Source: an uncultured Rickettsiales bacterium
GTDB lineage: Bacteria > Pseudomonadota > Alphaproteobacteria > Rickettsiales > UBA1997
DNA: 64,000 nucleotides
Direction: 5' to 3'
Assembly: GCA_944391025.1 (NCBI GenBank)
Contig: CALXSC010000088.1
Location: 8,278 to 72,277, forward strand
The position numbers and the translations under genes were made by a program. This document shows positions 1 through 64,000 of this stretch, one piece after another. Position 1 is the stretch's first letter. Every line of letters starts with the position of its first letter. The notes under the pieces were generated by a model, which saw only the letters and a list, made by a program, of their open reading frames with translations, was not told the DNA's origin and made no database searches.

Positions 1-74
1 AGGCGACTATAGGCGACGTGAAATATAATATTAATGGTGATATTTTAACTGTCATAGTTCCGATAACTAAATAA
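1..74 (+). CDS. 3' end of a gene entering the window (possibly Hsp20-like C-terminus)
   Basis: Open frame ATIGDVKYNINGDILTVIVPITK* ending at TAA 72-74, followed by a hairpin; only 23 codons are visible. Confidence 0.35.
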   Translation, partial: ATIGDVKYNINGDILTVIVPITK

Positions 75-93
75 TTTAAGAGTAGCTATAAAG

Positions 94-130
94 TAATTAA
101 CCAACCCATTAATAGGCTGGTTAATTTTTT
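94..130. terminator. Bidirectional intrinsic terminator
   Basis: AATTAACCA...TGGTTAATT inverted repeat plus T-run between convergent genes. Confidence 0.6.
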
Positions 131-150
131 GTTATTTATGAATAATGGTA

Positions 151-1548
151 TTATTCAAAATTAATATCAAATCCTTCCATTTGCAATTGCTCCTTAAGCT
201 CTTTTTTGCAAACTTCTAGACCTTCCTCTGTCATAGCTTCTGCTCTTGCTGTCATAGCAGGCTCTGTATTTGAACTCCTGATTAGCCACCAGTCGCTTTT
301 ATTTACGTAAACCCTCGCACCATCAATTTGAATGACTTTTCTTCCTTTAGCCTTCATTCTTTCGGCAATCTCGTCAGGAACTTTATATTTAATAATATCA
401 TCTGGAGTTTTTATCTTAATTTTTTTAGTCAAATATGTTTTAGGAAATGTTTTTCTAATATCTTCCAGGGTTTCGTTTCCATTTGCTAAAAAGTTAATCA
501 TTTTCATTGTAGCAACTAAACTATCGTCAAAATTATGGTTTTCACCATAGTAGATATGGCAGCTGGTTTCTCCGCCAATTTTTATATTATCTTCTTTCAT
601 TTTGGCTTTAAAAGCAGAATGTCCTGGTTTCCACATAACTGGAATGCCGCTAAATTTTTCAATGTCATCAACTAGAATCTGGCTTGAAGAAATTTCAAAT
701 AGAACTTTTTCACCAGGATTTTCCTTTAGGAAAGGCCTCATAAGTATATCAAGGATTTCGTCTCCAAAATAAATATATCCCTCTCTATCTATAAATCCCA
801 ATCTATCACCATCACCGTCATAGGATATGCCTAAATCATAGCCGCCGTCAACGACTGCGTTTTTTAAATCCTGCATTTCTTTAGCAAGTGAAGGATCCGC
901 AAGGTGATTAGGGAATCTTCCATCAACAGTGTCATATAAAAACTTGTGTTTTCCAGGCAGGTTTTTCATAACATCATGAATAACGTCAGCTACAACGCCG
1001 TTTCCGGTATCAAAAACTATATTTAGAACCTTTGAATTTGGAGTTAGTTTTAGGAAAGACAGCACATATTTTATATAGTCTTCTCTAACATTAGCCTTAG
1101 TAATTTTGCCATTTCCTGTTGCAAAATCACCGCTTTCGGCAATTTTTCCAATTTTTTGTATATCATCACCCCAAACCGGATCTTCCTTTGTAAGCATCTT
1201 AAAACCGTTGTATTCGGCGGGATTATGGGAAGCTGTGATTATCATGCCGGCGTCAACATTCAAATGCCATACAGACCAATACATGCAAGGACTCATAACT
1301 AGACCTAAATCTATTGCATCTATACCGGCTGTAATTAATCCTTCCATAAAATATTTCTGCAATTCCTCAGAACTAACTCTTCCGTCTCTGCCAACCACGC
1401 AGGTTTTTTTATTCAAATTTCTTAAAAATGTTCCATAGGCCTTTCCCATAAAATAAGCATCAGTAGTATCAAAATCCTTGCCAAAAACGCCCCTTACATC
1501 ATAGGCTTTTAGAATTGAAGGAGTAAATTTATGAGTTTTTGCATCCAT
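151..1548 (-). CDS. Phosphomannomutase/phosphoglucomutase (AlgC-like)
   Basis: YDVRG N-terminus, ITASHNP phosphoserine loop, DGDGDR metal loop, GETSCH. Confidence 0.93.
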   Translation of the reverse strand: MDAKTHKFTPSILKAYDVRGVFGKDFDTTDAYFMGKAYGTFLRNLNKKTCVVGRDGRVSSEELQKYFMEGLITAGIDAIDLGLVMSPCMYWSVWHLNVDAGMIITASHNPAEYNGFKMLTKEDPVWGDDIQKIGKIAESGDFATGNGKITKANVREDYIKYVLSFLKLTPNSKVLNIVFDTGNGVVADVIHDVMKNLPGKHKFLYDTVDGRFPNHLADPSLAKEMQDLKNAVVDGGYDLGISYDGDGDRLGFIDREGYIYFGDEILDILMRPFLKENPGEKVLFEISSSQILVDDIEKFSGIPVMWKPGHSAFKAKMKEDNIKIGGETSCHIYYGENHNFDDSLVATMKMINFLANGNETLEDIRKTFPKTYLTKKIKIKTPDDIIKYKVPDEIAERMKAKGRKVIQIDGARVYVNKSDWWLIRSSNTEPAMTARAEAMTEEGLEVCKKELKEQLQMEGFDINFE

Positions 1549-1729
1549 AATATATATTTTTGTTTGTTAACTGGAAAAAGAATAGAATTAAAATTGCTAT
1601 TATTCAAGAAAAAAAATAAATATAAAATTTTTATAAAATTTCAATTTTCAATTTTTTGGATAATATTTTTATTAGTTTATTATAATAACGCATTAATAAA
1701 ATAATATTATTAAAATATTGATAAACTTA

Positions 1730-1758
1730 TTGACAACTAAAAAAAATTGTGATATACT
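1730..1758 (+). promoter_or_regulatory. sigma70 promoter of orphan gene
   Basis: TTGACA-N17-TATACT with extended -10 TG. Confidence 0.75.
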
Positions 1759-1778
1759 ATTGGCAAGTTTAACAAACG

Positions 1779-3806
1779 GTGTATTATTTTATGGAACAGA
1801 CACTTGAACAAATTTTGAAACAAAAAAGAACTGAAGTAACTAGACAATATGTTGCGGGAAAATATAGAAGTACTGAAGAGGCCAAACGTAAATATTTTGT
1901 TTTGCAGCAGACTATGGACTCCGATTATTATTTTAATCTTCTTTCTGAATCTGCTAGAAATAGCTTTTTAATTGGCGAACCAAATTTGACTGATATTTTT
2001 GATAAAATTTTATGTATGGCTAGCGAAAAAAACGTAAAGAAGATGCAAATATCTTTAAATAGTGTTTCTATGTGTATAGAAAGGATGGCTAATTCTTTAG
2101 TTAGTGTATATGATACTGAAATATTTTATAATATCGTTTCTGCATTCGCCAATAATCTTGATGCTCAAGCAAGGAGTACCGTATTGGACTCTTTAAGGAG
2201 TTCTCTTTTAAAAAGAAGCGAAAACTATTTTAGTCCATTGAGAGAAGAGAAAGAGGCACTATATTCTTTGGCTGGATGTTTTAATATGCCATTTTTATTT
2301 GAAGAGAAAATTTTTCCTCTACCAAACGCAAAGGAACTATTTTTATCATTCCAATCTGGAACAGAAATAACGGGGCAATTAACTTCTCCAATAAAAAATG
2401 ATAGGACAACCGCTAGGAGTAAAATTTTATCATTAGTTTCAGATATTAGCGATGCTGAGCAGTGCAATATGTTTTTTAAACTAGCCAGCGGAACAGAAAC
2501 TGTTTATTTTGATGAAGATTTTGAAAACAATCGTTTTCAACTAAGAAGGGTTTCTAGTGGTACTACAATTCCAGAATCAGACGTTGTAAGAGATTCGCAA
2601 TTTAGCCAGTCATCACTATTCGGCATTTTGATGGTCCAAGCATCTTTAGAGGATGAAATGAGTCCAGATGAAAGTCAAAAAATAAAAAATTTATTGAGAA
2701 CTCAGATAGTAAAACTATTTGCTATGGTGAATAAAAGAGAAGGTGACTATTTAAAATATATCATTCCGCTCTCCTATAATGTCAATACAACCGGTTTAGA
2801 CATTAACCGAATGACCGTTTTAGATTTTGCTAAAGGTTATTTCAACAAGGATTCAGAAGTTATAGAAAAATTAAACTATCTAGAAAGGATAAATACAGAA
2901 TATAGAACTAATGGTATTAGAGCTGCAAGGTCTTTAGTTTTCGCGAAAGAACCTAGGAAAGTTCAGAAAAGAGATGCAAAAAAGAAAAAGGGTACTCCTA
3001 CAAAAAAACCAATCAAAAAAGCTTTAAGAATATTTGAGAATGGTCAAGACAAAGAGACTTTGGAGAAAGTATCAGCCTTAAAGAAAGCTATATTTGGATT
3101 ATCAAAAAGTAAAAGAAAAGTGGTTTTGGATATTATTTCTGATATTGACGATAGTAACGCACTTGCTAAATTAAATGAAATTTCTGAGCAGTTTAAAGGA
3201 ACAAAAGTTGGGTCTACCGCAACAGAACTTTATTCATTTATAAATAGTCGTGCATCAATTTCTTCTTCGGATTTATCAAAATCAGCAGAGCCTGTTATAA
3301 AATTTGATGCTCCACAGCATTCTGTGCCTATGAAGCATTTCGCTGCTTTACATATTAACGAAAGCGAGGAAAAAAAAGAAAAGGTTATTCCTGCTAAATC
3401 AATACAGGAAAAAGCCGCTGAGTTATTGGAAAGAATGAAATCCTTTGACAGTGAAGTATCTTCAATGAAAACATCCAGCAATCTTATAGCCGATAAAAAT
3501 AAGGTCAAGAAGCTTAGCGGATATGTTGACGAATTTATGGAGATTACTGAAAGCTTAAAAAAAGTTGACGCTATTGGGCTTGAGGTTAGAGTTAAAATTC
3601 TCGATGAAATTACTAAAATCAGAAGCACAATTCCAGTATTTATTATTAATGAAGAAGCTGGTCTTAGCGATAGATTGGAAAATATGGTTGCCGTTCTTGC
3701 TCCTAGAAGTTCTAGCGTTGAAAATGCAGGATGGAAAAAAACTGTAAGACAAACTAGAAAGAATATGAAGGAAAAAGAAAGCATGATGCTATCAAGTAAC
3801 AATTAA
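1779..3806 (+). CDS. Hypothetical protein (675 aa), Lys-rich segment and basic C-terminus; candidate secreted effector
   Basis: Long ORF with its own promoter; probable ATG start at 1791; no recognisable family motif. Confidence 0.75.
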   Translation: MYYFMEQTLEQILKQKRTEVTRQYVAGKYRSTEEAKRKYFVLQQTMDSDYYFNLLSESARNSFLIGEPNLTDIFDKILCMASEKNVKKMQISLNSVSMCIERMANSLVSVYDTEIFYNIVSAFANNLDAQARSTVLDSLRSSLLKRSENYFSPLREEKEALYSLAGCFNMPFLFEEKIFPLPNAKELFLSFQSGTEITGQLTSPIKNDRTTARSKILSLVSDISDAEQCNMFFKLASGTETVYFDEDFENNRFQLRRVSSGTTIPESDVVRDSQFSQSSLFGILMVQASLEDEMSPDESQKIKNLLRTQIVKLFAMVNKREGDYLKYIIPLSYNVNTTGLDINRMTVLDFAKGYFNKDSEVIEKLNYLERINTEYRTNGIRAARSLVFAKEPRKVQKRDAKKKKGTPTKKPIKKALRIFENGQDKETLEKVSALKKAIFGLSKSKRKVVLDIISDIDDSNALAKLNEISEQFKGTKVGSTATELYSFINSRASISSSDLSKSAEPVIKFDAPQHSVPMKHFAALHINESEEKKEKVIPAKSIQEKAAELLERMKSFDSEVSSMKTSSNLIADKNKVKKLSGYVDEFMEITESLKKVDAIGLEVRVKILDEITKIRSTIPVFIINEEAGLSDRLENMVAVLAPRSSSVENAGWKKTVRQTRKNMKEKESMMLSSNN

Positions 3807-3850
3807 ATTTTATTTAACAAAATCTCTTAAAAAATAGGTAGATTTTCTAC

Positions 3851-5026
3851 CTATTTTATTCTAGCCATGCCATTTTCTACAACTACATTTCCTTCTAATT
3901 CCAGTTCTGTTACAATTTCATTTATATCCTTTATCTGTATTCCCAAATCCTGACTCAGCAGGTCTAGAGATATCGGGGTATGGTTTAATTTTGACAGTAT
4001 TAATTCCTTATTATCCATAGGATCGGGCTCTTTTAATTCTTCCTCAAATGCAGCCTTTTCATCATTGGTAATCGTATCTTCCAAATCACCATCAAAAATT
4101 AAATTATCATTTTTTATCTTCTCCCTCTCCACGTCGCTTAATGTAAATGATGGCATCGGATTGTCATCTATTCTAAAATTTTGAACAATATCCAGAACGT
4201 CTTCAAGACTAGTAACAACATTAGCACCGTCCTTTATCAATTTATTTGAACCTTCACACCTATAGTCGTATGGATTTCCGGGAGTAACCAATAGTTCTCT
4301 GCCCTGCTCAAGCGCCTGTCTCGCTGTATGCAGAGTTCCAGACCTGGCGCCAGCTTCTATAACAATAATTGCTTCAGACAAACCGGACACTATCCTGTTT
4401 CTTGCAGGAAAATTTTCTGCCCTTGGCGCAGAATTAAATGGAACTTCTGAAATTATCAGACCCTTATTCTTTATTTCATAATATAATTCCTCATTGCCCC
4501 TTGGATATATATCGTCAACACCTCCGCCGAGTACAGCAATAGTTCCAGTTTCAATTGCACCACGATGCGCCGAACTATCTATTCCGCTAGCAAACCCCGA
4601 AGTTATAACAAAATCAGCCTCGCCCAATTCCCTAGCTAATTTTCTTGCAAAGTTACAGCCATTTGAAGAGGCAGTCCTTGAACCAACTATTGAAATTGAT
4701 CTCCTATTAAGCAACTCCTGATTGCCTAAAATTGTCAAAACAGGAGGAAATGTGTCTATATGTTTAAGCAACCTTGGATATTCTTTGCTATTAAAGGTTA
4801 TTATTTTTGCACCAATAGTAGAGCAACCGACGATTTCCCTATCAATTTCTTCCTTGCTTGCAATTACTATTGGGTTTTTGCTCCTGCTTCTCCTATTGAA
4901 ATCTTGAATATTAGAAATTGCAGTTTCACAATCACCAAAATATTCCAATAACCTTACAAAAGTTAATGGTCCAACATTTTTACTTCTAAAAAGCCTTAAA
5001 ATATTATAATCTTTTTGCGACAACAT
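3851..5026 (-). CDS. dprA: DNA-processing protein DprA
   Basis: IVGSR, SGFASGID, FPARNRIVSGLS, SGTLHTA motifs and C-terminal winged helix. Confidence 0.95.
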   Translation of the reverse strand: MLSQKDYNILRLFRSKNVGPLTFVRLLEYFGDCETAISNIQDFNRRSRSKNPIVIASKEEIDREIVGCSTIGAKIITFNSKEYPRLLKHIDTFPPVLTILGNQELLNRRSISIVGSRTASSNGCNFARKLARELGEADFVITSGFASGIDSSAHRGAIETGTIAVLGGGVDDIYPRGNEELYYEIKNKGLIISEVPFNSAPRAENFPARNRIVSGLSEAIIVIEAGARSGTLHTARQALEQGRELLVTPGNPYDYRCEGSNKLIKDGANVVTSLEDVLDIVQNFRIDDNPMPSFTLSDVEREKIKNDNLIFDGDLEDTITNDEKAAFEEELKEPDPMDNKELILSKLNHTPISLDLLSQDLGIQIKDINEIVTELELEGNVVVENGMARIK

Positions 5027-5370
5027 ATTTTTTCCATAATTAAAGTCAAATCAAAAATAAATAGAATAATTTAACTTTTTATATAACTTAATTATGTAAT
5101 ATATATTTATAAAAAATAAAAAACAACAACTAATCTTAAATTTTTCAACATTTCACAACCATAGATATATACCAATAAGTTGTATAAAAAATACAACTAT
5201 AAAGTTGTATTTTAAAAAATTAGATAGGCGTATATTTCAACTATATGTAATGATGTTTTATAAAAATAACCTAGGATTATTTATTTTAAAAATTCCATGG
5301 TTTTTTATAGCTATTTAGCTTTTAATTGAAACGCATAACCCGCTTTACCAAAGAGATATTTAAAAATCAA

Positions 5371-5665
5371 ACGAAGCACGAAGTGGGCGGGATGTTGGCT
5401 TGCCAAACATCACGAGCCTGCCGTCCCACAAAGTGCCGAAGCGACTGCAAGGAGCAAGAAGCACGAAGCAGAGGGGAAGGAAGCTTGCTTCACTTCACCA
5501 GTGAAGCGAAGCTGAACGATCTGCGAAGTGCGAGACGACCAAAGGGAGTATCAAGCACGAAGCCAAAACAAACGAAGCTTGTTTCAGTTTTCTAGCTTGT
5601 CGTTGGGCGAAGTGCCGAAGCGACCACAAGGAGCAAGAAGCAATATATATATAGATATATATTGC
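5371..5665 (+). ncRNA. Candidate structured RNA / tandem array of three hairpin modules with conserved linkers
   Basis: GC-rich island; 33-nt direct repeats at 5431-5463 and 5610-5642 (2 mismatches) and a variant at 5526-5557; each module is GCAC-GAA...(G/A)AA-GTGC enclosing a CUUG-capped hairpin with a bulged A. Confidence 0.55.
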
Positions 5666-5912
5666 AAGGCTTAATTTTTAAATATATAAAATCAAAAGTT
5701 AGGATAAGATGGGACCTTGGAATTTTAAGGCTTTTTAGGATTACGGAAATGTTTCAAGTAAAATTGAAATGAGTATATAATAGGCAATAATCTACCCATA
5801 GCCATTTTTATGGTATAAATAAAAAATTAAAAATTATAATTTAAAATTTTCTTGCAATTTAAAACATAATATATATACATTGAGGAAAGGTTTATATTTA
5901 ATTATAATAACA

Positions 5913-6071
5913 ATGTTTAGAAGATTTTTGTCGGGTTTTATGACTTGTTTTCCTTTTGTTTGCTTATCTGATAAAGATATAAAGTATTTTCCTGAGGAAA
6001 TATATAGAAATGATTGGAAAACAGTAGGAATTGACATTAAAAATACAATAAAAAAACAACAAAAAATATAG
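5913..6071 (+). CDS. Small hypothetical protein
   Basis: Short ORF (MFRRFLSGF...DWKTVGIDIK) directly upstream of the DUF2335-like gene. Confidence 0.5.
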   Translation: MFRRFLSGFMTCFPFVCLSDKDIKYFPEEIYRNDWKTVGIDIKNTIKKQQKI

Positions 6072-6078
6072 GATTGAA

Positions 6079-6501
6079 ATGAATATTATTCAAGAAAAAA
6101 GAGAGACACTTTTACCACCTCCAGAATTACTGGAAAGATACGAAAATATATCAAAAGGTTTGTCAAAGGACTTGGTTGACCTAGTTAAAAAAGAACAGAT
6201 ACATAGACATAAATTGCAGGACAGATATTTAATGCATTTCAGATTGGGGCAAATTTTTGGTTCATTATTTTTAATATATATAATATATATGATTTTTGAC
6301 TTAGCCAAAACTGGAAATTTTACTATAGCATATCTAATGTCAGCCATGTTTGGATTATTAATAGTATTGATTTTATTGCAGTATAAAAAAGACAAATTAA
6401 GCGCTATTATAAGAAATTCAGGCAAAACAAATAATGGCGGCCAAAACAGAAGAAACAACAATTATAGAAGAAATTATACACAAAAGAGAACAAATAACTA
6501 A
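6079..6501 (+). CDS. DUF2335-like membrane protein
   Basis: LPPPELLERYE motif followed by two hydrophobic helices. Confidence 0.7.
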   Translation: MNIIQEKRETLLPPPELLERYENISKGLSKDLVDLVKKEQIHRHKLQDRYLMHFRLGQIFGSLFLIYIIYMIFDLAKTGNFTIAYLMSAMFGLLIVLILLQYKKDKLSAIIRNSGKTNNGGQNRRNNNYRRNYTQKRTNN

Positions 6502-6522
6502 ATAATAAAGGAGCTAAATAAT

Positions 6523-7623
6523 ATGGCAGTATCAACAGAAAAACAAAAAGCATTAGAGATAGCCTTACAACAAATAGACAAACAATTCGGCAAGGGTTCA
6601 GCTATGAAGTTTGGACAAAAACCGGTTGAAAATATAAAAGTAATACCTTCAGGTTCATTAACTCTAGACGAAGCGCTTGGAGTTGGCGGTTATCCAAGAG
6701 GCAGAATTATTGAAATATATGGACCGGAGAGCTCTGGTAAGACAACACTGACACTCCATGCTATAGCTGAAGCACAAAAACAAGATCTAACATGCGCATT
6801 TATTGACGCAGAACACGCATTTGATCCAACCTATGCAAAAAAGTTAGGCATTAACCTAGACGAGCTTATAATTTCCCAGCCTAGCAGCGGAGAAGAGGCG
6901 TTGGAAATAGCTGATACTCTAGTTAGGTCTGGAGCTGTGGATGTTATAGTTATTGACTCAGTTGCAGCACTGGTTCCAAAGGCTGAATTGGAAGGAGCTA
7001 TGGAAGATAACCAAATGGGTCTACAGGCTAGATTAATGAGTAAAGCATTGAGAAAATTAACTGGTTCAGTTTCAAAAACAAATTGTACAGTATTCTTTAT
7101 TAACCAAATCAGAATGAAGATTGGCATAATGTTCGGTTCGCCAGAAACTACTACCGGAGGAAACGCTTTGAAATTCTATGCGTCAGTTAGATTGGATGTA
7201 AGAAAGGGCGCGCAAATAAAAGACAAGGAAGAATCAGTTGGAAATGACACAACGGTTAAGATTGTAAAGAATAAAGTCGCACCTCCATTCAGAACTGCAA
7301 AGTTTGAAATAATCTATGGTGAAGGTATTTCTAAAATTGGAGAAATTATTGACCTTGGTGTAGATATGAATATAATTGAAAAATCAGGTTCATGGTATTC
7401 ATACAACAGCACAAGAATTGGTCAAGGCAAAGAAAACGTTAAGGAGTATCTAAAAAATAACCAGGAGATGCTACAGGAGATTGAGACTAAGATTAGGGTT
7501 AATTTCTGTGATCCGCTCAACTCAAATGATGACCAGGTTCTAGAGGAATTTAATGAAGAGAGTGAAGGTACAGCTGGACTAGAGGAAGAACCGGTTGAAA
7601 CTAAAAAAACTAAAAAGAAATAA
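6523..7623 (+). CDS. recA: Recombinase RecA
   Basis: GPESSGKTT Walker [12 protein letters not shown] signature; GGAG RBS. Confidence 0.99.
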
Positions 7624-7630
7624 AAAAACT

Positions 7631-7659
7631 AATAGGGGTATTAAATACTCCTATTTTTA
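7631..7659 (+). terminator. Intrinsic terminator after recA
   Basis: AATAGGGGTA-TTAAA-TACTCCTATT hairpin followed by T-run. Confidence 0.75.
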
Positions 7660-7829
7660 TATCTCCTGATTTTGACTATATAAATAAAATGAATATTCTG
7701 GACTATTTCAATTCAAACAAAATAGGAGATTAACCGAAAAAAATCCGTGAATACAATTCTATGCCAAAATATCAGCTGCTATTTAAATATTCAACGGTTA
7801 AATAGGGACTGTTAACCTTATATTGATAT

Positions 7830-7923
7830 AATTCGTCATCGCGGGCATAGCGTGGCGATCTCGTAAAACAGAATGCTGTCCGAGATTGCCATGTCTGCTA
7901 CTCCACCTCGCAATGACGGAATT
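7830..7923. repeat. Rickettsia-palindromic-element (RPE)/REP-like palindrome
   Basis: CGTCATCGCG...GTGGCGATCTCG...CGAGATTGCCAT...CTCGCAATGACG nested inverted repeat of the GTCATTGCGAG...CTCGCAATGAC type. Confidence 0.7.
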
Positions 7924-8071
7924 TGTTCACAATTTATTTTTTCTACAAAATATGGAACGAATGATTGTATCAATATAATGCAATCAAACCAGTTAAATAA
8001 ATAGCAAATAACTATTGAATAAAAAAAAGGATTATATAAAATTTATTCAGTTATTTAATTTGTATAATTCT

Positions 8072-8524
8072 ATGAAAATATTGGCTCTATTTATTGGTTT
8101 TTTGTTTTGTTTTAACTCTAATGCAGCTGAGCTTGAAAGTTCATTCTATGTATCCCTTAGGTCAGATGAGGTAAATCTGCGAACTGGTCCAGGAAATGAA
8201 TATCCGATAAAGTATGTATACCAATTAAAGGATATGCCGCTCAAGGTGGTCGGACAATATGACAATTGGTATAAGATCAAGGACAAGGATAATGAGGAAG
8301 GATGGGTAAATAAAAATCTTACCTCAAAAAAAAGAACTATGATTGTAATAAATGGAACACAAATAATGTATAAAAAAGATGATACAAAATCAAATCCAAT
8401 CTTTAGGCTGGAGGAAAATGTTGTTGTAAAATATGATAAATGCAATCAAAATTGGTGCAAGGTTGAGGTTAACAACAGGAGCGGTTGGATTCAAAATAAA
8501 AATATATGGGGTTATGAAGAATAA
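8072..8524 (+). CDS. Bacterial SH3 domain-containing periplasmic protein
   Basis: Signal peptide from ATG 8072, VNLRTGPG..YPI, two SH3b-like repeats ending IWG. Confidence 0.88.
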   Translation: MKILALFIGFLFCFNSNAAELESSFYVSLRSDEVNLRTGPGNEYPIKYVYQLKDMPLKVVGQYDNWYKIKDKDNEEGWVNKNLTSKKRTMIVINGTQIMYKKDDTKSNPIFRLEENVVVKYDKCNQNWCKVEVNNRSGWIQNKNIWGYEE

Positions 8525-8529
8525 ACTGA

Positions 8530-9975
8530 ATGATGCAAATATTCATAGCCGCAATAAATTTTTTATCTATTTTTTTCCTAGCATTTTTTATAGGAAGCAA
8601 TAAAGCCTACAAAAATATAATAATATCAATTCTGATAACTGCTTTTATAGTTTTAGAAATGCTGTCTTTCATGTATCTGGGCTATGAAATAAAGGAAGAG
8701 TTTATGTTCTTCCTAGCAAATATTCAAATATTCCATTTAACTTTAGTTACAAAATTATTTATAATATACTATACAATCTTGATAAGCATCTTCATATTTG
8801 TTTTGCTATATTATATTTTAAGAAAATTCCAGATACAAAAATATAAAAAATTGTGCATTATATTATCTTTATCGCTGCTAGTATCACCAATAGGTTTTAT
8901 ATACAAAATTTTCTACGTCTTTACAATAAGCTATGCAAGAGATTATTTATTGTATAGAGACGCATCCTATCAGAATATCTTTAAAGAAATAAAAGCTAAA
9001 GACTATATAACAAAAAACGAATTAAAGATACTAAATCCAAAGGATAAATATAAAAATATAGTATGGATATATCTAGAATCATATGAGCAAAGCTACTTAA
9101 CCAATGAAAAGATAAAAGAATATACAAAGGATATAAGCAGACTTTCAAAACAGGGAGAGTTTTATAAAAATATAGATCAAATTAATGGAACAATGGGAAC
9201 AATGGCTGGAATTTTTAGCAGTCAGTGCGGAACAAAATATCTATCTTTTTTTCTTATAGACAATCCATATTCTAAAGAAAATAAAAATGGCAAATTGGTT
9301 TGCATCCCAGATGTATTAAAAAAAGCTGGATACCAACAGGTGTTTCTAGGAGGAGCCGACAAATACCTATTTAATAAAGGAAACTATTTGTTTTCACATG
9401 GATATGATGTTGTTGAGGATATGGAAAGCCTTACATCAAAATATCCAAAGCTAAATGAACAACTATTAAATTGGGGGGTTGGAGACTATGATATTTTTAA
9501 CATAGCAAAGAAAGAATATAAAAAGCTTTCAAAGTCTAAAAAACCTTTTAATTTAACAATATTAACAACATCAACCCATACCCCTAACGGCGTGTATGAT
9601 AAAAGATGTAAAAATAGCACAAAAAATGGATTATTAAACGGTATTGAGTGCACCAATAATCTTCTAAAGGATTTTATAGACTTTTTAAAAAAACAACCTA
9701 ACTATAGGGATACTCTGGTTGTAATAATGCCAGACCATAGACAATATGATATAAACAACCTAAATAGGATAATTGGCTTTGACGAAAAATTACTATATAT
9801 AATAATGTTAAATTCTGGAAATGTTACAACATATGATAAAACAATATATTATACAGATTTGCCAGAAATAATATTACAAAGATTAAATATAAAATCTAAT
9901 GCGACTTTCTTTGGAACTCAACACGATATACCAAGCAAAAACTTTGTATACAAAATCCATTTAGATAATAATTAA
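8530..9975 (+). CDS. Sulfatase-like membrane protein (LTA synthase/OpgB phosphoglycerol transferase family)
   Basis: N-terminal TM helices, IVWIYLES, TSTHTP and IMPDH motifs. Confidence 0.8.
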   Translation: MMQIFIAAINFLSIFFLAFFIGSNKAYKNIIISILITAFIVLEMLSFMYLGYEIKEEFMFFLANIQIFHLTLVTKLFIIYYTILISIFIFVLLYYILRKFQIQKYKKLCIILSLSLLVSPIGFIYKIFYVFTISYARDYLLYRDASYQNIFKEIKAKDYITKNELKILNPKDKYKNIVWIYLESYEQSYLTNEKIKEYTKDISRLSKQGEFYKNIDQINGTMGTMAGIFSSQCGTKYLSFFLIDNPYSKENKNGKLVCIPDVLKKAGYQQVFLGGADKYLFNKGNYLFSHGYDVVEDMESLTSKYPKLNEQLLNWGVGDYDIFNIAKKEYKKLSKSKKPFNLTILTTSTHTPNGVYDKRCKNSTKNGLLNGIECTNNLLKDFIDFLKKQPNYRDTLVVIMPDHRQYDINNLNRIIGFDEKLLYIIMLNSGNVTTYDKTIYYTDLPEIILQRLNIKSNATFFGTQHDIPSKNFVYKIHLDNN

Positions 9976-9976
9976 A

Positions 9977-10519
9977 TCATTCTATTACATTTATAACTCT
10001 TGTATCAGACAGGACATCCTGCAATACTGCATGATCATCTCTGAAGAAATATAAAAGATAGCCAACACCATATATAGTATTATTTAGTAAAAGAGCTACA
10101 TATCTTATAAAAGCACTTAGGATTCCAACCTTTGCATTTTTGGTATGTACAACCATAATTTTAAATATCTGATTGCCAATTGTTGCCTGCTTTTTAGAGG
10201 ATAAAAATAAAGTAAAATATAGTGTTGATATGCCCAAAAGTATTAAATTAACCTTCATTAAAGTTTTTCTGTCAATTTTTTCCTCCACACTAACTTTTTC
10301 TTCATCACTTCCCTTATTTTCAACAACAATTTCCTGTTTATATATATTGCCATCAAATCCATAACGCGCAGCAACATTTAGAATTAGATTAAAAATTACC
10401 ATTATTATAACTAAATCAACTGCAAAACTTGCAATTCTTTTTAATGGAGACGCATAGATGCTATTTTTATCCGTTTTAAAATTAACATAATTCCTAAAAT
10501 ACTTCTTAATTCTATCCAT
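9977..10519 (-). CDS. RDD family membrane protein
   Basis: YASPLKRIASFAVD...QATIG...LQDVLSDTRV. Confidence 0.85.
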   Translation of the reverse strand: MDRIKKYFRNYVNFKTDKNSIYASPLKRIASFAVDLVIIMVIFNLILNVAARYGFDGNIYKQEIVVENKGSDEEKVSVEEKIDRKTLMKVNLILLGISTLYFTLFLSSKKQATIGNQIFKIMVVHTKNAKVGILSAFIRYVALLLNNTIYGVGYLLYFFRDDHAVLQDVLSDTRVINVIE

Positions 10520-22588: not shown

Positions 22589-23596
22589 TTATTGATTATT
22601 TTTATAGTGTATTACTTCTTTTTTTAATTCTCTGAGTACATCTGTTAGACCAATCCTAGCAACACTTGAAATTAAAAAGATTTTTGTGCCTTTCTTTGCT
22701 TCTTTTTCAATCAGCTTTTTTTTCGCTTCTCTTTCTTCTTCAGGCAGCGAATCACATTTGCTCAGAGCTATAACTTCGTCCTTTTTAGCAAGAACTGGGC
22801 TATATTTTTTAAGTTCTTTTCGTATTGTTTTGTAGTCCCTAACAATATCATCGCTGTTAATATCAATTAAATGCAATAGAACACTGCACCTTTCGGTGTG
22901 TTTTAGAAACCTATCTCCAAGACCCCTGCCCTCACTTGCACCTTCAATTAAACCGGGCAAATCAGCGATAACAAAATTATAGTCATCAATACTAACTACG
23001 CCAAGCTGTGGTTCTAGAGTAGTAAAAGGATAGTCTGCAATTTTAGGTTTAGCCTTAGTAACAACAGAAAGAAAAGTAGATTTTCCAGCATTAGGCAAAC
23101 CAATTAAACCAACATCAGACAATATCTTTAATTTAAGAAACAAAGTAAATTCTTGACCTTCCTGTCCAGGATTTGCTCTTCTAGGCGCTTGATTAACAGA
23201 AGATTTAAAATATGTATTTCCAAATCCGCCATTTCCACCCTTTGCTATAATAACTTCCTGTCCAACCTGCATAAAGTCAATCCTAGCTTCCTCCTCATCA
23301 TCAAAGTAGACCTCAGTTCCAACAGGAACATTAATTATCAAATCTTCTCCGCTTTTTCCATGGCTATTTGATCCATGTCCATTTTCACCATTTTGAGCTA
23401 TAAATTCCTTAGTATATTTAAAATCCAAAAGAGTATTCAAATTAGCAACACATCTAATTATAATATCTCCGCCTTTGCCGCCATCACCGCCATCAGGACC
23501 GCCTTTAGGTATAAATTTTTCCCTCCTAAAGCTAATTGCCCCATTGCCACCATTGCCAGCCTTGACGTATATTGTTGCTTCATCTATAAATTGCAT
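22589..23596 (-). CDS. obgE: GTPase ObgE/CgtA
   Basis: FIDEA...GGPDGGDGG, GLPNAGKST, YPFTT, DLPG. Confidence 0.98.
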   Translation of the reverse strand: MQFIDEATIYVKAGNGGNGAISFRREKFIPKGGPDGGDGGKGGDIIIRCVANLNTLLDFKYTKEFIAQNGENGHGSNSHGKSGEDLIINVPVGTEVYFDDEEEARIDFMQVGQEVIIAKGGNGGFGNTYFKSSVNQAPRRANPGQEGQEFTLFLKLKILSDVGLIGLPNAGKSTFLSVVTKAKPKIADYPFTTLEPQLGVVSIDDYNFVIADLPGLIEGASEGRGLGDRFLKHTERCSVLLHLIDINSDDIVRDYKTIRKELKKYSPVLAKKDEVIALSKCDSLPEEEREAKKKLIEKEAKKGTKIFLISSVARIGLTDVLRELKKEVIHYKNNQ

Positions 23597-23610
23597 AAAT
23601 TTTCTCAAAA

Positions 23611-23697
23611 TGGTGCCCTGAAGAGGACTTGAACCTCCAAAATCTTGCGATTACTAGCATCTGAAACTAGCGCGTCTACCAATTTCGCCATCAGGGC
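23611..23697 (-). tRNA. tRNA-Leu(CAG)
   Basis: GCCCTGA acceptor stem, anticodon arm CTAGT-TTCAGAT-GCTAG, long variable arm, GTTCAA T-loop, CCA end. Confidence 0.96.
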
Positions 23698-23807
23698 TAT
23701 TAAATATAAATAAATAATAAAAGAATATTATTTATTTTCAATATAAATTTTAATTTATGTAATAATAATAGTAAATAGTATATATCAACTATATACTATT
23801 TTCATGG

Positions 23808-24152
23808 CTATTTTCTTCCGTAGATATCTTCATACCTAACTATATCATCTTCTCCAAGATAATCACCATTTTGAACTTCAATAAAGGTTACAGGTGAATT
23901 TGTAAAATTTGACATTCTGTGTTTTTCTTTAACTGGTATATATACAACGCCATCTTTTTTTAATTTAATTTCTTTATCACCAAGGGTAACTGTACCTTCG
24001 CCCTCAACAACAACCCAATGTTCTGACCTATGGTTGTGCGATTGCAAAGAAAGCTGAGAATTTGGGTAAACAACGATTCTCTTTACCTGATATGTATCGC
24101 CTCTAACTATTGTTTGATAAGTTCCCCAAGGTCTTTCAACTATTTCTTCCAT
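23808..24152 (-). CDS. Mannose-6-phosphate isomerase type II C-terminal cupin
   Basis: RPWG, LSLQSHNHRSEHWVVV, EVQNGDYLGEDDIVRYED. Confidence 0.92.
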   Translation of the reverse strand: MEEIVERPWGTYQTIVRGDTYQVKRIVVYPNSQLSLQSHNHRSEHWVVVEGEGTVTLGDKEIKLKKDGVVYIPVKEKHRMSNFTNSPVTFIEVQNGDYLGEDDIVRYEDIYGRK

Positions 24153-24240
24153 AAAATTCTCCAATTTTTATAATATAATTATACAATATTCAAAACAAAT
24201 AAAATATCAAGAAAAATTAAACCTAATATAAAATATATTG

Positions 24241-24269
24241 TTGACAAAAGTTTTATAAGAGTATATAAT
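24241..24269 (+). promoter_or_regulatory. Perfect sigma70 promoter
   Basis: TTGACA-N17-TATAAT, then AAGGA RBS and ATG 24296. Confidence 0.85.
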
Positions 24270-24295
24270 ACCAAGGCAATCAAAAAAGGAAAAAT

Positions 24296-25465
24296 ATGGA
24301 AAGCATTCAAGAAACTTACAGCGGATTAGAAAAAGCCAATATACAACCAAAATCAATTCTCCCAGAAGTCCATACATTACGTTAAAGACATTCTGAGTTA
24401 TTAAAAACAATAAGAGAAGATTATAGGGTAAATTTTTTTAGAGAAATAGCAAAAAGTGATACAATCACAAAAGTATTCCCAAAAAAAAATACTCCTCCAA
24501 GCGTTATTTTTCCAGATGATTTTACTATAAAAGATGAACTAGAGACTTTAGAAAATCTAAGGGATAGAATTACGTTTCTAGAGAGAGCAATAAAAACTTT
24601 AGATGCAGTGCTTGAACATTTTAATGCAAAATCAGGTATAGCATGCAGTTTTTCAGAAAAAACATTGGGATCCGACCTTGGTGTAAATATAGCAGACGGA
24701 GATGGCACAATAACACACTACGGAAGGTTTATACAGGAAGTTGATGAACAGCTCAGAGCAAATGCGGTTTTTGAAATGTTGAAAGACCTATCTTTATACA
24801 GCGCTGAGATACCGGAAATTATTGGCGCAGATGATTTAAAATACTCATATACCAACGCAATTGAAGGAGAAAGCCTGCAGAGTCTCATGGTAAAATTAGG
24901 AAAAAAAGAAATTACGTTTGATAAAGCGCAAAAACAGGCATTTGCTGAATCATGTATAACCCTATTTTTGACAACTATTTGTTTAAATCTAAAAGATGCA
25001 AGAATGTGCAACATACTATTTAACAAAGAAACTGGTGAAATGAATTTTATAGACCCAATATTTCCTTGGGAGAGCAGAATCAATAGAATGGTAGACTTTA
25101 ACGATGGAGAGTATAAAGCCGCAAAATCGCCCCTATTAGCGCTATTTGATATATTTTATGCAACATCAACTGGAAATATTAAAAATGGGTCCAATACAGA
25201 AGGAAGAATGAAAAATCTATATGGCTATCTATTTAAAACCGTTGAATCAGGCCTAAAGGGTGATGGTAAAATAATTTTTCAAAAACTTGAATTAATTAAA
25301 GAAAAATTACAGAAAAATATTGAAAATCCGGCTATTGGATAATTAGTCCAAGAAATGCTTGCGAGAACAGAAAAATTAAAGCAGGTTATAGGAAATGCTC
25401 AAGAGATAGAAGACAAAAGAAATAGAAGAAACTGTGGAGTACAGATGGTTAGAAACACCCAATAA
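24296..25465 (+). pseudogene. Kinase-like (PI3K/PI4K- or HipA/CtkA-like) orphan with two in-frame TAA stops
   Basis: One frame from ATG 24296 to TAA 25463-25465, interrupted at 24383-24385 and 25340-25342; LKDARMCNIL...NFID motif. Confidence 0.6.
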
Positions 25466-25467
25466 AC

Positions 25468-25501
25468 AATATCCCTACTTTTAATTAAAAGTAGGGATAT
25501 T
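25468..25501. terminator. 34-bp perfect palindrome, bidirectional terminator
   Basis: AATATCCCTACTTTTAA|TTAAAAGTAGGGATATT between convergent genes. Confidence 0.8.
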
Positions 25502-25506
25502 TATTA

Positions 25507-27684
25507 TTAATTTTCCTCTAGGAATATCTTGAGCTTACCAGCTCTCTTTGGATGTTTTAACTTCCTTAAAGCCTTAGCTTCAATTTGCCTAATTCTTTCC
25601 CTGGTAACCGAGAATTGTTTTCCAACATCTTCCAAAGTATTGTCACTTTCCATACCAATACCAAACCTCATTCTTAGGACTCTCTCTTCTCTTGATGTTA
25701 ATCCAGAAAGCAAATTGTTCGTAATCTCCTTTAGGTTGCTGTACATAGTTGCCTTTAGAGGAGATACAGCTGATTTATCCTCTATAAAATCGCCTACCAT
25801 GCTTTCATCATCATCGCTTCCAACAGGTGATTCAAGACTAACTGGATCTCTTGCTGTCCTCAAAACCTTTCTAACCTTTTCAACTGGAATTAATAGTCTA
25901 TCGGCAATTTCCTGCGCAGTAGGGTTTCTTCCAAGTTCTTGGGTTAATTGCCTAGAAGCCTTGGAAATTTTATTGATTGTCTCAACCATATGTATTGGAA
26001 CTCTAATAGTCCTAGATTGGTCAGCTATAGCTCTTGTTATGCCCTGTCTAATCCACCAGGTTGCATATGTAGAAAATTTATAGCCCCTCTTATACTCAAA
26101 CTTATCAACGGCTCTCATTAATCCAATATTTCCTTCCTGTATCAGATCTAGGAATTGCAAACCCCTATTTGCATACTTCTTAGCTATTGAAACAACAAGC
26201 CTTAGATTAGCCTGAATCATTTCTTTTTTAGCTTTGCTTTCTTCATCTTTGCCCTCATAGACATTCTTTAGGAAGGCTCTAAAATCAGAAATGCTCAGTC
26301 CAACAACTTTAATAATTTTATTTAGTTTGGAGTTAAATTCTTCAAGTTTTGCAGAATTATTTTTATATAGATCCTGCCATTCAGATTCAGTAGAACTTTT
26401 TATATCCTCAAACCAATTTTCGTTATATCCCGGATAGCCATACATTTTCAAAAAGTCCTTTTTAGATATTCCCTCATCATCACACAATGTAAGAAATTCC
26501 TTTTCAACTTCTTCTATTTTTAACTTGGCCTTTTCAACTTCCTTTAATATTAATTGGATCAATGTATCATTCAACGGAATATCAAGCATTATCTCTATTA
26601 GTCTAGCCCTTAAAGCCGCTAATTTTTTGTCATCCTTTAGCGTTGAAATATTTGATGTATCCTTAATCAGAGCAAGTATTGATTTAACTACATCGGTAGC
26701 CTGTTCCAAAACTTTTAAAACCTTAGGCAATAGACTTCTCTCCATAGTTGAAAAAGGAGTAACGCTCTCTTCATCCTCTATATCTATTGCATCTTCATCA
26801 GAATCTAAATCTTTTTCAACGCTTAAATCCTCAACTTCATCAAATTCATCAAATTCTTCCTCCTCGTCACTAAATATTGAACTTATATCATTAGCATTGA
26901 TATTTTCCTGTTCATTTTCCTTATCAGCCTTAGAAATAGCTTCATCCAATTCACTGCTATAGGTTTCATCTATCCTTACAATATCCCTCAACAGCATTGT
27001 TCCATTTGACAATCCATTATACCAATCAATTATATATTTCATAACAAATGGAGCAGAATATATATTTTTTAAGACCTTATTCCTACCATTTTCAATCCTT
27101 ATAGCAATATTAACCTCGTCATCCCTGCTCAGCAATGGTATATTGCTCATTAATTTAAGATATGATTTAACCGGATCATTAGTATGTCTAGTTACAACAT
27201 CTTCTTTGTTGTCAGTCCCACTGCCCTGCGACATATTTGAGTCATCATTTGAATAAATTTTATTATATTCGTCAAGGTTGGTTATTAATTTAATATTTAG
27301 ATCTTCTAAAATATTATATAATTCTTCAATAGCTTCAATTTTTACAGTACTAGTTTTTAAAGCGTCATTTATTTCATCATATGTTAAAAAACCTTTTTCC
27401 TTTCCGGATAGAATTAGCTGCCTAACCTTTTTATCCTTAAGAAACTCATGATTTTCTATGTTTTTGTCATCAATTTTTAATTTAGCTAGACTCTTAGATT
27501 CAGCTTTACTAACTTTAATCTTTCTAGCCTCAGCACTTACTGGAGTTTTTTCAGAATTTTTAGACTTTTTATCCGAAGACGAAGGTTTTTTTACAACCTT
27601 TTTTTCTTTAGAATCAGCCTCCTTCAATTCTTTTTTATTTTTTTTAATATCTTTTTCTTTAATATTGGCCATTATTTTTTCCAT
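25507..27684 (-). CDS. rpoD: RNA polymerase sigma factor RpoD
   Basis: [50 protein letters not shown]. Confidence 0.99.
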
Positions 27685-27692
27685 TATTATTT

Positions 27693-29507
27693 TTATACAA
27701 AACTACTTTCAGCAAGAAAAGAACTTATTTTATCCTTTAAATTCAACAATTCTTCACCAAGCCTTTTTGCTTTTGCAATATCCCCAATTTCAGATGCTTC
27801 TTTTAAATCAAACTCTAACAACATTACTTCTTTTTCTAGCAACAGTATATTTATTATCTCTAAACTTTTTTCTTCTGTTAAACTACTAATATAAGAGTCA
27901 TTAAAAAAAATATCACTACTATTAATATAATCACCAAATTCCTTTTTTACAAGTAGTTTATTTATTTTTTTTTCATCGCTTTCAATACTACCAGAATTTA
28001 AAAATTCTTCTAAATATGAAAGTATGGAACTGCACCTATCGTTTAAAAAATTTATAGAAAAAATATCTATTCTATACTTTTTCAAGAGAGAATTTGCTAG
28101 TGTTGGAAACTTTATTAAAAGCGAGCAAATCTTTTTCTCATTTTTCTCAATTAAATCAATATTTAATTTATTTTTTATATTTTTTACTTCTTCTGTCTTT
28201 ATATCATCAGTTTCAACCTTTTTTGAAATCCTATCAAGCTTCCAAAGTTTGTTTCTATAAAATTGCTCAAAGTGGCTTTTTAACTTTAGGTCTTTTATTG
28301 TATCAAGTAGTTTCAAAATATTATTTTCCAATTGCGCTTTCTTTTCTGGAATAACTATTTGATTTTCATCAATCTCAAGAGCGCGAACTTCATTGGACCA
28401 TATATAATCAGATAGCGATATAGCTTCCTTTAAAAGGTTGTTAAATTCAACCTTTCCATACTTTCTGATAAAGTCGTCTGGGTCAACATTACTTGGCAAA
28501 AAAGCAAATTTTATGTTTTTTCCAGTAGAGATTATTGGCAAAACTAATCTGGATAATCTTTCGGACGCCTTTTGTCCAGCACTATCACCATCCAAGCAAA
28601 CAAAAATATTATCTGTAGTCTTCCATAGTTCCCTTATCTGGTTTTCAGTAATTCCTGTGCCCATAGGTGCAACAACATTTTCTATGCCATTTGTTGAAAG
28701 TGAGATTGCGTCCATATTGCCTTCAACCAATACAACATAATTCTCATCATATATTACTTTTCTTGCAAAATAATAGTTGAATAGAACATTGCCTTTTATA
28801 TATATTTTGGTCTCTGGTGAGTTCATATACTTAGGAAGGCCATCTCCAATAATTCTGCCGGTAAATGCTATAACCCTTCCTTTCTTATCAAGAACAGGAA
28901 ACATAAGCCTATTTCTAAACTTATCGTAATATTTTTTTTCGCCCTTTGCAATAACGCCGCTCTTTTCTATTATGGATTCTGCAAAGCCGATTGATTTTAA
29001 GTGATTGTTTAGCATTGAATAGTCATCCGGAGCAAAGCCAATTCTGAATTTTTTAATATTTTCTTTATTTAAACCCCTTTTTGTAGCATAGGTCAAAGCT
29101 GCCTTGCCATAGAATTTAAATAGACTTTCTTCAAAAAATTTGCATGATGCTTCGTTTACTTTATATATTAGTTCAATCTCATCAATTTCTTCTTTTTTTA
29201 CTGTTGATTTTGTTTCTAACTTTGGCAGCTGTATTCCATACATGTTAGCCAAATACTCTACAGCTTCCCTAAAATTTAGAGCCTCAGTTTCCATAACAAA
29301 ATTAAACAAATTTCCACTCTTTCCGCAACCGAAACAATGGTATATGCCTTTTATATCGCTTATTGAAAATGATGGAGTCTTCTCATGGTGAAATGGACAG
29401 CAGGCAACGTAATCTCTACCCCTCCTTTTAAGAGGTATTTTCCTACCTATTAGGTCCGAGAGAACTATAGTATTTTCCAATTCCTTAATAAAAGACTCAG
29501 GATACAT
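27693..29507 (-). CDS. dnaG: DNA primase
   Basis: [11 protein letters not shown] zinc finger, [26 protein letters not shown]. Confidence 0.98.
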
Positions 29508-29604
29508 TATATGCTATATTGCTTAAATTATTTATAAAATAATCCTATAGATTTTCTTTAAAAAATCAAGATATTTAAAATAATAAATATCTTGATACAA
29601 TATC

Positions 29605-30342
29605 TTAACGATGGCATGCTGCTTCTATTGCTCTAGGATTAAATAGCATTTCACTAACTTTTCCGACAACTTTAGAAGGATCTTTAATCTTATATTTATT
29701 TATTACTCTCTCCCTAATATATTTTTCTAATTTTTCAGCCATTTCGTCATTTATAATTCTCATTCTCTTTGCGTAATCAACAAATGTTTTTAAAGATAGA
29801 ATTAAATCCGATTTCAAATCTTCAAACTCATCTTTTTCATAAAATTCTTCACTCGGAACAGAACTTTCTATAGATTTATTTTTCAATTCAACAAATTCAG
29901 AAATTGTTCTGCATATAAATTCATGCTCATACTTTGCTGTTTCATAAAACTCTTCATCAAAAACATTGGCTAAAAATTTTCTAGCAGACTTAAGATTAGG
30001 AAATTCAGATTCAACAATTTGAAAACTCTTAGGCAATAGGTCTAGGTCTTTAGCATAGTCAATAATATAATTTAGCTTTCCAATATCCAGATCAACTATC
30101 TTTTTAATGCTATTAACTAAAACATCGCCATCAATAATATCCATTTTTTTTATACTTTCAAATATAGTTTTTGCATTTTCAAATGTCATATTTTCAACTC
30201 TAGCCAATGCAGCGTTATATATTCTATGCAGAAAATTTTTATTTTCTTTATTATTCAAGTCATATTTTAATTTGTTATTTAATTTTATAATCTCAATAAT
30301 ATTATCAAAAGTTAAAGAACTTGTAGGCATAGTAATATACAT
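29605..30342 (-). CDS. Hypothetical protein; probable C-terminal part of the upstream 1097-aa ORF
   Basis: Its frame stays open upstream to ~30388, overlapping the end of the larger ORF in the -1 frame. Confidence 0.6.
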   Translation of the reverse strand: MYITMPTSSLTFDNIIEIIKLNNKLKYDLNNKENKNFLHRIYNAALARVENMTFENAKTIFESIKKMDIIDGDVLVNSIKKIVDLDIGKLNYIIDYAKDLDLLPKSFQIVESEFPNLKSARKFLANVFDEEFYETAKYEHEFICRTISEFVELKNKSIESSVPSEEFYEKDEFEDLKSDLILSLKTFVDYAKRMRIINDEMAEKLEKYIRERVINKYKIKDPSKVVGKVSEMLFNPRAIEAACHR

Positions 30343-30362
30343 AAAAACATTTCCCAGTATTT

Positions 30363-33300
30363 TTAAATTATTTGATGCAAGCCCTTTTTAATATAATAAT
30401 TGCTAATATCAATTATATCTTTAAATGATAAATTGACCATAACGTTATAGGAAATATCTTGAGTATTTCTATAAAATTCATTATCAAAGACAATTCTTCC
30501 ATTACTAGTTAGCGTATCTAAAATTGAAATTATTTTATCCTTTGTTAAGTTTTTGTAATCATCAATTTTATTTATTAACGTATGCATCACTATTAAGTCA
30601 ATCATAAATTTTGAATCAGTAGCGCCTTTAATGAATGATGAATTGCATATATTTGTATTTTTTAATTCTTCAAGCAAAGCCATCACATCTTTAAATAAAA
30701 TTGGCTCTTCTATTGAATTAATTATTTTAACATATAAATCCAGAAGACTATTCTTGCTGTTAATCTTTGACATTCTTATTAATTCTATTGCTTCTTTATA
30801 GCTCAATTCAGCAAAATTAATGCCTTCTACATCTAACAATTTAGAGATATCTATGTTTCTATGCGAAATGCAATATTCATTAAATATAGTCAATAGATAT
30901 TTTAAATCTTCAAATTCAAATACAGAATGTATACTATTTGTCTTTTTTATAATTGTCAAATAGAAATCGGGACTTGTAATTTTATATCTTTTCCCAATTC
31001 CATCAGCAAATTTTTTTAAGTCTTCAAAATTTATAAATTTAATATTTTGCAATATAATGCAAAAAAACTCATCTGGACTAAGATGTTTATTAAACTCATT
31101 ATCATATAAATAGGAAATGATAAATGGATCATTTATATTGCCTAATAGTTTGGCAATGCCAAAATATGCTTCTTTAGAATCAATATTTTTTTTCTTTAAA
31201 TATTCCAATAGACACTGAATATTAGAAAGATTTAATTCACGTCCAATCTTTCCTATTGCCGAAACAACAATTTCATTTGATAAAATATCAGATTCAATAA
31301 TTTTATTAAGAAATATTTTGATCTGCTCTATAGTAATATGTCCAGGTTTTATCATAGCTAATAATTGCAATATATAGCTTTGTTTCTGCTCAATATTTTT
31401 ATTCGCAATAAAAGATTCTTCATTAATAGAATCTATTATTTTATTAAAAATATTCTCCTCAAAATATTTATTTAACTCCATAAATTTAGAACATAATATT
31501 GAATTGCTATTGAGCCTTTTAAGAATATCATTTAGCATATCTGGAATATCATGAATAAACTCTTCAATTTCAGGTGGTATGCCTCCTCGTGTAGCTCTCA
31601 AGTTCATAAACAATGTTCTATAGAATGCGGAAATACTTTCATTTAATTCTTTAAACCTATCTACTCTGCCATAAAAGGTTTCATCAAATTTTTCTTCAGT
31701 AGCCATTTTTTTTAAATTAAGAAATATATCTTTCATCTCAGTTAATTCTAAAAGAAACTTTTTTATATCTTTAATTTCAAAGCCTTCTTCATTAATAACC
31801 TTTACAGTTTTTTCTAAACTGTCTTTTATGCTAAATGATATTCCACTAAGGTCGGCAGCTTTAATTCTTTTGTATCCATCAACCATGCCTTTATAATATT
31901 CAATGTTATAAAATCCATTTAAAAATAATTCAAAATATTTGTTTAGTATTTTTATTCCATTTCTATTAAACCTATCAATTAGAAATAAAAAACTCTCAGA
32001 ATTAAATTCATTGCAGCTAAGTATATTTAAAATTAAATCTTTATTATTTCTAAAATCGTCGTTGGTAAACCCAAGCGAGCTAATCATAAACAATATTTTA
32101 GCAAATTCCAATTCGTCAGTATCATCATCTATATTTTTTTCCAATATTTCAAGCGCATCATGGATTTTTTTATTGACAGACTCCAGTATAGATAAAATTA
32201 TATTAATCTTTTCAGTATCTTCCATGAATTTAACGCTGTAGGAGATATCCGCAAATCCTTTTAAAAAAATAGGCACTAGTAATCTATGATCAGAAAAAAT
32301 ATCTGGAGCCAGTTTTATTAAATCTAAATTATCGCTCTGATTGACAGCATCTGAGACCATAGTTAAAAATTTTACATCGCTAAGAATGTTCCTTAGAACT
32401 ATAGCAGTATCATCTTTTCTGGCATTAGCCAAATCAGCCTTTGAACTTTTAGGTTCGTAGAACTCCTTCCCTCTCAAATCATCAATAAGCCTTCCTGTTG
32501 GACTGAAAAAAAATTGCCTATAGTTATCCTGCGAGTTAAATAATTTATTCAAAGCGCTATCACCTATTTCTCCTTCAAAGGCAGCCCCTAGAATATCATT
32601 TATATCATATCCAACATATTTGCATTCACTATCTTTAGTTTTTTTATCCAATAGGGAATCATAAAGGCTTTTTACTGTTGGATTAAACAAAAACAACTTT
32701 TCCATAAAAAATACAGATTCAATGGCCCAATTTTCACAGGCACCGCTCCTATATTGCATCTTTTCATTGTGGTGATAGAAATGCGCTATATTTGGATTGT
32801 CTTTTAAATTGCGATATACTTTTTGCGGCGAGGACTCAGAAAAATTATGAAAAGCATCAAAAATAAACGCATTAGTTTCAGGCTCGCCGTTTTTATTGAT
32901 TCTTGATTCCAGCGCAAATGAGTAGTAATGTCCATGGTCCTTAACTATATAATATCTTCTTTCATTTAATCCCAAGCTAGTATCAATATTTTTTATATTT
33001 TCTGCAGTTATAAAATCTATTTTTGGTAATTTAATACCTATTTTAGATAATTCAGACAGAGTTCTGATTCTTTCATTTATCAATTCAAATCTTTCAAGTT
33101 TTTGCAAATAATCAATATATCTTCTTGAATATTCCTGCATCCTATCTATTAAACCCAATATCGCATTTTTTCCTGGATTATCAACAAAAAATAAAAGCTC
33201 AGTAAAAAATTTTATGTTTTTAGGCTCATTAGTTTCGCTTAGTTTCTGTCTAATCAAGCCAATTTGCCAAACACCATCTTTGCGGTATTCTCTATAGGCA

Positions 33301-33656
33301 CGTGCATTTTCAAGCGATTCAAGTTTGCTTTTTAGCCCATCTAGAGACTTCATATTGCTTATAATCGTAGCCTGGCTTGACCTTTTATCCAAAATAGCCT
33401 TCATACTTCCGTAAAAAGAAGCTCTGGACAATGGGCTTATGAGCTCAGCCATAGCTTTGTTTTCAGACTCTATCCAACTTCTATCGGTTAAAATATCAGG
33501 TTCAATACCTGCTTTAATGAATGATAAATTTTTTATAACCGCATCCAACTCTTCAAAATTATGTGAAAGCGCATTAATCCTTAAGGCTAGAAGGAGATCA
33601 ATTCCAATATCAGAAGGTTCATGGTCACTTTTTATAAACAAATTAGAATTATCCAT
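30363..33656 (-). CDS. Large orphan with CE-clan (Ulp1/YopJ-like) cysteine protease-like domain
   Basis: GHYYSFAL...FIFDAF...MQYRSGACENWAI (H-D-Q-C order) followed by a long helical region. Confidence 0.6.
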   Translation of the reverse strand: MDNSNLFIKSDHEPSDIGIDLLLALRINALSHNFEELDAVIKNLSFIKAGIEPDILTDRSWIESENKAMAELISPLSRASFYGSMKAILDKRSSQATIISNMKSLDGLKSKLESLENARAYREYRKDGVWQIGLIRQKLSETNEPKNIKFFTELLFFVDNPGKNAILGLIDRMQEYSRRYIDYLQKLERFELINERIRTLSELSKIGIKLPKIDFITAENIKNIDTSLGLNERRYYIVKDHGHYYSFALESRINKNGEPETNAFIFDAFHNFSESSPQKVYRNLKDNPNIAHFYHHNEKMQYRSGACENWAIESVFFMEKLFLFNPTVKSLYDSLLDKKTKDSECKYVGYDINDILGAAFEGEIGDSALNKLFNSQDNYRQFFFSPTGRLIDDLRGKEFYEPKSSKADLANARKDDTAIVLRNILSDVKFLTMVSDAVNQSDNLDLIKLAPDIFSDHRLLVPIFLKGFADISYSVKFMEDTEKINIILSILESVNKKIHDALEILEKNIDDDTDELEFAKILFMISSLGFTNDDFRNNKDLILNILSCNEFNSESFLFLIDRFNRNGIKILNKYFELFLNGFYNIEYYKGMVDGYKRIKAADLSGISFSIKDSLEKTVKVINEEGFEIKDIKKFLLELTEMKDIFLNLKKMATEEKFDETFYGRVDRFKELNESISAFYRTLFMNLRATRGGIPPEIEEFIHDIPDMLNDILKRLNSNSILCSKFMELNKYFEENIFNKIIDSINEESFIANKNIEQKQSYILQLLAMIKPGHITIEQIKIFLNKIIESDILSNEIVVSAIGKIGRELNLSNIQCLLEYLKKKNIDSKEAYFGIAKLLGNINDPFIISYLYDNEFNKHLSPDEFFCIILQNIKFINFEDLKKFADGIGKRYKITSPDFYLTIIKKTNSIHSVFEFEDLKYLLTIFNEYCISHRNIDISKLLDVEGINFAELSYKEAIELIRMSKINSKNSLLDLYVKIINSIEEPILFKDVMALLEELKNTNICNSSFIKGATDSKFMIDLIVMHTLINKIDDYKNLTKDKIISILDTLTSNGRIVFDNEFYRNTQDISYNVMVNLSFKDIIDISNYYIKKGLHQII

Positions 33657-33685
33657 ATGAGATTTTATTTTTTAATTAAATAAAT

Positions 33686-33714
33686 ATTATACACAAAAAA
33701 TCAGCTATAGTCAA
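33686..33714 (-). promoter_or_regulatory. sigma70 promoter
   Basis: TTGACT-N17-TATAAT on the minus strand upstream of ATG 33656. Confidence 0.75.
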
Positions 33715-33789
33715 TACACATATAAAAAAATAATTGAATTTTAAAATAAAATTAATACCCTATATTCTATAATATAAATTAATACAATC

Positions 33790-34851
33790 ATGAAAAGTTT
33801 AATAGGTCTTACAAAGGAAGAGATAGTAGAAGAACTAAAAGAGCTTGGCGTTGAAGCCTACAGGGCGAAACAAATATGGACTTGGATATATTACTATGGC
33901 AAGACTAGTTTTGAAGACATGAATAATATTTCTAAAGACCTTAGAAAAAAACTTTCAGAAAATTACACACTTGAAAGACCAAAGATTGATACAAATCTTA
34001 TATCAAAGGATGGCACGCAGAAATGGCTTTTAGAGTTTAGAGATGGCGAAAAAGTTGAAATGGTTTATATTCCAGAGGAAGATAGGGGCACCCTGTGCAT
34101 CTCTTCACAGATAGGCTGCGCTATGAATTGTAAATTTTGCAATACAGGAAAACATGGCTTTGTTAGAAATATGAGCGCCGAAGAAATAGTGCAGCAGGTG
34201 TTAATCGCGAGAGATGAGCTTGGCGAATGGGATAACCTCAATAAAAAGATCGGTGAAGGCAGAACCATTTCAAACATAGTTGTTATGGGCATGGGGGAAC
34301 CGCTTGTAAACTATGACAATATAGTTAAATCTTTGAAAATAATAAACGACCCGGATGGCATAGCTTTTTCAAATAGACGCATAACACTATCAACATGCGG
34401 GTTAGTACCGCAGATTAAAAAACTTGCCGATGATGTAAAAATAAATTTAGCGATATCTTTACATGCTTCAAATGATGAAATCAGGAAAAAGATAATGCCG
34501 ATAGCTGAAAAATACACAATTAAAGAGGTAATGGAAGCATGCAGAGAATATGCCAAAAAAACAAGCGATAGGAGAATAACCTTTGAATATATAATGATAA
34601 AAGGTCTCAATGACAGTGAGTCTGACGCGTTAAGACTGATATCTCTAATTAAAAAATATAAAGTACCGGCTAAATTCAATCTAATACCATACAACCCTTG
34701 GAAAGGCTGTGATTTTGAACCATCTCCAATGGATAGCATAAAAAATTTTGCACAAATCCTTATAGATGCAAGATTTCCAGCTCCTATAAGAAAGGCCAGA
34801 GGGCAAGACATAATGGCAGCCTGCGGACAATTGAAGAGTAAAGATAAGTAA
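33790..34851 (+). CDS. rlmN: Dual-specificity RNA methyltransferase RlmN
   Basis: CISSQIGCAMNCKFC, MGMGEP, AACGQL. Confidence 0.97.
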   Translation: MKSLIGLTKEEIVEELKELGVEAYRAKQIWTWIYYYGKTSFEDMNNISKDLRKKLSENYTLERPKIDTNLISKDGTQKWLLEFRDGEKVEMVYIPEEDRGTLCISSQIGCAMNCKFCNTGKHGFVRNMSAEEIVQQVLIARDELGEWDNLNKKIGEGRTISNIVVMGMGEPLVNYDNIVKSLKIINDPDGIAFSNRRITLSTCGLVPQIKKLADDVKINLAISLHASNDEIRKKIMPIAEKYTIKEVMEACREYAKKTSDRRITFEYIMIKGLNDSESDALRLISLIKKYKVPAKFNLIPYNPWKGCDFEPSPMDSIKNFAQILIDARFPAPIRKARGQDIMAACGQLKSKDK

Positions 34852-34962
34852 TATTCATTATATTAATCATTAATCATCTAAAAATCAGTCCTTTGTAAAA
34901 GAGCGCACAACCACAAAAAAATATAGTTTATTTAAAAATTAATACTAAAAATATAAAATTGT

Positions 34963-34991
34963 TTGACAAGGGGCGTTTTTTATGATATAAT
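34963..34991 (+). promoter_or_regulatory. Perfect sigma70 promoter with extended -10
   Basis: TTGACA-N17-TATAAT with TGn. Confidence 0.85.
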
Positions 34992-35019
34992 ATTTACAAC
35001 CTAATTTTTATATTTTTAA

Positions 35020-36381
35020 ATGACTGACTTTGTTATAACAATGCAGGGTGGTGATTTAATATCTAATATAATTTCAAATGAAAATATTGAAACAAGAAAA
35101 GAATGCAAAATAGAATATTCATCTCTTCCCCTATCTTCGCTTGTTAGCGAAAAAACAATTCAACAAAACGCTAGAAATATAATGCTCGCAATAAGGGGCC
35201 ATAAATACTTTGGGTACCATGCTTCTGAAATAAATGGAATAGTGGACAGACTAGCAAGAAACGGACTATATTTTATGAGCGAGGTCTCGCTGGAAGACCT
35301 GCAGAGCAGAGAATATAAAACAGATGATGGAGAAATAAAAACAACTAAATTTTTTGAAGATGATTCAAAAACTAAATCCATTCTATCAAAACTGTTAAAT
35401 ATTGATTTTTCTTCTGACGAAGAGACTGACAGAACATTTATACACATGCATCCGGTTGGCTGTGACCATTTTATAGCTATGAGACTAATAAAAAAGGACG
35501 GTGAGGTATATATATTTTACATAAATTCCCATGCTGACCATATAGCAAAGCCAAATGGCAATAGGCCGGGAACGGATTTAAGTCCGCTATCAATTGGAAA
35601 AAGCTTTAAAACAATTAAAAAATATATAGATAGTCTTCCTGAAGGAACCAACATCCATATAGTCAATATAGATTCAAATATCAAACAGCTTGGAAACTGG
35701 GCCTGCTCACTGTTTGCACTTAATAATTGCGACCTTCTGAGACAAATTCCGCAGGAAAAATTAATAGAATATGCAAGCCTATATCAAGATATTAAAAAAT
35801 CACAGAATGAAAAGTGTTGGATGGTATTTGAAAAACCTGAGGGTGAAGACAGATTTATAGAGTTATCAAAATTTGAATTAGATAGGTTTGCTTCTGCAAT
35901 TCTGATTGAAAGAAACAATACAGGATTATATAGAACAAAGGAAGAGCTAATATATGGAGTCTTGAAGAAAATCAATATAAACCAAGACAGAATGGTATCT
36001 ATTTCAGAATGCGGACAAAAAGAAGAAGTAGAATTGCCACGCAGACTTAAAAATGCACCTGCCCTATTCTTTGAAACACTTAGTGATATTATAGAAAAAG
36101 ATAGAACAATCAGCCTAATTGAAACCTATAAAAGCCAAGGAATTGATGGTTTAAAAAATGAAATTATGAACAAAAATTTCCATAAAGTAATAAAAAATTC
36201 CAAATTTTTAAAGGTCAGAGACAATTTAGCTCTTACAATAAAATGGCTAAACCAAATATCTTCAGAAAATCAGATTGCAGATATAATGCCAGCAGGTTCT
36301 GAATATATGACTTCATTTTTTCCAAAGGATATCTTTCAAAAGGAAATAATACCTGCCTTCCTAGAAAGGCTTGCAATATAA
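35020..36381 (+). CDS. Orphan with CE-clan (Ulp1/YopJ-like) cysteine protease-like domain
   Basis: DHFIAMRL...IFYINS...KQLGNWACSLFAL. Confidence 0.6.
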   Translation: MTDFVITMQGGDLISNIISNENIETRKECKIEYSSLPLSSLVSEKTIQQNARNIMLAIRGHKYFGYHASEINGIVDRLARNGLYFMSEVSLEDLQSREYKTDDGEIKTTKFFEDDSKTKSILSKLLNIDFSSDEETDRTFIHMHPVGCDHFIAMRLIKKDGEVYIFYINSHADHIAKPNGNRPGTDLSPLSIGKSFKTIKKYIDSLPEGTNIHIVNIDSNIKQLGNWACSLFALNNCDLLRQIPQEKLIEYASLYQDIKKSQNEKCWMVFEKPEGEDRFIELSKFELDRFASAILIERNNTGLYRTKEELIYGVLKKININQDRMVSISECGQKEEVELPRRLKNAPALFFETLSDIIEKDRTISLIETYKSQGIDGLKNEIMNKNFHKVIKNSKFLKVRDNLALTIKWLNQISSENQIADIMPAGSEYMTSFFPKDIFQKEIIPAFLERLAI

Positions 36382-36384
36382 ATA

Positions 36385-39165
36385 TTAAAGCCAATTTCCC
36401 CACTTCTTTTTATATAGCCTCTTGACTAAACCAACAGTCAGTGCATATCCAATAAGCACTATAGCCAGCCATGCAAAATAGCTAATTGGCAATGGCACCA
36501 TCTTGATATATTGACCGACCCCTGTAAACGGCAATATCAGCCCAATTGCAACCAGTGCAATTGTCATTGCAATTACTGGTTTACTAGCAATACTTTGTAT
36601 AAATGGTATTTTCTCAGTTCTAACAAAATGTATTATTATGGTCTGGGTTATCAGACTCAATACAAACCACCCGGTTTGAAATAAGGAAACCAATTGGTGG
36701 TTGTTTGGATTATTGCACTTGAATATAAAGTATAAAATAAAGAACATCATTAAATCAAATATAGAACTTGCAGGGCCAAGGCACAGCATAAATCGCTTAA
36801 TTGACCTAATATCCCATTTCTTTTGTCTATAAAGGTATTCTTCATCCATATTATCCCAAGGTATTACTGTCTGGGAAATATCATAGAAGAGATTTAAAAC
36901 CAATATTTGCAGCGGCAGCATTGGCAAAAATGACAAAAATGCACATGCAACAAGGATGCTCAACATATTTCCAAAATTTGAACTTGTAGCCATCTTTATA
37001 TATTTTACTATATTTCCAAATATCTTTCGTCCCTCAATTACGCCATCCTTTAAAACCTTTAAATCCTTTTCCAAAAGAATAATATCAGCGGATTCCTTTG
37101 CTATATCAACTGCACTGTCAACGGATATTGCAACGTCGGATTTTTTCATTGCGGGCGCATCATTAATGCCATCGCCCATAAATCCAACAACATGGCCATT
37201 GTCCCTTAGGGCTGTAACCACTCTGCTTTTCTGTTGCGGAGTTAATTTTGCAAATATATCAATGCCGTTCACAACTTCCCTAAGCTTTTTATCGCTCATA
37301 TATTCAATTTCCGAACCAATTAAGGTATTGCAATTAGGCAACTCTCTCAAATAATTTTTCTGTTGTCTCTTACCTATGCCCACCTTTCCGCATACATAGT
37401 TGGCAACCAACTCGTTATCACCAGTTAAAACCTTTACATCTACATTATATTTTTTTAATTCCTCTATAGCCTTTGCAGCGCTTTCCTTTGGCGGATCAAG
37501 AAATGCAACAAAGCCTATAAATACCATATTTTTTTCATCATCAACGCCAAACGTATCTCCCTGTTTATTGAATTCCGTTCTATAGGCAACCCCAATAACA
37601 CGCATACCTTGATTATTTAGCTCAGCCATCCTTTTCAGAACATCAACTTTTATTTTATCTGTTAGAGGCATAACCTTTTCCTTATATTCAACAAAACTTG
37701 AAATATTTAGCATATTATCAACAGCACCCTTTGTAATAAGTCTAGTTTCGCCATTGGAATTTTTAAGTATTACAGACATTCGCTTTCTTATAAAATCAAA
37801 TGGTATCTCGTCAATCAAATGATATTTTGAAAAGGATTTTATATCATTTGCACTTTTTGGATCTTCCTTTATATGGTTTAAAATGGCTACATCCAATAGA
37901 TTTTTTAAACCAGTTTGATAATAGCTGTTAAGATATGCAGTTTTAAAAACTTCCTCATCCTCTTCACCGTTTATATTCAAATGGTATTCAAGCACAATTT
38001 TATCCTCCGTCAGAGTCCCTGTTTTATCGGTACAGAGAATATCCATGGCACCAAAATTCTGTATAGAGCTTAGATTTTTTACAATTGTCTTTTTTTTGGA
38101 CATAACAATCGCACCCTTTGCAAGGTTTGTAGTTACAATAACCGGCAGCATTTCTGGAGTCAACCCTATTGCAACAGATACAGCAAATATAAACGATTGA
38201 ATCCAATCGCCCTTAAATATGCCGTTTATTAAAAATACCGCAACTGCCATTATTATAACAAATTTAATTAGCATCCAGCCTATATCTTTTATGCCTTTAT
38301 CAAAATTTGTCTCAACCTTCTTATGGGATATGCTCTGCGCCATGGAGCCAAAATATGTTTCGTTGCCTATTGATATTACAGCTCCAATACCACTTCCACT
38401 AATTACATTCGTACCCATAAAACAAAGGTTATTCATTTCAAGCGGCGACAAATCCTTGTCGGAAATATCTTCTTTAAATGTATGCAAATTCGGTTCATCC
38501 CTTGAAATCTCATCAAGACTTTCTCCTCTATCATATCTCTTTAATGGGCAAAAAGACTCAGCAAATTTTTCAACCGGCGCAGATTCACCAGTCAAAGATG
38601 ATTGTGATATAAATAAATCCTTAGCGGACAAAATTCTCAAATCCGCAGGAATAATAGAACCGGCAGACAAAACAACTATATCTCCAGGAACTACTTCACC
38701 AAGCGCCACTTTAACCTTCTTATTATTCCTAATAACCGTAGTTGTAGTAGTTATCATAGCCTTAAGTTTTTCACTGGCCTTATCGGATTTAGTATCCTGA
38801 ATAAAATCCAAAATACCGCTCATAAAGACCATAACGCCAATAACCACGACAGAAGTCAGGTCCTTTTCCCCGTCAATCGCAAAATAGTAATCCGTAAAAA
38901 ACGAAATAGCTATAATTACAAACAAAACTATATTGAATGGAGTAATAAAAGATTCGCACAGTCTCTTGTACCATGTATTTTTATCAGTATTTTCTATCTC
39001 ATTATAGCCATACCTTTCATGGCAATACTCAACCTCATCATCATATAAACCGCTGTCAAAGTCTGTTCTAAGCCGTCTCATAACCTCAGCAAACGATAAC
39101 TTTGAAAATGTAATCAACTTTTCTTTAAAATCTACCGCACTTTTTACAGATTTCTTATCTTTCAT
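36385..39165 (-). CDS. mgtA: Magnesium-translocating P-type ATPase
   Basis: TGES, PEMLP, DKTGTLT, GDGINDAP, GWFV.SL. Confidence 0.96.
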   Translation of the reverse strand: MKDKKSVKSAVDFKEKLITFSKLSFAEVMRRLRTDFDSGLYDDEVEYCHERYGYNEIENTDKNTWYKRLCESFITPFNIVLFVIIAISFFTDYYFAIDGEKDLTSVVVIGVMVFMSGILDFIQDTKSDKASEKLKAMITTTTTVIRNNKKVKVALGEVVPGDIVVLSAGSIIPADLRILSAKDLFISQSSLTGESAPVEKFAESFCPLKRYDRGESLDEISRDEPNLHTFKEDISDKDLSPLEMNNLCFMGTNVISGSGIGAVISIGNETYFGSMAQSISHKKVETNFDKGIKDIGWMLIKFVIIMAVAVFLINGIFKGDWIQSFIFAVSVAIGLTPEMLPVIVTTNLAKGAIVMSKKKTIVKNLSSIQNFGAMDILCTDKTGTLTEDKIVLEYHLNINGEEDEEVFKTAYLNSYYQTGLKNLLDVAILNHIKEDPKSANDIKSFSKYHLIDEIPFDFIRKRMSVILKNSNGETRLITKGAVDNMLNISSFVEYKEKVMPLTDKIKVDVLKRMAELNNQGMRVIGVAYRTEFNKQGDTFGVDDEKNMVFIGFVAFLDPPKESAAKAIEELKKYNVDVKVLTGDNELVANYVCGKVGIGKRQQKNYLRELPNCNTLIGSEIEYMSDKKLREVVNGIDIFAKLTPQQKSRVVTALRDNGHVVGFMGDGINDAPAMKKSDVAISVDSAVDIAKESADIILLEKDLKVLKDGVIEGRKIFGNIVKYIKMATSSNFGNMLSILVACAFLSFLPMLPLQILVLNLFYDISQTVIPWDNMDEEYLYRQKKWDIRSIKRFMLCLGPASSIFDLMMFFILYFIFKCNNPNNHQLVSLFQTGWFVLSLITQTIIIHFVRTEKIPFIQSIASKPVIAMTIALVAIGLILPFTGVGQYIKMVPLPISYFAWLAIVLIGYALTVGLVKRLYKKKWGNWL

Positions 39166-39194
39166 AGAAATACCCTCTCAAAAAATAATAAAAA

Positions 39195-39310
39195 TCAGTA
39201 TTTTTATTTAGACACCGCAAGGTAACTTGGAAAATATTATACTTTCCCTTTTACCTTCTCGCAAGATTTTGCTCCGCGGTAAATTTATCCTTACAATAGT
39301 CGCCTACTGA
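39195..39310 (-). promoter_or_regulatory. Structured 5' leader of mgtA, candidate Mg2+-responsive riboswitch (M-box-like)
   Basis: Nested pairings TCAGTA/TACTGA, ACCGC/GCGGT, AAGGTAA/TTACCTT, GGAAA/TTTCC, lying between a TTGACA box (39351-39356) and the GAGAGGG RBS. Confidence 0.5.
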
Positions 39311-39448
39311 AAATAAATATTAGCTATATTTAAGAACTTCAATCTATAATTGTCAAGAAAATTTTAAACTTAAAAGAGCAATTTTATACATATTTAAACG
39401 CACCAAATAAACTTTTAGAATTACAGAACCGAAGGGGGCAGCCGCAGC

Positions 39449-39548
39449 GGGATTTTTATTGTTTTTTAAAGTCTGCTGGAGCCGATAATCTTAATTATTT
39501 AAATTAGCAAAAATGTAGTGGCCAACTTTAAAAAACAATAAAAATCCC
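39449..39548. repeat. 24-bp perfect inverted repeat enclosing 52 bp
   Basis: GGGATTTTTATTGTTTTTTAAAGT (39449-39472) / ACTTTAAAAAACAATAAAAATCCC (39525-39548). Confidence 0.8.
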
Positions 39549-39795
39549 CACAAGGTGAAGGCATTACGACTTTTTTATTAAATATTATCCACCAAAATCG
39601 CCAACTTAACCGCACGACACTATACCTGCCAAGCCGCACCACAAACCCCTTAGAAAAAAAGCCTGCGGCCGCCAACTCCCGCCAAGCAAAGCCGTCTGGG
39701 TTAGATAAATATATAGTCATTTAAAAAATATTTAACAGTTATTGATTTTTTATTTTTTAATTCTATAGTAAAATAAAAATCTTTACTATAAAAAA

Positions 39796-40467
39796 ATGAT
39801 TAAAAATTCTAAAATTTCAAATAATATTAAAGTGCTTGAAAATCCTATAGCTGACCACTATTTGTCAATAATAAGATGTAAAAATACCGATAGCACTTCA
39901 TTTAGGGGTGCTATTAAAATATTGTCAAATATTGTCGCTATAAACGCACTTAGCAATCTTCCAACTGCAGAATTGGAAATGGAAACACCAGTATGCAAAA
40001 CAAAATGTATGGCAATAGACAAAAATTCAGAAATATTTATAGTGCCAATTTTAAGGGCAGGATTAGGTATTTCAGATAGTCTATTAGACCTAATACCATT
40101 TGCAAAAATCCAGCATTTAGGCATGTGCAGGAATGAAAAAACACTTGAACCAATTTGGTACTATAACAAACTGCCAAAGGAATTTAAAAATGCAAAAAAT
40201 ACATTTGTATATATATGCGACCCAATGTTGGCGACAGGTGGTTCAATAATTGAAGCTATAAAATTATATATAGAAAAAGGAATACCAGAAAAAAATATAA
40301 CCACTATAAACATAATTTCAGCTCCAGAAGGTTTAAAAAAAACAATAGAACTTTTTCCAAATATAAATATATATACGGCTGCAATTGATGAAAAACTAAA
40401 TGAAAAAGGTTATATTGTACCAGGATTAGGCGATGCGGGAGATAGAATTTTTAACACAATTTATTAA
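39796..40467 (+). CDS. upp: Uracil phosphoribosyltransferase
   Basis: VPILRAG, DPMLATGGS, YIVPGLGDAGDR. Confidence 0.96.
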   Translation: MIKNSKISNNIKVLENPIADHYLSIIRCKNTDSTSFRGAIKILSNIVAINALSNLPTAELEMETPVCKTKCMAIDKNSEIFIVPILRAGLGISDSLLDLIPFAKIQHLGMCRNEKTLEPIWYYNKLPKEFKNAKNTFVYICDPMLATGGSIIEAIKLYIEKGIPEKNITTINIISAPEGLKKTIELFPNINIYTAAIDEKLNEKGYIVPGLGDAGDRIFNTIY

Positions 40468-40484
40468 AAAACACAGTAAAAAAT

Positions 40485-41390
40485 ATGAAAGTATTAGCAT
40501 GTTCCAGCGCCGCAGAATTTTGCAATGATATAGCAAAAATAAAAAAGGAAGACATACTATATACAAAAGTTTCAAGGTTCCAAGACAATGAAATGTGCGT
40601 AAAGATAGAAAATCCAAATGAACTAAAAAATCAGGACATGCTAATAGTTCAATCAATATCAGATAATGTAAATGACAGTCTCGTAGAACTGCTATTTACA
40701 CTTGACACTGTATCAAACCTAGATGTAAATTCAATAAAATTATTAATAACCTACGCTGGATATTCAAGACAGGACAGAATAGAAAATAACGGTGAGTCAT
40801 TTTCATTTAAAATAGTAGCAAAATTAATTTCCACATTCAACATACGTAAAATATATCTAATAGATATTCACGCACCGCAAACAGTAGGGTTTTTCAATAC
40901 TCCATGTGAAAATCTAGAGATTGAAGATTTTGTCGTAGAAAAAATAAAATCAAAATACAAAAATCCAATATTAATTTCACCAGATGTTGGAAATATAAAA
41001 ACCATTACTTCAATAGCCGATAAAATGGACATAGATTACAGCATAGCTCTAAAATACAGACCAAGACCTAACGAGAGCAAAATATTATCAATGGCAGGTG
41101 AAAATGTCAACGGCAGAGACTGCATAATAGTAGACGATATCATAGATTCAGCCGGAACAATATGCAACGTGGCCGACAGAGTTATGGAAAATGGTGCCAG
41201 AAGCATAACAGCCTACATAACCCACCCCGTGCTATCTCCAAAATCATTTGACAGAATAAAAAACTCAAACTTCACAAAAATCTATATAGGCAACACAATA
41301 AACTCCAAAGACAAAATAAGAGAGATTGGTGATAAGCTTGAAGTCTTTTCAATATCCGACTGGGCTATTGAAAAGATATTGAACGACTAG
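40485..41390 (+). CDS. prs: Ribose-phosphate pyrophosphokinase
   Basis: GYSRQDR, DIHAPQ, SPD.G, IVDDIIDSAGT. Confidence 0.92.
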   Translation: MKVLACSSAAEFCNDIAKIKKEDILYTKVSRFQDNEMCVKIENPNELKNQDMLIVQSISDNVNDSLVELLFTLDTVSNLDVNSIKLLITYAGYSRQDRIENNGESFSFKIVAKLISTFNIRKIYLIDIHAPQTVGFFNTPCENLEIEDFVVEKIKSKYKNPILISPDVGNIKTITSIADKMDIDYSIALKYRPRPNESKILSMAGENVNGRDCIIVDDIIDSAGTICNVADRVMENGARSITAYITHPVLSPKSFDRIKNSNFTKIYIGNTINSKDKIREIGDKLEVFSISDWAIEKILND

Positions 41391-41514
41391 CTCATTTACT
41401 CTTTTTAATTTTTACTTTCCGATAAAAACCCATAAGATTATTGGCCATGATACAAGCCGCCCGACTGTTCCTATAATAACTATAGCCCTATATTAGACCT
41501 GATGCGTAAATAAT

Positions 41515-41654
41515 TTTTCCACAAAAAACAATTTATGCAAGAAAGACAAAAAACTTTAAAATTTTTAACAGAGATAGTATACATATACAGCTCGTTGTTA
41601 AAAATTTTAAAGTTTTGAAGTATTTTACAGTAGAAATTGGAATTTTGTGGAAAA
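41515..41654. repeat. ~140-bp palindromic MITE-like element, copy A
   Basis: TIR TTTTCCACAAAA/TTTTGTGGAAAA and inner 21-bp IR (41550-41570/41596-41616); homologous to 49835-49974. Confidence 0.65.
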
Positions 41655-41704
41655 CAAATATATGATAAAAATCAAGTTATTCTAAGTTATTGATATATGA
41701 TAAA

Positions 41705-42760
41705 TTATTTATGCACCAGGTTCATTATATATCCGCTAGCCACAACCCTAGCGCCATTATATATTCCGCACAATTGCCCAAGAGACACATTTCTTGAAGG
41801 TTTTAAAAGCGTAACGTCAGCACTATTATCATTATGAAAAATAACCTTTGCCCTGTCTGGATTATTAGTTGACCTTAATTTTACATCAAATTCGTATTCC
41901 TTTTCAAATTCCAAAGTTAAATCCAAAAAATTAACTCTATCTATTTTTACATTTGTTTTAAATAAATCTTTTTCTCCGCCAACATAGACTATATTTTTTT
42001 CAGAGTCAATTTTTATAACAAACAACGGTTCTGTATAGCCTATGCCAAGACCTTTTCTCTGTCCCTGGGTATAGTTTATAATGCCATTATGTTCACCAAG
42101 CTTTTTACCGTTTATGTGCAAAATATCACCCCTTTTGCCATTATAGTAATTTTTTATTATTTCCTTGTAGTCCCTGCCTTTTGTAAAGCAAATATCCTGG
42201 CTCTCAGCCTTTTCCGCAACAACCAAGCCTAGCTCTTTCGCATATTTTCTAACCTCGGTCTTATTAATGTTTTCTAACGGAAACTTTATATATTGCAAAT
42301 ATTCATATTTTAGTTGTCCCAAAAAGTAGCTTTGGTCCTTCATCACATCGCAACCTTTTTCAAGCCAATAAACACCGCTATGGTCCGTTATTTTAGCATA
42401 GTGTCCAGTTGCCAAATAGTCTGCTCCAATTTCTTCCCTTAGCTTTAAAAGCTCATAGAATTTTACTTCGCGATTACACTTAACACAAGGATTTGGAGTA
42501 TGTCCATTAATATATTCATCAACAAAATATTTTATAACTTTATTTTCAAATTTTTCTTCACATTCTAAAACATGGTGTTTTATACCAAGTTGCTCAGCAA
42601 CCTTTTTTGCATCAATAACAGCCAATTCGCTGCAAAATTTTCCAAAGCTTAAAGTAACGCCCTCAACAACATAGCCTTCCTCAAGCATTCTAGCGGCAAC
42701 AGTTGAGCTATCAACGCCGCCAGACATCGCTACCAATACTTTTTTCATATCATTCTTCAT
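41705..42760 (-). CDS. mnmA: tRNA-specific 2-thiouridylase MnmA
   Basis: AMSGGVDS, TPNPCVKCN, ATGHY, KDQSYFL, ESQDICF. Confidence 0.97.
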   Translation of the reverse strand: MKNDMKKVLVAMSGGVDSSTVAARMLEEGYVVEGVTLSFGKFCSELAVIDAKKVAEQLGIKHHVLECEEKFENKVIKYFVDEYINGHTPNPCVKCNREVKFYELLKLREEIGADYLATGHYAKITDHSGVYWLEKGCDVMKDQSYFLGQLKYEYLQYIKFPLENINKTEVRKYAKELGLVVAEKAESQDICFTKGRDYKEIIKNYYNGKRGDILHINGKKLGEHNGIINYTQGQRKGLGIGYTEPLFVIKIDSEKNIVYVGGEKDLFKTNVKIDRVNFLDLTLEFEKEYEFDVKLRSTNNPDRAKVIFHNDNSADVTLLKPSRNVSLGQLCGIYNGARVVASGYIMNLVHK

Positions 42761-42780
42761 TATCTTTAGCCAAAGTTAAA

Positions 42781-51931: not shown

Positions 51932-53728
51932 TTATTCAGAAAGAAAGGCAGTCATATCAACAACCCTAATCAGCTCTTCTAATGTTGTAAGTCCGCTTAA
52001 AACCTTTCTAGCGCCGTCAACCTGCATAGTTACATAGCCTCTTTTAGAAAGATATTCCAATATTTCTTTTTTTCTAGCTTCCCTAACTATCATGTCATCT
52101 ATTTCTTTATCTACATCTAGAACCTCTATAATAGCCATTCTTTGGGCGTAGCCCTTGCCTTTGCACCTTTCGCATCCTGTACCCCTATATAGATGGTCAA
52201 CACCCTCCATTTCCTTTTCCCCTAAAACTCTTGTAAGAATTGTTTTTTCTTCTTCTGTTATAGGATATTCATGCTTGCAATATGGACAAACAGTTCTAGC
52301 CAACCTCTGTGCAATAACAGCGATTAAGGCGCCTGACAATAAATATGGCTGAACACCAATCTGTAAAAGCCTAGGTATTGCAGAAAATGCGTCATTGGTA
52401 TGCAGTGAAGTATAAACCTGGTGGCCGGTCATGGCAGCCTGCACGGCCGCAATAGCAGTTTCCTGGTCCCTAACCTCACCCACCAATATAACATCCGGGT
52501 CTTGTCTTAAAAGAGTTCTTATGCCCTCAGCAAACGTAACTCCAATCTCTGGATTAATATTTGACTGTCTAATTAACGGCAACCTATATTCAACAGGATT
52601 TTCAAGGGTCATTATATTTATGTCCATGCTGTTAATCATATTCAAAAGAGTATAAAGCGTAGTGGTTTTACCAGAACCAGTAGGACCAGTCAAAATAACA
52701 ATACCGTCAGGTCTTTTTATACATTTTTGAACTATAGCCATATTTTTTTCATTAAAGCCAAGCTTTTCAAGGGATAATATGGACTGTTTCTCGTCCAAAA
52801 TTCTCATAACTATATTTTCACCAGCGACAGTAGGTTGGGATGAAACCCTGAAATCAATATTTCTTCCCAAAATAGTACTTTGAATTCTTCCATCCTGGGG
52901 TTTTCTAGTCTCGGCAATGTTCATGCCGGCCATAATTTTAATACGAACCGCAATGGATGCCCAATATTTGTTATGGAAAGTTCTTATTTGCTCCATTTTA
53001 CCATTAATTCTATATCTCAGTCTTAAAAAGAAATCCTCAGGTTCAAAGTGCAAATCCGACGCGCCACTCCTAACGGCATCTGTTAATAACGCATCAACAA
53101 GACGCACCATAGGGCTTTTATAGTTGCCCTGCATACTTTCCTGGTCATCAAAATCTACCTTTGCACCCTCAATTTCCTTTAGAATACCATCAATAGACAT
53201 TTCATAGTCATAGTATTGGTCTATTGCTTTTAATATATCAGTTTCCGTAGCAAAAACAGGTATTATTTTAAAATTAGCTGGGAAAAATCTTTTTATCTGG
53301 TCCAAAGTAATAATATCATATAAATCTGATATCGCAACAGTTATGCTACTTCTAGTAAATGAAACTGGTATTATCTTATTTTGAATAGCAAATCCCTTTG
53401 GCACCTTATGAACCAGTCTTTGATCGATTATGGATGATTTTAGATCAAACTTTTGGCTTCCAGCCTGAGCGCTTAAAACTTCGCCAAGCATAGAATCAGT
53501 TATTAATCCCATCTTTACCAATATATTTCCAATACTTTCAGTACTGTTCTTATCTTTTTTCTCTTTTAGAGCAACATCCAATTGGTCTTTTGTTATAATC
53601 TTTTTATCCAATAACAATTTGCCAATATCATTTTCACCAAAAGCTTTATTTGCAACCTGTTGTACAACCTTTTTATTTTGCTCTTCCTGAGGGTGATTTT
53701 GTTGATCTTTATTAGTATTATCAACCAT
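51932..53728 (-). CDS. GspE/PilB family secretion/pilus-assembly ATPase
   Basis: ASDLHFEP, PQDGR, GPTGSGKTTTLY, LRQDPDVILVGEVRD, tetracysteine motif. Confidence 0.95.
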   Translation of the reverse strand: MVDNTNKDQQNHPQEEQNKKVVQQVANKAFGENDIGKLLLDKKIITKDQLDVALKEKKDKNSTESIGNILVKMGLITDSMLGEVLSAQAGSQKFDLKSSIIDQRLVHKVPKGFAIQNKIIPVSFTRSSITVAISDLYDIITLDQIKRFFPANFKIIPVFATETDILKAIDQYYDYEMSIDGILKEIEGAKVDFDDQESMQGNYKSPMVRLVDALLTDAVRSGASDLHFEPEDFFLRLRYRINGKMEQIRTFHNKYWASIAVRIKIMAGMNIAETRKPQDGRIQSTILGRNIDFRVSSQPTVAGENIVMRILDEKQSILSLEKLGFNEKNMAIVQKCIKRPDGIVILTGPTGSGKTTTLYTLLNMINSMDINIMTLENPVEYRLPLIRQSNINPEIGVTFAEGIRTLLRQDPDVILVGEVRDQETAIAAVQAAMTGHQVYTSLHTNDAFSAIPRLLQIGVQPYLLSGALIAVIAQRLARTVCPYCKHEYPITEEEKTILTRVLGEKEMEGVDHLYRGTGCERCKGKGYAQRMAIIEVLDVDKEIDDMIVREARKKEILEYLSKRGYVTMQVDGARKVLSGLTTLEELIRVVDMTAFLSE

Positions 53729-53742
53729 AAAAAGCTATAAAA

Positions 53743-54228
53743 TTAATATTTATAAATACTCAATAAACCTTGCAATTGCGTCAATACTATATAGGCGTCA
53801 AAACAACCAACCAAAATATAATTTGGAGTAGAATCCCATGACCTTAAAAGTAAAAATTTTTGAAGATTTTCTTTTCTCTGCTCTTTTTTTATCGCTTCAA
53901 TTTCCTCTTTAGTCTTTCCAGCATACAACTCTTTTTTGGATGGCTTAACAACCCTATTTTCAGGTTGAACCTTCAAGGTTTTTCTTATACATAGAATGTG
54001 CCAAAAGAAATAAACAGCAAGAAAAACAAAAATGATAGTAGCAATAAATTTATTGTTTATGGAATAGATGCTCCTCTGCAATAAAAAAGTTATTACTAAT
54101 CCTGGTACAAGACCCCATAAATAAAGCATTGTTTTAAAATTAGCCTCACCTTTTGAAACAAGAATAACTTCTTCTTTAATTTTATTTAAAATTCCAAGGG
54201 ATTTATTTTTTAAATCTTCTTTACTCAT
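53743..54228 (-). CDS. Hypothetical membrane protein
   Basis: Two to three hydrophobic segments; co-oriented with the ATPase gene. Confidence 0.7.
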   Translation of the reverse strand: MSKEDLKNKSLGILNKIKEEVILVSKGEANFKTMLYLWGLVPGLVITFLLQRSIYSINNKFIATIIFVFLAVYFFWHILCIRKTLKVQPENRVVKPSKKELYAGKTKEEIEAIKKEQRKENLQKFLLLRSWDSTPNYILVGCFDAYIVLTQLQGLLSIYKY

Positions 54229-54312
54229 ACTTGATATACCGAATTTAATTTGCTATATTTATACTAATAAATGTTTTTTTTTAAATTACAAGATAAATTA
54301 CTATTTTTTTTC

Positions 54313-54341
54313 TTGACAATAAAAAAATTATAGTTTAAACT
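54313..54341 (+). promoter_or_regulatory. tRNA promoter
   Basis: TTGACA-N17-TAAACT, 12 nt upstream of the tRNA. Confidence 0.7.
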
Positions 54342-54353
54342 CAGTAAAGCTGA

Positions 54354-54428
54354 GACCCCTTAGTCTAGCGGTTAGGACACCAGGTTTTCATCCTGGCGAC
54401 ACGGGTTCGAGTCCCGTAGGGGTCACCA
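54354..54428 (+). tRNA. tRNA-Glu(TTC)
   Basis: GACCCCT/AGGGGTC acceptor, CCAGG-TTTTCAT-CCTGG anticodon arm, GGTTCGAGTCC, CCA. Confidence 0.97.
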
Positions 54429-55011
54429 ACTATTAACATTAAAGACTCAAAATTTAGAAATTAATGATTTAAAATCATTAATATTTTTTTATCTAAACAT
54501 AATTTATATAAAACACCATAGCCGTAAATATTTTAGCCATAGCTAACTTATTTTCATCTTGCAGCTTAAAAATCTACTTTCCTTACAAATTGTTTTGTCT
54601 TGACAGCAAGTTTTGTATAATCCGCGATCTGACATTGACAAACAATCACGAAGCATTGCGTGCTTGCTTCAAATCATTAATAAAAAATAAATATGGATAC
54701 TCTACGAAACATAAAAGCTACAGAAAATGTACTTGTACAATTTCACAAATGATGGATTTGACCAAATCATTTAACAAAACACTGAAGCAAATGAAAACGA
54801 GCAAGAAACTGAAGGTTTGCGAGAAAATGTCTCTGTATAGCAAGTCAATACAAACATTATATTCTATACTTAAAACCAATATATCGGTATTTATAGATAG
54901 TTATTTTTAAATTTTCTATAAATTTATCTGCTATGCTCTTATAAATCACCTCTTGAAAAAATGAAAAATTAAAGTAATAATACTAATAAATAAGCAAATC
55001 AATATAGAAAA

Positions 55012-55716
55012 ATGAAAAAATATCTAATAAATTCAATGGAAAATATGCGGGATATAGGTGGATGTATAACCGCTTATGGTAAAATGCCATATCAAAAAAT
55101 AATTAGAAGCAATTTGCCACAAAATTTATCTTTGGAAGATCTTTCTTTTTTAAAAAAAATAAAAATAACCACCGTCATTGACTTTCGTAGCGAATTGGAA
55201 TACAGTAAAAAAATCTCATCTTTTGAGGGAAATAAAAATTTTAATCTTTTTCATTGCCCTTTTGTTGTTGGACGAGATATTCCATCTACTCCACAAGATG
55301 TGCCATTATCCTACTTGCAAATTTTAGAAGATAAACAAAATGTACTAAATATCTTAAATATTATAGCTGATGCCGAAGATGGAGTTTTGTATTTTTGCAA
55401 TGCTGGCAAGGATAGAACTGGAGTTATAACAGCATTGCTTATGCTATTTTTAGGCGTAAATTATGAAGATATAATTACAGATTATCTGCTTACAAAAGAA
55501 TATTTGGCAGATATGCTGGCAAAATTTATTGAAATTTCAGAGAAAGATATTTCAAAAATAATCATCCCGCATGCAGAATTTATACAAGAATTTATTGATG
55601 GTTTTATTGGCAAATATAAGAGCGTTTCCAATTATATGAAAATGATAGGATTTTCAGATGATATGCAGCTTAAATTAAAAAACAAATTAATCTATAATGG
55701 ATCATCTAGTACATAA
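55012..55716 (+). CDS. Tyrosine-protein phosphatase (Y_phosphatase3/PtpB-like)
   Basis: NMRDIGG, VIDFRS, FCNAGKDRTG P-loop, DYLLT. Confidence 0.92.
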   Translation: MKKYLINSMENMRDIGGCITAYGKMPYQKIIRSNLPQNLSLEDLSFLKKIKITTVIDFRSELEYSKKISSFEGNKNFNLFHCPFVVGRDIPSTPQDVPLSYLQILEDKQNVLNILNIIADAEDGVLYFCNAGKDRTGVITALLMLFLGVNYEDIITDYLLTKEYLADMLAKFIEISEKDISKIIIPHAEFIQEFIDGFIGKYKSVSNYMKMIGFSDDMQLKLKNKLIYNGSSST

Positions 55717-55839
55717 ATAATTTTTCCACAAAAAATTATTTTTATGCTAAATCTAATATTTAGGTTGTTCATTGCAATAATCGCATATATTTAAGAGTAA
55801 ATATTGATATTCCAACTAACTCATTGATACAAATTAATT

Positions 55840-57024
55840 TTAATTTAGAGATTTTGACCTATTAATGCAATTTCCATATACATAGCTCCAATTTCCATTA
55901 TTTTCACATCGCAAAGTTACATATCCAACCATATTGTTATTTGTACATTCTAAAGTTATTTCTTCATTTAATGCAACTCTTTTTAAATATTTTGTTTCTA
56001 TAGCAGCCTTTAATTCTCCAGCAGATAAAAAATTTCCGCCAATTACATTATTAATGTTGGATTCACCGCATCCTGGTACGCATGGGTATATTATATCGCT
56101 CCACTTGCCATATTTGAGGCATCTCCTAATTGGTCTATATGTATTGTCAGCAGTATTTATATTTGGATTTTTTGATATATAGCCACTAGGGCATGCAGAA
56201 TTAGAAACTATTTCAGTACTCTGTTGACATATTTTGTTTGGACAATTTACATTGCTGCTATAGCTCCAATCGCCATCAGTACTCTTTAGGTCATCTAAAT
56301 TACAAAGCATATCTTCCAAATCAGCCTCTAAAATAATATCATTCTTTTCCTTATAGATAACCATATCATCAAAATCTTCATTTATAACATCTTTTATAAA
56401 ATACTTAGTAAAGTTGCTTTTGTAGGCGTTGCCGCTATCGTCAAGTGATGTGTCAACTGTGTTTTGAACGCCATTTCTAAAGGCGCCATTTTTATTTAAA
56501 CCTGGACTAAATAGAAAATAAATTGCACGATTGGTTATAGTGTCGTCATTTAAATTTTTTACAGTTATAGCTTCCCCTCCGCCACTTAAAAATGTTGATT
56601 TTTTACCGTAATTCTTATGGATTATATAGGCTATACTGTTTTTCCAACTATCAACCCCATAATCATCAGTTAAGCCCAGAGTTTTTGTTGGCACAGATCC
56701 ATATATTAGATTATTATTCAAATATGAAGAAGAAGCCGCGTAGCAGTCATCGGATGAGTTCCTTAGTTCAACCCCATAGGATGAATTAGTATTTGCAAGC
56801 GTTATATTTGCAGGACATGGCAGTTGTCCTTTTTCCAAAATATATTCATTTATAGCCTTTTCTATTCTATTCAACTTGTCTAGTGCAATATTTCTATGGG
56901 AGTTGTTTAGCATGGATATTTGAAAATTAATTCCAGCGACAGTAACTATACCGATTATCATTATAGTTATACTCATTTCAAGCATTGTAAAACCAAAATT
57001 TTTAATAGTTTTTCTAATCTGCAT
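55840..57024 (-). CDS. Prepilin-type domain protein with Cys-rich C-terminus
   Basis: KNFG/FTMLEMSI, LPCPA, G.VP.K.LGL, DSWKN. Confidence 0.85.
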   Translation of the reverse strand: MQIRKTIKNFGFTMLEMSITIMIIGIVTVAGINFQISMLNNSHRNIALDKLNRIEKAINEYILEKGQLPCPANITLANTNSSYGVELRNSSDDCYAASSSYLNNNLIYGSVPTKTLGLTDDYGVDSWKNSIAYIIHKNYGKKSTFLSGGGEAITVKNLNDDTITNRAIYFLFSPGLNKNGAFRNGVQNTVDTSLDDSGNAYKSNFTKYFIKDVINEDFDDMVIYKEKNDIILEADLEDMLCNLDDLKSTDGDWSYSSNVNCPNKICQQSTEIVSNSACPSGYISKNPNINTADNTYRPIRRCLKYGKWSDIIYPCVPGCGESNINNVIGGNFLSAGELKAAIETKYLKRVALNEEITLECTNNNMVGYVTLRCENNGNWSYVYGNCINRSKSLN

Positions 57025-57907
57025 ATTTAAAAATTCCCAATCTTCCATATTTAAAACATTTTACCTTATACTTTTTACTGGTACTTTCTATTTCCTCATT
57101 ATATCCCAAATAATTTCCAGCTGGTATACTAAAACTAGGGCTGTCAGAAATACTATTGGAATTTAACAAATTTGAAATTATTGTATTATCAATTCTACAG
57201 CTTATGTCTTCAAGTTTTGTATCATTTATTATCTGCATTCTAGTCTTATATTTAAGTATGTCATCATTAGTTTTATAATCGCTAAAGTATACGTTTTCAT
57301 TTGTATAACTATCACCAAGATTTCTTGACTCATATGTGCCTATTCCAGTAGTTGAAAGTTTAGAATTTGATTTAAAATCAAATGCGCCAAACTTATTTTT
57401 TCCATTAGAAACGAGTGAATATAAAGCCCTATCAGTTATTAATTTTGTTGTCCCATTATCATATATTTTAATTCCGCTATATGATGAATTATTCATTTTT
57501 CTAATATTATTGGTAGCGTCTATAGAAACGCTATAGATAATTTTACCATTCCAAGAGTCATGGGATATATCGGGAGTAAGGTTTAATTCTTTATAGGGCA
57601 CTCCGCCCCTAACAATGCCGCTTCCAGAAGTAACATATATGCCCGTAGTAGCATTAGTAGCACTGCATGAGGATGCAGATTCGCCGCTGCTTACCTTCAA
57701 TCCTGCGGGACATGGTAATTTTCCATTTTCTATAACATATATATCAAGGGCATTTTGTATTGCGTTTAATTTTATAATCGTAGCTTTAATGTTGTTTTGA
57801 AGCATAAAGTGTTTGCCCGCCTCAAAGCTTCCGATAAAAAGAAGTCCAATTATAATTATAACGATAGATAACTCCACCATTGTAAAACCTTTAAAATTCT
57901 TCTCCAT
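57014..57907 (-). CDS. Prepilin-type domain protein
   Basis: FKG/FTMVELSIVIIIIGLL, LPCPA, GGVPYKEL, DSWNGKI.Y. Confidence 0.88.
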   Translation of the reverse strand: MEKNFKGFTMVELSIVIIIIGLLFIGSFEAGKHFMLQNNIKATIIKLNAIQNALDIYVIENGKLPCPAGLKVSSGESASSCSATNATTGIYVTSGSGIVRGGVPYKELNLTPDISHDSWNGKIIYSVSIDATNNIRKMNNSSYSGIKIYDNGTTKLITDRALYSLVSNGKNKFGAFDFKSNSKLSTTGIGTYESRNLGDSYTNENVYFSDYKTNDDILKYKTRMQIINDTKLEDISCRIDNTIISNLLNSNSISDSPSFSIPAGNYLGYNEEIESTSKKYKVKCFKYGRLGIFKYAD

Positions 57908-58167
57908 TGCAATTATATAGTTAGGATTAAATCCAATGTACAATATTATTTAAAAAAAAACAACATTTTATTGCAAAAAATAATAGCGATTATACATCTA
58001 AATAACATCCAGATATTGGCTAATCTTTTCCTTGATTTTATATTTTATTTTTATATATTCTACAATTAAATAACTATTATATGAGCCCGTAGTTATTTGG
58101 AGATTGAAAACCTCCATAGTAAGCGGTTCAAATTATTAGCGATATATATATATAAAAATTTTTCAGA

Positions 58168-58437
58168 ATGCTAAGTGGCATGTACCAAGAGGAACTTGGA
58201 AGATTGCTAGGCATAACATATCAGCAGCTATCAAAATATGAAAAAGGGGAAAACAGGATAAATCTATCAAAGCTGATTATAGCGTGTCATTTTATGGATG
58301 TAAAAATAGATGAATTTTTTAAAACTTTAAACATAATAAACAGTAAATATATTAACTATGGAAAACATATAAACAAATATCTAAGCTTGAGCGATTACAA
58401 CAAGGATTTAGTAAATAAAATAATAGAGATACTATAA
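58168..58437 (+). CDS. XRE-family HTH regulator (N-terminus possibly truncated)
   Basis: QEELGRLLGITYQQLSKYEKGENRI. Confidence 0.8.
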   Translation: MLSGMYQEELGRLLGITYQQLSKYEKGENRINLSKLIIACHFMDVKIDEFFKTLNIINSKYINYGKHINKYLSLSDYNKDLVNKIIEIL

Positions 58438-58501
58438 AATCTATTGAATAAATAAAAAAATATAATAGGATTAATTTATTATAATTATTATAGGAATAGC
58501 A

Positions 58502-59299
58502 ATGAAACTACCAATAGTAGACCCAATAATTTTCCAGATAGGTCCTCTGGCTATAAGATGGTATTCACTGGCCTATGTTGCAGGATTAATTTTTGCCTGG
58601 TTAATAATAAAATACTTCAATAAACAAAACAAAGTTTTTGATGAAAAAAAAGTCGGTGATGACTTTTTCATGTACGGAATTTTCTCAATAATATTAGGGG
58701 GGAGATTGGGATATGTGCTATTCTACAACCTGCCCTTCTATCTAAAACATCCAATAGATATACTTAAAATATGGGAAGGCGGCATGTCATTCCATGGCGG
58801 ACTAATAGGTGTAATAATTGGTTCCTATCTGTTCTGCAAAAAACATAAAATAAACCTGCTATCTTTTACAGATTTATTGGCAGTAGCAATTCCAATAGGA
58901 CTATTCTTCGGAAGGATAGCAAATTTTATAAACCTTGAACTATATGGACGGGTAACAACTTCAAAATTAGGCATGGTTTTTCCAGGTGCAGGTGATATGC
59001 CACGACATCCAAGCCAGCTATATGAAGCATCGCTTGAGGGATTGCTGCTTTTTATAATACTATTTTCATTAGCAAAGTTTACAAATATAAAAAATCGCAA
59101 AGGATGTTTAAGCGGAATATTTTTAATTGGATATGGAATTTCAAGATTTACAGTTGAATTTTTCAGAGAGCCAGACATACAAATTGGATATATAATGAAA
59201 TACTTTACGCTTGGTCAGCTGTTAACTATACCAATAATAATTATAGGAATATTGCTAGTTGTCCGCTCAATGAATAGTAAAAAAATAAAAGACCTATAG
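58502..59299 (+). CDS. lgt: Prolipoprotein diacylglyceryl transferase
   Basis: IRWYSLAY, GGRLGYVLFY, GGMSFHGG, GRIANFIN.EL.GR, HPSQLYE. Confidence 0.98.
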   Translation: MKLPIVDPIIFQIGPLAIRWYSLAYVAGLIFAWLIIKYFNKQNKVFDEKKVGDDFFMYGIFSIILGGRLGYVLFYNLPFYLKHPIDILKIWEGGMSFHGGLIGVIIGSYLFCKKHKINLLSFTDLLAVAIPIGLFFGRIANFINLELYGRVTTSKLGMVFPGAGDMPRHPSQLYEASLEGLLLFIILFSLAKFTNIKNRKGCLSGIFLIGYGISRFTVEFFREPDIQIGYIMKYFTLGQLLTIPIIIIGILLVVRSMNSKKIKDL

Positions 59300-59324
59300 A
59301 AATATAGGCCTTTATTAACGGAAT

Positions 59325-60671
59325 TTATTGCTCTAGTACTGTATTGCGTTCTGCCAGTTTAGCGTTTCCTATTTCTCTAAACCTATTTACTCTTTCCATA
59401 GCATCCTCCGATATAATATCATTTGATAGCATTATTTGGGTATTCATATGCTGTAGCAAAAATGAAAAATCCCTGCATGGAATATCCTGAAGATAATATG
59501 GATTATCTTCTATAAAGAAGCTTTTGACACTATTTATTGAATCATCAGATACCCTTAGCATTCTTAAAACATTGCCTTTTTCATCAAATAGTTTTTCTAT
59601 AAAGTCATTTGGCGTAAGAAATAAAACTTCTTCAATAGCCCCATGCAGTTCCTCAGGCCTTCTTTCTATTTCATCTGCTATGCTATCAGCAAAAAATTTT
59701 GCAATAGACTTTCCGAGCTTTTTATAGTTAACGCCTTTAAAAGATTCATGCAAATCTTTAAGGTCATCTAAATCTAATTCCTGGAGCTTTTCAGTAAACC
59801 CATTAAAAGAAAAAAATTCTTGAATAGCATCAATATGCTCTGGATTATTGGCTACGCTAGATCTTAAAAATTTAATAAAGAACGTTTCTGGAGCATCAAT
59901 ATTCGCAGTAAAATTAGCCAAACCTGACCTTGAAATCATTGCAGCTTCTTGAGATAATGAAGTAGCGCCACTTTCAAGTTCGCTAGAAAGCATAGCATTT
60001 TGTAAATTTTCAATATCTTCCTGCGCTAAACCTTCCATGCTTAAAATTGTTCTCATTGTATTATAGCCTATAAGATTTAAATTATCTATATTTTCATATT
60101 CTTCATGTTCAGAGCTGTTTTCAACTTCTAATGCGTCTATCTCAACTGGAGCATTGAAACTGCCAACTATATTTGGCATATTTTCAACACCATCAAATTT
60201 GACTTTACGCATATTTGAATTTCTAAATTCTAAATTTTCAAAATGAGAGCCGCTAAAATCAACATATCTAAAATCACATTCGTCAAAAGTTGAATCCGTA
60301 GAATGTATGCTGCTAAAATTTGAATTGCTAAATATAGAATTGACAACAGATGAATTATTAAAAGTAGAACCGCTAAAATTTGAATTTGTAGCACTTAAAT
60401 CATCAATATCAATATCTGAAAAGTTTGAATTTGTAAAATTGCAATCATCAAAAACACAGCAGTTAATTTCATCAGCTCTAGACCAGTCGGTATTAGAAAA
60501 ATTCAATTCCTCATCACATCCAATCATTTCAGAGATATCAATGCCAGAAAATTCTCCAACAAAAACAGCACCAAAAAAATTTCTTTCTCCAGATTCTATA
60601 AGGCTAATTAATCTTTCACTATTTATTTCCTGATTTTGATACATGCCAGAAGGCAAAATTTCGTTTTCCAT
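59325..60671 (-). CDS. Pentapeptide-repeat protein with orphan C-terminal domain
   Basis: Tandem F-x-x-S-N/D pentapeptides in residues ~30-165. Confidence 0.85.
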   Translation of the reverse strand: MENEILPSGMYQNQEINSERLISLIESGERNFFGAVFVGEFSGIDISEMIGCDEELNFSNTDWSRADEINCCVFDDCNFTNSNFSDIDIDDLSATNSNFSGSTFNNSSVVNSIFSNSNFSSIHSTDSTFDECDFRYVDFSGSHFENLEFRNSNMRKVKFDGVENMPNIVGSFNAPVEIDALEVENSSEHEEYENIDNLNLIGYNTMRTILSMEGLAQEDIENLQNAMLSSELESGATSLSQEAAMISRSGLANFTANIDAPETFFIKFLRSSVANNPEHIDAIQEFFSFNGFTEKLQELDLDDLKDLHESFKGVNYKKLGKSIAKFFADSIADEIERRPEELHGAIEEVLFLTPNDFIEKLFDEKGNVLRMLRVSDDSINSVKSFFIEDNPYYLQDIPCRDFSFLLQHMNTQIMLSNDIISEDAMERVNRFREIGNAKLAERNTVLEQ

Positions 60672-60716
60672 ATAAAAAATATTTATTATCCAATATCAAA
60701 AAATATTCCAATATTT

Positions 60717-61343
60717 TTAATATTCAAGAATAATATCTATTATATCTTTCTGCAAATCTTCTATTGATTTATCTTCCACATTTATCAACTTAACCCTTTT
60801 AGAATTTTCCTTAACCAAATTTAAAAACCCATTCCTAACCCTATTATGAAAATCAATTTTCATATCTTCATATCTATTCTTATCGCCTCTTTTATCAGTT
60901 CTTTCCAATCCCTGTTTTACATCTAGATCAAGTATTATAGTTAAATCCGGCTCAAAATCATCCAAAACTATTTTTTGAACCTGTTTTATTTTGTTTAGGT
61001 CAAGTTCATAGCCATATCCTTGGTATGCCATGGTGGAATCAAAATACCTGTCCGAAACTACGACCTTGCCTTCTTTCAATAATGGTTTAATTTTCTTTTC
61101 AGTATGGTCTCTGCGGGCCGCATACATCAGCAATAACTCTGTTATGCCATCCCATTTATTAACCGCACCATTAACCAATAGTTTTCTGATTTCCTCAGCG
61201 CCTTCACATCCGCCGGGTTCTCTAGTCCAAACAGCCTCAATACCATTATTATTTAAATATTCAACAAGCAATTTAGATTGAGTGCTTTTTCCAGCGCCTT
61301 CCACACCTTCAAAAGTTATAAACTTTCCCTTTAGTTTTTCCAT
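60717..61343 (-). CDS. tmk: Thymidylate kinase
   Basis: FITFEGVEGAGKST, TREPGG, DRYFDSTMAYQG. Confidence 0.97.
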   Translation of the reverse strand: MEKLKGKFITFEGVEGAGKSTQSKLLVEYLNNNGIEAVWTREPGGCEGAEEIRKLLVNGAVNKWDGITELLLMYAARRDHTEKKIKPLLKEGKVVVSDRYFDSTMAYQGYGYELDLNKIKQVQKIVLDDFEPDLTIILDLDVKQGLERTDKRGDKNRYEDMKIDFHNRVRNGFLNLVKENSKRVKLINVEDKSIEDLQKDIIDIILEY

Positions 61344-61344
61344 T

Positions 61345-62676
61345 TTATTCACCTTCATTGACCATTTTTTCAAAATCCTCACTGCACTTTTCATAAAAAA
61401 GACTATTTTCAATATCATTTATTGACGATAGCAGCACGGTTATCTTCTCTTCCCTCTTCTCTTCCTCCATAAGTTCTTCTATTTTTCTAAATATATTTCC
61501 CATATCATACATTATAAAATAGTTAACCTCATTATCCCTAAATATCTTTAAAATCTCTTCATCATAATTTCCTATTATAAATACATATTTTACTTTATTG
61601 AAGCAGTCAACTAATTTTAAAAATTCACTAAATTCAAATTCTATTTCGTCTATACACAGAATCCAGTATATATTATCAAATGAAATTAGGGACTGTGATT
61701 TATTTTTGTTCTTTATATCATTTATAAATACAAAGTTTTCTTTATGCAGCACAAGTTCAAATATATCATCGGAAGTCTTAAAATTATATAAATCTTCAAC
61801 AATTTCCTGCACATTATACCCTAATTTCATAAGCAGACTTGAAACAGCCAAAATATTAGTCTTATTTTGCTCGCCATCAAGATTTTTAAATTCATTAGTT
61901 ATAAATTCATCATTTTTGTCATTAATGTTTATATACATCTCATTATTAACAAAAGAAACGCCATTTCTTTGAATTTTATTTATAGAAATTGGAATAAGCT
62001 GGGATTTACAATTATCATCTTCTTTTATAGAATTATAGAACTCCTTTACATCTCTGTTGTCAACATTTAATATTGCAAAATCATCCTCAGTTTGATTTAG
62101 AAACATATTTTTAATCTTAACTATATCATTTTTATTATAGTTCAAATCAAACAATATAATATCATTAAAGTGGGGAGACTGCAGTAGCGGAAATACCTCC
62201 TGATTAAGTTCAAAAATATAATTTTTAGTATCGCCAAATTTTGCCAAAGTAAAATATGATTCCTTCTTGCAAATATCATAATCTAAATTCATTTTCATTT
62301 TACAAAAAAGATACTTTAGCATATCAGATGCAATTGAGGAACCAGTTTCACCAATAAGACCTATATAATTATATTCAGAAAAATACTTTTCAAAAAACTC
62401 AATAATGGAGAAAACGGCGCAGTTGTTCTTTTTCGCCGTCTCAACAATACTTTTGTCGTCCTGCCATACAACCAGACAATCAATTCCGTTCCAATCTATG
62501 TTAGTTCTATCAATAAAACTAACCAATTCACTTTTTTCAAAACTGAAATCACATCCTTTTTCGTCAACAATAAGAACATTGACATCATTTCTTGATAGAA
62601 AATTTGCAAATTTTTTTATTGTGAGATTCAAACCGAAAACAGCTACCTTTTTATTAATAAGTTGACTTATGGGCAT
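61345..62676 (-). CDS. Degenerate MurD-like protein
   Basis: KKVAVFGL start and overall MurD layout (AILNVD, LDGEQNKTNILA, FINDIK), but the P-loop is altered. Confidence 0.6.
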   Translation of the reverse strand: MPISQLINKKVAVFGLNLTIKKFANFLSRNDVNVLIVDEKGCDFSFEKSELVSFIDRTNIDWNGIDCLVVWQDDKSIVETAKKNNCAVFSIIEFFEKYFSEYNYIGLIGETGSSIASDMLKYLFCKMKMNLDYDICKKESYFTLAKFGDTKNYIFELNQEVFPLLQSPHFNDIILFDLNYNKNDIVKIKNMFLNQTEDDFAILNVDNRDVKEFYNSIKEDDNCKSQLIPISINKIQRNGVSFVNNEMYININDKNDEFITNEFKNLDGEQNKTNILAVSSLLMKLGYNVQEIVEDLYNFKTSDDIFELVLHKENFVFINDIKNKNKSQSLISFDNIYWILCIDEIEFEFSEFLKLVDCFNKVKYVFIIGNYDEEILKIFRDNEVNYFIMYDMGNIFRKIEELMEEEKREEKITVLLSSINDIENSLFYEKCSEDFEKMVNEGE

Positions 62677-62745
62677 AATGTAATAAAAAATCCTTTTTTT
62701 TAATTTATAAAACTTTCTAAATTAAATATCAATAGATATAGTCAA

Positions 62746-64000: not shown

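Follow-up and report, generated by a model that had tools for sequence, protein, structure and literature searches.

An array of modular hairpin repeats between dprA and the recA operon of an uncultured Rickettsiales bacterium, and the probable kinship of its dispersed family with mosaic mobile repeats

The hairpin array and its surroundings

The window analysed here is a stretch of 64,000 nucleotides from the genome of an uncultured Rickettsiales bacterium, an assembly of 1.84 Mb in 136 contigs with a G+C content of 31.6% (its contigs are written here as C followed by a number; the window lies on C88). Within the window, dprA and a DUF2335-recA operon diverge from a shared intergenic gap of 1.05 kb, and this gap contains an array of short hairpin-forming segments embedded in an AT-rich repeat. 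The G+C content of the array is about 50%, compared with 15-25% in its flanks. The features of the region, in window coordinates, are the following.

3851-5026, minus strand: dprA, left neighbour, outside the element (Pfam DNA_processg_A, E 8.6e-72)
5320-5375, no strand: left part of the AT-rich host repeat, containing a 15-nt inverted-repeat arm at 5356-5370
5376-5436, plus strand: module 1, 61-nt type (C88:13653-13713), a match of 74.7 bits to the covariance model R1 described below
5437-5460, plus strand: linker of type A, 24 nt, a small GA-rich hairpin with a GCAA cap
5461-5531, plus strand: module 2, 71-nt type, with outer helices and CTTG hairpin as in module 1 and a longer 3' joining segment
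5532-5554, plus strand: linker of type B, 23 nt
5555-5615, plus strand: module 3, 61-nt type, a chimera with its 5' half from one subfamily and its 3' half from another, and four stem mismatches
5616-5639, plus strand: terminal linker, a variant of type A, at the end of the inserted array
5640-5771, no strand: right part of the AT-rich host repeat, containing an AT palindrome (5640-5665) and an inverted-repeat arm (5671-5685)
6079-6501, plus strand: DUF2335 open reading frame, right neighbour, outside the element
6523-7623, plus strand: recA, right neighbour, outside the element (Pfam RecA, E 3e-138)

The sequence-only reading of this DNA had described three modules, each closed by GCAC and GTGC with a GAA/RAA internal loop and each enclosing a hairpin that is capped by CTTG and has an A bulged out on its 3' side. 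This description is confirmed. The pattern GCACGAAG..RAAGTGC occurs 27 times in the genome, and its reversed control does not occur at all. In module 1, the closing helix P1 (GCAC/GTGC) is followed by a GAA/AAA internal loop, by P2, by P3 with its CTTG loop and bulged A, and by a joining segment of 10 nt. Near-identical copies of module 1 lie at C76:1858 and C19:20875, identical copies of module 2 at C28:3152, C28:3254 and C99:21308, and the chimera that makes up module 3 is present again at C28:3067 and C28:3525. The linkers recur as well, type A between modules on C13, C21, C28 and C19, and type B on C28, C31, C50 and C76.

Does the array coincide with a gene or a known RNA? An open reading frame of 89 aa (5326-5595) spans it; this frame belongs to no Pfam family and was treated as spurious. 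No terminators were predicted in the array region, ARAGORN found no tRNA or tmRNA in 5000-6100, and blastn of the array against a plasmid collection gave no match. Comparison with Rfam, which had been suggested as a check, assigned the array to no family: a cmscan of 4800-6300 at E<=10 placed bxd_4 alone across the array, with a chance-level score of 18 bits against a gathering threshold of 40. A cmscan at E<=0.1 of three further loci with arrays gave no match on the arrays themselves, and its one strong match was the two-piece alphaproteobacterial tmRNA that adjoins the array on C28.

Fold and compensatory change

How stable is the predicted fold, and does it reside in the array or in its single parts? 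Folded as one strand, the whole array is more stable than all of 100 shuffled sequences, with z-scores of -5.0 for the plus strand and -3.8 for the minus strand. Module 2 has a strong fold of its own (z -4.35 as RNA and -3.56 as DNA). Module 3 does exist where it had been placed, but it is a degenerate chimera which, taken alone, folds no better than shuffled sequences (z -0.65 as RNA and -0.25 as DNA). The linkers had been read as covarying hairpins. Five or more sequence types can indeed be told apart among them, all built on one plan, namely a short outer stem, G.A mismatches and a variable inner stem capped by GCAA, ACAA, AAAG, GAAA or GAA, but each of them folds weakly by itself (-1.5 to -4 kcal/mol, z -0.1 to -2.2).

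An alignment of 30 distinct 61-nt modules, 26 from the window's genome and four from three related metagenome-assembled genomes, was used to build the covariance model R1. In the consensus, P1 comprises 4 bp (GCAC/GTGC) and opens into a 3x3 GAA/GAA internal loop; P2 comprises 6 bp; and P3 comprises 10 bp with a G(CTTG)C loop and an invariable bulged A four pairs beneath the loop. The joining segment of 10 nt is conserved as TAGCYTGYCG or TAACYTGTTG. For the 71-nt type, single-sequence folding by minimum free energy preferred an alternative hairpin, which was rejected after inspection by eye showed it to be lost in the C5 and C15 variants, where the CTTG hairpin is kept.

Across this 30-module alignment, standard pairs occupy 92.7% of the cells, compared with 29-41% after a shift of the 3' partners by 1-3 columns, and both sides have changed in 13 of the 20 pairs. 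The covariation score was reached by none of 500 shuffles, although this control overstates the significance of the covariation because the copies are kin and not independent of each other. P1 itself is found in the compensated variants AAAC/GTTT, GTGC/GCAC and ACAC/GTGT. The fold is conserved across subfamilies by compensatory changes, and the earlier statement that structure is kept while sequence varies holds for the family at large. Compensated arms of a palindrome can also be generated without selection, by hairpin-templated correction.

On which strand, and in which nucleic acid, might the fold matter? G-U pairs had been thought to favour the plus strand. Among the 740 stem cells of 37 genomic 61-nt modules, 676 are Watson-Crick pairs, 13 are G.T and 16 are A.C; the two kinds of mismatch are balanced and therefore favour neither strand. 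This result bears on a putative role as RNA, in which transcribed arrays would serve as folded elements of 5' or 3' untranslated regions (stabilisers, processing sites or platforms for proteins) and would have been spread by their use to the host. The RNA-like vocabulary of motifs keeps this reading alive, since the G(CUUG)C tetraloop, the GCAA/GAAA-type (GNRA-like) caps, the tandem G.A pairs, the GAA/GAA loops and the bulged A are all motifs of stable RNAs. It is also in keeping with the strong excess of A over T on the module strand (a skew of 0.27-0.48 across the window array), with the z-score of the plus-strand fold and with two sources that report REPs elsewhere as RNA elements in 3' untranslated regions (PMC3733652; bioRxiv 10.64898/2026.03.23.713779). 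The balance of G.T and A.C and the almost equal folding of the minus strand point the other way, as do the positions of the arrays in the genome.

Dispersal, insertion sites and relatives

The window array has many relatives in its own genome. It gave 64 matches by blastn, and R1 gave 89 matches at E<=0.01; the 74 R1 matches that were analysed fall into 36 loci, spread over 29 contigs. When all array loci were used as BLAST queries, related repeat was identified in 65 regions on 41 contigs; these regions add up to no less than 15.6 kb, or 0.85% of the assembly, and have a median G+C content of 48%, compared with 31.6% genome-wide. A contig end lies less than 600 nt away at 13 of the 36 module loci, and related-repeat regions reach 21 of the 272 contig ends; the family therefore breaks the assembly, and the repeat counts are lower bounds. 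At 32 of the 36 loci, no open reading frame of at least 100 aa spans the modules. The clear genic case (n=1) is idi, which contains a TIR-bounded MITE that carries a module.

Arrays run in either orientation, and the genes that flank them may be divergent, convergent or in tandem. The modules within an array are mostly arranged head-to-tail (7/7 on C28, 4/4 on C21 and 3/3 in the window), and a minority of loci contain modules in both orientations. The mix of modules and linkers differs from one array to the next.

Is the array in the window nevertheless dedicated to the genes beside it? The sequence-only reading had linked it to dprA and recA, as a locus-specific structured RNA or ssDNA element that serves these recombination or transformation genes, for example as the leader of the recA operon or as an RNA with multivalent protein binding. 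The position of the array in the divergent gap and the sense orientation of its modules relative to recA are what such a function would predict. Two promoter-like matches (5764-5791 and 5880-5908) have also been counted in its favour, although shuffled sequences give as many, and they lie downstream of the array, which therefore need not be part of the recA transcript. Against this reading, kin of the window units occur at 35 other loci, beside unrelated genes, and the insertion site has an uninterrupted paralog on C60 (see below).

Comparison with relatives leads in the same direction. The recA locus was retrieved in four of five relatives searched (the fifth gave no match), with RecA 86-93% identical; all four keep the DUF2335-recA pair, none of them has a segment of at least 45% G+C upstream of recA that would mark a GC-rich island, and in none is dprA the next open reading frame. 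Where both loci were seen in a relative, dprA and recA are not neighbours, and the dprA loci of five out of five relatives carry no such array. As a separate observation, one relative has a different, C-rich repeat upstream of dprA.

The sequence-only reading had itself named occurrence at many intergenic sites without a link to dprA or recA as a result that would speak against it, and because the element does occur in this way, neither a leader nor a multivalent non-coding RNA is supported. The reading specific to dprA and recA is largely refuted by the dispersal of the units, and there is next to no chance that it is correct. The scatter of the repeats over the genome marks them instead, very probably, as selfish repeat DNA of the REP/RPE kind and not as a regulator of either gene. 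That a striking structured element stands beside two genes for incoming ssDNA is a coincidence of insertion, and its recognition as such removes a tempting but wrong regulatory story.

How did the array come to lie at this position? With the array removed, its flanks (5320-5375 and 5640-5771) match C60:14393-14572 by blastn without interruption, at 85.6% over 188 columns. C60:14393-14572 is an empty paralogous site that lacks the 264-nt array 5376-5639. It carries the AT palindrome and both arms of the 15-nt inverted repeat; the inverted repeat thus belongs to the host repeat, as does the palindrome at 5640-5665, which had been taken for the replacement of a fourth module. The hexamer GAAGCA is present as a single copy in the empty site, whereas in the window it stands at each of the two array junctions. 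The AT-rich host repeat is also found, in partial copies, beside arrays on C15, C21, C28 and C96.

Three further pairs of filled and empty sites were found in and around copies of IS200. A 71-nt unit that C36 and C38 lack precedes the start of tnpA in C50 and, at a distance of 27 nt, in C5. In C5 and C38, though not in C36, the tnpA frame is split and shifted by an 86-nt unit of the AAAC type. Finally, arrays of AAAC-type units lie in the right end of the IS200 copies on C50 and C19 but not in that on C5. The junction repeats are 2-7 nt long and include GAAGCA, GAAAA or 2 nt only; this variation in length is at odds with a single fixed staggered cut.

The units also insert into the CTTG loops of each other. 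At 13 junctions, a reverse-oriented unit, or up to three of them in tandem, follows directly after a CTTG and itself ends in CTTG, and for three or more of the 13 the host module can be recognised on either side of the insert, half and half. With the insertions into an IS200 gene and into a MITE, such nesting is a further argument against a role as RNA, as are the presence of arrays in both orientations and in all three gene contexts, the copy number of 2-46 in other species of the genus compared with 74 here, and the lack of a terminator-like site in the region and of a match in Rfam. Taken together, these observations make the RNA role unlikely.

The family has a narrow distribution. R1 matches were found in all eight other species of the genus (2-46 each, compared with 74 in the window's genome under the same filters), so that copy number varies more than 20-fold among those species. 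Beyond the genus, one of 16 other genera of the family, a sister genus, had matches and the 15 others had none; none of 16 other families was matched, nor was any of 150 other genomes in a broader sample of the order. A pattern scan of public contigs returned at least 117 stretches. Thirteen loci were inspected among the matches listed: the Rickettsiales-labelled loci L075, L082, L129 and L136 contain five true modules together, and the other nine were rejected as chance or coding matches.

Known repeat families and candidate mechanisms

To which class of repeats does the family belong? It is very likely a genus-restricted superfamily of GC-rich modular hairpin repeats, with the non-autonomous and selfish or mobile character of REP/BIME/RPE-type DNA. 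No description of this hairpin family was found in the literature searched, although supplements outside the scope of that search might list related repeats, and the element is probably a variant, so far undescribed in that literature, of mosaic mobile hairpin repeats of the REP/BIME/RPE type. The module family resembles REP/BIME, RPE and BOX-type repeats but differs from them in the features by which they are defined: size, a terminal GTAG, alternation of orientation, an associated RAYT, in-frame insertion into genes and perhaps a terminal CGTC.

REP-like hairpins with extrahelical bases, one of the candidates named at the outset, come close to what was found. As described in PMC2817692 and PMC3733652, REPs and BIMEs (bacterial interspersed mosaic elements) of enterobacteria and pseudomonads are high-copy intergenic palindromic repeats that form mosaic clusters with conserved linker motifs and vary in copy number between species; in part of the latter source, REP superfamilies are reported to comprise subfamilies that retain the stem by alternative complementary residues. 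In this broad sense the modules are REP-like, being high-copy (74 matches at 36 loci), mostly intergenic and marked by complementary stem changes (13 of 20 pairs). However, REP/BIME units are single palindromes of 20-40 bp, whereas the modules are 61 or 71 nt long with three helices and a joining segment of 10-20 nt, and the alternating orientation within REP/BIME clusters contrasts with the mostly head-to-tail arrays found here. REPs of the GTAG type have GTAG at one end and an associated RAYT; the modules start with GCAC (or AAAC, GTGC, ACAC) and end with GTGC (or GTTT, GCAC, GTGT), no RAYT is present, and none of the eight other species of the genus has a Y1 match.

CGTC-tagged REPs and Rickettsia palindromic elements (RPEs) share with the modules an AT-rich alphaproteobacterial host, an assignment that for the modules agrees with the two-piece tmRNA on C28 and with the Rickettsiales labels of related metagenome-assembled genomes. 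Both kinds can be clustered, and for neither is a dedicated transposase evident (PMC3733652; PMC10969869); the first of these sources indicates that alphaproteobacterial CGTC-tagged REPs and RPEs apparently do without one. CGTC occurs in 14 of the 30 aligned modules, at alignment columns 47-50. This is the junction of the joining segment and P2, an internal position, whereas CGTC-tagged REPs have the tag at one terminus. RPEs measure about 150 bp, and their insertion into genes is known to preserve the reading frame; by contrast, 32 of the 36 loci described here lack a spanning frame of at least 100 aa, and neither 85 nor 94 nt, the lengths of the units, is divisible by three. The absence of R1 matches from the 150 other genomes of the order may also set the two apart; the comparison is one with descriptions of RPEs.

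More distant parallels exist as well. Pneumococcal BOX elements are built as boxA-boxB(n)-boxC and share with the arrays a modular build and a variable number of internal units, but their sequence and host are unrelated, as are those of RUP and SPRITE, and the arrays consist of two alternating hairpin classes with many stem subfamilies. The GC clusters and double-hairpin elements of fungal mitochondria are GC-rich mobile hairpin islands in AT-rich genomes, nested and clustered; the likeness is one of analogy, as genomes and sequences differ. The units are not MITEs, as the 15-nt inverted repeat is that of the host repeat and there is no target-site duplication of fixed length (2-7 nt). Like the units, the pneumococcal repeats BOX, RUP and SPRITE cluster and insert into one another, according to part of PMC10969869.

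Which enzyme could move the units? The genome encodes two IS200-type Y1 tnpA genes and one fragment (three Y1_Tnp matches). It has been considered that the units are palindrome-associated derivatives of IS200/IS605 elements, moved as ssDNA by a Y1 (HUH) transposase that recognises the bulged hairpin and inserts 3' of a loop-exposed CTTG. Members of the IS200/IS605 family insert 3' of a tetranucleotide, and TnpA of IS608 recognises an imperfect hairpin with an extrahelical base. The modules are imperfect hairpins of this kind, and the 13 nested junctions after CTTG, with inserts that also end in CTTG, would fit insertion 3' of a tetranucleotide, while other junctions show GAAGCA, GAAAA or 2 nt only; the 71-nt unit located 27 nt upstream of a tnpA start seems to agree with this.

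However, the IS200 paralogs on C36 and C38 lack the 71-nt unit, which is therefore an insertion into the IS and not an IS end. The tnpA gene concerned is itself split by the 86-nt unit, and the intact IS200 on C91 has end hairpins unrelated to the modules. The IS200 copies are thus targets of the units and not their source, and the module hairpins do not match the ends of the resident IS. None of the eight other species has a Y1 match even though each carries 2-46 modules; these are draft genomes, which often lack multi-copy IS elements, and IS copies may be missing from them. Both Y1 proteins pass the IS200 model, and their RAYT scores of 31.5 and 22.7 bits fall below the cut-off of 80. REPINs, moreover, are inverted pairs of REPs according to part of PMC3337134, whereas the arrays are direct. 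Movement by a Y1 transposase is on balance unlikely.

Site-specific recombination is a further candidate. The modules would then be attC-like sites of an integron or other targets of a tyrosine recombinase, and units would be shuffled by recombination at a short core. Chimeric modules joined at the loop, the differing mixes of modules and linkers, short shared cores at junctions (for example GAAGCA and CTTG) and four tyrosine recombinase genes in the genome, of which those on C10 and C84 lie about 1.5 kb or less from arrays, could all be accommodated by such a process. Yet none of the four recombinases reaches the integron-integrase cut-off (the best scores 132.8 compared with 265 bits), and one is XerC-like and another XerD-like; the search for an integron integrase or a RAYT that had been recommended earlier thus found neither in this genome. 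The modules are separated by linkers of 23-31 nt and not by gene cassettes, and the cores differ between junctions. A recombinase-based origin of the arrays is very unlikely.

Among these draft genomes, IS110 gave no match in any of the nine from the genus, nor did the TnpB zinc ribbon in any of the 41 that were searched for it; a reverse transcriptase (RVT_1) was found in four of the nine genomes of the genus, with no matches in the window's genome. Across the searches for Y1/RAYT, IS110, TnpB, RVT_1 and integron integrase, no dedicated enzyme for moving the units was found.

How, then, might units of this REP/BIME/RPE kind spread? The array consists of three head-to-tail units, each a hairpin module with a small linker hairpin, and these units would be non-autonomous mobile DNA. 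The copy in the window was inserted into an AT-rich repeat whose location in the gap between dprA and the recA operon is a matter of chance. The fold may serve the propagation or persistence of the element itself, with the fixed CTTG loop, the bulged A and the GAA/GAA internal loop as putative recognition features. A protein might recognise the folded single strand, and this strand is somewhat more likely to be DNA than RNA, because the stems are strand-neutral and the units nest. Integration would rely on the 2-7-nt junction repeats, a short core or microhomology common to both partners and in many cases displayed by a hairpin loop, and any effect on the expression of recA or dprA would be incidental.

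A more specific version is that of a self-targeting mobile hairpin. In this scenario, the folded strand is recognised via G(CTTG)C, the bulged A and GAA/GAA, and it integrates at cores exposed in hairpin loops, including those of its own kin, without a Y1, IS110, TnpB, reverse-transcriptase or integron enzyme in most carriers. The proposal is a tentative one with a small probability of being right.

Irrespective of its mechanism, this is a well-defined and probably undescribed repeat family in an uncultured alphaproteobacterial genus, whose related metagenome-assembled genomes are labelled Rickettsiales. It offers a compact case for asking how hairpin repeats that lack an obvious transposase spread, as is also asked of CGTC-type REPs and RPEs. 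R1 can be used to mask the repeats in annotation and could serve as a marker for strain typing.

Data from metagenome runs touch on variation between strains, which had been proposed as a check. In four runs, the summed depth of contigs across 5356-5640 greatly exceeds that of the flanks. Joints from 5461/5463 to 5651 were set aside as pieces with many mismatches, probably from other loci. In one run, an X2 contig that matches the left flank joins 5372 to 5458 and skips module 1, and this single contig end gives a hint that the composition of the array may differ between strains.

An AT-rich host repeat at the arrays

Window 5320-5375 and 5640-5771; paralog G000:C60:14393-14572: AT-rich repeat of about 190 nt

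The AT-rich repeat, a second copy of which lies on another contig (C60) of the window's own genome (G000), contains a 15-nt inverted repeat and, at its centre, a small AT hairpin. It is a recurrent landing site for the GC-rich module arrays: partial copies of it lie beside arrays on contigs C15, C21, C28, and C96. The repeat may itself be a promoter region, a small RNA or another mobile element.

Insertions into genes and into other modules

L175 (G000:C5:1-2122), 138-691: IS200-family tnpA gene, split
L197 (G000:C13:29800-31100), ORF 227-1069, minus strand: isopentenyl-diphosphate isomerase-like NUDIX gene
G000:C13:11412-11705 and 12 other sites: 99-nt unit made up of a module closed by GTGC/GCAC and a linker of 21 nt

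An 86-nt module insertion splits the IS200-family tnpA gene on contig C5 after the first 17 codons and causes a frameshift; nothing interrupts the C36 paralog there. In the IS200 copies on C50 and C19, most of tnpA is gone and the right end holds three to four modules. In the NUDIX gene, an insertion of about 330 nt leaves the reading frame open; because perfect 20-nt terminal inverted repeats lie at its borders, it is a MITE, and it carries an AAAC-type module inside. This frame-keeping insertion resembles those of the Rickettsia palindromic elements, which are known to insert in frame.

The 99-nt unit is present as three tandem copies on C13. At those sites where a host module is visible, the orientation of the unit is opposite to that of its host.

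Other neighbours of dprA and the arrays

Window 1779-3806, plus strand: 675-aa ORF upstream of dprA
L192 3010-3380 (G006:C24): series of short mini-hairpins of the C-rich...TGTGAAGG type upstream of dprA
L002 639-966 (G000:C28:2492-2819): tmRNA gene of the two-piece (permuted) alphaproteobacterial type (Rfam RF01849, 180 bits)

The 675-aa ORF matches no Pfam family at E<=0.001. In the closest relative (G006), a different repeat is found upstream of dprA, and its mini-hairpins are unrelated to the GC-rich modules. The largest regular array, with seven modules, is on C28, and the two-piece tmRNA gene is located upstream of it at a distance of about 160 nt.
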